A DNA stretch of 64,000 nucleotides. Origin: Selaginella moellendorffii (lineage: Eukaryota; Plantae; Lycopodiophyta). Shown here in pieces: positions 1 through 64,000 of this stretch; position 1 is the first letter of the stretch, and each line of letters opens with the position of its first letter. The DNA lies in contig NW_003314279.1 of assembly GCF_000143415.4 (NCBI RefSeq), positions 682,130 to 746,129 of the forward strand. Direction: 5' to 3'. A model generated the notes under the pieces. The model was given only the letters and a program-made list of their open reading frames with translations. It ran no database searches and was not told where the DNA came from. Both the position numbers and the translations under genes were made by a program.

Positions 1-89
1 AATTGTCCTTGGTTAAATAAAAAGACTGTCTTAGTATAAGTTGACTATAGTAAATATGGTGTAAAACACTTATTTGCACAAACTTGAAT

Positions 90-900
90 TAAGATATGCT
101 CATAACTAATGATGCATGACTATATAGAGCCATAATTGCTGCCAATAGAGGTAAAAGAAAATCCCATAGCTCAAATGTTATTTTCTTTTTGGCAATTGAA
201 TACAATAATACCTCATACTTACAATGTCCTTTTGCAGTTTTTTTTCTTTTATGATTTGGTTTTATGAAAGGAAAATGAGAGATCAAGATACCTTAGAGTC
301 TACTAATAAGGCTTTTTATTAGATCACTTTTGATATGCAAAAGATAGGCATTTCTCTTGCTTCTAACAACCAACCACTTAGAACTTCACTAATGTTACAT
401 ATTAAATGACCAAAATGATGATCTTAAAATAAAGTGATTCCCCAATGGACTTCCACTCCAATATGAACAAGGGTAATTTGAGATTTAATCTCTTCTACTA
501 CTTTTGTAAATGCCATCAATCATTGTCAATCACCCCAAAAGTAATCAAATATAAGTTTTAAAAATTTTGAGATAAATAAAAATTGAAACTACACTAAGAT
601 TTTTAAATGTTATATAGCTTAAAAATTGTAAGCAAGCAATGAAAAACACTTAACTTGAATATAAGTTTTGTGCTTTTAAGCAAATCGTTGTTCCTTTTTA
701 ATGGTCCAGATTTTATGATAATTTATTTTAATGGATAAGAGTTTTTACTAAGCATAGTGTTTAAAAATTTTTAATTACCATACATCTTTGGTTTTATTAG
801 TCTGATGGTTCTAAACTATTTACCAATAGTACTTTTGATCATGCTTGGAAAAAGGAACAAGAGATTATTCTAAAGCTTTTAGAGTCTACTCTTCTTTGTC
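90..900 (-). mobile_element. Highly decayed Mutator-like (MULE) transposase remnant
   Basis: AT-rich, stop-ridden minus-strand frames read 'HFGHLICNISEVLSGWLLEAREMPIF' (like MuDR 'G.MT.N.AES.N.WL.EAR.LPI') and downstream 'YEV...YWQQLWL..SHA' (eroded SWIM finger). Confidence 0.45.
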
Positions 901-1026
901 TTGATTTGATCTTGATGCTCTTTTCGGAGTATAAGAAAAATATTAATAAAAAATTTCCGGATCCATTTATTTATTGATCTTACTAGCCGCTGCTTTTCAG
1001 CATCCACACAGCAAGCGCGAGGAGCA

Positions 1027-2540
1027 ATGGCTGGGAGGTGAGCAGACCACTGACGAACGAGGCCTATAGAGGGTATGGAGACTTTCTGCTGCTCCGCCTA
1101 GACAACCGAGTCCTCGGCCAAGTTTTTCGGGCGCTAGGCGAATGTGATGGCGCCACGGGCTGCTTCCAGGCGAATCTCCTAGACCAGACGCTCAAGTACA
1201 CCGAAATCGTCAGCAGCGAATTCCCCCCACCCGCTGAAAAACCACTCGGGTTTGACGACATAGGCGACTACCCCATCCCATATACACACATGATCAAGCT
1301 CGTGGACGACGCCACGGAGAATGCAATCCGCTGCTGCCGTGGAGAGCGACCCATCCATCACCGCACACAGGAAGAAACTCCCTCGTGTACGACGTTTGCC
1401 GGAATGTTGCCTGCCGAGCCGGGAAGGAAATCTTTGCCGGGGAGCCAAACGTGTACGAGTTGAAGGAGCAGGCGCGTGCGTTTGCCGCTGAGTGCTATGC
1501 CGGCATCTTTGGTCTGCAGTCCACAAGCCTCACCGCTCTTGTCCATGAGCGCTCTCGATCATTTGCTACACCTGTCGTTCCACGCACTTTCTTCTCCAGC
1601 GATCACTTGAAATTGATGAGGTGTGCCAGGAGCCTCGAGTTGGCGCAGGAGGTGGCTGATGCCGGGGGACTGCCGGAATTCCCTCATCATGGAGGTCTCG
1701 TCTACAACTTTGAGAAGAAACACGCTTACAGCTGCTGCTATACTGCCACAAGTACAATAAAGGTATGGCTTCGATCCTGCCTGGAGTGTTTTAACTTCGG
1801 TTCTTTCTGTGGCTTGCTGGATATGACGAGCGCAAGCTATTGTGGTTGTCCTTCTAGAACCAGCAGTTCTACACTGTCGATGTGCAAGTGCCCGGTGAAT
1901 AATTTGCAGACGTTATCTTAAATTTTTTTCTTGCGTACAGGTCTCACGTCGCTGGATCAAGTGAGTGTTGTAAAAGATGGACAGGGCATGCGTGTTTCCA
2001 CGGAGAAGGACGTGTTCCGCCCCGACAGGCTTGCGGTTCCTCCTTATGCCGACGTCCGCAGTGCAATACATAATCTCCAGGATGAGATTCGCACCATTCG
2101 CCTTCCCAAGGGGCCTTTGCGTTCAAAGGGACAGCTTCAACAGTGCCAATTGACAACTTGGATGATCAATCTTATGTTTTTCTTTTTCCTTCTTTTAATT
2201 TCTTGTTTTTCTCTTCTTCTCTGCTGTAGCCAAGAGGCGATCCATCAGGGCAAATACAGCAGATGACGAGCATCACCACATTCTTTGTGTCGAAATTCCA
2301 GGTATGTCTCTGAAAACTCTCACGTTTTCTTGGCTTGTTGACCATGCAGGCTTGTCGCGAGAGGAAGTGATTGTGGACTGTGCATGGCCGGAACTCATCG
2401 TTAAGACCAGCGGCAACGTCTTCAAGCAAAAGAAGCTTAAGCTTCCCTCTGGTGCTGACGTGAAGCAGGCTAAAGCGTCTTTCTGCAATGGCTTGCTTAC
2501 CATTCGCGTTCCTAAGAGTGCAGAGCTAACTTTTCAGTAG
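1027..2540 (+). CDS. Protein with unknown N-terminal region and two tandem alpha-crystallin/HSP20-like domains (5' structure uncertain)
   Basis: Spliced exons give 'FYTVDVQVPG|LTSLDQVSV...ADVRSA..LQDEIRTIRLPK' and 'ILCVEIPG|LSREEVIV...LPSGADVKQAKASFCNGLLTIRVPK'. Confidence 0.6.
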
Positions 2541-4019
2541 CACTTTTTGTTTATGATGCCTGTTCTAATGTCATGTGCTTGTAATATTGTTATATAAAGC
2601 GTCTAATTTCTATTGAGATTATTGTGGCGCAATCGCCCGCATGGATCTTCCGGAAGCTGTCGAAAATTCCTGCGGCTCCATACATCTAGATCTCAGGTCT
2701 CGGATTTTCGTAAAGGGCATGTAGCCAATAATCCTGATTGTGTGTTCAAGCAAAAAAAGAGAGAGAAAGTTGCTGGAGTAGAATCGAATAGTAACTTGAT
2801 TAATCGTTGTCTAATCACGGTGTTAGCTATGGTTAGCTCTTTTCTATTTCTGAAGCAATAGATTTTCTTTTTCCACTATAGGTACAAGAAATGTTCAAAA
2901 TTCAGCATGAGACCTAAGGATTCAAGAAGCATGAGACCGAATGATCCCCACTACCATAAGTTCAGCCGATGTCTAGTTTGGTTTTATCTATGCATTACTT
3001 AAAAGTGGCTTTCTTTATAAATACCTGCATGATAGATAGAAGAGTGAGACGAACGATCTTAAATAACTAGACGTTTGCACTACTTTGTCTTCGTAATGTA
3101 TTACCAAAAAAGTGACTTTCTCATAAAATTGTGGGCTTTTATATGTGAGTTTTGAGTAATAAGCCAAGCCTCAGAAAGAAGAATACAGTACTGACAGGTA
3201 TATTCACTTTTCTATCGTAAATTGCACCGTGACAGATTGTTGGCTCCAAACATGTAGTTCCAAGCGAGAAATATGCTGCCAAGGATCACGCACAAGGTTC
3301 TTGGGCCAGGAAAGAGAAAGCTGCATATACATCAACTACATCACAACTTGGAGAAGCAGGCCAATATATCAAGAAAAAGCATTCTCGGAGCTGTATTACA
3401 GTGCATTGGTGCGCTCCAATTCGGATGTCACACCGGATAGTGAAGCGATTTCTTTCCAGCTCCAAAGGTGGAAGCTACGAAGAGAAAAAGACAGAGAATA
3501 ACCGTAGCAGCTCAGTTCGCCCAAGATCCCTTGAGCTAGAGAAAATTTCCGTCTACTCTTTTGAATGACAAAAGTAAACAAAGGCACCTTTTCAGATTGT
3601 GCCAGTAACAAGTATCATTGGCCATGCCACACCTTAGAGATTCCGTGATCTAGCAAGGATCAAAAAGGCAAGCAGAGAAAAAGAAAGAAAAAAGAAAGGG
3701 AAGATCCTTGTGAAAGCAGCGAAAGTTTCTCGAGCTTACGTAAGGGACGAAAAAGGAAGAGAAAAGCGGCAAAAGTTTCTCGAGTCGGATCTAGGAGAAA
3801 TTGAAAGTCACAAGAGAAATCACCTGGCAATAAACCCTAAATCCCGATTTGTAGCCCTAACTCCGTTTGGACGGGAATCGAACCGCCAACGTTTTCTTTC
3901 GCTAATTCAAGATAGACGCCTTTAGAGCCTTTAGAAGGCAGCGGTTTGTTATGTTTTCTTGCTTCTTGTTTGCGTTCTATAAGGAGGAGGAGCGGCGGCG
4001 CGATGAACCGGAGAGCTGG

Positions 4020-5541
4020 ATGGCCGAGAAGATCCTCCACCACCACCACCACCACCACCGCGACCTCCATTCCCTCCTCACCACCTCCACCACCGCCGCA
4101 TTCCTCACGCTCGTCTTCGTTACCGCCCTTCTACTCTGCGCTCTCTACTCGGATTCTCCCTCCACCCCGGCTTTCATCCTCCGGAGCCTCTCGGGCGCCG
4201 CCGCCGCCGTCTCCTCCACGCTCTCCGGCCAAAGCTCCCGCCTTTTGCCTCCGCTAGTCCAATCTCCATCGCCATCTCCGTCTCCATCTCCCTCGTCTCC
4301 CTGCGATCCAGAGAAAGCCCAGCGATTGCGCGGCGATCCAGAGAGGAGTAGTAGAGGGCGATGGATCTACGACGAATCCTATCCACTCTACGAATCCCGG
4401 TCGTGCCCATTCATCGACGATGGGTTCCGGTGCTCCGAGAATGGGCGCCCGGACCTCGGCTACCTCAAGTGGCGGTGGAGCAGCGCCGAGAACCTCCGCG
4501 CGCCGGATCCGCGCGCCATCCTCGACCGCCTCCGCGGCCAGCGCGTCGTCTTCGTCGGCGATTCCATCGGCCGCAACCAGTGGGAGTCGCTGCTGTGCAT
4601 CCTCGCGCAGGGCGTGGCCAACAAGTCGCGGATCTTCGAGGAGAACGGCGAGGCCATCACCAAGCACACGGGATTCCTCTCGTTTCGGTTCCAGGACTAC
4701 AACTGCACGCTCGAGTACTACCGATCGCCCTTCCTGGTGCCGCAGGGCCGGCCACCGCCGGGCAGCCCCGCCAAGGTCCGATCGGCGATCCATGTCGATG
4801 TCTTGGACTGGACGTCGTCCAGGTGGATTGGCGCGCGCATCCTCGTCTTCAATGCCGGGCACTGGTGGAATTACGAGAAGACGCTGCGCGGGTGAGCTGC
4901 CCAATCCATCCCATCGATCGTCAGTTACTCTTTTCGATCGGATTCTCCCCCTCTTCCTAACTGTTTCGCATGAACCCTAAAAACAGGGGATGCTACTTCG
5001 CCCAGCGCAACAGGGTGAACGTGACAATGCCCGTGGGCGACGCGTACGCGCGCGCGATCCACACATGGGGCGAGTGGGTGCGCCAGCGGATCGACACCAG
5101 CGCCACCGCCGTCTTCTTCCGATCCTACTCGTCGGTCCACTTCCGGTATCGCGAAATCCCCAAAACAGAGCACTCTGTTCTAAAGCTCCTCTCTCCTAAT
5201 CTCTTTCTTTCTTTCTTGCCAGGAATGGGACATGGAGGAGTGGCGGGCACTGCGATCGCGAGACGATGCCCGGCCAGGCGAGCGATGGCGGGCAGCGGAG
5301 GGAGGAGGCGTGGACGACGCGCATCGCCCGCGACACGATTGCGAAGCTCCGCGGCGTGAGATTGCTCGATATCGGGGAGATGACCGATTTGCGGAGGGAC
5401 GGCCACCCATCGCTGTGGTACCGGGGACCCAACGCTGGGCCGGCGGCGCGGAGCAAGCAGGACTGTAGCCACTGGTGCTTGCCGGGCGTCCCAGATACTT
5501 GGAACTTGCTGCTACTTCACCATCTCTGGCAAGATCTCTGA
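4020..5541 (+). CDS. TBL: Trichome birefringence-like (TBL) polysaccharide O-acetyltransferase, 3 exons
   Basis: TM anchor, '[23 protein letters not shown]', GDS motif ([16 protein letters not shown]) and '[15 protein letters not shown]'. Introns 4892-4986 and 5146-5222 keep the frame. Confidence 0.95.
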
Positions 5542-5716
5542 CCATTCTTCCTTGTTTGCCTTTTCGATCGCCGCCACCACTGCCTCGATTCGCAAAGTGA
5601 CCGAGCGGTTCCACGATTCTCCAGTGATCGAGCGAGTCTTTTTTTCGGACGACTGTATATGACAAGAGTTCTTTCTCTGCACAGCAATAAAGAAACCTTT
5701 AGCTTCCATGAGCGTT

Positions 5717-5764
5717 GACGACAAGCTTAGTTACCTCCTCGACGACAAGCTTACTTACCTCCTC
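5717..5764. repeat. 24-bp tandem duplication in the convergent 3' region
   Basis: gacgacaagcttagttacctcctc / gacgacaagcttacttacctcctc. Confidence 0.85.
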
Positions 5765-5818
5765 GATCGTTGGAACTGCCTTTTCGGAGTCGTAGCGTAC
5801 TTTAGAGCGCGCTGGCTT

Positions 5819-8800
5819 TTAAGTTGGAATGTCGACTTTGCGGGTCTGCGCGTTGAAGAGCTGTACGAGCTCGCTCGGCGACGTTGCGTCTTCCGGGGAC
5901 TTGTCGGTCCTCTCGCCCACGAATCTGGGGAAGCGTAAGGAAATGCCTCGGTCTGGATGGACTAGGCCAGCGGCTGCCTGGTGAACCGGGGAGATTGTAT
6001 AGTCTGCATTAAACAAAAGAAACGCAATCACAACTGATAGCTTTTGTGCTGATTATTCTCACCAGCGCCGCGAATCTCCCACACTTTAGCAGCTGCGAAC
6101 CACACATCAGGCCGCTCCAAAGTTTGATAGTAGCTTGGTTTTTTGCTTAGAAGCTTGTCCTCCGAGTAAAACTCCTTCATCTGGAGAGCAATGAAACGCA
6201 GGACGGATCATACAGAGCATTTACCTGCTCGTAAAAGGCGTCGGTGAAGCCGGACATTGATCAGGATCGTAGCATGCAAGGAGAAACGGGCTATGCCTGC
6301 AGAGGACTTGATGAGCAAAGACTGGAAGCTATTTCTTTGTACGTACCATCCAGCTTTGCGTCCATTCCCATACCAAGCTCCAATAGGTACAAGGTCAAGA
6401 CTATCGCTCAATCCCTCCACATAATCTCGCTTCAGCTGTTCACACATACTTCAAATGATTATCAGCACAAAATTCAAAGAATCACCTTGAGCCAAGATTC
6501 TGCTCTTTTTGCTGGAGCGTAAAACGAGCCTTCGTCCAGGGCCTTTACCATTAATCCTTCACATGAAGCAGCAATAGCTTGTCCCAAGAAGTCCTGGATA
6601 TGCTCCGTGTTATGCTCCTCGGGTGTGAACTGCAAAAGCCTAGAGTCGGTTCTTACCTTTTAAACTTAGAACCACTTACAGTCTTCTCCGCCGCAAAATC
6701 GAGATAACCAGGCCTTACTTCTGGAAACAAGTCATGCATGCGTCGTCTCCTGAGCCTGAGAGGTGCTTTTACAAGCCTGCCAAAACTTACACGCTATGAT
6801 CAGGCAAATTCCGACGGAACAAGGAAAAAACTCACGGTTCACCATCCACGTACATAACATCGAAGACGAAAACGCAAACGTTGACCTGCGAGAATCTTTT
6901 CACGGTATGCTAGCAAGAACATGGGCTGTACGCACCGTAATTTTGTCCAAATCCACACCCGTCCCTGTTCGTCCCCCTCTCTCACGAGTACTGAGTGACT
7001 GGAAGGCCATTAACTTATTGTTGTTTGCCCTGTCAACTGCGACCAGCTGACAATACAGTTTTAGAATAAGGCCATACCAGAATCAAGAAACGATCAGACC
7101 TCTGCGTCGATGATAAATGATCGGCTGTCTCTTTTGATCGTTGACGACTTAATAATTTCGACCACATCCGGGAAACGCGACGTTGAATTCTCGCAATTAC
7201 GAGAAAAGATTCGAACGGATCCGTCGTCTAAAAGATGAATTTGTGCTCGAAAGCCATCATACCTGTCGAGAAAAAAAAAAACTGTTACTAAATTTACATC
7301 TCGCTCCTATACATACTTAAACTCCGACGTAAACGATTTTCCTTCAAAGATTTTCAACACGTCAGGGACCCCGTTTGCAATTCTGTAATTAAACGTTGTT
7401 ATGGCCAAAGAAAAAAAGTTGAATGTGTGCAACATACTTTGCTAGCATGGGCTTTATGGGAATTCCAGGGGTTAAAACCATCCTCGTAGCTAGTGCTACC
7501 ATGCCTTGTTCTAGTAGAAACGGAACTAGTATGTCCTGAGTCACAGGAATTGAGTGACATGTAAAACAATGTTACTACTTACAAAATTTGGAACAAGATT
7601 GAACGCCTCTACAATTAGCGCTGACACTTCCTGTGATCAACTCTTGACAAAGGAGCGTGTAAGATAAAAGAGCGTACCTGATGCTTCAAGGCCGCTACTG
7701 CAGAATTGTCCCGATGTAATACAACCGCTTCTGCCAGAGCTGGAAGAACCGTTCGTACCATAGCACCAATTCTCATGTTCTGTACCTGTTTGGATCATTA
7801 CTAAAGAATAATTATTTGGTCGTCATTGTCCTACCAGAGTGCGTACAAGATATGTGACTTCCTTCTCACGGCATGATCGCAGGAGACCCACAACCATGTT
7901 TTTCTTGCGACTACTGCTTCCGATGCCGGTTTCTTTGCTGAAAAGGAGGCTCGGTGATCGGATTTAAGATGACCACCAATTTCACCTTATCTGCTTTAAT
8001 GTGCTGAAAACGTGACGTATCAGTAATGGTTGCGGATTCCTCAGCATGGATTGTGTTTGCTTGCATGCTTGTGCAACGTCACCTGCAAAACAGAAACACA
8101 TTCCTCAGTACTTTGCGTAGCTAAACAGAGTGACGCACCCAGATCGCCCATACGGTTGTACATCTCCTTAAGTTTGGACTTCGGTGTTCCTGTTGCTTCT
8201 TCAATAGCCATAACCACGGTAGCTGTTCCGATGCTCAGGTCCTAAGAACAAGTAGACTAGTCATAAACTGATGAAAACCATCCTTTGAGCACGCCGTATG
8301 AGACAGAAAGACAACTAACCACATTTTCATAATCGGGGGCGATACGATTTGTTGTCAAATACAGTGCAGCAAGAACATCTGCCGATGACAGCGCTAGCAA
8401 ACTGCAGGACAAGTTTTGCAAATACTAGATAAACAAAGAGAAAAGAATGTCAGCGTACCTCCGGAACATGTTACACAGCATTTCTGTGGTCCGATTACGA
8501 CCACTCTCTTTCTCAACGAGTTCAAACGTGCGTGCCAGATGCAAGTATGGTGCTAGTTCATCGGCTTTCCAGCAAGCTAACACGAAAAGAAAAAGGAGAG
8601 ACAACTAAGCTTAGACATAAGATAATAGAAAACTATACCGTGGTGGACAGGATCATAGCTGTTGAGTGGTAATGCTACGTATGTTGCTCTAGAGCTTTCT
8701 TTGGGTTGTGATAATCGACCACTTGAAACGTTTCCATCCAGCCTGCCTTCGCTCATGTCATCTATTGTTTCCACCGCCACTGCTGTCGAAGGATCTTGCA

Positions 8801-10694
8801 AGTTCTCCTCGTTACAATCTTTCAATGTTATAGCTGGTACCTGTGAGATGTTGGCGGAATTGAAATGCAAGTCTAGTGCTGCCGCGATATCCCCGCCTCC
8901 CTTTTCTAGTAAAGCCAACGCTGAAGGTTCAGACACCTCTAACATGGTGACTAGCTGCTTCACCTTTTGATCAGTTGTCGTTCCAGAGCTCCTACTTTCT
9001 GTTGCTTCGGACGACGCGGATTCTTTCTTGAAGAACGAAAGAAGAGACCTTTGGCCGCTGATTAATGCGTTCTTCGTCTTACTTTTAGATCCTCTAGACT
9101 TGTTTATAGTTGGAACTTTCGTTGGTCTACCGGGAGGCGGTGTTGCTGGAGGATGCTTCGGCCCTTTAGCACTCTGAGAACTACAGGATCTCAGAGTGAT
9201 CGTTGTGCCTGTGTCCTTCCGTTCTGGTGAAGCGTGCTGTTTGCAAAAAAGAGCCACCGCGGCATTAAGGTCTCCCGATGCTTCCAAGAGCAGCTTCTCA
9301 ATCTGTGTATCCGAGACCGACTCAGGTAGGACGCTCTTTAGCTGCATTTTCGTCTCGATATTCTCGTTACTTATATCGTTGCTTCCATCGTTCTGCTCAA
9401 AATCTTCCCTGCTCCTCCTCCTGGCATTACGTCCAAAGGCAGTCAGATGCTCGCTGCAATCCTCGTTTTCTACCTCCGGTGTTTTATTCGTCGCTTTCCT
9501 GTTAAAGCCTTTAAGGAACTTCCTCTTGCTTCCAGTCTCGTCCACGAGATTACGAAAGTGTTTCTTCATAGCGTCCGCGGTCTTGCTGTCCATGCCTTTG
9601 TCATCAAGCCCGACCGTCGGAAAGACTTCTCTTGGCCTTACGAATCCCACGTACTCCCTCAGCTCTTCATAGTTAGAATGCTCGCTGCATGGCACCAGAT
9701 GAATTTCCAGTGAGCCCCTTTTCCTCACTGGAAAAGTTGCCTCGTGCGTCCAGCCCGTTGGAACGAAACCAACCACACGATCAACCTTGTTTTCCAGGCA
9801 CAACATCTCCATATTGCTGAAGTTGGGACGGAAGAACGGCCAAGTCTCCCCAAGAACATTCCAGCCTACAACATGCACGGAGCTCCGTGCTTGATCGGTC
9901 GTGAAGCAAAGGATTGCCTGCTCTCCCAAATCCAAGCACTTGAGCAACGCGAGCTTCTTCTCGTTCACGTAAATCATGCACTTGCACCTCTCAGCCACGG
10001 CCAACAAAATCTTCTCCTTCCCAATCACGTACGTGGATATCAGGAACAGCGTGCGCTGCTGGCTTCTCTCCTCTTCCAGCATCATCCTCTCGATGGTCTC
10101 TGCGATATAGCTGATTGACTCTTCCTGTGCTGGAAACACGAACTTTGGATTGCAGTACGTGGTGTCCAGGAACACGGCATCGGCTCCAACAAAGTTGCAA
10201 AGCGAGGCATCCTCCTTCATCACCGGCGTAAACCTCATATCCCCCGTATGAACAAACCGAGTTCCGTGCTCGGGGACCTCCACCAAGAACTGCACAGCCC
10301 CGGGGCAATGATTCGCATCAACCAGCGTCACTTGGCACTCGTCAATCCAGATCACAGAGTTCATCGCAAGCTCCACCACGAAATCCCGGCGAACACCCAG
10401 CGCCTCCACCACCAAGCGCCCGGTCACCTGCGAGCAGAAGATCATCCCCTTGTCCCACGACGGCGCCAGCCCGGCGTAGTGATCGCCGTGGAAGTGCGTG
10501 AGGAAATACGCCCTGGACCAGTCCCCAGCACACTGCGCCCCGAATCCATCCACCACGAATCGAGTACCTGGAATGCGCTTGTGGAAGGGAAAATCCGATG
10601 GAAATCTCGAATAGCTGTGGCCGCCGCCGCCGCTAGCGCCATCGCCGCTGGCGCTCGCGCGGCGCCAGAGATCGAGCGAGGAGAGCGCTACCAT
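5819..10694 (-). CDS. LIG6: DNA ligase 6 (SNM1/PSO2-type metallo-beta-lactamase fused to ATP-dependent ligase), multi-exon
   Basis: HFHGDH, DANHCPGA, HTGD and SEHS beta-CASP motifs. Ligase motifs are SEFK|YDGFRAQIH (split by an intron), 'LKRDYVEGLSDSLDLVPIGAWYGNGRKAGW' and 'SLRFPRF'. Confidence 0.93.
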
Positions 10695-10717
10695 AGACGT
10701 TAGCTAGGGCAACTTCA

Positions 10718-10793
10718 TAAACCCTAACTTTTGAAAGTTTTCCGCCATTAGGGTAACTCTATATAAGCCCTAAGTTTTGAAAGTTTCCCGCCA
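10718..10793. promoter_or_regulatory. Duplicated 26-bp module with telo-box-like, TTTGAA and E2F-like sites upstream of LIG6
   Basis: ccctaacttttgaaagttttccgcca (10722-10747) and ccctaagttttgaaagtttcccgcca (10768-10793). TTTCCCGC fits the E2F consensus. Confidence 0.6.
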
Positions 10794-10812
10794 GTTTAGT
10801 GTTTGAAAAAGT

Positions 10813-12768
10813 CTACAATCGATTGCGAAGCTCGCGATGGTGCTTCACGAGATTGATCTTGCCATCCAGGAAAACGTCCCGCGAGATGGTGCCGGAGCTA
10901 TGGTACCCACCCACACCGTCGAAGACGATGAGGTACCTCAGCGCAACACTCTTCTCGTGCTCCTTTGGGATGACATAGTAATGGCTGAGGCTCACCGGCG
11001 CGAACACCTCAATCACCCCCACGCACGACGTCCCAGTGCCAAATCTCCCATACCCAGCCCCACTCCCGCCGACGCTGCAGTAGCCCCGGGACATCGCGAG
11101 TGTAGTGGCTGCATAGATTCCCATCCCGGACGCCGCCCCGGTCGACATGTAGCGCGTGTTGCTCATGGATCGCACGCCGTTGCGGAGAATCGAGTACCAG
11201 TTATAAGTCGGGCTGCCGTGAAACGCAAAGAACGAGGCCGTGGAGGAGTCTAGAACCGCCTCCTGCTCGGGCGTGTCGTAGAGCACCACAAATTGGTCCG
11301 AGCACGCAATGGGCAGCCGCTCCTGTTCGCCCAGATGCCGCAAGCTCAGCCGGTCCGTGGCGAGGCAGAAGCGCAGGAGCTTGAGCGGGAGCCTCTCCGG
11401 TTTGCCAGCCGCCGCGCACCGCTGCCACTCCTCCTCCAGCAGCGCCACCACCTCCGCCTCGCTCGAGCACTGCGCCAGGCGCTCCACTGGCGGCACCGTC
11501 CCGAGCGCCTGGGACACCAGCCCGACCATCTTGTTGGCGAAGTTGGGGGACTTGTTCATGGATCCAAACCAGCCGTTGCTCTCCCGTAGCTCCCTCTCCT
11601 TGAGCATGAAGCTCGGGAATGGCTCCAGCACGTCCCGGGTCGTGGACAGCGCCGCGAACTTCATGAACGCCACCTCCAGCTCCACCACCGCCGGGCTCGC
11701 GCGCACGGCTTCCAGGACGTTGGATCCCAGCCCGGTCTCCTGGCACGTAAACTGGCACAGATCGTTGCTGCACGGCTGGACCTTGAACGTCGAGGCCGGG
11801 AGGAGCCTGTAGCAGAACGGGCAGCTCTCCCACAGCATATCCAGCTGCAGCGCCATGAAGGAGACGAGGCCGAGCACCGGGTTCTCGCGCGCCGCCGCCT
11901 CCTGGAGCTGGCAGCTCATGATATAGTTGCTCCACTCGCCTCGGCTGCCCAGGCAGTAGAAGTCACAGAACACTCTCACCAGGTCGGGGAGCATCGTCGA
12001 CAGCGCGTACGAGGCCTTCTCCGCCTTGGGCTCGCCGCCCTGCGTCACCTCTACGCTCCGGGGGTAGAAGCTCTTCTTGAGAGCCAGCCGCGCGTTACCC
12101 CACACCGACTCAAACTTGAGGAGGATCTCCAGCGGCTTCTCCGTGACGAGGCCGTAGGCGTGGGCGATCCTGGCGTTGAGAAGACCGATCCGGAGCGCCA
12201 CCTTGACGCCAATCTCCACCGCCACCCTGCAGTGCTTGAGCGCCGGGTCCGCCTCGCAGGCGCTCGCCGCTGCCACCGCCAGGCCGTATAGAGAGCTCGG
12301 GGACCGGGAGAAGAACTCCGAGTTCTCGTCCACGAAGTCCTCGTCCTCGAAGATCCCAACCCTGTCCTCGTCGTCCTCGTCGTCCTCGTCGCCGCCACCA
12401 TCGTCGTCCGCCACCTTTTGCCTCTTCCTCCTCGCGTCCAAACCCATGATCGTGGCCAGCAGCATGTCTAGAACCGTGTGGAGCTTGGCCGGTGCCAAAT
12501 CCTGGAGCTTCGAGTTGAGATCTCCCAAGAGGTCCTCGAGCTCGTCGGCCACCTCCACCCCGATCACCAGCGCCGCCGGCATCATCACCACCATTTGCAT
12601 ACTCCCAATCTCCACGGCCACCGAGTACTCGCTGCCATGGTTCTCGGCTATTCTTACGTTGCAGTGGATCGCGTCCAGCTCCTGCTGGTTCCGTGACGTC
12701 CAATCGCTCAGCCACTCTTGAGCCATCCAAAAACCTTTAAACCCTAGAAGTTCAGCAAATTTGACCAT
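10813..12768 (-). CDS. Intronless PARP6/8/16-type mono-ADP-ribosyltransferase (start 12768 or 12726)
   Basis: 651-aa ORF with a Cys cluster 'CPFC...QPCSNDLCQF..ETGLG' and catalytic-domain motifs 'FAFHGS...NWYSILRNG', 'GAASGMGIYAA...SRGY' and 'YYVIP...VALRYLIVF'. Confidence 0.85.
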   Translation of the reverse strand: MVKFAELLGFKGFWMAQEWLSDWTSRNQQELDAIHCNVRIAENHGSEYSVAVEIGSMQMVVMMPAALVIGVEVADELEDLLGDLNSKLQDLAPAKLHTVLDMLLATIMGLDARRKRQKVADDDGGGDEDDEDDEDRVGIFEDEDFVDENSEFFSRSPSSLYGLAVAAASACEADPALKHCRVAVEIGVKVALRIGLLNARIAHAYGLVTEKPLEILLKFESVWGNARLALKKSFYPRSVEVTQGGEPKAEKASYALSTMLPDLVRVFCDFYCLGSRGEWSNYIMSCQLQEAAARENPVLGLVSFMALQLDMLWESCPFCYRLLPASTFKVQPCSNDLCQFTCQETGLGSNVLEAVRASPAVVELEVAFMKFAALSTTRDVLEPFPSFMLKERELRESNGWFGSMNKSPNFANKMVGLVSQALGTVPPVERLAQCSSEAEVVALLEEEWQRCAAAGKPERLPLKLLRFCLATDRLSLRHLGEQERLPIACSDQFVVLYDTPEQEAVLDSSTASFFAFHGSPTYNWYSILRNGVRSMSNTRYMSTGAASGMGIYAATTLAMSRGYCSVGGSGAGYGRFGTGTSCVGVIEVFAPVSLSHYYVIPKEHEKSVALRYLIVFDGVGGYHSSGTISRDVFLDGKINLVKHHRELRNRL

Positions 12769-12776
12769 TATTCTCG

Positions 12777-13543
12777 TCAGCGCACACTGGATCTCATGCT
12801 AAAGTCGATGGTGTTGAAGCAAAATGGATGCCCGATCACTGCGTTCCTGCGCACGATCTCTTCGTGTTGAAGAGAAAAAGCAAAGCAAAGACGCAAGCTT
12901 ACTGGCGAGGGCCGTAGATTTTGATCTGCCGGATGTGAGTGTCTCTTCCGTTTTGATGATTCGAGAGCACGGCCAATTGGACTAGAAAAGCTCTCAGGTA
13001 TTCCCTGAAGAACACAGAATCTCAAATCTAGAAGGAAAAGAATGGCGGAGAGAAAGATTTCTTACTTGGAGTCTGTGGGACACAACGAGACTTTCACCCA
13101 TCCAACTGGCTCCGCGAGCTCCACCATTTTGATCTCCTTGGAAGAGGAAGAGAAAAGAGAGATTTTGTTGACACAGTCGAGACGAAGAACGAAAAGTAAA
13201 CATACCCTCAAGTCATAGAAAGAATTTCCAGTGCGCACCGAGATCTTGTTGGGCGTGTAGCTCTCATCCAGCTTGAAATCCACGTAAATCGCCAGCAGCT
13301 GCAAGCGCACCTTCTTCTGGAACTGGATGTTCACCAAATGCGGCTGCGCGCCATCGGATCTAAGAACCCCAGCGATCAGAGACGGGGAAAATGCGCAAGA
13401 ACACAATACCCCTACTGCCAGTAGGTCTCCAGGCTCGCATCGCGCAGCAGATCGACACCATTCCCGGGCTTGGCGGAGCTCACGCTCCACACAGCCAGCT
13501 TCCCGATCTCCCGCCGCTCGCCTTCGTCCTCGTCCTGCTGCAT
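12777..13543 (-). CDS. APC10: Anaphase-promoting complex subunit 10 (5 exons)
   Basis: '[24 protein letters not shown]|[17 protein letters not shown]...DESYTP' and '[21 protein letters not shown]'. Confidence 0.95.
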
Positions 13544-13604
13544 TAAGCGCCGGATCTTTTTAGGGTTCTTGCGGATCTTTAGGGTTCTTGGAGGAGGAGC
13601 AGCG

Positions 13605-14279
13605 ATGGTGTGCATCCGGCAGGCGACAGTGGACGATCTCCTGGCGATGCAGAGCTGCAATCTCATGTGCCTGCCGGAGAATTACCAGATGAAGTACTAC
13701 TTCTACCACATTCTCTCGTGGCCGCAGCTCCTCTACGTGGCCGAGGACAACAAGAAGATCGTCGGGTACGTCCTGGCCAAGATGGAGGAGGAGAGCTCCG
13801 AGTGCCACGGCCACATCACGTCGCTGGCGGTGCTGCGCACGCACCGCAAGCTAGGGCTGGCCACCAAGCTCATGAGCGCCGCGCAGCGCGCGATGCAGGA
13901 GGTTTTCGGGGCCGACTACGTCTCGCTCCACGTCCGGAAGAGCAACCGCGCGGCATTCCACCTCTACACCGAGACGCTGGGCTACAAGATCAACGACATC
14001 GAGGCCAAGTACTACGCGGATAGCGAGGACGCATACGACATGCGCAACATGTTCCACAAGCCCGGCAAGAGCAAGGCCGCGGCGCTCAAGGACAAGGACT
14101 CCGGCGGGAAGAAGCCATCGCCCACTTCGATCGAGAAGGAGAAGGAGAAGGAGAAGGAGAAGGCGTCCAAAGCGCCCTTGGAGAGGAAGCCACACTCCAA
14201 GGACAAAGACAAGGATCCGGAAGGAGGAGGAGCGTCGACCAACACGAATTCGCGAAGAGGTCTCAAGGCTGTAGATTGA
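13605..14279 (+). CDS. NAA10: N-alpha-acetyltransferase 10 (NatA catalytic subunit) with K/E-rich tail
   Basis: '[40 protein letters not shown]...[21 protein letters not shown]...[11 protein letters not shown]'. Confidence 0.96.
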
Positions 14280-14476
14280 TAAACGAGGAGCTCGAGAGCT
14301 CAGTGAGCTTGGAGCTCGGAGTACAAGGTATTGCCATTTTTTTTATTTGATCTCTTATTCTCACAGCCGAGCTCGCGCAAAACACAGACAACACTCCAGA
14401 AACTTACTTCTATTCGTCACGCTCCATCGCTGGCCGGGGCTTATTCATCCTCCATCCATCCTCCATCCACCACCTT

Positions 14477-15805
14477 CTATGCCTGGGAGTCACACCTCCT
14501 GGTCGCAGGATTATACATCTTTGGCACCAGGAACTGCCGCTTGCGATAGCCGAAGACGTTGAAGCTGGCTCCGGTGGTCTTGTTCCGCAGCAAGTCGTCC
14601 GGGAGAGCCTTCCTGTCCTTGCAGAAGCCCACGGCCTCGCTCATCACATTCTTCCCCTGGAGCGAGTAGTATCCGTTCAGGAACGGATTCGTGGCCACCG
14701 ACGACAGCATCTCGGCAATGTTGACGATCATGCCATCGATCCCGACGTCCCCGTTTGGCGGAACGAGCCCCTTGACTTGCTGCTGCGGCGGCGGTGGCGG
14801 CTTCTTTCCTTCTTTCTTTGGCGGCGGCAAGGGCTTCGGCTTGGAGCTCCCGAAAGGCCAGCTACAAGTTGCTGGGCATCGCTTCTCGGTGTTGGCGATC
14901 CAAGCGTAAGCAAGGCCTTTCCGGTCGGTGGCGGACTGGGGAACCACGAACGAGTGCTGTCCGCAAAACTGCTTGCACAGGCCTTTCACTTTGACGTCGT
15001 CCGCGAGGAGCAGCAGATAGATTCCCTGGGGATCGGTCGGGAAGTGGCCCAGCAAGCGCAGGATCATCGTCTCAATCTGCGTCAAGTTGAGCTCCTTTCC
15101 CATGGAGTAGGACTTGTCTCGGACCTCCCGTCCCCGCCTGACGAGTCGTCCCACGGTAGCGCCCTTCCGGTTGACGTAGCTTTTGGTTATCTCCCACCAT
15201 CGCGCGACCGTCGGAGCCGCTGGAGGCCTCTCGGACTTGAATGCTGGCTGATGCTCCGATAACGGCGATGGCCTTGGTGGCTTCGGTGGAGACTTCTTCG
15301 GTGGCAGTGGCAGCGGTAGTGATGGAGGTGGCGGAGAAGGCGGAGGTGGAGATGGCGGTGGTGGAGGTGGAGGTGGAGGTGGAGAGGGAGGTGGTGGAGA
15401 AGGTGGCGGCGGCGGCGGTGGTGGCGATTTATTCGACTTTGGAGGATTCTTTAGTGACGGAGGCGGTGGTGGAGGTGGAGAAGGAGGTGGCGGTGATGGC
15501 GGTGGCGATTTGAGTGGCTTTGGCAGCGGCGGCGATAGCTTCTTCTCTTGCGACTGGAAGGACCTGAGGAAGGACCTGATAGTTCTTCTCTGCACCTTTG
15601 TGAAGTTGCCGTAGAACGTCACGTAAATGGAGATGGTGTTGTTCTGGCCGACCAGGATGGATCCATCGTGAAATAAGAGGCCGCTGGGGCCTTTCACTCG
15701 GCCAATCGGCTGAGCCTTGAGCTTGCTGCTATCCCATGGCGAGGCGGCCGCTATCTGGACGACAGCCGGGAGTACGCATGCCAGATACAAGAGCAGCCTC
15801 GTCAT
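14477..15805 (-). CDS. EXORDIUM/Phi-1-like secreted protein with Ser-Pro(n) extensin-like inserts
   Basis: Signal peptide 'MTRLLLYLACVLPAVVQIAAA' and Phi-1 motifs 'PTVARWW', 'FCGQH', 'CP..CSWPF', 'PPNGDVGIDGMIVNIAEML...TNPF.NGYY', 'TGASFN..G..RQFLVP'. Confidence 0.88.
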   Translation of the reverse strand: MTRLLLYLACVLPAVVQIAAASPWDSSKLKAQPIGRVKGPSGLLFHDGSILVGQNNTISIYVTFYGNFTKVQRRTIRSFLRSFQSQEKKLSPPLPKPLKSPPPSPPPPSPPPPPPPSLKNPPKSNKSPPPPPPPPSPPPPSPPPPPPPPPPSPPPPSPPPPSLPLPLPPKKSPPKPPRPSPLSEHQPAFKSERPPAAPTVARWWEITKSYVNRKGATVGRLVRRGREVRDKSYSMGKELNLTQIETMILRLLGHFPTDPQGIYLLLLADDVKVKGLCKQFCGQHSFVVPQSATDRKGLAYAWIANTEKRCPATCSWPFGSSKPKPLPPPKKEGKKPPPPPQQQVKGLVPPNGDVGIDGMIVNIAEMLSSVATNPFLNGYYSLQGKNVMSEAVGFCKDRKALPDDLLRNKTTGASFNVFGYRKRQFLVPKMYNPATRRCDSQA

Positions 15806-15966
15806 CCTTTTGCTGGCATGAGAGCATCCCTCCTTTCTAGTAGTCCACTTAGCATCCTTGTCAGCTTGCCGTTCACAAGCTCGTTGCGGAGTAACTGTCA
15901 AACGGTAGTTACGGCTAGCGGGACCAAGGAAAAAACAGAAAAAAAATTGCAAGCAGCTATAAAAAC

Positions 15967-17241
15967 TCACATTTCAGATGTTGTGAAACAATCTCGGACT
16001 TCTTCCATCCGATGCTCTGCAGTGTGGCGCTGATTGAATCGTCCAACCGGAGCAGCTGAGGTGGGATAACAGTCTCCACACAAATCGTAGCCAACTTTCT
16101 CTGGACAGTCTATACATTTGTATCTTGAACCGATAATTGGCAAGACCTGCGAGCGACTGTCAGTCCATGCCAACTTCCGATGTAAAATCTAAGAAGCTTA
16201 CCCCACAGCCATCACAACCTGCACCCCGGTGGACATGGCAAGCTTGTTTGTTGCTACCATCCTTTGATGATGCTGCGGCAATGTCAATGTTAGCGATAGC
16301 GGCATATCAACGAAAAAGAAACGAACATGAGCGTGAGCATGTTGAGCTCGAAGCGCGGGTCGAGGCTTCCGTCGTCTCAACTTCCTTAAGCTTGTCTTCT
16401 CTTTGTTTATACTCCGCGGGAAACGTCTTCTGTATGTACTCGTTTAGCTCCAGGCAAACTTGCACTGGAAAAATCCTTTGTGGCATACCGCAAGACGGGC
16501 ACTTGGGACTTTCACCTTCGACTGGGGCCCTCAGACAGCTTTGACAAAACGCTGTGCCGAGAAAACGAACAAGTTAGAAGCAAAAATAAACAATGACAAG
16601 GATTGATCTCACCGTGTCCGCAATTTAAGACGACTGGACGGTATATCAGCTCCTTGCAGAGCTCGCAAGGCAGGTCGGATGCCTCTATAGCTCCATCAAT
16701 GCTTTTTTCCATCACTTCTTCAGGAGAAAAGTATTCCATCTCGCTCTCCATCTCTTCAAGAACAAAAAAAGAGCTTCAAATGAGAGCATTGATAAGAGAA
16801 ATAAAAGAAAGCGAAAGCGTAAAGCTAGAATGGATTGCCACTCACCTAGTATCTCTTTCCTTCGCTCCTCGTATGCCTCGCGAAATGCAGCTCCCAGCAA
16901 GCGATGGAGGAGCCCGCAAATCCTCGGGAACTGCGTGTACTCGCATCTACACATCGGGCAGCGCGAAGGGCCGGATCCATTCATCGCGTAGTCGACGCAC
17001 CAGAAGCAAAAGAAATGGCCGCACGCTGCAATGGCAACAAGAGATCACAAAGAGAATCCATGGAGAGAACAAACCGACCTTGGACGATAGGTTTGAAACA
17101 AAGCTCCCTGCAAGAAAGAAAGCATGAGAAGAAATCCCCCACCGCGCAATCGAATCGATCTTACAAGCACATCGCGCACTGGAAATGCGGCCAATCCTCC
17201 AGCGCCTTGGGATCGAGTGCCGCGTAAGCGTCCATCTCCAT
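15967..17241 (-). CDS. PRT1: PRT1-like RING-RING-ZZ E3 ubiquitin ligase (3' end ambiguous)
   Basis: RING1 'FQCAMC..KPIV.ACGHFFCFWC..CPMCR', RING2 'CELCKELIYRPVVLNCGH|AFCQSC..CPSC' and ZZ 'HRGAGCDGCG|V.PIIGSRYKCIDC..GYDLC..GRFNQRHT.EH'. Confidence 0.88.
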
Positions 17242-17317
17242 TCACAACCCTGCCCTAGTTTTTTGAGGTTGAGGACACGACTTCTTGGAATATCTGTGTT
17301 ATTCCCATTTCTTCTTC

Positions 17318-17932
17318 CTATTGGAGAAAGTAGCCACTGAGGAAGAGGATAAAGAAGAAGACGAGCGATCCATAGATGAGCAAGCTCTTCTGGCCGGATG
17401 TGAGAGTGTTGGTGCCAAATCCATAGCTCTGGTTCTCGGCGAATCCGGCCACTTCCACGCTGATGCTATTGAAGTAGGACTTGGCGGCGCCGCAAGTGGA
17501 GCATCTCCAATCCTCGGGCAGCTGCGCGAATTCCACTCCCGGCGCGATGGGGTAGGACGGATCGCCCACGGTTTGATCGTAGACGTAGCCGCAGGAGCGG
17601 CATTGGTGCTTGCCCAGATCGCGGACGGCGAATTTCTCCTCTGGAGATTGATTGGAATCGTGCTTGGAACTGGAGGAAGAAGATTATCGATGCTTACCTC
17701 TCCTGCGATCCACATTCTCCAGCGGGAGCGCCAAATCAATCTCGCCATCGTCCTGCTCGCTTGCTACCACATCGTTGTCCACCGCCCATCGCCGGATTGC
17801 TACGAGGCGGGATTTCTGGAGAGGCCGGATGATCGATCGATGCGCACTAACCTGGATGATCGATCGCGATGCTGGATGGTGGGATTTTTGGACCACAGGA
17901 GTGGGAGGATGATCGAGGAGCGTGGCCGCCAT
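17318..17932 (-). CDS. RBD1: Thylakoid rubredoxin (RubA/RBD1 type), 2 exons
   Basis: Transit peptide, CRSCGYVYD...LPEDWRCSTCGA, 'GFAENQSYGFGTNTLTSGQK' and a C-terminal TM 'LIYGSL..FF..FLSGYFLQ'. Confidence 0.92.
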
Positions 17933-18054
17933 AGCTCTCCCAGACCTCAAATCCATGACGTGGCAAATGTGGTGGTCTAGCTAGTGCCACGTGGCAAGAG
18001 GAATTTAGGCCAAGTGGATTAGGGTTTTTTGGGGGTTTTAGGGCTCTTCGGGCG

Positions 18055-18538
18055 ATGATAGAGAGAGATCTCCATCCAGGGCAGATCCTATGGCGGAATA
18101 TAGTGACGAGAAGCAGGGATTCCAAGGCGTTCTTGGTCGGACTGATGGGAGCGTGCATTGTGGTGCCGTGGGCGGTCGCGGAAGGATTCATGTGGGGCGC
18201 CAAGCGCAACCAGGCCAAGCTCAAAGAAGAGCTCCGCCACGCACCCTTCAACATGACAGAGGTGAGAGATTTTAGATCTAGTTTCGATCGATTTCTCGCA
18301 AAGTCTAGCTCCATTCCTTGCCGCATTCCCTCTGTCTTGTCCAGTTTTGATTGAATCCGAGAGGAATTTGTAGGAAGTGACCAACGCGAACAAGGAGAGG
18401 ATCGAGCAGCTGTTTGACGACATCAAATACAAGCGCAATCTAAGCGATCGCTACTTGAAAGGAGAAGCAGCGAAGAATCCTCCACGAACACGAGGAAAGA
18501 CTACCACAGTGCCGGAGCAAGAAGATCCAAAGCTATGA
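18055..18538 (+). CDS. Small single-TM protein of unknown function, 2 exons
   Basis: 'GQILWRNI...AFLVGLMGACIVVPWAV...KLKEELR|..NKERIEQLFDDIK...DRY'. Intron 18262-18373 keeps the frame. Confidence 0.65.
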
Positions 18539-18603
18539 TCTTAGTACAGCTTTTTGTTCTTGATAAAATGAGGGAAAAAGAAAGTTTTCCACTTTGCGTT
18601 TGT

Positions 18604-18676
18604 TGGAGACATGGGGTTTTGATCCCCAGACCTTTCGCATGCTAAGCGAATGCTCTACCAACGGAGCTCTATCCCC
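18604..18676 (-). tRNA. trnA-AGC: tRNA-Ala (AGC), sequence-divergent
   Basis: GGGGATA GA GCTC CGTTGGTA GAGC A TTCGC TT AGC AT GCGAA AGGTC TGGGG ATCAAAA CCCCA TGTCTCC A forms a full cloverleaf with the G3:U70 Ala identity pair and a downstream T-run. Confidence 0.85.
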
Positions 18677-19179
18677 GACTCACGTACACGTGTATGCGAC
18701 CATTTCCCCTCGGCCCTTTTCATCAAATCAATCTCAGCTATGATCTTTAGCCAAAGCCCAGCAACTTCTTCTATAAGTTTTTTATTCTTCACATACAATT
18801 TCAAAACCAGGTCACTTTGTCACACACTATTTGAATTATTGTTATGAATTCCAGCAACTGTGAGATGATATATCACACATTTTTATTTCATGAACACGGT
18901 TGCTTCACAAACTTAGAATTCAGACTATCATTGTCACATGTCACTTGCTACATTGTCGCAATGTCATGCGATAGCCATACGCATCCGCGAGAGAGGACTC
19001 CACCGTGTTGAACAGGACCTCACAGCCGTCGCATGCAAGCGCGATGCTTGGATTTCTTTCCCACAATCTTGTAGAAATAGAAAGAATCACTTGTCTTTAG
19101 TTTCCAAATGATCCATATTTTATGAACATGTAAGAATGACAACAAACAATGGTCGAGAACAAAAAAGACTTCGCATGAT

Positions 19180-21376
19180 TTACTCGAAATCTTGGGGTTG
19201 GCTGCTTGCAAAGACGTTCCACACGGTGGCTCCTGTCACGTAGAAGAAGATTGAAGGGAGAAACAACGAGAGCTGAGGAGGAAAAGAAAAACTTTGAGCC
19301 TCCTTGAGCATCTGGGAAATGCTTGAAAGGCTTCGCTTACCGTCCAGGAATCGGTTTGATCGAAAATATAACCGGTTGCCGCAACTCCTACCACTCCAGG
19401 AATTGCACCAGCAGTATTTGTTATGCCCTGTGAGAAATGCTTTGGTTTAGAAAGGAAAAAAGCAAGGAGATGATTTGGTTCCATACCAAAAGAATGCCGG
19501 CGTACTTCCGTGATATATCTTGGTGTGTACAGTAAAGCCCTGGCAACACTGTTAGCAGTCGCAGAAACAAGGAAAATGACTACCAGATACCTGACAGCGC
19601 GAAACTTGACAATCCAATACCACTGGTTAGAAGCAGTATGACCGACCACGGTGGTAGACTAGGAACCAATGAGACAATACTCATGGAAGCCGATGGAGAG
19701 AGAAAAGCGATGCTTTGGCAGATTTTTCTCACCTAGAAACATAACAGTGCTAGTCAGAGGGAAAGAAAGAGAACGCCAGACTTACCACTGTGGTGCTTAG
19801 TCCAGACGTGATCATGCTATCGGCCCAGACAGCCGCAAAGCTTGTTACTGGAACAGATGCTAGAGGAGGAAGAATTGATATCTGTACTTTCATTAACCAG
19901 ACTTCCATTTTGATAGTAAAAGAAAAAGCTCTTACCAGCGCTGCATTAGTCAGATTCAGGTGTAGCTCATCACTGATATAAAAAGTCAGTACACAATGGT
20001 TTTTCTACAGTTTAACGCACCTTACAAATGTTGGCATCCAGGAAAGAAGTGTAAAATATCCCCAATTTCCACAGAAATGGGCATAAATCATCGCCCAGAC
20101 TGGTGGACTTTTGAAAAAAGCGCTCCAAGGGACCTGTGACAAAACAGAAAAGATGATTACGGCGTCGAACGAAATGTTCCTAACCTTTGACGGTTGTCCA
20201 GTCTCATTGTCAGCAGATGCTTGATCTGTCTCTGCAAAAAATGGTGTTTACATCACTCAGAACGCTGTATACTTGTGTTTACCTGAATCGCATCCTTCCG
20301 GATTGAACAGAAGGCACCTGGTCAAACACACGTCAATAGAAGTTCAAAGGCTTGTTCCATACCAGAAAAGGCCAAGCAAACCAAAGACGTAGAAAACAGA
20401 TTGCCATCCAAAGTTTTCAATGAAAACAGGAGCGAAAAGCAGCCTGGTTTGCAAGATTCCATAAGTTACGCATTAGAGAGGCACACAAGCTCACCCCGCT
20501 ATACTTCCAACGCTGAGGCCACCGAAAATAACAGAGACCGCTCGGGAACGCTCGTTCGCACTAACTGTTCTACATTCACACATGAAAAACAAACAGTTAC
20601 TGATAATGTTACGTAATTGTACCTTGCTACGAGATCGGTAGCGGCTGAAGGAGACACGCCTTCGCCGACACCGACCTGTCAATTCCGGAATCCATCACTC
20701 TTTTTCAGAGAAAGAAAAACTATACTAGAAAGAAAAACATACCATCACCCGGCTTGCCAGAATTAATGGTAGATATCGGGCTGAAAGTGGGACAGCCATA
20801 GTTGCCAACGACCAAAGAAAGACACCACCACGCAACACATATCTAGTACCAAACGAAAGCAGGGAAAATAAAAAAGAAACGGAGAAGATAGAGCCTTACT
20901 TTCCAGAAAATTTACGTGAAAGCCATCCACCAGGCAACTGGCTGAAAGCGTATCCCAGAAACAGCGACGACTGAACTAGTCCAGAAGTTGTTGCCGGCCA
21001 TCCAAACTGCTGCGACATCGGTATGATAGCTACACTCAAGTTCACCTTGAAACAAACAAGTAAATATCGTTAAGTCAGCGATAAAATTAATCAGCGAGAA
21101 ACTGAGAGATACCTTGTCCATGTTGCAAATCACGAACGCGAGAGAAGCCATGAGAATGACCCTGTACTTGGGTTGATTCCAAGAAACACTAGCAGTATCT
21201 GTGGACGAAGGTATTGCAGTAATTTCATCTTCTTTATCCTGTGAGACACAGTGGAACCTCGGCCCTGAGCCGTTCCGGAGTCTGAGATGCTTTGTACTTA
21301 AAGGGCTAGAACGCGGACAGATACTGATCTTGGTCGCGACTCGAGGTAGCCCAAGACACAAAGCCACTGCTGCCAT
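19180..21376 (-). CDS. PHT4/ANTR (SLC17-type) anion/phosphate transporter, plastid-type, multi-exon
   Basis: 'AFVICNMDK|VNLSVAIIPM..FGW...GLVQSS..GYAFSQLPGG', 'VWAMIYAHFCGNWGYF.LLSWMP' and 'GITNTAGAIPGVVGVA.TG'. Confidence 0.9.
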
Positions 21377-21444
21377 TGACGGACCTTTATCTACAAACCA
21401 TAGCTGACCTTCTAAACTCTTTGGTTATACAGACTGGGGGCGTT

Positions 21445-22423
21445 TTACTGTTGCTTTACAGTCAGTGAGGGCTGGCCCCGAGGCAGCCTCTTTGCAATCT
21501 CCTGTATGTTTCTGAGAATTAAAAGGGATTCAACAAAAAACCTCAGCGTACCTCGAAGACCTCGTTAATGTTGCCGGCGGTTTTTGCCGACGCCTCCGTA
21601 AAGAACATGGAGTTGCTCTCTGCGTAAGCCCGAGCTTCCTGTAGATAGCATGTTGTGAGAGCAATTTTGAAGTGCCAACTTGAACATACATCTGTTGAAA
21701 CCGTGCGCAAGTTGTCAAGGTCGGCCTTGTTCCCAACAAGCGCAAGAACTATCCCTGCATTCGCATGTTTTTGTAGCTCCTACACGAAAATAAACGAGCA
21801 ACCATAGTTAATGACAAGCACGCAAAATGAAAACCAAAGGTGGAACCTTGACCCAGTATTGAGCTTTCTGAAATGACTCCTTGCTGGTCAGGTCGTAGAC
21901 TACCACCGCTGCAGAAGCTCCCCTATAGTACAGTGGTGCTAATGAAGCATATCTCTCTTGTCCTGCGGTGTCCCATATCTCAAACTTAACTGTGCTCGAG
22001 TCTTGGAGAGCTATAGTTTGCGACAAAAAAGAAGCACCAACAGTAACCTGTAGCACCATATCAAAATAATAAACACATTAAAAGCACTACTTACCTTTGA
22101 TGACGGATCAAACTGCCCCCTTACAAAGCGCAGAACAATGCAGCTCTTTCCCACTCCGGAGTCGCCGAGAAGAACCAGCTGATTGTAGAGAGTTGGATCA
22201 ATTCACAGCACACGCTTTGCAACTCACCTTGACCCGTAGGTGTTTAGTATCTTGCGATCCATTTTCCAGAGAACCGTCACTCAAATGTGGCAAACCTTTA
22301 ACTGGAGAAAAAGGAAATCAGCTTCGAACTTGGAGCTCACACAAATAGATCGCATAAATTGACGATTTGGGTACAGCCATCGAAGGAGCAAAACATACCG
22401 GGTCTAGAAGCCGCACACCCCAT
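21445..22423 (-). CDS. RABF1: Plant-unique Rab5 GTPase ARA6/RABF1
   Basis: N-terminal MGC (myristoyl/palmitoyl sites), GDSGVGKS, 'VTVGASF', [13 protein letters not shown] and SAK, with no C-terminal prenylation Cys. Confidence 0.95.
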
Positions 22424-22455
22424 CGTCGTAAGAACCTATGGAATATGCTGATCTC

Positions 22456-23679
22456 TCACTGGAGTTTAAGTAGTTCCGGAATAGTCACGACCGAATAGCC
22501 CTTTCGTTTAAGCTCGGGGAGAAGTACCCTTAGCACCTGAAACCAAATTTGTGATCGAAACTAGGAAAAAGGGTAGTACCTCCGGAGTCTGTATCTTCTG
22601 CTGTTCCCTGTCGTGAAGAACGATAATAGCACCGGGATGAACCTACAACTTTCCACAATAAAGGTTTAAGGACCATCTGGAAAATTGACACATACCCTCC
22701 ACAATAGGTACTTTGCAATCAACTTTCCTTTGTTCCTGAACAACGTGTCGAGAGGATACAGAGAGCCGAGTACCAATTTGTAGCCGTACCCCTCGACAAG
22801 ATCTATCATTTCTCGATTGTAGAAGCCGTGCCCCTGCACGAGAATTATGATTGATCAGTGAACGAAGAAGCTTGAGTTACATACGGGTCGAAACCACTTC
22901 CACGGTTTCCCGTCCTCGCCTTTACGGAAAAATGGTTCGAGCCGTCTCTCTGTGGCCAGAAGCTGGGCAGTAAACTCCTCCTGCATGAATACAAATGCTT
23001 CAACTTACGCCTATAAAAACGAGGCATACCGGAGAGAGACGCCAGGAAGCACAATCGTACATGGTGTGGTTCCCAACCTCATGCCCTGTATCATCCAACG
23101 TGACGAAAAGCAAAGCTATGGCGACGCACCTTCTTTGTAAATTCTCTCGACCACCTCTGGGCACTTGTCCATATTACTTCCTATCAGGAACCACGTCGCT
23201 TTGCTGTGGTTTTCCTCAAGAATGTCCAGTAGCTGAAACACGAAAATCCCTCGGGACGATTTAGCTAAGAACATGTAAAGCATTCACAAAGAAAAATAAA
23301 AAGAATCTCTCCAGGCACTCAAGAAAAACTAGTTCACTACCTCGTGTGTAATGTCTCTGTGAGGCCCATCGTCCAGAGTGAGCGCGACCAGAAGCTCTGG
23401 ACAAAATCAAGCGATGTAAGAGTGCTAGGGAAGGAAAGAGAAGAGCAGACCGTGCTTTTCTCGTCTTTGATCGAGAAACAAGACTCTTCGCTGCCTCGTT
23501 TGCACGATCCTGACGAGCCATGTCGGGTGAACGGCGAGCCTGGATTCACAAGAAAGGATGAGCAACGCAAAGAGCTGCCTATGATCGATCACTCACGTAA
23601 GAATGCCAATGCCGGCGATTCCAAGCGCTCCAAATCCGAGGGTAAGCGTCGCGGCGGCCACTCCGCCTTGTGGCCACAT
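22456..23679 (-). CDS. Carbohydrate esterase family 4 (NodB-like polysaccharide deacetylase) with N-terminal TM, 9 exons, ~250 aa
   Basis: Manual splicing at canonical GT-AG sites gives an open frame with VALTLDDGP, KATWFLIG, GHEVGNHTMYD, WFRPGHG, LGSLYPLD, PGAIIVLHD and 'LPELKRKGYSVVTIPELL'. Confidence 0.88.
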
Positions 23680-23759
23680 TCTCTTTTCTTCCAAGAAATT
23701 AGGGTTCTACGAGGAAATGCATTCCGCTGACAATTCTAGGGCTCCTCGAGCGCCGATGG

Positions 23760-25712
23760 ATGCGGCGAGCGAATGTAAGAATCTGTGCCTCTCGCCTGCT
23801 CTCTTGTGATCTTTCTCTCTGCAGAGCGAGCACACAATCAATCTGGCAGAGCAGCAAGATCGAGGAGAATGTTTTGGTATCCAGGAGTTTCGATGGCACT
23901 GGGTTCGCCCTCGCGGCCTCGAGAGCTTGCGGCATTCTCAGGGATCTGGAAACAGCACGAAGGCTACACAAGGATGCAATCGCGATCGACGGGAACAGCA
24001 ACATCTACATCGCGAGCAGCTTGGTGGACAGCTACGCGAAATGTGGGAGCCTGGTCGATGCTCGCAGCGCCTTCGAAGCTATGGAGTCCCGCAATGCAGT
24101 GGCGTGGACGTCGCTGATCCTCGGCTGCGCGGAGAATGGGGAGGCCGAGGCTGGCCTGGAGTTGTTCCAGCGGATCATCGACGAGGGCTGCGAGCCAAGC
24201 GCTCGATCTTTCGTGGCGGCTCTCAAGTGTTGCTCTCGGCTGGCCAGGGAAGAAGAGGGAAGCCTCGATCGTCTCCATGGCAAGACGCGCAAGAAGCTGA
24301 GAAGCTTGGCTCGAGGGGCGGCTATTCATCGCTTGATCGAGGGATGCGTGGATATCTTCGTCGCGGGCAGCCTGATCGACATGTACGCTAGCTGTGGAGA
24401 TTTGCTGCGAGCTCGTCGCGTCTTCGACAGGATTCCATGCCACAACTTGGTAGCGTGGAACGCTATGATCCTGGGCTATGCCGAGCAAGGTGACGGACGC
24501 TCGTCACTGGAGCTCTACGATCGCTTGTCCTCAATTCCGGGGACGGTTCCAGACGCTCGAACGATTGGAGCTGCTCTTAAGGCTTGCTCCCTCCTAGCAG
24601 CTGACAAGCTCCGCAACGAAAAGTTCTATGAAAAGTTGGAGGATGGAAAGTTGGAGCATGAAGGACACGAAGAAAGGATAGAGCATGAAGAACAAGAACA
24701 CAGTAACACTCTCCAGGTCAGGGAATTGCTGGACAAAGGCAGGGAGCTGTTCTCTCGAGCAGTGGAACTCGGGTATGGCTCGGACGTCTTTCTTCTCAAC
24801 ACGGTGGTAGACTTTTACGCGAAGTGTGGGAGCTTGGCCGAGGCTCGGGCGGTCTTCGACAGGATTCCATGCAAGACGTGCATCTCCTGGAACGCTCTCA
24901 TGCTCGGCTACGTGGAGAACGGTCATGCCGAGCAGGCTCTAGACTTGTTCTTGAGCATGCCGGACGAGAAGGATTCGACGACGTTTGCTGCGGCTTTCAA
25001 GGCCTGTGGTAGCAGAGCTTTTCTGGGAACTGGGAAGTCCATCCACGCACAGATCTGCCGGTGTGGAGCTGAGAAGAACCTGGTTGTGGCGACCGGAGCT
25101 TTGGATTTCTACTCCAAGTGCGGCAACATGGTCGAAGCTCAGCACATCTTCGACTCCATGCCGTCGAAGAACACCGTAACTTGGACAGCGCTCATCGGCG
25201 GATTCAGTCGCCTGGGAGGAGAGGAATCGACAAAGCAGGTGTTTTATCTCTTCCGGGAGATGCTTGACGGAGGGTTCAAGCCAGACGGTGCCACTTTCGT
25301 GCTGGTCATTGCCGCTTGCAGCCATGCCGGCCTGGTCGACGAAGGCCGGAAGATCTTCGAAGTTCTTCCGGGGCACGGCGTCTCTCTCGGGATAGAGCAC
25401 TACCACGCCTTGATCGATCTTCTGGGACGAGCCAACGAGCTCCAGGAAGCTCTGGACGTGGCGGAGACGATGCCTTTCAAGCCCAGCTTCGTGACATGGA
25501 TGACGCTGATGGCCTGCTGCAAGAAGTGGGGCAATGCAGCGATTGGGAAGCTCGCGTTCCAGAGATTGATAGCGATCGATGCGACAGACTCCACTGCCTA
25601 TGTGCTCCTGGAGAAGATCTACGCGAGCCAAGGATCGTGGAAGGAGCTCGCGGAGATCGAAGAAATGAGGAAGAAGAAGAAAGCGAAGACCGTTGACTCT
25701 GTACGTCTTTGA
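23760..25712 (+). CDS. PLS-class pentatricopeptide repeat protein with E extension, no DYW (start uncertain)
   Basis: Repeated 'SLVD.YAKCG.L.DAR..F..M...N.V.W', 'ACSHAGLVDEG', 'HY..LIDLLGRA..L.EA' and E-domain 'YVLL..IY...G.W'. Confidence 0.92.
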   Translation: MRRANVRICASRLLSCDLSLCRASTQSIWQSSKIEENVLVSRSFDGTGFALAASRACGILRDLETARRLHKDAIAIDGNSNIYIASSLVDSYAKCGSLVDARSAFEAMESRNAVAWTSLILGCAENGEAEAGLELFQRIIDEGCEPSARSFVAALKCCSRLAREEEGSLDRLHGKTRKKLRSLARGAAIHRLIEGCVDIFVAGSLIDMYASCGDLLRARRVFDRIPCHNLVAWNAMILGYAEQGDGRSSLELYDRLSSIPGTVPDARTIGAALKACSLLAADKLRNEKFYEKLEDGKLEHEGHEERIEHEEQEHSNTLQVRELLDKGRELFSRAVELGYGSDVFLLNTVVDFYAKCGSLAEARAVFDRIPCKTCISWNALMLGYVENGHAEQALDLFLSMPDEKDSTTFAAAFKACGSRAFLGTGKSIHAQICRCGAEKNLVVATGALDFYSKCGNMVEAQHIFDSMPSKNTVTWTALIGGFSRLGGEESTKQVFYLFREMLDGGFKPDGATFVLVIAACSHAGLVDEGRKIFEVLPGHGVSLGIEHYHALIDLLGRANELQEALDVAETMPFKPSFVTWMTLMACCKKWGNAAIGKLAFQRLIAIDATDSTAYVLLEKIYASQGSWKELAEIEEMRKKKKAKTVDSVRL

Positions 25713-26019
25713 CTAGACCGCGTTTGACTGAAAATTCTACGGTGCTATGGCTGTTTCCACGACGCTTCTTCGATAACTAGCTAAAAGCGTTTTTACAGTG
25801 AGCTATTTGCTAGTCCATTCTTCGCTAGGGCTCTCTGGCGCTCCGGACTAGGGTATACATGGTCCTCGTGAGCTTGGCAGCTGAGAGCGCGGCGCCAGCG
25901 CGTTGATCTGGGCAGAGCGGAGCTTCCAATTCCACTAGTGCCGGCAGTCCGCGAGCTGAAATTGTGAGTTTCTAGGGGCGAAGAAATGCGCGATAGCGCT
26001 CCTCGCAGCGATCCTCACA

Positions 26020-29000
26020 ATGTATGACAATCGCCGTTTAAGATTCTTTCCCTCTCAGCCAGGTATGTGCTCTGTTGTGGAGAAGCGATTTTTTGGATTA
26101 ATTTTGTGTTGTTTGACAATGTCTATAGAGATTGACATCTATCAGATTATACGCGAAGCACAGAACAGATGGTTGAGGCCTCTGGAAGTGATCGAGATCC
26201 TCCGCAACTACCAGAAGTTCCGGCTCAACCCCGTTCCACCGAATAAGCCTCCAAGTATGAATCGATCGCCTTGAGCTTTGACTGGACATTTAATGCTTTA
26301 CAAGCAGGTGGATCGTTGTTTCTCTTTGATCGTAAGACACTGCGCTTCTTCCGCAAGGATGGTCATAATTGGCGGAAGAAGAAAGATGGTAAAACTGTCC
26401 GAGAGGCTCACGAGCGTCTTAAGGTATGGCTAGAAGCTTGCTCGAAGAATTTCTAAGATATTCCTATTGTAGGCCGGTAGTGTAGATGTTCTTCATTGTT
26501 ATTATGCTCATGGAGAGGACAATCCGAATTTTCAACGTCGGAGTTATTGGATGCTTGAAGGGTAATGTCAACAAAAAGAATAGCCGATAGTTATAACGAC
26601 AGTTTTACAGGGCATATGAACACATCGTCCTTGTACACTACAGGGAAGTCACGGAGGTACAAAGTTTTATTTTTTACCTCTCCATGTGTATCTCGAAAGT
26701 CATTTCTTTATTTTGCACTTTCCAGGGAAGCAGATCATCTGTGTATCGATCCATGCAAGAAGCAAAAGAGAATGCGTCGCATTCTCGTGCTACGGGACAA
26801 AGCCTACCTGCATCCAATTCAGCCATTTCCGACGTTGAGGTGACAGGCCCCTACAAATCCCCCGAAGCTCCTGTGACGCCCATCGAAAGTGAAGGCACCG
26901 ACTCTGGTGAAGAAGGCCACTTTAATGAAAACAATGTTGTGGAGCAATCGTCCTTACTGCAGCAAGTCGCTCAATCTTCTCCAGTCGCTCCACCCTCTAC
27001 CAGTGTTCCCGTTGCAGCGGTGCCTGCTGCGGCGAAAAATCTCGAAGGAGTGGACTATGACGATCTTCTACGAAATCCTGGTAAAATTAATCTATTCTCT
27101 ACATCAAGCTGACTGTCCTGTTTTGTAGACGCGTATCTTGGTCAAAAGTCAATAGATGCCCAGACATGGAGTACGTTGCTGGATAACTTCGGAGGCACCA
27201 ACACAATTGAAAAAATGGAAAGCACTTCTCAAAGCCATTTCCTATCTCCCGGTTTTTCAAATCACGTGTATAACTCCATTACACCTACTAATCACCCTTT
27301 TCCACCTGTGGTAAGTTGTGCTCATGCTATCAGTTCGTTTCCTGAGCTTTTTTAATAGATTCCGACTCCGGATTCTCATAATATGGAAGTTGATCTTCGT
27401 CAGGTGATTCTGCAAGCCATGCATTTCTTATGACGCATTGTTTTTATTGCTACATATTTTTGTGACGCAGGCTCAGTATTCCGCACAAGATATTTCCAAA
27501 AAACCACAAACCGCTATTCCGAATGATGCTTCCGAATGCTACAAAGTCGCTCTGCCAGACGTGTTGGTTGAAGACGAGGGGAAAACTTCGTTAAAAAAGC
27601 TGGATAGCTTTGGCCGATGGATGAGCCGGGAAATTGGAGAGGATAGTCAGAGCTCTTTACTTTCAGGCTCTACTGACCACGCTTACTGGACACTGGACGA
27701 CCATAACACGTTCGATGAGATTTCAAACTTTACTCAACAAATACAGGACGTTGGTCTTGGCCCGTCTGTCTCGCAAGATCAGCAGTTCAGTATCGTGGAT
27801 TTCTCACCGGATTGGGCGTTTGCATCAGAAGAAACGAAGGTGAAACATTTTCCCGGTCCAGTTTTGTTGAAAAGTATCTTAAGTTTCTTTTGTTCTTTTT
27901 TTTTTCCAGGTTATCGTTGCAGGGAACTTTTTGAAGAGGGGTGCAAGCCCTGTATGGCACTGCATGTTTGGTGAAGTGGAGGTTCCTGCAGAGACCATTC
28001 ATGAAGGTGTTCTTCGTTGCAAGGCCCCTATGCATTCTCCAGGAAGGGTTCCTTTGTATATTACTCTTGGAGATAGGCTCGCTTGCAGTGAAATTAGGGA
28101 GTTCGAATATCGTACCGCGACGATGAAGCCTGTAGCGGGTAATCCAGAACAATTACAGGTTGAAGACGAGGTTTTAGAACAGCGGTTTGCAAGGTTAATT
28201 TCTCTCAACTCCGACGAAGCAACGAAGTCCGAGGAGCAGTCAGATAAAGTACAGCTATCGAAGATCTTGGAACTTACTTCTGGTCTGTGGGAAGATCCTG
28301 AGCCGAGTGAGAGCGAGGTGGGAAGTTCCACAAGAGACACCGTTCTTCAAACGCTGTTGAAGCAGCAACTTCAGAGATGGCTGCTTGTGAAAGTTTGTGA
28401 CCGGGATAAAGGTGCTGCGGTTTTGGATGCGCAGGGACAAAGTGCGCTTCACTTGGCAGCTGCACTAGGATACGATTGGGCCGTCAATCCCATACTGGCT
28501 GCTGGTGTCGGAGCTAACTTTCGAGATGTCCACGGTTGGACGGGACTTCATTGGGCCGCATCTCGTGGAAGGTTTATTTTCTTTTTCTCTTTTGTTTTTC
28601 CGATCTTCTAAAGCTCGCGGATCTTGTAGGGAGAAAGTGGTTTCGACACTTCTGGCAGCTGGTGCCTCTCCAGGACTGGTTACTGATCCTACTCCACAAA
28701 ATTCATCTGGACGTACTCCCGCCGACCTCGCAGCAAGCAGCGGTCACAAAGGAATGGCAGGATTACTAGCGGAGATGTCTCTGACTACTCATCTCACGTC
28801 ATTGACGCTGAAGGAGAGGAACACCGACGAAATAGACTCGCTGTCTGCTGTTCTTGCCGAAGAGAAAGCCGTAGAGGATTTCTCGGACAACCAAGCTGCA
28901 AATGGTGGAACCGATCGGTCCCTGCTCCAAGGCTCCCTCCGAGCTGTCAGAAACGCAGCCCGCGCTGCAGCGCTCATCCATGCAAGCTTCCGCCAAGAAT

Positions 29001-29700
29001 CGTTCAGGAGGCGCCAGGAGAAGATTGGAGAAGAAATCGACAACGAATATGGAATGTCGATGAACGAGATGAAGGTTTTGGCTTCGCGAAATGGCGGCGC
29101 GAACCGGAAGGAACACTCGGCAGCGACAAAGATACAGCAAAAGTATCGCGGCTGGAAAGGTCGCAGGGACTTCCTCCTCCTCCGCCAACGCGTAGTGAGA
29201 ATCCAGGTAACACCGTCGATTCAGCGTCGCTTTTGGTGACTAAAAGCTTGTGCCGCTCTTCAGGCTCACGTTCGCGGACACCAAGTTCGTAGGAAATTCA
29301 GAAAGATTCTCTGGACGGTCGGCATACTGGACAAAGCCATTCTGAGATGGCGGAGGAAGCGCGGTGGCCTCCGCCGAGCGAGCGCGCAAACTGAAAACAC
29401 GGACGACGACGACGTCTTGAAAGCCGGCAGGAAACAAAAGGAGGCACAGTTCCAAAAGGCCGTGACGCGCGTCCAGTCCATGGTTCGCTCGCACGAAGCG
29501 CAAGAACAATATCAAAGAATACAGGAAGCTTACCTTCAAGCTGTGGTGAGTAGTCTCTCGTTTTTTGCTAGTTTCCCAGCATTTCGATCGTGGGCTTATA
29601 GTCTCCCATCTTCATTCGATCTAAAACTTTTGCGTTTGCGCAGGCTGGTGACTCTCAAGCTCGAAACGAGAATGAACGAGACGAGACAATGCTGGGCTGA
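26020..29700 (+). CDS. CAMTA: Calmodulin-binding transcription activator (CG-1, TIG, ankyrin, IQ)
   Basis: 'RWLRP.E', 'FRKDGHNWRKKKDGKTVREAHERLK', 'LHCYYAHGE', 'KLDSFGRWM', 'FSPDWA', ankyrin 'GWTGLHWAA' and IQ 'IQQKYRGWKGR'. Confidence 0.95.
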
Positions 29701-29847
29701 CCGGAAAAACTAACAAGCAGTACTCTTATATCGGATAACTTTGGTTTCCTTCTTTCGCCATTACGTTTTAAGCTTGTTGTTTCTACTAACATTCGAATGC
29801 TGTCATTTTTTGCGCGATATATATAAATTCCACACCAAAGTTTTTCC

Positions 29848-29937
29848 AGACCGTTAGATGAGAGAGATCCGCGACTGAAACGTTCCACGGCTACATGCCG
29901 TCGATATTCTGGACGGGCGGGATCTTTCTAACGGCCA
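29848..29937. promoter_or_regulatory. Two MSA (MYB3R) elements upstream of the kinesin
   Basis: agaccgttaga (29848-29858, reverse) and tctaacggcca (29927-29937) match YCYAACGGYY. Confidence 0.7.
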
Positions 29938-30089
29938 TATGATGTTTGAAGTGTAACAAGAAAAAAGAAAAAGAGGGTTTTGAGGAGTCCTATGCCACTA
30001 GATTGGGATCCACGCGCGCGCTAATGCGATCGATCGCTGTTCTAGGTACCTGATCGATCGATTTTGCGTTTCTGGGAGTAGATTAGGCG

Positions 30090-33041
30090 ATGGGGAGTCA
30101 TCCGGTAGAGGTAGTAGGGCGCATTCGCGGCCATCCCGACGGCAAGGGCGAGCAATCGTCGGCGCTGAGTGTTCTAGCGGGCGGCAAGTCAGTCCGGCTG
30201 CGATGCGACCAGGGATACAGGGATTTCGTGCTGGATGGAGTGTCCGTGGCCGAGGAGGAGAATTTGAGAGCGTTCTACGCGAAATATGTGGAAGCCAGGG
30301 TCGATGACGTGAGGGCCGGCGGGCGATGCACGGTGATGATGTATGGGCCGACTGGCGCGGGCAAGAGCCACACGATGTTTGGATCTTCCAAGGAGGCTGG
30401 AGTGGCATACCTTGCTCTCCATCAGATCATGAAGAGCAAGCTTCCAGTGCCGCACGGCAATCGCACGAATGTCACGGCCAATGTTCTGGAGATCTACAAC
30501 GAGGAGGTGTATGATCTTCTCGCCAGTAACTGCGTGGCTAGTCCGGGGCCAAAGTCATTAAAGCCCATTCCAGGCCGGGTAAGTTAGTTCGTCCTACCTA
30601 GGCACCATTCTAACTCTTTTCTTTCTTTATTTTTTCTAGGCAAGGCTCGAGGTGCGAGGAGGAAAAGCGAAAAATGCGACATTCATTTCTGGTGAAGATC
30701 CCTCCAAGCTTGTGAACGAAATTGCCAACGTCGAGAAGCGTCGAGTTGTGAAAAGCACCAACTGTAACAGTCGAAGTTCTCGGAGCCACTGCATGGTAAT
30801 CTGATTACTAGCGCGACCTCTGATAGATTAACTTGTCCTAGCAGGTTGTCCTGAATGTTTCTGGAGCGGGTGGGAAGCTGATCTTGGTGGATATGGCCGG
30901 CTCTGAGAATTCTGATCAAGCGGGATCCATTGGGTCGGAAGCTAAAATACAGGTACCAATACTATGGAGATTTGAAAGCTGTTGTTAACTTTAGTTTTCA
31001 GACTGGAAAGATAAATCAAGGAAACGGTGCACTAAGACGGGTGGTAGAGTGCATTGCCAACGGAGATCCTTACATTCCTTACCGGGACAGTAAACTCACA
31101 ATGCTTCTTCAGGTAACTTCTCAAAATGAAAGTCCGAATAGATCTCAAGTACGGTTTATCCAGGATTCGTTCGAAGAGGATGGGGCAAAGATTTTGATGA
31201 TTTTGTGCGCCAGTCCAGACAGCAGAGATGCCTACAAGACAATCTGCACATTGGAGTATGGAGCTAAAGCAAAGTGCATCGTTCGACTTCCTTCTTCTCC
31301 ACCTAAGGACAGAGCGACATTTGCCGACGGCATGGAAGCTGTGTTACTGGCTCGCCTTCGTCATAAGGACGAGTGCATTGAGAGGTTGCGCCAGGAGTAT
31401 GATCAGAAGGAAAGGGAACGTTTAGAAATTGCTCAGAAACTCATCCAGCGGGAGGAAGATTTGAAGGTACTGACGCTAAGGACCGAGAAGATGGAGGAAG
31501 AAAAGGTGAAGAGATTTGCGGAACTGCAAGGTGAAATGGAACGTATGATGAAGGAGAAGGCAGACGAACTGAGAAGAGAAATGGAACTTGAACTGCAACT
31601 TCAAGTTCACAAGATTTGTCCTGAAAATGGTCAGTATCGACTTGCTGAGCTGGAGAAGGTAATCCAAGATCAAAGGCAGGAGATCGCAGTGCTGCATTTG
31701 AGAGCTGAGCGAGCAGAGTCTCAGGTTCAAGAGTTCCTTCAAGCATCGAGTCAGGCATGGGCTGAGTCCAACGACATAGTGGATATGGATTTATCCAACA
31801 GCATTTGCATGTCAAGAGATTTCACGAACGGCAGCACTGCGGATGATCGAGCAGGAGATAGTTCTGTCGTATTGGAAACACCTGCATCAACAGACAATGA
31901 GCGTGGCCAGGAAGATCAATCGGACAAGTATGACACACCGAAAGATGGAGTCAACCGGAACTTGTTTGCTCTGGATAAAGTCCACAGCGAGGTGGAGGTT
32001 CCGTGGAGCGAAATCGGGCTTTTCAAAACAGGTTGGCTACCAATCATACCTGAAGAGGCGGATGAAGAGGCTTTGAAACCTGTCGAGACTTCGAGTGGAG
32101 ATACAGGAGAAGACACGCCGCAACCGTTATGTCCAAGTAACCTTGAGAAGAAGTTCGAATTGCAGTTTGAGGATAAAGGTAAAATTTCAAGCGCAGAAGT
32201 AAGTGTTGGGAGGATCGAAGCAGTTGCCGTCTCTCCGGTCGGTACCAAGTCAACAATCGATCATTGCACTTCGCATGAGAGGGTTGCCAGCAGAAAGGCT
32301 CGAATCGAGAACATTTTCCTACTTTGTGGCAATCACAGAGAGCTTGCCAAGAGTCCACGACGAGGTGACGCACCATCTTGGGATACTACTTCGGACATCC
32401 AGGATGGACATCTTTCTCCATTCCGTCCTCGCGACAGAGATTCATTGAAAGCAGTACTTGATTTTCCTAGCACTCCGGAGGCACTACATGCCGCCACAAC
32501 GATTTCGAACGACAATAGTGATACAGAGGTCTACGTCAAATGGGAGTCGACAAAGATGGCCGCTGGAAAACCGATTTGCAGTGTCCGCGTTAGCAGCAGC
32601 ACCAGCCTGGCAGATCTGCGGACTAAGATCGGCCTCCACGTTATCTCTCCATCGGACTTTTCGTTTTCTCTCGGCGTAAGGAAAACATGCGCTCTGCTTT
32701 CATGTCTCATATTCTAATGGTGGAGGTTACAGGACTTCGGTGGTGCTCCAATCGACAGAGCGGCAGAAAATGCACTTCTCGTGAGATCGCTACCACTTCA
32801 TGAAAATAATCCAAACTGGAGGCTGGCGTGCTTGAGAACCTCAGCAACGTCACCAGCGAGATCAAGCCCGAGCAGCCGGTCAACCCCGTTCAAGCCAGTG
32901 GAGAACCGCGCGACGTCAACCAGTCCTCCGAGCGCGTCCAGCAACAAGCTTGTGGAAGTCCGCGGAGGGGAAGAGAACATCGCGCCTGTAGCAGAAATAG
33001 ACGTGCTTTCAAGAGGTGCAGTTTTCTTTTGCAAACACTAG
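30090..33041 (+). CDS. Phragmoplast-associated orphan kinesin (PAKRP2/KINID1-like)
   Basis: 'HPVEVVGRIR', 'GYRDF.LDGVS', P-loop GPTGAGKSHT, 'SSRSH', 'LVDMAGSE', 'IPYRDSKLTMLLQ' and a coiled-coil tail. Confidence 0.9.
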
Positions 33042-33339
33042 ACAGATTTCTTGCTAAGTGCCTGCTCTTTATGTTCCAGTTTGTGCGAGGTAGCTGTACA
33101 GTGGTGTGTGACAAAAACAAGCTTAAAAGCGTCATTTCCAGGTAGCTCTACTCGATATTACGAGTCCACAGATCTCCGTTTGCGCGCGTTTTTTGATCAC
33201 TTAATAAGGCCAAATAGAAAATACTGATTGTGGTCTTACAAACGCTACGCTAGAACAGATTATTCTTGCAACTAACTGCTGCCTCTTCTTGTGTTACATG
33301 TACAAAAACTTGCGAGTATTCCTGTACACAGACTAAAAG

Positions 33340-35354
33340 TCAAGCTAAAACGTCCTCCCCAGGTAGTGTTTGATAGTACGGGTCTGCTGAATCCTTGAGG
33401 TTCCTCGTTTTGTACAGGGACAATAGGAAGAAAGCGGCAGCCATCGCCAGAAAAGAGCTGCCCAGTATATAATATTGCGTGAAAATTGTTGGCGCAACCA
33501 TCACCTTCGAAAGGAAAGAATCGAGGTTAGTAAAAAACCAAAGACACAATAGTTTTTTTGGCTTACAATGACAAACTGGAAAACAGATTGGAGAATGCGA
33601 CCAGCGAGCGTGTTGAGGCTGAAGAGAAGAACGTACTCCTTGTTCGCCAGAAATCTCGCGCACTGGACGTGAACGATGCAGACGAGAATCCTGTTAATCC
33701 CCACGATGATAATGAACCCAGGATACGCGACCCAAAGAGTAGCGGTATACGGCATTGATAGGAGAAGAACTCCAATCAGCACGGAACCAGCGGTGTAGTA
33801 GGCAATGCCGGCGTCCCTGGCAACGAGCACCGAAAGTGGAATGGCGCACAATGCGGCTATGAAGTTTGTGATCTCAGTGGCCGCCATGACGTGACCGCTG
33901 TAGATGGAGGTAGAGTCGATCGCTTCAAACAGGTTGAGCATGTATGTGGAAGCCATGGCGTATCCCGCGACATCAAAAGCCCACCTGGTAAGGAAAAAAA
34001 AGAATATCAGACATCTTTTAGTTCTAACGTTTTGGTGGTTTTCAGATGATAGTGACGATCAAACAAGTAGCAGTACATACCAAATTGACAGAAGTTGCAC
34101 GAATGGATTTTCCCAGGTCTCCCTGACGACGGTCGCAAGGCCCTGATGATCGCAAGCAAGCAGAGAGAATTGGAAGCTTTTCTTCTCGAGAAAGTAGCTC
34201 GAATCAAACCTTGAGGCGACAGATCGATAGTAGCTCGAGAATTGGTGGCCTTTTGGATTTCCTGGGCGCTGCTGAGCAGTCTGAGCACTGAGAGCTCTGC
34301 GGGTCTCTGGGCAGGACGAGGCAAATCAACACGGAGAGAGCAACCTGGTCAATGGTAAAACTTATGAAAGTTCTGATTTTTAAGAGACTTCGCTCACCAT
34401 TGACATGGATATGTAGAGAAGCACGTCAATGGAGATCCCCTCGTGAATCAACGCTTGGCCTGGAACAATCAGTTAAGTCTTTTGATTTCTCGAATTTGGT
34501 TTTCTCACCGAGCTCGGAAGCACCAAAGTGCGCGATACTCGACGCTGCTTCCGTGCTGCTGGTCTGGATTCACTGAGACGGCATTAGAGACGGCAGAAAG
34601 AATTTCATTCACGTCGAGCAAAGCGCACCATAATCTGGAACTTGTTCTCGGGCACAAGCAAGAACAGATATGCCGGGAAGACAACTTCGATGCCGGCAGC
34701 CATTGATCGAAAGAGCTGCCACAAAATTCACAGGGCAGGCATTAATACATACACTCGCCAAGTTTTTGCCTGGGAACAGAAGCAAAACCTGCATCAACTG
34801 TAGCCAAAGAATCGAATCTCCCCATAGCAGCAGCGAGTACTCCACAAAGACCGCTAGAGAAGCTGGGGGGCGGGAAGAAGGCGTAAGAATCAACCAGGAA
34901 ACAAGAAAATTCTCACCAAGCATGAGAGTGCCATGATACGAGAACAAGGAACAGGCCGGAGCCGCGAGGAAGATGAAGAGAGATCGCGAATACACTCCCA
35001 CTGGCAGGATCCTGGTGCTTATCTGCACAAGAAACAGGGGTGCTAGTGCTATAAGATCGATCGATTCTCTCGGAGCTACAAGGAAAAAAAACAAAAGCTT
35101 TACTACGAGGAAAGGGACGGACAGGGACGAGCGAGAGGGGAGATTTTTTTTTTTTAAGCGTTAAAAGCAACCTCTTGATTGGTGATCCCTTTGTTGTGGA
35201 TCATGTAACGAACTTCGTAGGGGATGACTGGAGCGAAGCGCTGCGCGAATCGGTAGGCGCTGGGCAGAAGAACCGCCAGGGCGATTGGCAATCTGGCTGT
35301 TGCTGCTCGTCCTCCGTTTGGCGATGCGAGCGCCATGTCTTCTTCGTCGACCAT
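33340..35354 (-). CDS. SLC19 (reduced folate carrier/thiamine transporter) family protein, divergent copy
   Basis: Multi-TM exons 'RFAPVIPYEVRYM..KGITNQE|I..RILPV.VYS', 'WLQLMQ' and 'YSGHV.A', co-linear with the 54518 copy. Confidence 0.75.
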
Positions 35355-35469
35355 GGCGCGACGCGACGCGATGGGAAAGAAAAAATCGAGGAAGTGTGGG
35401 CGCGCTACTAAATTACTAACAAGCAAAGGTCTTAAATATTTGGTCCACGGCGGGGATTCTCAACTATAG

Positions 35470-35640
35470 TCCGACGTGGCCACTACGGTACCGAGGTGGC
35501 GGTCCCGAGCCGCCTTTATCCTTCATATCATCGGGACGATTCCGTAGATTAGCGGATGGAAAGCCGGGAATATGTCATGTCCATGTGGCACGTGCCCGGC
35601 ACACGCCAGCATGCGCTGCCGTGTGCCAACGTGGCGCCAA
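35470..35640. promoter_or_regulatory. G-box/ABRE cluster upstream of the SLC19 gene
   Basis: ACGTGGC at ~35474 and ~35629, CACGTG at ~35589. Confidence 0.4.
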
Positions 35641-35839
35641 AATGGAAAGTTTGTATTGGTGAAGGCACGGTTGGAATCGCCTTAGTTTAGATTTGTGAAG
35701 AAGTTTTTCCTTGTGTGGGAGAGGTGGCAATCGATCAAGGGATGCAGAGGTGGTAACAGTGCACAATGACCACAACTTGAGGTGGGTGACCATGAAGGTT
35801 TGATTGCACTTAGTATTTCAAACATATTTTGTGATCCCC

Positions 35840-36290
35840 ATGTTTATAATTCATGAACTTTTCTAAACACTTCCTAGTATATTCAAGTTTATTCTACCAT
35901 TTAATGGTTTATATACATAAGATTGATTTTATGTTTATAAATTACATTTTTTTAAATAATTTTTATAACTTATACTCCAACACTGTAAAGTAGAGTTAGA
36001 CTGAAATCTTACTTAATATAAGCATGTTATTTAATTATATAGAAATATAATATTACATGGTTACATAAATAATTTATTATGGAAGTCATTAATCAAATGT
36101 AAATTAAACCTCTTACCAAACTCCATTTTGGCATATGATCATTTTTTCTCTTACACTTAAAATATAGATATTCTTTATGAAAAGTGTTCAAATATGTATA
36201 AAATTTTAATACATTTACTTCTCATCATCATAGGAATTTAAGAATAATTTTTTATTAAAGAATGATTACCAAATTGTATTTTATATATAT
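35840..36290 (+). repeat. Left arm of imperfect long inverted repeat (foldback/MITE-like)
   Basis: atgtttataattcatgaacttttctaaacactt...tttataacttatactccaacactgtaaagta and ctcttaccaaa..attttggcatat match the reverse complement of 42040-42356. Confidence 0.7.
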
Positions 36291-36291
36291 A

Positions 36292-36466
36292 TGTGAGGGC
36301 CAAGTGTACGGCTACGATGCCGTATACTAATATTAGCGTAGTGGGATTTTCGTAACCGTTGGATTAGTTTCAATCTGGACCACTCGCTCTTGTATATAAG
36401 CTAGGGTTTTTAGGCTAATTGATATGCACATTTCTGTATTCCCTTTTCATATTCCATGCACTCACA
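36292..36466 (+). repeat. 5' LTR (175 bp)
   Basis: tgtgagggcc...cactcaca, a direct repeat of 41129-41302. Confidence 0.95.
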
Positions 36467-36467
36467 T

Positions 36468-36485
36468 TGGTGGAGGTGAGGGGCA
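36468..36485 (+). other. Primer-binding site complementary to the tRNA-Ala 3' end
   Basis: TGGTGGAGGTGAGGGGCA 1 nt after the LTR, similar to the complement of the tRNA-Ala 3' end (...CCCCGCATCTCCACCA). Confidence 0.75.
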
Positions 36486-36699
36486 CCTTTGATTGTCCCT
36501 AGGGAGTGCTTAGATTTGGGATTTCAATTTAGATCTAGCTTTTGCATTGTTTAGATCTAGCTTTTTCCATTTCCTTTCTTTTGTTCTTTCCTTTTAGGAT
36601 TTTGGTTTAGATCTAGCTTTTTGCATTGTCTAGATCTACCATTTCCTTCTAGCTTTTTGTCGTTTCTCTTCTTTTGCTCTTTCTTTTTCATTCGTCTCT

Positions 36700-37632
36700 A
36701 TGGCAGATCAGCAATCTCCTCCTTTAACTTTGGAGTAGCAATTGGTACAATTGCTTGATGCTATGTGTTTGCAATTGAACAACCAAACTCAGTTGATGGT
36801 GGTGTTCATAGCACATGGTACAACTCGTCCTACTCTTGGTGCCAATCCTTGCATTCGGCCGGAGTTCTTTCGTGGGAATCCTAGGGATGATGTGTACCAT
36901 TGGTTTGATCACTTTACGGTGATTGCCACATATCATTCTTGGGATGATGTTCGACATTTGCGTGAGTTTCCCATGTGTCTCCAAGGGATGGCATTGCAGT
37001 GGTACAATGGTTTGGGAGCAACCACTCGTGAGGATTGGAGTGTTCTTTCGGATGTTTTCAAACGCGCCTTCGGACATGCCGATGACTATGATGATGCTTT
37101 CAAACAATTGCATCGTCTTCACCAAGGGCCATCTGAGTCGATGATGCAATTTGGTGTTCGTTTTCGAAGTCTTTTGCTTCTTGTGGAGCCAAATGTGTCG
37201 GAGCGGATCAAGCTAGGAATGTTGTGGCCAACACTTCGTCAAGATCTTGTCGGACTTGTACATGCACTTGCTCCTGCCACCCTTGACGATGCTCTTCACT
37301 TGGCACAACGTTATAAGATGTCGCCTCTTCCACTTCTCGCTGCACGTCCTTCAGCTCCACTTCCTGTGGGTGATGGTCCTGTTCCAATGGAGGTTGATGC
37401 TGTTGCTGCTCGAGTCCAAGTTCAACGGCGAGGACGTGGTCGTGGCCGTGATGTTTGTTGCTGGGCTTGTGATGAAGTTAGTCATACTTATTGGTGTTGT
37501 CTGCATTTTCCGGATTGGCGACCTCCATTTCCTGGGTGGAGACCTTGGCGTTAGCAACGTCCCGTTGGTGCTGCTGCAATGGAAGGTTTGGACACCGAGA
37601 TGCATCCGGGAAACGAGGAGTCATGCGAGTAA
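36700..37632 (+). pseudogene. gag: Retrotransposon gag with two premature TAG stops
   Basis: ATG 36700, TAG at 36736 and 37552. Motifs 'LQGMALQWY', 'LHQG..ES', 'PVPMEVD' and a degenerate C-x2-C-x4-H-x4-C knuckle. Confidence 0.85.
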
Positions 37633-40600
37633 CGGAGGGACCTTGCGCGAATAAGTCAGTGACCCCTTCATCTTTCTTTCGGGAGTATCATCAAGGGGTT
37701 CACTCGGCACCAGTTCATCCAGTGTTTACTTTCCAAGCTCGTCTTTATAACAAGAGGTCTCCTATTATTCTCTCCGTATTGGTTGATACAGGTTCGAGTT
37801 TATCTTCTATTGCTTGACCTATTGCCACACGTTGTCGTCTACACTTGCGTCGTGCGGCAAAACCAATTTTCATTCTTTATGGCAACGGTCATACACATGC
37901 ATCTGCACGGGATGAGGCAAACTTGGTTATGCATGTGGGCGATCCCGAGCTTGAGTTGCAGTCGTTGCGGGTGGTGCCGAGTCAAGCTTTTGACCTCATT
38001 CTTGGTATGGATTGGTTGCAGCACAATCATGCCAAGTGTGACTTTGAGGCTTCTCCCCCTTGTCTCATACTTCCTTATGTTTCATCCATTCCTCTCACTT
38101 CCGTACCTCTTCATCCCTCTACTTCTACCTCTACTTCCATTACTTTTGTTTCCCCACTATTTCTTCCTGTGTTTCCATCTTGTTCTGCTCTTCCCTTTTC
38201 CGATCCCTCCGACGATCTTTGTGTTGCAGCAGTTGACCGGCTCATGAAGGAGTATTCTGATCTCTTTGAATTTGACCTATCGTCTGGGGCCAAGATTGCC
38301 ACACGTCATCCGATTCCAACCGGGGATGCTCGTCCAATCAAGGTTCCTGTTCGTCGTCGGTCACCTAAGGAGATCAAGATTTTACGAGCCAACGTCAAGG
38401 AAATGCTGGAGAAGGGTGTTATTCGGAAGTCGCGGAGTCCTTGGGCATGTGAACCTCATCTTGTGACGAAGCCTGATGGGAGTATTCGTTTCTGCATCGA
38501 CTATCGCCCGTTAAACGAAGTGACGATCCCAGATGTGTATCCTCTTCCTCACACTGCTGATCTCTTAGATCGTCTGGGGCGAAGTCGTTGGTTCACCAAG
38601 CTAGATCTTGCTTCTGGGTATTGGCAAGTACCGATGGCCGAAGAAGATATTCCTAAGACTGCTTTTCGTACACCATTTGGTTTGTACGAGTTCTTGGTGA
38701 TGCCGTTTGGTTTGAACAATGCTCCCACAACTTTCCAGCGGATGATGGACGAGGTTCTTTGCGATATGCCGGAAGTGACTGCTGACTTCATTGATGATGT
38801 CTTGATCCACTCGGAGGGGACGTGGGAGGAGCACGTTCGTGATGTTTGTAAAGTGTTGGATCGGCTACGTGATGTTGGTTTAAAGCTGAAGTGGTCAAAG
38901 TGCGTGTTTGGGTCCAAGAACACAACTTATCTTGGGTACCGTATTTCTCGTGAGGGTTTGCAAGTTGATCCTGACAAACTTGTGGCTGTTCTAAAGTTCC
39001 CTACTCCGAAATGTGTGAATGATGTGCAGCGCTTTTTGGGTAAGGTGCAGTATCTCGGTCGTTTTGTGGATCATCTTTCCGATCGCACTACACCATTGCG
39101 AGCGTTGCTGAAGTCATCAACGTCATCTTTCATCTGGTCTCCGGATTGTGAGCGGGCGTTCGTGGATCTCAAAGAGCTATTGACGACTCCTCCGGTTTTG
39201 GCATATCCTGACTACACTCGACCTTTTATTTTGCGCGTGGATGCTTCTGACATTGGTCTTGGAGGTGTGTTGATGCAAGAGAGATCGAGTGTGCCTGGTC
39301 AGCGCCATCCCATTGCATACATAAGCCGTACATTACAACCAGCGGAGATGAACTACTCCACGACGGAGAAGGAGTGTTTAGCAGCAGTCTGGGGTTTCGA
39401 GAAACTTCATGCATATCTACATGGTTCTCGGACGTTACTTGAAGGTGACCATGCTGCTGTTACTTCATTATTGAAGCGGAAGAACCTGGTTGGTCGTACG
39501 GCTCAATGGGCTTTGAAGCTTCAGATATATGATTTCGATGTTGTTCATCGCCCAGGGAGTTCTATGGCTGATGCTGATGCCCTTTCTCGAGCGCCTCTTC
39601 CTTCTCCACTCACTTCTCATGTTTCTGACGAACCTGTTGTTCCAGCGTCTGTGGATTTTCTAGATGAGGATTCTGTGCCGTCGGCGGTTGCTGTCCTTGA
39701 CGTTCAGTGTCCACAGGGCGCAGAGCAAGATCTACCTTCTCTTGATGAGGTTCGCGAGGCTCAAAAGATTGAGCCGTGGATTCGAAGGCTTCGAGATGGG
39801 TTTGAGAATCCTGCATCACTTGCTGATGACTTGCCTTTCCGGCATTTACATTCTCAATATCGCCTTGAAGATGGCCTTCTTTATTTTGTGGGGACGGATC
39901 CTGATGATCATTTACGGTTGGTGGTGCCCTCGGTGTTTATTCCGCGGTTTCTCCATGCCTACCATGATTCTCCTGTTCTAGGTGGGCATATGGGACACCG
40001 TCGTGTCACCGAGAAGCTGCGCAGGTCTTTCTATTGGCCGGAGATGCGACGTGATATTATCCGGTATGTGCGTAGCTGCGTTTGGTGCCAAGCTCGTAAT
40101 ACTCCCCCTTGTGCTGCGGAAGGACGGTTGGAGTCAATTGCAGTTTCCCGTCCGTTTGAGTTGGTGGCATTTGATCTTATGGGACCTTTTCCACGATCGA
40201 CTGCTGGCAATGAGTATGTTATTATTGCTTCTGACTACTTGACTCGTTGGGTGGAAGTTGGTGCTCTTGCTAGCGCCTCTGCAACTGCTGTTGGATACTT
40301 CCTCCTCAATCGAGTGGTGTTCCAGCATTCTTGTCCAGAGCGGATTCTTTCGGATAATGGTCCTGCATTTATGGCTGAGGTATTTCATGTTTTGACATCT
40401 CGGTTGGGGATACGCCACACTTTTACGAGTGCTTATCATCCACAATCAGACGGTTTGGTGGAATGGCTCGTTCGGACATTCAAAGGGATGATTGCGAAGT
40501 ATGTGAACTTTCAGCATTTGGATTGGGATGGTTATTTGCCGTCTCTTCGGTATGCCTATGTCACAGGGGTGCAGAGTTCTGTTGGTGCTTCACCATATAA

Positions 40601-41096
40601 ACTTCTATATGGTCATGATCCAATATTACCAACAGAGCTGGGTTTACCTTCGCGATTGCCACGAGCTCCTGATGCTAGGTCATGGGATCAGTATTTGACA
40701 AGCATTCTTCCACTTGTCCGAGCAGAGTCTGCCGAACACTTAGGCCGCGTACAAGTGGGACAACAACGGCGCTACAACTCCCATCATCGTCCACCTGCGG
40801 AGTACAAAGTGGATGATTTGGTGTTAGTCCGTTTTCCCCATCTTATGGTACGTGGTTTATCTAAGGGGCTCCTTGCGCAGTGGAAAGGACCGTATCGGGT
40901 GTTGCGGCAAGTTGGACCGCAAGTTTATGAGGTTCGGCATGACGTTCAGCAGGCCGATCCTCCGGAGATTGTGCATGTGCAGCGGTTAAAACGCTTCATA
41001 CAAAGGGATCAGGAGCAGTTAATACCGTCTATAGATCCGCTGATGCCTCCTCCTGACGTTCCTCCAGATCCCGGCCCATCTACAAGAGAACCCTGA
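37608..41096 (+). pseudogene. pol: Retrotransposon pol (PR-RT-RNaseH-integrase) in the -1 frame, one premature TGA
   Basis: LVDTGS protease, then TGA 37815. RT 'MPFGL..AP..FQ' and 'FIDDV', RNase H 'VDAS', HHCC and D,D(35)E integrase, 'WKGPY'. Confidence 0.93.
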
Positions 41097-41128
41097 CGGC
41101 CTTCCATTATTCCGAGAGGAGGGGATGA

Positions 41129-41298
41129 TGTGAGGGCCAAGTGTACAGCTACGATGCCGTATACTAATATTAGCGTAGTGGATTTTGGTAGCCGTCGGAT
41201 TGGTTTCAATCCGGACCACTCGCTCCTGTATATAAGATAGGGTTTTTGGGTTAATTGATATGCACATTTCTGTATCCCCTTTCCATATTCTAGGCACT

Positions 41299-41302
<4 letters not shown>
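41129..41302 (+). repeat. 3' LTR (174 bp), preceded by polypurine tract 41114-41128
   Basis: gagaggaggggatga followed by tgtgagggcc...cactcaca. Confidence 0.95.
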
Positions 41303-41867
<565 letters not shown>

Positions 41868-41869
41868 TA

Positions 41870-42356
41870 TATTACTTATATTATTATATTATTATTTTGT
41901 AATTAAATTCTTAAATCTCATTTATTTTAAAAAAATATTTTATATGAAGTTGAATAAATATTTTAAGCATAAAGATAAACCATACTAATATATATATATA
42001 TTGAATATATATTTTATATTTAATACACACATAGACACATTGAATATATGCCAAAATAAAATTTTAGTAAGAGTTCTAAAAACTTTATGGTTTTGTATTA
42101 TATTTTCTAGTGAACTCTGTAAAAAATCTTGCAACTACTGTTTTTGTGTAATTAAATATTTTTTATAGTAACCATATCGTAAATGATTATAATTCAATTG
42201 TACTTTTTTATACTTTAAAGTGTTAGAGCATAAGTTATAAAATTCATTTTATAAAAAGTGTGCATGATTGTGTTTACATAAAAAATATATAATTTTACCA
42301 TTAGTTTAAAGAATAAACTAAAAAGTGTTTAGGAAAGTTTATGAGTTATAAACATA
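41870..42356 (-). repeat. Right arm of imperfect long inverted repeat
   Basis: Reverse complement aligns with 35840-36290. Confidence 0.7.
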
Positions 42357-42800
42357 TTTAAAAATTATAATACATAATTAATTTAAATAAATAGCAAATT
42401 ATGAGTATGTAGTAAAAATAACATGCTGAAGGCAGATCTCATAATAAGTATTTAGAGCTTCAATATAAAGATGGTGTGAGTGTAGGGGAATTTACCTTGC
42501 AGTTTTGGAATTTAGATATGTAAGCCATCATTTATATGTAAGGCCCCAATCCCTGGATACACACTCGTTTGTAGAAGACCTCCCAGAGTAAATTCAGCTG
42601 TGTGTGCAATTGGAACTGAATCAAACCAATAATGTAATGAAACTTATCTAGAGCAGCTAGAGATACATACTTGGCTATTATATATATACGTGGCGGAAGT
42701 AATCAAATTGTGACCCACAAGTGTCAGTCAGGAGCTGCTTCTAAAGTCCCCGGTAGGTCTTTTTTTTGTTATTCCTCGTTTTTGTGCTCCATTCGTCTCA

Positions 42801-45800
42801 ATGGAAGATAGACAGGCCGCGGCTTTGCGCAGGTTACAGGTGCTCTCGCCGGGATTCCTCCCCGACGTTGGTCTGTCGGGTGGAAGTCTGAGACAAGCTC
42901 CCTGCTCTTCCTCTCCATCCAAGCAGGAAGATAGCAGCGATCTTGTCTCCGTGCCGCCGCATTTGTTTCGGGACGCTCCAGTCTCATCAAGAAGTCAGGT
43001 AAGCTGCCGAGAGCCACAAAGAACAACTTGAAAAGCCTGTGGATCGATCTGTGTAGTATGAATCACTTTACTCCCAATCCCTGGGAGATCCCGACGGGTT
43101 TTGGGGGGGAGAAGCAAAGTGTTTGTTTTGGAAGAATCCATGGGACGCTGACCGTCCCGTCTGTGCTTACAACTTCGACAAACGCAAAGGGCCCATCTTT
43201 GTGGAGGTATTGCGTGACTCTTTTCTCTTTTCGTTTCTGTGTGGCCTTAGTGCTGATGAAATGCAGTGGTTCCGAGGAGGCTATACGAATGTTTGCTTCA
43301 ACGCCATCGATCGACACGTTGACTCTGGAAGAGGAAACCAGGTCGCTGTTTTGTGGGAGGGAAACGATCCCAGATTCAATGCCCGCATCACTTACAGTGA
43401 ATTGCTTAGATACGTTTGTCAGGTTCGCGAAAAGCACTTGTGTTTTTGTTCACTCTTGCTCGAGTGATTTATTTTTTTCTACCAGGTTGCAAACTTGCTG
43501 CGCTCGCGAGGAGTAAAGAAAGGTGACCGGGTCTGCATTTATATGCCCATGATCTTGGAACTTCCCGTGGCGATGCTCGCCTGTGCTCGCATTGGTGCTA
43601 TTCATTCCGTAAGTCACAGGTTTTGGTTTTCTTGTTTGTTCTGTCCTTGTCTTTTCAAATAGATCGTAAAAAAAATGCTTGCTTTCTCCTTCTTCAGGTT
43701 GTCTTTGCTGGATTCTCCGCCGAGGCGCTTTCAGGCCGAATCCTTGACTGCCAGTCGCAAGTAGTGCTAACTTGCTCGGCGGTTCGAAGAGGAGACAAGA
43801 TGCTCCTACTCAAGGAAATAGTGGACGAAGCTTTGCAGCTGTGCTCGCAAAGATCAGGATTCTCCGTTGGTACGTTGATCCTTTCTCTTTCGATTACAAA
43901 AGCGAAACGTCCTGTTCTACAGAGACGTGCGTAGTCTATGATAACGAGACTGCAGTACCGCGCAAGAATGTAGCTTGGCAAGCTCGAGACATTTGGTGGC
44001 AGGTACTAAAAAACCACCATCGTTTTTTAAGAAAACTTCTCCCTCAAATCCAAACAGGACGCGGTGAGGGAGTGTAGCACAAGTGCAGAAGTAGAATGGA
44101 TGGAATCAGAGGAGCCATTGTTTATGCTCTACACAAGTGGTTCTACAGGAAAGCCAAAGGTAAGAAAGTGTGTGATTTTTCTTTTCTCACACCATTCTAA
44201 ATGCCTCGAAACAAAACCAGGGTGTTCTTCACACTGTTGGAGGCTACATGGTGTACGCTTCCACGACTTTCAAGTACTGCTTTGCTCCGCGCAAGGAAGA
44301 TGTTTTCTGGTGATTTTTCTCGTCATGGTTCCACCAGCGCGACAACTCCTCTAAGAACTTCTTCGCAGGTGTACTGCCGACTGTGGATGGATAACGGGCC
44401 ACACATACGTCGTGTATGGGCCCTTGCTGAATGGTACAACCTCTCTAGTCTACGAAGGGGTATTTAGTCCTTGCTTTCTCTTTTAGACTTTTTCTCAAAC
44501 TTTTTCTTTTTTTCCTGCGATTCAAGGTCCCGGCCTGGCCTCATCCGGGTCGCTGCTGGGAAATAGTAGACAAGTACAAAGTCACCGCATTCTATACCGC
44601 ACCGACGCTCATTCGATCCTTGCAGGCGTACGATAAAGAGGTAAAGCACTTGCATCTCACCTATTATTGATTCCTGACTTTGCGTCTCGTGTCAGCATGT
44701 CAAGAAATTCTCGCGGTCCACCCTTCGGCTGCTAGCCACGGCCGGAGAGCCAATCAATCCAAAAGCTTGGAACTGGTACTTCGACGTGGTTGGCGATAGA
44801 AGATGTCCGATCTTAGATACATGGTGGCAAACGGAGACAGGCGGAGTTATGCTCACGCCTCTACCCGGTGCGTGGCCTTTGAAACCAGGATCGGCAACTC
44901 TTCCTTTCTTTGGAGTGGAGGTAAAGTTCTTCGAGTAGTGTGATCTTCGAGCTAAAATACTAAGTTTCTTGTTTCTGTTCTTCCTTGATGCAGCCAGTAG
45001 TTTTGGATCAACAAGGCAAGGAGCTGAAGGGCCCTTGCGAGGGCTACCTGTGTATACGGCGTCCGTGGCCAGGAATCGCCCGGACGATTTACGGTGACCA
45101 CAAGAGATACGAGGAGACGTACTTTAGCACCTGGCTGAGTTACTACAACACCGGAGACGGGTGCCGGCGTGATGAAAATGGCTACATTACTATCACGGGA
45201 CGCGTTGATGATGTTATCAATGTCAGGTAATCGGATTCTACGCCAGAGCTTTCCAGGGAACAAGCGAAGATATGTATGTGATGTTTTTTGTTTTGGATTT
45301 CTATCAGTGGTCACAGAATAAGTACCTCAGAGGTGGAAGCTGCTCTGGCTTCTCATCCCGGATGTGCTGAAGTTGCTGTGGTGGGATTTCCACACGAGGT
45401 GAGATGCCACGGCGATCGAGCGAGAATTGATTATTAGATTGCTTTTGTTGCAGGTGAAGGGAGAGGGAATCTACGCCTATATCATCCAGATGGACGGGCA
45501 TACAGACAGAGGCGAGCTGATCAAGGCCTTGAAAGTTCTAGCCAGAAAAGAGGTATACTTCTTAGTCTACTGTGATGAAAGTTTCGATTTTGTCCTTCCG
45601 TTGCTCCGTAGATTGGAGGATTTGCTGTTCCGGACGTGCTACATTTCGTTCCGGGACTCCCCAAGACGCGAAGTGGGAAAGTCATGCGAAACATTCTTCG
45701 TAAAATCGCCTCGAACAGAACTGACCTGGTATGTAAACAATGCATTGAGGTAGATCATATGAGCTTTCGTTCGTTTTTGCTGCAGGGCGACACAAGTACG

Positions 45801-45848
45801 CTGGCTGACCCGGCTGTAGTTTCAAAAATTATTAGCTCCAAGATGTAA
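42801..45848 (+). CDS. ACS: Acetyl-CoA synthetase (AMP-forming), C-terminal SKM, multi-exon
   Basis: '[17 protein letters not shown]', '[10 protein letters not shown]|G', '[11 protein letters not shown]', '[10 protein letters not shown]', 'GRVDDVINV' and '[11 protein letters not shown]'. Confidence 0.95.
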
Positions 45849-46017
45849 AACAAAGAACACCAATGTGAAGTGATACCATTTTCCATCCATTTGTTTGTGA
45901 TAAGGAACTTATCTTCGCCAAAACAGGATTTTGAAGCGTCGTAGGGCTCTTGCACAGTGGAACGAGGTAAAACTCCGAACTTCTTCTCGCAATGCTCCAA
46001 TCTTCGCGGTCCCAGCC

Positions 46018-48252
46018 ATGGATTTAGCCGCGGCGCCATCGACAAACTCGAAACCCAGCGAGCTTCCACAGTCACGAGAAAAGAAAACAACAGTGGCAGG
46101 AAAATCCATCTCCAGTTTCCTAGTAGCACTCAGGGAATGCTCCAATGCGAGGGACTTGAGAAGTGGAAAAAATCTCCATGCCGAGGCGATCAACAAAGGC
46201 TGGAGCTCGACCACTTACGTATCAAACAGCCTTGTCAACATGTACGCAAAGTGTGGAAGCTTGGCCGATGCTCGCGAGGTGTTCGACAAGATGCAAACAC
46301 GCAGTGTGGTCTCTTGGAACTCCCTAGTGCTGGGATACGTCGACAATGGCGAGCCAAGAGTGGCGCTGGAGCTCTTTGAAAAGATGCTAGCGGGGAGGAG
46401 ATGCGAGCCAAGCGCACTGACTTTCATGGCGGCGCTCAAAGCTTGCGCGGCTATGGCGGCCAGCGAGCACAGCCACAGGGTGGAAGGGAAGTCTCTCAAG
46501 CTCCGGTGCTTGGAGATTGGCATGGCGGTGTACTCTCGAGCCGCCATGGCCGGTTTCGACACAGACATCCTCGTCGCCACCACGCTCGTCAACATGTTTG
46601 CGAAGTGTGGGAGCTTGGACGACGCTCGGAGGATCTTCGACGCCATGCCGAACCACAGCGTCGTCTCCTGGAACGCCATGCTGCTTGGCTGCGTCGAGAA
46701 TGGTCGCGCGAAGCTGGCGCTCGATTTGTTCTCCAGGATGCTGCAAACCAAGACTCTCGCGAACTCGAGGACTTTCGTCGCCGCTTTCAAGGCTTGTGCT
46801 GCTCTAGCCGACGAAGAACAGGGCCGGGAACTCGATGATCACAGTGGAAAGATACTCAAGCTAAAGTCGCTGGAGACAGCCATGGCGCTCCACCTGCTCG
46901 CCGCAAGCTCCCGCGCCTGCGATCTCTCCGCCAACTTGTTCGTGGTGAGCGGCTTGATCGACATGTACGCGAAGTCTGGCTGCATGGATCTTGCGCGCCG
47001 CCAGTTCGATGCCTTCCAAGCTCGTCACGACGTGGTGTCAACCACGGCCTTGCTACTGGGATACGCCGAGAACGGCGAGGAGGAGAGAGCGCTGGATCTC
47101 TTCTCCAAACTCCCGGGAGACGTGGAGCCAGGCACGCCAACTTTCGTGGCGGCGATCAAGGCGTGTACCGGCATGGCCGCGAGGGAGGAGCCCCGGCAGC
47201 TCGGCAAGCTCGCGATCAAAGCTCGGTCTCTCGAAACCGGCATGGCGATCCATGCTCGACTGATCGCCTCGCGGTTGCTCGATCTGGACAAGTTCGCGGC
47301 GAGCAGCCTCGTGGACATGTACGCGAAGTGTGGCAGCGCGCTCGACTCAGGGCACGCGTTCGCCGCGATCGAGCGTCCGGACACCGTCGCGTGGAACGCG
47401 CTCATCCTCAGCTACGCGGACACCGGCGAGGAATCCCTGGCGCTCGAATCCCTCGCGCGGATGGAGCTCGCCGCCGCGGATCGCTGCTCGTGCCGCCCGG
47501 ATTCCAGGACCTACGCCGCCGCGCTCAAGGCCTGCGGCAATCTGGCCTCGCTCGCGCAATGCCGGAGGATCCACTCGGCACTTCTCCGGCGCGGCTTTCG
47601 CGAAGAACACGACGAGGTCCTCGCGAATTGCCTGGTGGACGTGTACGGCAGGTGTGGCGGCATGGGCGACGCGCGCCGGGTGTTTGACTCCATGCCCGCC
47701 GCCGGTCTGGTGACGTGGAACACGCTCCTGGCGGGCTACGGCCGACAGGGGGACACCGACATGGTGTTCCGGAGCTTGGGGAGCATGTCGCGCGAGGGCG
47801 GGCACGCCGACACGGTGACGCTCACGTCGCTCCTGGCGGCGTGCAGCCACGCGGGGCTGGTGGGCAAGGCTCGCCAGATCTTTGGAGCGATCGCGATTGG
47901 CGGGGGAAACCATGATGGAGTGTTTAGCAGGATCTCTCCGGAGATCGGGCACTACCACGCGATGATCGACATGCTGGGCAGGGCGAACGAGCTCGAGGAG
48001 GCGGCGGCGATGGTGGCGGCGATGCCATTCCAGCCCAGCGCCGTGACGTGGATGATCCTGCTCAACGCGTGCGCGAAGTGGCGGAACGTCGCCGTGGGGC
48101 GGCGGGCGTTTGAGTCGCTGGTACCGCTCGGCGGCACCGCGGCCGCCGCCGCGCACGTGCTAATGTCCAACATCTACGAGAGCGAGCCTCCTCTTGACAC
48201 GTGGCAGCCCCAGCAGCTGCCAAGTGTTCTAGGGCCACCCATGTCGCATTAG
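46018..48252 (+). CDS. PLS-class PPR protein with truncated E region, intronless
   Basis: Repeats 'NSLVNMYAKCGSL.DAR.VFD.M...VVSWN', 'ACSHAGLV' and 'HY..MIDMLGRA'. ORF is open from 45931. Confidence 0.92.
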   Translation: MDLAAAPSTNSKPSELPQSREKKTTVAGKSISSFLVALRECSNARDLRSGKNLHAEAINKGWSSTTYVSNSLVNMYAKCGSLADAREVFDKMQTRSVVSWNSLVLGYVDNGEPRVALELFEKMLAGRRCEPSALTFMAALKACAAMAASEHSHRVEGKSLKLRCLEIGMAVYSRAAMAGFDTDILVATTLVNMFAKCGSLDDARRIFDAMPNHSVVSWNAMLLGCVENGRAKLALDLFSRMLQTKTLANSRTFVAAFKACAALADEEQGRELDDHSGKILKLKSLETAMALHLLAASSRACDLSANLFVVSGLIDMYAKSGCMDLARRQFDAFQARHDVVSTTALLLGYAENGEEERALDLFSKLPGDVEPGTPTFVAAIKACTGMAAREEPRQLGKLAIKARSLETGMAIHARLIASRLLDLDKFAASSLVDMYAKCGSALDSGHAFAAIERPDTVAWNALILSYADTGEESLALESLARMELAAADRCSCRPDSRTYAAALKACGNLASLAQCRRIHSALLRRGFREEHDEVLANCLVDVYGRCGGMGDARRVFDSMPAAGLVTWNTLLAGYGRQGDTDMVFRSLGSMSREGGHADTVTLTSLLAACSHAGLVGKARQIFGAIAIGGGNHDGVFSRISPEIGHYHAMIDMLGRANELEEAAAMVAAMPFQPSAVTWMILLNACAKWRNVAVGRRAFESLVPLGGTAAAAAHVLMSNIYESEPPLDTWQPQQLPSVLGPPMSH

Positions 48253-48437
48253 GGCAACGTGCACAGGTTAGTCGGACGTGGCCTTTAAATATCTGCCACG
48301 TCATGGACACTTTGCCCTAAAAGCTCTGATTCGTTTGCTGCCACCATATCGCCCCAGGGAGCACTAGCAAAAGGGCCAACTCGTACCCATTCGGATTGTC
48401 ACTTCACCGTCTCTTAAATCTCTGCTCTCTTTTTCTC

Positions 48438-48471
<34 letters not shown>

Positions 48472-49452
48472 TCCAGATCAACTTGCACTTCATCTTTGGT
48501 TTCTACTCTATGATCATTTTTGTGTGTGGGCGAAAATCTTTCGTGCCGAAAGAGACAACGGGACCCCGCCTCTCGCCCCAGCGCATTTCCACGCGAGTGA
48601 ATTACCTGGGCACCACACGTCGTTGAAATCGACCATTTGTTTAAGTCCTCCATGCTACGCGGAATCGGTCTTGAGGCGAACGCAGCCCACATTTTACAAT
48701 GCAGTTGAGGATAACGGGAAATCAACTCCACACCTTTTCTAGAGCCCTGGTTTTTGCAAGAAAATTCCGAGTTTTTGACGATGAAAAACACTGCGTGACT
48801 TCGCAAAGGAGAGCGTGGAACGTCATAGGGGAGTGGGAGCTCCCGGGATCGTGGAGATGAAGCGACGAGCGGGATTGAGCGAGCTGAGTGGCTTGGAACG
48901 GAGCGGGAATGTGGAGGAAAGTTTTTTCAATCGCATTGTATCTCAATGGGCACCGCAAGACTATAAATAGCATATAGATAGATAGACAGATCGATAAATA
49001 GTATATCGTGGTTAATCATTTGAAGTGCTCGCGTACACCCAAACGCTTGGCACTAGTACTGCCCGACGATCTTTGCTGCGCCTATAATTCTCTATAACTC
49101 TTTATATTTCTTTTCTTTTTTGTGGGCTATAGAATTTCACACATTGTTGCTATACTATTCTACTCCTTGTATCAGATCTTCCATACAAGGATAATCCGAA
49201 AGGAGATCACACTTCCTTGGAGAAGATTCAATGAAACTATATTAAAGTTTTGAGACCAATCTTTGTTCGTCATTGTCGTCATCTCGGCTATATCATGGCT
49301 GGAAGAACGCATACATATAACCAGAGGAAAAACACGGAAACAGAAATTCGAAGTAAAGAACGAGGAAAGGAAAAAAAAAAAAAAACGCAAGAGAGACAAA
49401 CTTCCGCTAGAGCCTGGCTAAAGATCGCCGAGAAATCGGTGATTGATTTTTA

Positions 49453-49932
49453 TCAATCCAACTCGGATTCCATGTCGATGGTGCTGCCGGTGCTGGCGGT
49501 GGTGGACAGGAAAGTGGCGGTGGCGGAGGAGTCGCCGCTGGAGCTGGATTCCAGCGGCGGCGATGGCTCCTCCTCAGTCTCGGTCTCCTCTAGCTCCTGA
49601 TCGGTCTCGCCGCCCAATTCGTCGTCCGAATCGTGGCGGAGCATCTGGAGGACGAGCCTCCCCTGGCTGCGGATGGGCTGGAAGAGCATGAGCTGCGCGC
49701 CGTGCGCCGCCTTGATCTCGTGGAGCACCACGCGATTGTTGCTGCGATTGGCCGAGAGGAGCGTCCACGGCACCTGGAGCGGCAGATGGTTGTAGCTCGT
49801 GCGCGCCAGCGATGGCATCGGCGGCGGGAATTCCCCCTTTCTGAAACGGTGGGGGTGCTGATCGTCCTCCGCGCTGCTCTTCTCCATTTGGGGCAGCTGG
49901 ATCATCGAATCGACCATCACGGGACCTCTCAT
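49453..49932 (-). CDS. FANTASTIC FOUR (FAF)-domain protein
   Basis: 'FPPPMPSL...NNRVVLHEI...FQPIRSQGRLVLQM' followed by an acidic Ser-rich tail. Confidence 0.75.
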   Translation of the reverse strand: MRGPVMVDSMIQLPQMEKSSAEDDQHPHRFRKGEFPPPMPSLARTSYNHLPLQVPWTLLSANRSNNRVVLHEIKAAHGAQLMLFQPIRSQGRLVLQMLRHDSDDELGGETDQELEETETEEEPSPPLESSSSGDSSATATFLSTTASTGSTIDMESELD

Positions 49933-51674
49933 TCTTGCCTCCTTTTCTTTTTCTCCTCCCTCGCTAGCTGGATCGATCAGACGATCCGGGCGCGCGGCGC
50001 GACTGGATTGGATTTCAATCGGCTAAAAAACAGAGGAAGATAAGAGGAGCGCCAGGCCAGAGGGGATCCCAGAATCGATCCAATCGCGCAAAGGGAATCC
50101 AATCCAATAGACTGGGAACTGTGATGGGCGCTACTACTGCATTGATCGCTCACGCTCTTGGGTGAAAGACACAGGAAGAAAACTAAGTGGACTACCTAGC
50201 AGGATATTACTGGTGGTATATATAGGAATATCCCCCGGCGGCTAGGGCTTTGCTTTCACTCTCCTTATAATTCAAAACCAAGAGAATCAGTGTCAGGGCC
50301 AAAACTAGTATGCTTCATGACAACACGAAACCATGTATCATAGCCTAATTCTTCTAACGGATTTTCCCACCGCCACCCCACCACCCAAAACAAAATTTTC
50401 TCCCTTCTTCCAGAGAACAAGTGGGATATCCCTTGCATCTTCCATGGACCAATCACATTTACAGGCACACGCCCGTTTCGTTTGGCGGAGCCGAGCCGAG
50501 TCTACGCTTTCTCTTCTCTCCTCTTTTGTGGTTTTGGAGTTTTCCATTCATCAAAGTTCGTTTGGAAGTGCACACGTCCACACACAAGAGTTTATGTGTG
50601 CACGCTTTGCGGCAGTAGGAAACAACTAGAAAAAGGAGAAGATACTCCTCGTTTGCTGGAATTTTCTCACCGCTGATCACTCTCGGTTTCTTGCGAAGAT
50701 CGTATCGTCTCGTCTCGGTCGATCGGTGGCGACAAACTCGCATCATGGAAATTAATGGCGAGGAAATCGGGCAATGCAGCAAATGCCCACTGCTGGGATT
50801 TCTTTCGAAGCTGACGTGGCGGTAATGTTGCCCGGGCCAGCCGGCAATATGAGGTGGCGGCATCGGATTTGTCTCGTTTTCCACGGCAGAACTTATGAGT
50901 ACATTCCGTGGCTGGAAAAGCTTGGGCCATCGCTGGGCGTCCACGTGGCATCTGGCGTGGAACGCATCCAGAGAGGATAAAAAGTCCCCACTCCTCTCTT
51001 TTCCTTGTCATTTTTTCTGGTGGTTTGTTTGTCCACTGGCCAGAGAAAACTGTTACTCCATAGCCATTGGACCAGTGACGCTTTCACGCTTTTAGAGATA
51101 GATAGCCCATTTGCGAGTGTACCACCTCTGAAGATTAGGGCTCCAGCCTTCCGTTCTACTTATCGAACAAGATCTCGCCAACCGCATTGTCTGCATTGGC
51201 CAGCCAGTTTTAGGGCCCCAGTACCTTTGAAATCTCCGCATTTAAAGGCTCAACGTTGATGTGGTGTCAATCACACAAGCGCCCAGCATTATCATCTCAC
51301 GCAATCTCTCCTGAAACTCGGGCAAATCGAAATAACAAAAAGAGGACAGCCACTCCAATTTTCACTTGGCTTTTCACTTAAAAGGCATGGAAGTGATATC
51401 AAAATCTCCCAAGGCTGTTGCGGCGAGATCATGTCCTCCCAGAAACTTTGCTAGTTGCCGGCACGATTCCACAAAATGATACAGGACGATACCTGGAAAC
51501 TGGTGTCTCGAATGAAAGCCACCACTTTCCCCTTGCAACTTGGGGGACTCCTATCCGTCCGTGCAATCCAACGGCTGGCATTCAAACAAAAGCATATTCT
51601 CCAGCACCGAGAATATACCCCTCCCGGCAAATTCTTTTAAACTAAAAGTCAATAGGTAATGGACTTGTTCTTCC

Positions 51675-52820
51675 ATGGGATACAAATGCCGCCGCCGCCG
51701 CCACTGGCCACTGCTTGATCTCATCGCGATCGCTTTCTTCTGCCATGGAGCAAAATCCGAAATGTCTTCCCCGCGGCAGGAAGATCAGTGCTCCACCGAT
51801 GGTTTGCTCCGAGAATTCGAGCACTGCGTGGCCTTGGGAGCGCAGGGTGCGTTCCTGGCGTGGAATTTCTTCGCCCAAAACCAGAGCTTGGATCTGGCGT
51901 TCTCGGGTGAGTCCCCGGGCTGGGCTGGATGGGGCTACAATCCAATCGGGGACAACATGATCGGCAGCAGCGCTCTCATCGCCTTTCGAAACGCCACTGG
52001 AGCTCACCTCCATCTCTACAGCATCACCAGCGAGACCTACACGTACCGCTCGCTTCATCCCTCCGCCTCCAATTCCACCCCGGATCTCCAGCTCGCGAGA
52101 ACAAACTGGATCAAAATCTCTGGAGCGAGCATCCAGTTCTCCGCCAGGATCAAGTTCCGCTCCAATTCCTCCAGGATCTTCCACATCTGGACGCGAGGAA
52201 CAGGAGTCAACGGCGATTCACCGCTGCCGCACAGTGTCACCCGATCGAGCGAACTGCGAGGGCGAGGGACGCTCGATCTCGCCAATGGAACTGGCGTCCT
52301 TGGCAAGGCTCCAAGCCTGGCGCTTAAGATCACACACGGATTGCTCTGCGCCGCCTCGTGGGGATTTCTTTTGCCGCTGGGAGCGATCGCGGCTCGATAC
52401 CTCCGGCGATTCGATCCGGCCTGGTTCTACGCCCACGAATGCTGCCAGGGGCTAGGGTTCTTGCTGGGCACCGCCGGCTATGGCATCGGCCTGAGCCTGG
52501 GAGCCAAATCTACGGGGATCGAGTACACCACTCACCGCAGGATCGGCATCACCGTCTTCACCTTGGGATCACTCCAAGCGATCGCGTTCTTCCTCCGCGC
52601 CAAGAAGGATCACAAGCTCCGCTGGCTGTGGAGCTTGTACCACCGAACCGTGGGCTACACCGTCATCGCCCTGTCGATCGCCAACGTCTTCGAGGGATTG
52701 GACATCTTCTCGCCGGAGAGAGCGTGGAGAAGAGCCTACATTGGCGTGATCGCTGGGCTGGCCTCCATGGCCGCCCTCCTGGAAATCGCAAGAACCCTAA
52801 AACCCCAGCTATTTGGCTGA
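51675..52820 (+). CDS. DOMON + cytochrome b561 protein (CYBDOM), intronless
   Basis: Signal peptide, 'GWAGWGYNP..NMIGSSALIA', 'HGLL...SWG.LLPLG..ARY...WFYAH', 'THRRIG' and 'YHRTVGY' heme-ligand His residues. Confidence 0.92.
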   Translation: MGYKCRRRRHWPLLDLIAIAFFCHGAKSEMSSPRQEDQCSTDGLLREFEHCVALGAQGAFLAWNFFAQNQSLDLAFSGESPGWAGWGYNPIGDNMIGSSALIAFRNATGAHLHLYSITSETYTYRSLHPSASNSTPDLQLARTNWIKISGASIQFSARIKFRSNSSRIFHIWTRGTGVNGDSPLPHSVTRSSELRGRGTLDLANGTGVLGKAPSLALKITHGLLCAASWGFLLPLGAIAARYLRRFDPAWFYAHECCQGLGFLLGTAGYGIGLSLGAKSTGIEYTTHRRIGITVFTLGSLQAIAFFLRAKKDHKLRWLWSLYHRTVGYTVIALSIANVFEGLDIFSPERAWRRAYIGVIAGLASMAALLEIARTLKPQLFG

Positions 52821-53231
52821 TGGTTAACCAAGGGTAAAAATAGCTTAAAGGAAAACCTGTTTTGATTAAATTATTCTGCGAATGTTACATGGCATATGTG
52901 TTTAACTAAGGGGGGAAAATAATTTATTTATACACCGTTGGATGCGATCAAAACCCACACGAGGTGAAGATCTCATCGTTGGTGTGGAAGTAACAATTGT
53001 TTACGTCGGGCTGGCACCTTGCTACCCAGCTACACACGCAGCTTAACCGGCCTCCGGTGGCACACTCCACGTAGGGTCCGTCGGGCGAGCACGTCGGAGG
53101 CGTGGAGCACACTGCTTTTATTCCAATTTACACCAAGGCTTTAGTAGCTAGTCAATGAGCGTGGACTAAGAAGGAAGACGACGACGAACGAGGTTATAAG
53201 AGAGTAAGGTGGACTTGGGCTGACCGCGAAT

Positions 53232-54218
53232 CTAGTACGTACCGTCCGTTGCTTGGAGCAGGCGACGGTTGTGATATGCGCTGACCGGCGTGGCGGCTCC
53301 GCCGTTGACCTTTTCTTCTCCCATGGTGTAGGACGTGGTGGGCGCCTGGGCCTCGAAGGAGGCGCTGGGCGAGATCTGCTGCTCCTGGTACGCGGCCACT
53401 GGGAAGATTTGATCGAGATGGAGGGAGGAGACCGGCACCTGGGCGAGGAGCTCCTCGCTCAATCGGCGATCCATCTTGAGCGACGCGGTCGGGGCGAGCT
53501 GATCCGGGTGGTGATCCATTCCCACGCTCGCGGCGGGGGCCTGCGATCGATCGAAGTACATGTTCTCGAAGGACGCGGTGGGAGTGATGCTCTCCCTGGG
53601 GATGTGGTTGATCCCGCGGGATGCGACCGGAGCTTGGGCGGCGATGAAGTTCCTGCGCTCCTCGCGGGTCATCCCCATCATGGTGTCGAGCTCGCGATCG
53701 AGATTGGCGAGGGAGACGGCGGCGGGCTTGAGCGACGCGGTGGGAGCTTGTGAGATCTCCTCGATGTTCATCCGGCCTCTGTTCATGCCAAAGGAGGAGG
53801 TTGGCGCCTGGGACTCCCTCTCCATCGCCACAGGGACTTGCGCCTCCTCCTCCCAGTTCTCCATTCCAAAGATCCTGGAGGCCGTGGGAGCTTGCGCCGC
53901 TGCCTCCCACTTCTCCATTCCAAAGTTCTTGGAGGCGGTGGGAGCTTGCGCCTCGCGGTAGAAGGCGGCGGTCGGCACTTGGGCTCTCTCGCGGATGGAA
54001 TCATAGCCGAAGGACGCAGCGGGGGCTACTTGCTGTGGCTCGTACGAGGCCACTGGAGCTTGATCCAAGTTAGACAATGCCTCTGGAATTCACACACGAT
54101 CAGCACAGTTCTTTCTCTTCTCCATCGAGGAGCAATCCAATCGAAGCGGCAGCTTACCCGAGAACCGCATCACCAGAGCAATGCTCAAGAGAGCAAAGAC
54201 CAGCTTGGAGCTCCTCAT
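53232..54218 (-). CDS. Secreted protein with ~17 imperfect Q-A-P-T/V-A-S repeats and C-terminal RRLL
   Basis: Signal exon 'MRSSKLVFALLSIALVMRFS' spliced (54157-54083) in frame to the repeat ORF. Confidence 0.8.
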
Positions 54219-54517
54219 CTTTGCTTCTCCAAAAAGAGCGAGTGATCGATCGATCGACTGGGAAGAGTCCGAGAGCCTACATTTTGCTTGCTAGCCCGCT
54301 GGATTTTATACCCGCGGCAAGGGTGGCCAATTGTGCCTTTGTTTTTTACCTCGCAAGGCATGCTTCATGCCTTGCCCAAGTGGAGAGGTTCATAAGGAAC
54401 TGGCTAGTGCCATCCTGGCCTGACGCGTGGCATGTGAGAACAAATCACAGCCATACAATGCGGACCATGTGTAAAGGCCCTAAAACCCTCGTGATTTTAG
54501 GGCTCCTTCCTCCTGTG

Positions 54518-56301
54518 ATGGAGGAGGAGCGCGAGGAAGGGGGAAGCGATGGCGGCTTGCGCGGCAGCGGTGTGGCATTGATGTGCGTCTACGCGTTTTG
54601 TCTCCAGTTCACGCCGTCGGAGCCATACCTGGTGCCATTTCTCACCAAGGTGAAGGGATTCAGCAATAATGTGGTAAGGATTAGCTTAATCAGCTAGAAT
54701 GTGGCTCTGGGAATTCGATCGCTCACGAGGATTGAGCCACACTCGCAGGTCACCACCGAGATTTTTCCAGTGTCGGTATACTCTACGCTGGTCTTTACGC
54801 TTCTAGCCGCGCCGGCGTGTACTTATCTCAAGTATCGCTCGGTCATTTTGATTGGTACGTGAGTGAGTGTTTCGTTTTGATGATTCACAGTGCTCGGTTC
54901 TTCCAGGTACTTTGGGTCGTTTGTCGACGTTTTTTATCCTTCTTTTCGGAAGATCATTGCTCTCAATGCAGCTTATGCAGGTTTGTGACAACCTCAGAGA
55001 ATTTTGAGTTTTAGTTCTGATGTGTTTCCTTGTTTTGCTTTCTAGGCTACGTATGCGTTGGGAGTCGCCAGCGATCTCGTTTTTTCTTCCTACCTTTTTG
55101 TTCTCGTCAAGGAGAACATGTATCAGTCGCTGGTACGTACGCACAAGTTTGAGAAAAGTTCTTAGTTTCTTTTGGGAACTACAGACTAGTTTCACTCAGG
55201 CCTCATCCACATTTTCTTTTTTCATTGCTGCTGAGCTAAGTAGGTCCGGTCAGTGGGATCTCTAGGAACTGACTGGTTATATTTCCTTTTCTTTTCTCAG
55301 GTCAGCTCCTCGTTTCGGAGGGGGTTAACTTGATCGTTCTACTGTACATTTCAACGTGCATGGTATCCATGGATAGAAATGTTCTCGGAAGATTGTGCTG
55401 ACGATTTGCATCTGTGCTAGGTTGCACTTGCGTTGGTAGCATGCGTTTTTCTTCCGGTGGAAATGCGACACTGGATCGATGTATCTAGCTTGGGAGACTT
55501 GGAGCTGGACTGGGAAACTCCTACTTCTTCCTGTCAGGTATGGCATATCGTAGACGGCCTTCGGCTTCCCCACTTACAACTATGGTCTTAGAACTTCGTG
55601 GAATTGGTGAAAGCTACCTGGAGCAATCGAAGTCTACAACTACTGTCTCTCTGGTGGGTTTAAGATGTTCTTAGATGACTTAACCACGCATCGTTTTTTG
55701 TAGGTGGGCTTTTCAGCTAGGCGGCACGGCGATGATCGAGAATTACGGCACGAATCTGTTCGATGCTGTCGATCCAACGTCCATCTACAACGGCCATGTC
55801 ATTGCTGCAACGCAAGGGGCGTCTTGTGTTGCAGCTCTCATCGCTGTTCCAGCTTCTCGCTACACGTCAAAGGCTGGTGGTCTGCTCTACGCCGGAGGAT
55901 CTGGACTGACATGGCTGCTGTGCGTTGTACTGTCCCGCTCCAAGGCCTTGTGGATCGTGCACGCAGCATACATCTTGTGTGTTGCTCTGAACAAGTTCCT
56001 TCTTTGCATCCTCTACGTCCAATGCGCTCGGTTTCTCTCTCACGGCCACTTTATTTTCTTGTTCAGCCTCAATGCTGTGGCAGCGCTGCTTGTCCAATCC
56101 TCTCTCCAGGCGTTCGTGGTACGTTTCGATTTGTTTCTGTACCTGACCAGTTTCCTTTTCTCGTTTATGCAGGAAGTCCTGAACGCCAACTTGTCCGCTC
56201 AGTTCTACTATGTTGGAAACTATTTTCTATTGCTAACCATTGTCTTTGCTGTGCTTGTGAAGGCATACTATCAATCGAGCAATGCTACATTACTTCGTTA
56301 A
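54518..56301 (+). CDS. SLC19 (reduced folate carrier/thiamine transporter) family protein
   Basis: 'YAFCLQFTPSEPYLVPFL..KGF.N.|V..EIFPVSVYS', 'MQLMQ|..YALG.ASD.VF.SY.F' and 'YNGHV.A' resemble SLC19 signature segments. Confidence 0.82.
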
Positions 56302-56369
56302 AGATAGAAAAACTGTTAAGTTGTTTTTTCTCCTGTTTTACTAATCCAATCTTGTCTACTTCTTCCTGT

Positions 56370-56513
56370 TCTGTGACAACCAGCCAGCAATTCTCTCTGG
56401 TTTGTTTCATCCCCAGAAATGTGTCCTCCAGTTCACCGCTTTCTAAGTTTCAGCAGGCCTTTCCCAATTGCAACAAGCTTCTCCAGATTCTCCGGGCCTG
56501 CGCAGCCAGACGT
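56370..56513 (-). pseudogene. Possible patatin C-terminal relic exon
   Basis: After a tgtag acceptor: 'AGPENLEKLVAIGKGLLK', then frameshifted 'AVNWRT' and 'ETNQREL', resembling the patatin 'ENL..LV.IG..LLK...VN..TG...TN...L' tail. Confidence 0.3.
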
Positions 56514-56747
56514 CTACAAAACTTGCAAAGTAAAAACAGGCAAAAGAGAGAAGCATGGATCGCAGGGAGTTTTGCTCGGATCGAAAGAGCAAGGGTTTAG
56601 GTCTTATGGAATTCATATTTCCGAATATGCGTCTGTTTGAATAACTCATCGCCAGCCGTCCATCTCCGAAATGGACGGCCAGCGTGCGTGCATTGCCACG
56701 GCGAAGAGAGAAGAAAGAGCAGAGCCACACACTTCTTTGATGTGAGG

Positions 56748-58503
56748 ATGAGCGCTGCTAGGGTTTGCGTTCCAGGTACCGGCGGATGCATCGGCACTGC
56801 CACCATCGCCAGGGGAGGCCGCGGATCAGCGCTGCTGCTGGGCGACGCCTCTCTTCGGTTCAGGTGGGAGGCTTGGCGCCAGGATTTGAGGGTAGGCCAC
56901 GGGCGCTCCATCACAGCTGTGGTAGAATGCGTCGCCTCCGATGCGTCGAGCGTCGAGGTGAAGGATTCCGGAAATGTGGACGTGGAGGAGGCTAAGGAAG
57001 ATCCGGCAGACGATGCGGAGGCTAAGGATTCGCTCGACAGTGCTGCCGAGAGCGATGAAGAGAAGGATTCGTCCGAGAAAGAAGGGAAGGGGTCTTCTAC
57101 TTACTGGCAGAACTTTCAAGCCATTCGTGCTCGGGTAAGGATTTTCTTTGGTTCTACGCTCATTCTTTTTGACTGATCGATTGTGTTGCAGAGGCTGCAA
57201 GACTGGAAAAGAGCTGAGAGCTTCCAAAAGAAAGGAGGGATTTTCCAAGCTAAGATAGAGTCCTTCAATCAAGGTGGCGTGGTGCTTCGTTTCTACAGTT
57301 TACGTGGTTTCTTGCCTTACTCTCAGCTGAGTTTAGCTCGGCTACCCCGAGGTAAGAGAAGAAGAGCTTTCCTTCGTTTTCACTTGGATTTTCCTTGCAG
57401 ACACGTCCAAGACTGTTATGGATGTGGGGAAAGAACTCATCGGAAAGTCTGTCCCTGTCTTGGTAAGTCCTTTCGTTTCTGATGCTCGTGACAACATAAA
57501 GCAATTCGCAGGTCATTGAAGCTGACAGAAAAAAGAGAAAGTTGGTGTTTTCCGAGAGGAAAGCTCTCTGGTCGCAGTTTGGCTCGAAGATTCAGATAGG
57601 AAACGTACTGGATGGCCAAGTTACCGGCATAGTTGATTATGGAGCCTTTGTGGACATTCGCTACGCAGATGGTTTGTTCTCTCGCGTTTCCTTTGGATGT
57701 TTGTTCTTACGGTTGGAGGGACAGGAACATACCCTGCGGTGGGCTTGGTTCATGTGAAGGAAATCTCCTGGGATACTGTAACTAATCCGCGAGACGTACT
57801 ATCAGTCGGCCAAGACGTGAAAGTAAAAGTGACCGGGATTGACGAGTAAGTCAAATCGGATCATTTCTCGCAAGCTCTTTTTCCTTTTTTTTTTTCCAGA
57901 GAAAGCATGAGGTTAGCGTTGTCTATAAGGCAACTGGAACCTGACCCACTCATGGAGACTCTGGATACATTGATGCCAAAGGTAGTGACTTCAGCACACA
58001 GTTTTCCAATTCCTGCAACACTCTAAGCACAGGATTCTTCAACGGAACCTGGCTCAAGCGACTCAGACGAGCAGCTGTTAAACTCACCTCTACCTGGGAT
58101 TGACAAGATCTGTGAGGAGCTGGAGAAGGAAAGCGGGTATGTATGCATTTGAAGTTCTCTCTTCTCACGACCAATATGATCACACGAACAGAGTAACTGC
58201 AGTGACTCTGGGTAGGCAAAAGCTCGAGAAGCACGTCGTGTCTCAAGATTTGGAACTCTGGCTTTCACAGGTAGGAGTATCGCTTAAGTAGCTCGAATCT
58301 AAGCATCGCAAATTCCATAGGGTCCGGTTGAAGACGGGCATATCACCCTCTTGGCACGCGCAGGCCGACAGGTAAACCACACGGAAATCCAAAACATCTA
58401 GCTGACATTCTCATTGCAGGTTCAAGAAGTTCACGTAACAACATCACTGGGAAGAGATGAAATGAAAGTTGCCGTGAAACGAGTCACGCAAAAGATCCCG
58501 TGA
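56748..58503 (+). CDS. Plastid S1-domain RNA-binding protein (SRRP1-like)
   Basis: Transit peptide, S1 repeats 'NQGGVV...LRGFLPYSQL' and 'DYGAFVD...GLVHV.EISWD', C-terminus 'VVSQDLELWLS..TLLARAGRQ|VQE'. Confidence 0.88.
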
Positions 58504-58547
58504 GTTGTACAAAACGCTTGTACATGAAGCTTTCCGGTTTGAGCTCT

Positions 58548-59348
58548 TCAGGTACTCCCATCCTCCTCAGGCACGGTATGCTTGCTCGTTACTCTTGTAG
58601 CATTTGCGATCGCTTCCTTTCTTCCTTTGCCAGCAGGAAATACAATACACCGTGTTGGAATCCTCTTCTTGCCAACAGGCCTGAGAATCCGCAACCTCAT
58701 CAGCCTCATTCTGATCCCAGCCATAGCCAAGCACCTTGTGATCTCCCTCCGGTTGATCTGCCTGGGAAAAACCACGTATCTCTTTTCGCCAACTCCTGGA
58801 GCGTGCCTCAAGTCGACCTCAATCCCGTGCCTCACGTAGCAATTCTCGACGACCATCCTCTTCAAACGCCTGTAGCCTTCCGAGTCCATCTTCCCTTCTA
58901 GCTCGAGTTGTTCCTCAACGAGCCTCGAGAACAAAAACCCCGGCTTGAGCCTGACGTGGTTTGGAGCCTCGTCCGAGAAGCCAACCTTGAAGGCCCTGTG
59001 CCGGAAGAAGAGCCTGCTTATGGCACAGACTGTGAACTCTCGCCGCCTTGGCATTCGGCCCATCTCCTCCAGGACGGACACCACTGCCCAAGTTTTCATC
59101 CGGCGACAGTCTGGGACTAAGCGGTTCCTGTGCTTTGCCTTTGGCATCTGTCCCTTCCCTGTCAAGTCGAGGTAGAGATCCTTGAAAGCCCACTCGAGAG
59201 CGAGCGGCTTTTCTTCCGGTGGTGGATCTCTTGTGTAGAAGAGGAGAGCTTGCTTCTTTGGATCGTGCTTGAATGCCAGCGTAAACTTTTGCCGAGCGAA
59301 GACCATCAGCTGTGGAAGGGCCCTCGCCCTCGAGTGGAGAAATCCCAT
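58548..59348 (-). CDS. Intronless basic orphan ORF (~266 aa), possibly organelle-targeted
   Basis: Long open frame with ATG at 59348 between EMC5 and SRRP1 and an Arg-rich amphipathic N-terminus. No confident family. Confidence 0.6.
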   Translation of the reverse strand: MGFLHSRARALPQLMVFARQKFTLAFKHDPKKQALLFYTRDPPPEEKPLALEWAFKDLYLDLTGKGQMPKAKHRNRLVPDCRRMKTWAVVSVLEEMGRMPRRREFTVCAISRLFFRHRAFKVGFSDEAPNHVRLKPGFLFSRLVEEQLELEGKMDSEGYRRLKRMVVENCYVRHGIEVDLRHAPGVGEKRYVVFPRQINRREITRCLAMAGIRMRLMRLRILRPVGKKRIPTRCIVFPAGKGRKEAIANATRVTSKHTVPEEDGST

Positions 59349-59407
59349 ACCGGCTATAAAACCTCGCAAAAAGAATGGACAAAAGGTGGCAGTAGTGGTT
59401 TACCGAT

Positions 59408-59905
59408 TTAATTTACATCCAGCTTTGGTGGGAAGAGCTTCCCTCGGTGATTGAAGATCATGAAGTCAAGGTTTTCCGGAAGCTGCAAGATCCTGCCCAA
59501 GAACAAACGTGAGAGGAGAAAAAAAAAACACGAGAAAAGATGGAGACAAACCTGTCGTGTTTCGAGTCTGGAAGAATCTCCAGGAATGTACCAGGAACCG
59601 AAAGCGCTGCCCAGAGGCACAGCGCCGAGCTCACCAAAACTTCGACCAAAATCTGCGAAGGCAGGCGCTTGTGATCACCAAAGCGAGGAAAGAGAGGAAG
59701 TAACAAACAAAGCACCTGGAATGAAACGCGAGAAAATTCTTCCTCCTTGATCTTGAGAGCCGCGCGATCTGCAAGTGGATGCGAGATGAAATCTGGAAGA
59801 TCCAGAGAGGCGCGGCTTACACTGGATCGTGGAATGCGCCGCATGCGCGAGGAGAAGCACGCCGAGAACGCCGATCGCGAGATCTATCTTCTTGGCGATC
59901 CCCAT
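59408..59905 (-). CDS. EMC5: ER membrane complex subunit 5 / membrane magnesium transporter, 4 exons
   Basis: 'G.LLLAHAAHSTIQ|YR..LKI.EEEF', 'ENLDFMIFNHRGK'. Confidence 0.92.
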
Positions 59906-59970
59906 ACCCTACAAGAACCCTAAAAGGCTATTCGTGGAATATACCGTTTGGGAGGTTTTGTCTAGGGTTT

Positions 59971-62090
59971 ATGGCGATGGAGCCTGCCGCCGACGAGCTA
60001 GAGCAGCGTTCGATCGAAGGTAAAGATCCCGAGAAAGGGGCGCCAGTGGAGGACGATCAGAAGCATTTGCTGGAGATCGAGAATGTGAAGCCGGTGGTAA
60101 TCGATGAGAATTCGAATCCGATGGTAGTCGATGGGAATCCGAAGCCGGTGGTAATCGAGCAAGACCAGCCGCCGCAAGATGGTAGCGCCGAGGATGTGGA
60201 ATCCTCCAGGCTCACGAGCGTTGACGATGATCGAGAGGAAGGCGAGGTGGAGGAAGATTTGGCCGAGAAAATCAGAGTAAGTGCTCCTTGTGTCCAGAAA
60301 GAAGAGAATGAGAAAGAGGAAGACGAAGAGGAGGATGAAGAGGATGATCTGGGAGAGACCATGGAGGACAGTGAGCCTCTTTACAGCGACCATGGAAAAG
60401 AGGAGTCTTCCTCTAGTGACGACGACAATGAGGACTGGACGGCTTCTTTCGAGCAAAACTTTGGAAGCGAAAGCAAAAAAACTCACAAGGATAGCAGTGA
60501 TGATGAAGATGACAAGCCTCCGAGAACCAAGAACGAGATCTCGGTATGACAATGTAGATTCTACCTCCTTCTTTTCATTCTTTCGTTCATTCTTCTTCTT
60601 GCAGAGCTTACCTCCGGTACCAAAAGTAGATGTCCAGCTCCAGCCTTGTCACACTTTAGTCCCAATCGGTACAGTCTCTTCGGTAAACTGCGGCATACTT
60701 GGCTTTTCTTTTCTATCTGTAGCTTAAACTCGATGTTTCAGATAGTGGAAGCGATGATCATCGTAGAAGGTGATGAAAATCATCAGGCACTCGATGAAGG
60801 CTCCATTCTCTGGCTGACGGATAGCCGAGCTCCCCTTGGTTTTATCGATGAAGTCTTTGGCCCCGTGAAGAAGCCCTTCTATGTGGTACGATTCAACGAC
60901 GTTACAGAGGTTCCCAAAGAAGCACGAGAATCGGCGCGAGTGGCCTTCGTTCCCGATTTCGCGAGAACAGTCTTGAAGAACGAGAACCTGTTCAAGAAAG
61001 GTTACGACGCGTCTGGGGTGGACGACGAAGAGCTTTCGGACGACGAAGTGGAGTTCTCTGACGATGAGAAAGAAGCAGAATTTAAGCGCGAGAGAGCTAA
61101 AGCAAAGAGGAAAACAAGGGAGGACTCAAGCTGCCAAGCTTTCAAGGAGAAAAAGCCACCTCGGGCTCGTAATTCCAGCAAGTTTGGCAATGGAGGACCA
61201 CACAAGGTATCCGCTTCGACATCCAGGCTCTAGCTTACTTTTTCTTACGTGCAGGGATTCGAGTCGCCTCGTGATAGGAAAATGAGAAGTCCCGGCGATG
61301 CGCAGGTAATCTAAATACTCAGATTTCATGACAGGAAAACTAACTGTGGTTTGCAGCGGCTCATACATGAAGCACAGATGAAACGATTCAACGATAAGCG
61401 GGTACACAAACATCTCGCCTTTTTTTTTTCTTCTGTAAGAAAACTGCTAACGTTATGTGCCAATCAGCAGGATGAAAATATAAGTTTCCAGCAGCTGGCA
61501 CTCAATCAGAATCGCAGCCACCAGCACGAAGCTGGACAAATTCCGGGCGCACGTATGAACAATCCCGTGCTGCTCGCTGATAACCGGGTAACTCACAAGA
61601 TCTTTCCTTTCCAACTTCTATGTACACTCAAACTTCTTCCTTCTAGCAGAACCAAAGCTACCAGTCTGAAAGACAGCAGCAAATCCAAAACTACGAGCAC
61701 CAAAGTGGATTACCGCCGCCTCAAGTGATGGTGGGATACCATCCTTCGGTCGCCCCGCCATCATACTGGCCAGGACAACCATACCAGGTGCTACCCACGC
61801 CTTATCAACACCCCAGCGTTAGCTTGCAGCAGTACGAAGCCGCGCTACCACCACCACCACTACCACAACAACAACAACAGGCTCCAGGTTTCTATCCCAC
61901 CGGGGGCCAGTGCTTTGGAGGATATCCAAGCCAGCACGTCAGCTATATGCCAGGGCCGGTTTGCTTTCCGGGGTTTGGATGGATGCCAAATGCCTCGCAA
62001 GTGATACCACCAGTTCCGGCAGCTCAGTTTCCACCATTGCAAGGAACAGAGTTCCTGGAAGATTTCATCCAGGACGAGCACTCGAGCTAG
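59971..62090 (+). CDS. NAF1: H/ACA RNP assembly factor NAF1
   Basis: 'PPRTKNE', 'LDEGSILW...PLG.IDEVFGPVKKPFYVVRFN', 'KGYDAS...EFSDDEKEAE' and a Pro/Gln-rich tail. 3' exons are approximate. Confidence 0.9.
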
Positions 62091-62170
62091 AATTCCATCG
62101 ACTGTTTTTTTCTTCCTTCTGGTAAGAGCACCCTGTAGATAACTTATCATTGTATCATAGTTGTACAGTT

Positions 62171-64000
62171 TTAGATGGCGGCCGAGAGCTCCGGGAGTTG
62201 GACGTCTTGGATGCCGGAGGTGGCGGTGGCCTTGACGGCGATGGGACTTCTCACTTGGTGCTTGCCGTCGCTCCAGCTAAAGTCCCCGAAAACGTATGCG
62301 CCCTTGGAGGATCTCTCGGCGGTGAACGTCAGAGTGAAAGACTTCTTCTCGCCGGTGCTGGAGAACTTGAGAATGGAAGGCGTGATTGACACTGAAACTC
62401 CAGGGGGAGGATTGATGGCTACTTTGTATTCCGCTTGGCCGTCACCACCGACGTTTGTCACGGTTCTGGTTACGGTGGTACTCCCTTTCAAGTTGGACAG
62501 TGTCACCGATGGATAGTTAAAGTCGCTCAAGCTGAGCTTGGCGTCGGGGCAGTGGACTTCGTAGCCGGTGAGGGTTTCCATGGCGACGCTGCTGTATCCG
62601 AGGCCGCACAGGAAGAAGATGTAGTCCTCGATGGCTGCGTCGTAGACGAGTCCCGGGTCTGCCGCGGCATTGACATTTACATGACCCGCGCCGTAGTTGA
62701 AAGGCCCTGCGACTTTGTTGCTACCATCCAGGATCTTGTTCCCGGTGTTGTCGTAAGTTATAGCTGGAAGAAGCACAGATCATCGACCGAGACAACGGAG
62801 GACAAGGGACGAACCTGTTGTCATGATGGCCGACTTGATGGCCGCTGGGCTCCAATCCGGATGCAAGGCCTTGAGAAGCGCTACGATGCCGGCTAAGTGA
62901 GGACAGGACATCGATGTTCCGGATTCGACGTTGAACTCTACGAGCCGGCCGTCTCCCGCAGGTGCTGTAGCTCGAGTGAAGGCTGCGAGTATGTTCATTC
63001 CGGGACCTGTTATGTCAGGCTGGAAGAAAAAAGATTGTATAAGCATCCCAGACTTAAAAGCAGGCGACTGTTACCTTCAGGATGTCTGGAGTGAGAGTGT
63101 TGGGACCTTGTGATGAGAAAGAAGCCATCTTCGGGGATGGCTCCACGCCGAGTAAGGTTTTTGCGGGTGTGATATATCCAACAGATGATCTAGTGAAAGA
63201 AATATGTCAGCAGCAAAATAGAGGAAATGGAGCATACGTACTTTGTGTTCTTCAAGTAGGCGTATATTTCTTTACCACTTTGGGCATCAACATTTGTCGC
63301 AGGCAGGACGTGTGGATCTGCAATGAGCTCTCCGCCATCTGCGTCGGAATTGGCTAGAACCAAGCCAGCTCCACCAGCTTGCTTCACCGCGGTGCCTTTG
63401 GAAAGACGAGTTGTCACACCCCGCAGGCAAACCACTATTTTGCCTTCAGTTTTCTTTGGATCCAGGGATCCAACAGTGCACAACAGACTACAGAAAACAT
63501 TTCGTTGATGTGTGAGAACAGAAAAGGTGAATGAAAAAAACTTACCTGCCTATCGAGGATCTGTAGCCAACGTCAGATGAAGCCACGATCGGGTATAGCC
63601 GATCTTCCAGTTTAAATTCGGACAAGCTACTCCCCTTCAACAAAAAGTGGACAGTTGTCGAAACGAAAGGATACTACCCATACTTACCAAGTATGTCTTG
63701 TTGTTGCCGAGAATAACTGATGCACTGAAACTCCGGTCGATGCTGCTAGCTGCGACCGTCAGAATCCAGGGAGGAAGGTTCACAACACTGCCAACTTTCG
63801 GACCATCATTTCCAGCGGAGCAAACAACAGTTATCCCTTTCTGAATAGCGTGAAACGCTCCCAAGGCAATTCCGTCCTGGAAAAAGTCCGGTAGTGGAAC
63901 CTTGCCTCCAATCGAGAGTGTGAGGATGTCCACTCCGTCTGCAATTGCGTCGTCCATGGCAGCGAGAATGTCCGCCTCCCAACAGCCTCCCGGCCAGCAG
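62171..64000 (-). CDS. SBT: Subtilisin-like serine protease (3' part; runs off the window)
   Basis: 'SAGNDGP', PA domain, '[13 protein letters not shown]', catalytic 'SGTSMSCPH', '[16 protein letters not shown]' and Fn3-like 'VRSPI'. Confidence 0.96.

What the first reader, a model, noticed from the sequence alone, without database searches (positions are those of the whole stretch)
22456..23679. Hidden microbial-type CE4/NodB polysaccharide deacetylase in a land plant
Seen: nine short exons absent from the ORF track splice into an intact ~250-aa protein with an N-terminal TM and CE4 motifs TLDDGP, GHEVGNHTMYD, WFRPGHG and IIVLHD. Known: CE4 chitin/peptidoglycan deacetylases are typical of bacteria and fungi and, to my knowledge, not of angiosperms. 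The H-x3-D and RPG.G variants recall a poorly characterised cyanobacterial/fungal subgroup. Inference: an old, intron-rich acquisition or a retained ancestral gene that could de-N-acetylate chitin/LCO/peptidoglycan signals, or plastid peptidoglycan.
Basis: partly seen in the sequence, partly recalled or inferred. Interest (0 to 1): 0.82.

Follow-up and report, generated by a model that had tools for sequence, protein, structure and literature searches.

The report
Ancient plant CE4 deacetylase gene
This is a real, expressed and already annotated Selaginella gene for a membrane-anchored CE4 (NodB-type) deacetylase. It has been inherited vertically from green algae through gymnosperms, appears to be missing from flowering plants, and has no known function.

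Summary
On the minus strand, 23679..22456, nine exons with eight GT-AG introns (43-108 nt) splice into an intact 254-aa protein. It is letter-identical to RefSeq XP_002972071.2 (Selaginella moellendorffii LOC9640714 isoform X1), so the gene is annotated, not hidden. Spliced contigs from runs of four studies support the model.

The protein matches Pfam Polysacc_deac_1 at 97.8 bits and folds confidently (pLDDT 94) as an N-terminal transmembrane helix plus a NodB barrel. The nearest solved structure is Bacillus cereus Bc1960, a peptidoglycan GlcNAc deacetylase.

It belongs to a distinct membrane-anchored CE4 subfamily. The second metal-binding His is Asp (NHxxxD) and motif 3 reads RPGxG.

It is not a recent microbial acquisition. 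Orthologs occur in prasinophytes, Chlorokybus, Klebsormidium, Zygnematophyceae, liverworts, mosses, lycophytes, ferns and gymnosperms, and the tree follows the species tree. All eight intron positions and phases are shared with Marchantia and Klebsormidium.

No angiosperm ortholog was found, and a published survey finds no CE4 in Populus. This distribution matches that of the complete plastid peptidoglycan gene set, which gives a testable but unproven link.

The substrate is unknown. I rate it a new member of a known kind, of moderate interest.

The parts
22456..23679 (-). Whole coding region of the CE4 gene (S. moellendorffii LOC9640714): 9 exons, 8 GT-AG introns, 254 aa
   Evidence: Splice model. 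It is identical to XP_002972071.2 / P0132. Spliced RNA-derived contigs support it.
23597..23679 (-). Exon 1: start codon and N-terminal transmembrane helix (residues 4-27 at 23599-23670). An in-frame stop lies 10 codons upstream of the ATG, so there is no presequence.
   Evidence: The AF2 model has a helix at residues 4-30.
23451..23539 (-). Exon 2: end of the transmembrane helix, the conserved (Q/H)PxW amphipathic helix and a basic flank
   Evidence: Helix 34-43.
23341..23396 (-). Exon 3: CE4 motif 1, TLDDGP (23362-23379). D66 is the catalytic base and D67 a metal ligand.
   Evidence: D66 and D67 are invariant in 68 sequences.
23130..23232 (-). Exon 4: first beta-alpha units of the NodB barrel
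   Evidence: PF01522 scores 30.5 bits on this exon alone. Contig pieces end at 23129/23232-23234.
23030..23085 (-). Exon 5: motif 2, HEVGNHTMYD (23054-23083). H117 is a metal ligand, and D121 stands where classical CE4 enzymes have the second metal-binding His.
   Evidence: Alignment to Bc1960 pairs HTYSH with HTMYD. Motif table.
22885..22980 (-). Exon 6: ends in WFRP of motif 3 (22885-22896). R160 and P161 are invariant.
22696..22833 (-). Exon 7: GHG of motif 3 (22825-22833) and motif 4, YPLDTLF (22738-22758), with invariant D190. This is the subfamily-specific region used as the search query.
22580..22642 (-). Exon 8: motif 5, IIVLHD (22610-22627), with H217 as the catalytic acid. An alternative acceptor 6 nt upstream gives the truncated isoform X2 (208 aa, ending L-stop).
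   Evidence: Joint 22640/22694 (cut +2) in all four runs.
22456..22536 (-). Exon 9: C-terminal strand and helix, and the TGA stop at 22456-22458
   Evidence: Joint 22534/22578 (cut +2) in all four runs.

Best explanation
This is a nuclear, expressed and vertically inherited plant gene. It encodes a single-pass, N-terminally membrane-anchored enzyme of carbohydrate esterase family 4 (NodB fold).

Inferred mechanism: it is a metal-dependent hydrolase. Asp66 (motif 1) acts as the general base that activates water. Asp67, His117 and Asp121 hold the metal; this is an Asp-His-Asp triad rather than the classical Asp-His-His. Arg160 positions the base. His217, tuned by Asp190, protonates the leaving group. 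The reaction removes an acetyl group from a sugar.

The protein belongs to a distinct subfamily found in bacteria, green plants and a few other eukaryotes. Its signature is TIDDxP / NHxxxD / WFRPGxG / YPxD / ILHD, preceded by a transmembrane helix and a QPxW helix.

The gene was already present, with its present nine-exon structure, before Klebsormidiophyceae and land plants split. It appears to have been lost in angiosperms.

The substrate has not been shown. My single most likely candidate, at about 35%, is GlcNAc or MurNAc of the plastid-envelope peptidoglycan. This rests on two things: the nearest characterised relatives are peptidoglycan deacetylases, and the gene's distribution matches that of the complete Mur/PBP gene set.

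The confidence given below is for the enzyme class and the evolutionary history, not for the substrate.
For: - Gene model and expression.
- CE4 membership: Pfam 97.8 bits. PDB sequence hits reach E 1e-23 to peptidoglycan GlcNAc deacetylases and acetylxylan esterases. The AF2 model has pLDDT 94.2, and the best Foldseek hit is Bc1960 (4l1g), TM by target 0.86.
- Catalytic residues: T64, D66, D67, H117, R160, P161, D190 and H217 are invariant across 68 plant, algal and bacterial members.
- Subfamily signature: it sets the group apart from classical CE4 enzymes.
- Vertical history: land plants form a clade at SH-aLRT 97, joined in turn by Zygnematophyceae (88), Klebsormidium (90) and Chlorokybus plus Pyramimonas (95). 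Green monophyly is not rejected, and the constrained tree is better by 18.6 lnL (p-AU 0.84).
- Introns: eight introns sit at the same alignment columns with phases 2,1,0,1,0,0,0,0 in Selaginella, Marchantia paleacea and Klebsormidium.
- Angiosperm absence: and PMC6852159.
- Shared profile: the complete Mur gene set is reported in prasinophytes, Klebsormidium, Marchantia, Physcomitrium, Selaginella and conifers including Cryptomeria, and in no angiosperm (PMC12681378).
- Targeting hint: the N-terminal extensions in mosses, liverworts, Zygnematophyceae, Diphasiastrum and Cryptomeria are rich in Ser/Thr and Lys/Arg and poor in Asp/Glu, as transit peptides are.
Against: - No enzyme assay, localisation or mutant exists for any member of this clade in the papers I could search.
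- The His-to-Asp change at a metal ligand has no solved precedent among the PDB hits I inspected, so metal use and activity are inferred.
- The Selaginella, fern, Klebsormidium, Chlorokybus and prasinophyte proteins have no presequence. Their Gly/Ala-rich anchor with a basic C-terminal flank leaves both topology and compartment open.
- The subfamily also occurs in the non-photosynthetic amoeba Acrasis, and its nearest Atlas structure cluster is from Ascomycota. It is therefore not tied to plastids everywhere.
- No named Micromonas or glaucophyte hit appeared among the listed hits, but each list was cut at 120 rows.
- Many unrelated genes share the 'lost in angiosperms' pattern.
- Bacterial gene neighbourhoods give no consistent clue.
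Confidence: 0.82

Rival explanations
1. It is a secretory-pathway or apoplastic type II membrane enzyme. It would act on wall or signal glycans: O-deacetylating xylan or mannan as CE4 acetylxylan esterases do, or de-N-acetylating chitin or LCO oligomers.
For: - The Selaginella, fern and Klebsormidium proteins start directly with a signal-anchor-like helix and have no presequence.
- CE4 acetylxylan esterases (7y51/7fbw, 2c71) are among the best PDB matches, at E 1.7e-23 and up to 33% identity.
- The nearest Atlas structure cluster is an Ascomycota 'chitin deacetylase' group with the same length and anchor.
Against: - Angiosperms keep acetylated xylan, chitin perception and mycorrhizal LCO signalling, yet lack this gene. 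Those roles therefore do not explain the distribution.
- The anchor's charge distribution, neutral at the N-terminal side and +4 at the C-terminal flank, does not favour a lumenal catalytic domain under the positive-inside rule.
- Nothing here discriminates between substrates.
Confidence: 0.3
2. It is a catalytically inactive CE4 pseudoenzyme or glycan-binding protein, like Bacillus anthracis BA3943. The cause would be replacement of the second metal-binding His by Asp.
For: BA3943 pseudoenzyme structures (6hm9, 6hpa, 7bkf) rank 4th to 6th in the fold search. Motifs 2, 3 and 4 all depart from the classical CE4 consensus.
Against: The catalytic base, the first two metal ligands, Arg, the motif-4 Asp and the catalytic-acid His are invariant across 68 members from bacteria to gymnosperms. 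Asp is a competent metal ligand, and it is itself conserved in nearly all members. A pattern held this long and this widely points to a working active site.
Confidence: 0.07
3. It is a recent horizontal acquisition from a bacterium or fungus, or contaminant DNA in the assembly.
For: CE4 is mainly a bacterial and fungal family. Bacterial homologs (Chloroflexota, cyanobacteria, Gemmatimonadota) share the anchor and the motifs at 35-41% identity.
Against: - The gene has eight spliceosomal introns, and it sits 32 bp upstream of a plant Rab GTPase gene and 80 bp from a PPR gene.
- Intron positions and phases are shared with Marchantia and Klebsormidium.
- The plant tree follows the species tree.
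- The ultimate bacterial donor is unresolved. A clade of green plants plus cyanobacteria is neither supported nor rejected (p-AU 0.34).
Confidence: 0.01

Closest known systems
Bacillus cereus Bc1960 / Bc1974 peptidoglycan N-acetylglucosamine deacetylases (PDB 4l1g, 5o6y, 5n1j)
   Same: Same NodB barrel: Foldseek E 1.5e-18, TM by target 0.86, 28% identity. Sequence E about 3e-23. Shared features are the motif-1 Asp-Asp, the first metal His, the Arg of motif 3 and the LxH catalytic His.
   Different: Classical HTxxH (two metal His) against HTMYD here. RPPYG, with a hydroxylated Pro in the crystal, against RPGHG. DxxDW against YPLDTLF. This protein also has the transmembrane plus QPxW N-terminal module and is a eukaryotic, intron-bearing gene.
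Bacillus subtilis PdaB / PdaA / PdaC (MurNAc deacetylases; TIGR02764, TIGR02884; PDB 1w17, 6h8l)
   Same: PdaB is the best NCBIfam hit, at 124.9 bits over residues 57-251. The fold matches with TM by target 0.74-0.84.
   Different: The score is far below the equivalog cutoff (237.4), so it is not a PdaB or PdaA ortholog. The motif-2 and motif-3 variants differ as well.
Rhizobial NodB chitooligosaccharide deacetylase (TIGR04243)
   Same: Same domain family. Alignment covers residues 61-248 at 85.5 bits.
   Different: The score is below the cutoff of 240. NodB has TFDDGP / NHTMxH / RAPYG / DPRDW and no membrane anchor. In the tree it falls outside the subfamily.
CE4 acetylxylan esterases (Caldanaerobacter 7y51/7fbw, Clostridium thermocellum CtCE4 2c71, Streptomyces SlCE4 2cc0)
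   Same: Best PDB sequence match is 7y51, E 1.7e-23. Fold TM by target is up to 0.90, with 33% identity.
   Different: These are soluble or modular secreted bacterial enzymes with HxxxH. They act on O-acetyl esters of xylan. No test here shows that this protein is an O-deacetylase.
Bacterial membrane-anchored 'chitin deacetylase family proteins' of Chloroflexota, cyanobacteria, Gemmatimonadota and Acidobacteriota (uncharacterised)
   Same: Same length, same N-terminal transmembrane plus QPxW module, and the same five-motif signature including NHxxxD and RPGxG. Identity is 35-43%.
   Different: They are prokaryotic and intronless. None is functionally characterised as far as I could find, and their gene neighbourhoods are inconsistent.
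BA3943, a CE4 pseudoenzyme of Bacillus anthracis (PDB 7bkf, 6hm9)
   Same: High structural rank in the fold search. It is a CE4 with a non-canonical active site.
   Different: Here every catalytic position other than the second metal ligand is canonical and invariant.

Membership tests
CE4 / Pfam PF01522 Polysacc_deac_1 (NodB homology domain) | Profile match above the curated gathering score | tested here: met
   97.8 bits against a cutoff of 23.1, E 5.9e-28, residues 56-181.
CE4 / Pfam PF01522 Polysacc_deac_1 (NodB homology domain) | Distorted (beta/alpha) barrel NodB fold | tested here: met
   AF2 model with pLDDT 94.2 and pTM 0.88. The top 35 Foldseek PDB hits are all CE4 structures, the best with TM by target 0.86-0.90.
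CE4 / Pfam PF01522 Polysacc_deac_1 (NodB homology domain) | Motif 1, TFDD: catalytic-base Asp followed by a metal-binding Asp | tested here: met
   TLDDGP at residues 64-69. D66 and D67 are invariant in 68 members.
CE4 / Pfam PF01522 Polysacc_deac_1 (NodB homology domain) | Motif 2, H(S/T)xxH: two metal-binding His | tested here: not met
   The motif reads HTMYD. The first His is invariant, and the second position is Asp in nearly all subfamily members. This is a variant triad, Asp-His-Asp. The protein is still a family member by profile and fold.
CE4 / Pfam PF01522 Polysacc_deac_1 (NodB homology domain) | Motif 3, RPPxG, and motif 5, LxH (catalytic-acid His) | tested here: met
   R160 and P161 are invariant, and the second Pro is replaced by Gly (RPGHG). 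IIVLHD has invariant H217.
CE4 / Pfam PF01522 Polysacc_deac_1 (NodB homology domain) | Metal-dependent deacetylase activity | not testable with these tools
   Needs recombinant protein and assays.
NodB chitooligosaccharide deacetylase (TIGR04243 equivalog) | Score at or above the equivalog cutoff of 240 bits | tested here: not met
   85.5 bits. In the tree it lies outside the NodB clade.
Peptidoglycan GlcNAc deacetylase PgdA (NF045820 / NF045821 equivalogs) | Score at or above the equivalog cutoffs of 800 and 400 bits | tested here: not met
   80.9 and 96.5 bits. A PgdA-like function stays possible, but orthology is not shown.
Sporulation MurNAc deacetylases PdaB / PdaA (TIGR02764 / TIGR02884) | Score at or above the equivalog cutoffs of 237.4 and 298 bits | tested here: not met
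   124.9 and 94.6 bits.
Green-lineage membrane-anchored CE4 subfamily (defined here) | N-terminal transmembrane helix plus (Q/H)PxW helix; TIDDxP, NHxxxD, WFRPGxG, YPxD and ILHD; nine-exon structure with intron phases 2,1,0,1,0,0,0,0 | tested here: met

The most novel reading that the evidence does not exclude
This CE4 clade is a so far unrecognised peptidoglycan-modifying enzyme of the plastid envelope 'wall' in green algae, bryophytes, lycophytes, ferns and gymnosperms. It would be a de-N-acetylase of GlcNAc or MurNAc. In this reading it was inherited together with the Mur/PBP pathway and discarded with it in angiosperms. It would be anchored in the inner envelope with the catalytic domain in the intermembrane space, mirroring the extracytoplasmic orientation of its bacterial relatives.
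Probability: 0.28. Interest if true: 0.75.

Novelty: new member of a known kind. Interest (0 to 1): 0.42.

Why it matters
CE4 enzymes are treated as bacterial and fungal tools for peptidoglycan, chitin, Nod factor and xylan. CAZyme surveys of flowering plants find none (PMC6852159).

This work shows that the green lineage has carried its own membrane-anchored CE4, with an unusual Asp-His-Asp metal site, since before the split from Klebsormidium. It kept the gene through gymnosperms and lost it on the way to angiosperms.

That adds a clean example to the set of ancestral plant genes missing from the model angiosperms. The distribution copies that of the complete plastid peptidoglycan pathway, and Physcomitrium and Marchantia both have the gene. 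This gives the plastid peptidoglycan field a concrete, knock-out-ready candidate for wall modification.

If the link fails, the gene is simply one more uncharacterised esterase.

Tried and rejected
- **Short-exon scans.** Pfam on single exons gave a hit only for exon 4; the others were too short. A PDB search with exon 7 alone gave only chance hits.
- **No typed protein.** The full spliced protein has no window reference, so I did not type it into any tool. I searched with exon 7 by reference and recovered the identical database protein P0132. I used P0132 for everything afterwards.
- **Spurious hit.** P0002 (2593 aa, nine stretches) from the exon-7 search is a repetitive protein without a CE4 domain.
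- **Closterium fusion.** The PPPDE-CE4 'fusion' in P0031 is a truncated PPPDE fragment at residues 2-72. It is probably a merged gene model, so I did not use it as topology evidence.
- **Bacterial neighbourhoods.** Anaerolineae carry a conserved 840-aa alpha/beta-hydrolase plus AMP-binding fusion next door. Cyanobacteria have thioredoxin-like and GNAT genes, and other phyla have unrelated genes. There is no consistent functional clue.
- **Origin test.** A clade of green plants plus cyanobacteria is not rejected but not supported either (p-AU 0.34), so the donor stays open.
- **Literature.** Searches for a characterised plant CE4 of this clade found nothing relevant. One search was a poorly chosen query.
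- **Further intron comparisons.** Genomic loci for Adiantum (file too large) and Cryptomeria (product not on record) could not be fetched.
- **Recent HGT or contamination.** Rejected on introns, plant neighbours and the tree.
Full report
**1. Observation**

Reading the minus strand of 22380-23780, I built a splice model by script. It has nine exons:
- E1 23679-23597
- E2 23539-23451
- E3 23396-23341
- E4 23232-23130
- E5 23085-23030
- E6 22980-22885
- E7 22833-22696
- E8 22642-22580
- E9 22536-22456

The eight introns are 57, 54, 108, 44, 49, 51, 53 and 43 nt long, and all are GT..AG. The CDS is 765 nt and encodes 254 aa with no internal stop. An in-frame TAG lies ten codons upstream of the ATG, so there is no hidden N-terminal extension in this exon.

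**2. The gene is real, expressed and already annotated**

The spliced protein has no window reference, so I did not type it. I searched with exon 7 by reference against 1.84 billion representatives. The best hit, P0001, is S. moellendorffii 'uncharacterized protein LOC9640714 isoform X2'. Its cluster also holds P0132 (XP_002972071.2, isoform X1, 254 aa) and the older 192-aa model EFJ26988 / UniProt D8RLU6, 'NodB homology domain-containing protein'. P0132 is letter-identical to my model. The window is therefore Selaginella moellendorffii, and the gene is 'hidden' only from a six-frame ORF track.

Isoform X2 comes from an alternative acceptor 6 nt upstream of exon 8. It adds TTG TAG, which reads as Leu then stop.

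Contigs from four runs of four different studies (X1, X5, X7, X10) were laid on 19800-24200. The evidence from them:
- CT..AC joints, which are GT..AG on the minus strand, at 22534/22578 and 22640/22694. With the stated +2 shift these match introns 8 and 7 exactly.
- A joint at 22830/22884, which is intron 6.
- Loose ends or piece boundaries at 23232-23234, 23341, 23397, 23451 and 23596. These are the predicted edges of exons 4, 3, 2 and 1.

The tool only guesses that these runs are RNA. Contigs with introns removed cannot come from genomic DNA, so a spliced transcript exists.

**3. What the protein is**

- Pfam PF01522 scores 97.8 bits, E 5.9e-28. Exon 4 alone reaches 30.5 bits.
- No NCBIfam equivalog cutoff is reached. 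PdaB scores 124.9 against 237.4, NodB 85.5 against 240, and the PgdA models 81-97 against 400-800.
- PDB sequence hits reach E about 1e-23. They include Caldanaerobacter acetylxylan esterase 7y51/7fbw, B. cereus Bc1960 (4l1g/5o6y), CtCE4 and SpPgdA.
- With a 68-sequence alignment (A2), AlphaFold2 gives pLDDT 94.2 and pTM 0.88. The model has helix 4-30 (the anchor), helix 34-43, and then the barrel.
- Foldseek against the PDB returns CE4 structures for all of the top 35 hits. The best is Bc1960, with TM by target 0.86.

**4. A distinct subfamily**

I tabulated the motifs over 81 sequences.
- Every membrane-anchored relative carries TIDDxP, NHxxxD, WFRPGxG, YPxD (without the DxxDW Trp) and ILHD. 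This group includes plants, algae, Acrasis, Chloroflexota, cyanobacteria, Gemmatimonadota and Acidobacteriota.
- Classical CE4 enzymes in the same alignment carry TFDDGP, NHTxxH, RPPxG, DxxDW and LLHD. These are Bacillus, Akkermansia and rhizobial NodB.

T64, D66, D67, H117, R160, P161, D190 and H217 are invariant in 68 members. The active site is therefore complete except that the second metal-binding His is an Asp. I infer an Asp-His-Asp metal site and an active enzyme. This is not shown.

**5. Distribution and history**

Profile and single-sequence searches of 5.8 billion proteins found named orthologs in these groups:
- Chlorophytes: Pyramimonas, Tetraselmis
- Streptophyte algae: Chlorokybus, Klebsormidium, Mesotaenium, Spirogloea, Closterium
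- Liverworts: Marchantia polymorpha, M. paleacea, Riccia
- Mosses: Sphagnum, Ceratodon, Physcomitrium patens (LOC112284919)
- Lycophytes: Diphasiastrum, Selaginella
- Ferns: Adiantum, Ceratopteris
- Gymnosperms: Cryptomeria, Taxus, Ginkgo

Using the Cryptomeria protein as query, every hit above the bacterial score level is a non-angiosperm streptophyte. The exceptions are unnamed sequences, and in the tree those fall with ferns, mosses or Zygnematophyceae. No angiosperm appeared. The poplar CAZyme survey states that CE4 appears not to be present in Populus, and that the CAZy-listed entry is a rust contaminant (PMC6852159). One caveat: each hit list shows only the best 120 rows, and no plant genome DNA could be searched directly.

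The 81-row tree (quick IQ-TREE, LG+C20) nests as follows:
- land plants, SH-aLRT 97
- plus Zygnematophyceae, 88
- plus Klebsormidium, 90
- plus Chlorokybus and Pyramimonas, 95

This is the species-tree order. Holding all 35 green sequences together gives a better likelihood than the free search (p-AU 0.84). The bacterial sister group is unresolved. A clade of green plants plus cyanobacteria costs 9.1 lnL and is not rejected (p-AU 0.34). Endosymbiotic origin is therefore possible but not shown.

I fetched genomic loci for Klebsormidium (L081) and Marchantia paleacea (L082). Both genes have nine exons. The eight introns fall at the same alignment columns as in Selaginella. Six match exactly, and two are within 1-3 columns in a gappy stretch. 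All three species share phases 2,1,0,1,0,0,0,0. The exon-intron structure therefore predates the Klebsormidiophyceae-land plant split. Recent transfer and contamination are excluded.

**6. How it probably works**

- Shown: the domain family, the fold, the conserved catalytic residues, the N-terminal helix, expression, and vertical descent.
- Inferred from the established CE4 mechanism: metal-assisted general acid/base hydrolysis of an acetyl group, with D66 as base, H217 as acid, and D67/H117/D121 as ligands.
- Not shown: the substrate, the compartment and the orientation.

Two observations bear on the substrate.

First, the distribution matches that reported for the complete plastid peptidoglycan (Mur/PBP) gene set. 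That set is found in several prasinophytes, Klebsormidium, Marchantia, Physcomitrium, Selaginella, Thuja, Picea and Cryptomeria, and in no angiosperm (PMC12681378). The closest characterised enzymes are also peptidoglycan deacetylases.

Second, N-terminal extensions of 40-260 residues occur in mosses, liverworts, Zygnematophyceae, Diphasiastrum and Cryptomeria. They are rich in Ser/Thr and Lys/Arg and poor in Asp/Glu, as transit peptides are.

Several points weigh against the link:
- Selaginella, ferns, Klebsormidium, Chlorokybus and the prasinophytes have no extension.
- The subfamily also occurs in Acrasis, and it has an Ascomycota structural twin.
- Many genes share this loss pattern.
- Bacterial neighbourhoods are uninformative.

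I put plastid peptidoglycan at roughly one in three, a secretory or wall glycan role at about the same, and a pseudoenzyme at well under one in ten.

**7. Comparison with what is known, and novelty**

The protein is a member of CE4 by profile and fold, but it fails the canonical HxxxH feature. It is not an ortholog of NodB, PgdA, PdaA or PdaB, because it scores below every equivalog cutoff and lies outside those clades.

I found no paper on this plant clade. The gene itself is in RefSeq and UniProt with an automatic NodB-domain label.

My verdict is a new, uncharacterised member of a known enzyme family. What is added here:
- the subfamily signature
- proof of ancient vertical inheritance
- the gymnosperm-yes, angiosperm-no pattern
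- the parallel with the plastid peptidoglycan pathway

Interest is moderate.

Noticed in passing
window 22399-22534 (CE4 stop at 22456-22458; next ATG at 22423-22421): Only 32 nt separate the CE4 stop codon from the ATG of the next same-strand gene. That gene is a Ras-family GTPase starting MGCAASRP (Pfam Ras on its exon) and looks like the ARA6/RABF1 type. Single contigs in X1 and X5 (2410 and 2285 nt) run, spliced, from CE4 exons 7-9 through this gene into the following gene around 20741-21500. In X7 and X10 a contig links CE4 exons 7-9 with the Rab gene. The transcripts either overlap or the genes are co-transcribed, and contigs cannot tell which.
   Followed up: partly
window 23679-23774: The CE4 ATG (23679, minus strand) and the ATG of an intronless 650-aa PPR/E-motif gene (23760, plus strand) lie head to head, 80 nt apart. 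A CE4 contig runs unspliced to at least 23774. The CE4 5' UTR therefore overlaps the start of the PPR coding region on the opposite strand.
   Followed up: partly
window 22643-22648: A tandem acceptor (AAAG|TTGTAG|G) at the end of intron 7 explains RefSeq isoform X2. Use of the upstream AG adds Leu-stop and removes the last 47 residues, including the catalytic-acid His motif. The four runs laid show the downstream (productive) acceptor among the joints listed.
   Followed up: yes
window 21251-21446, 22479, 22936-22938: Several single-base differences are carried by whole contigs in some runs but not others. This is consistent with the two haplotypes or strains known for this species rather than with RNA editing. 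No DNA run of the same individual was compared.
   Followed up: no
L003, L006, L008, L010, L012, L015, L030 (Anaerolineae-type loci, L012 labelled Desulfobacteraceae): In these loci the anchored CE4 gene sits next to a conserved ORF of 834-862 aa. The five scanned (L003, L006, L008, L010, L012) are fusions of an alpha/beta hydrolase with an AMP-binding (acyl-activating) enzyme. This may hint at a lipid-linked substrate in that lineage. It is not seen in cyanobacteria or other phyla.
   Followed up: partly
P0031 / P0039 (Closterium): Two Closterium gene models join a truncated PPPDE (Peptidase_C97) fragment to the N-terminus of the CE4 protein. This is probably a merged gene model rather than a true fusion.
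   Followed up: partly
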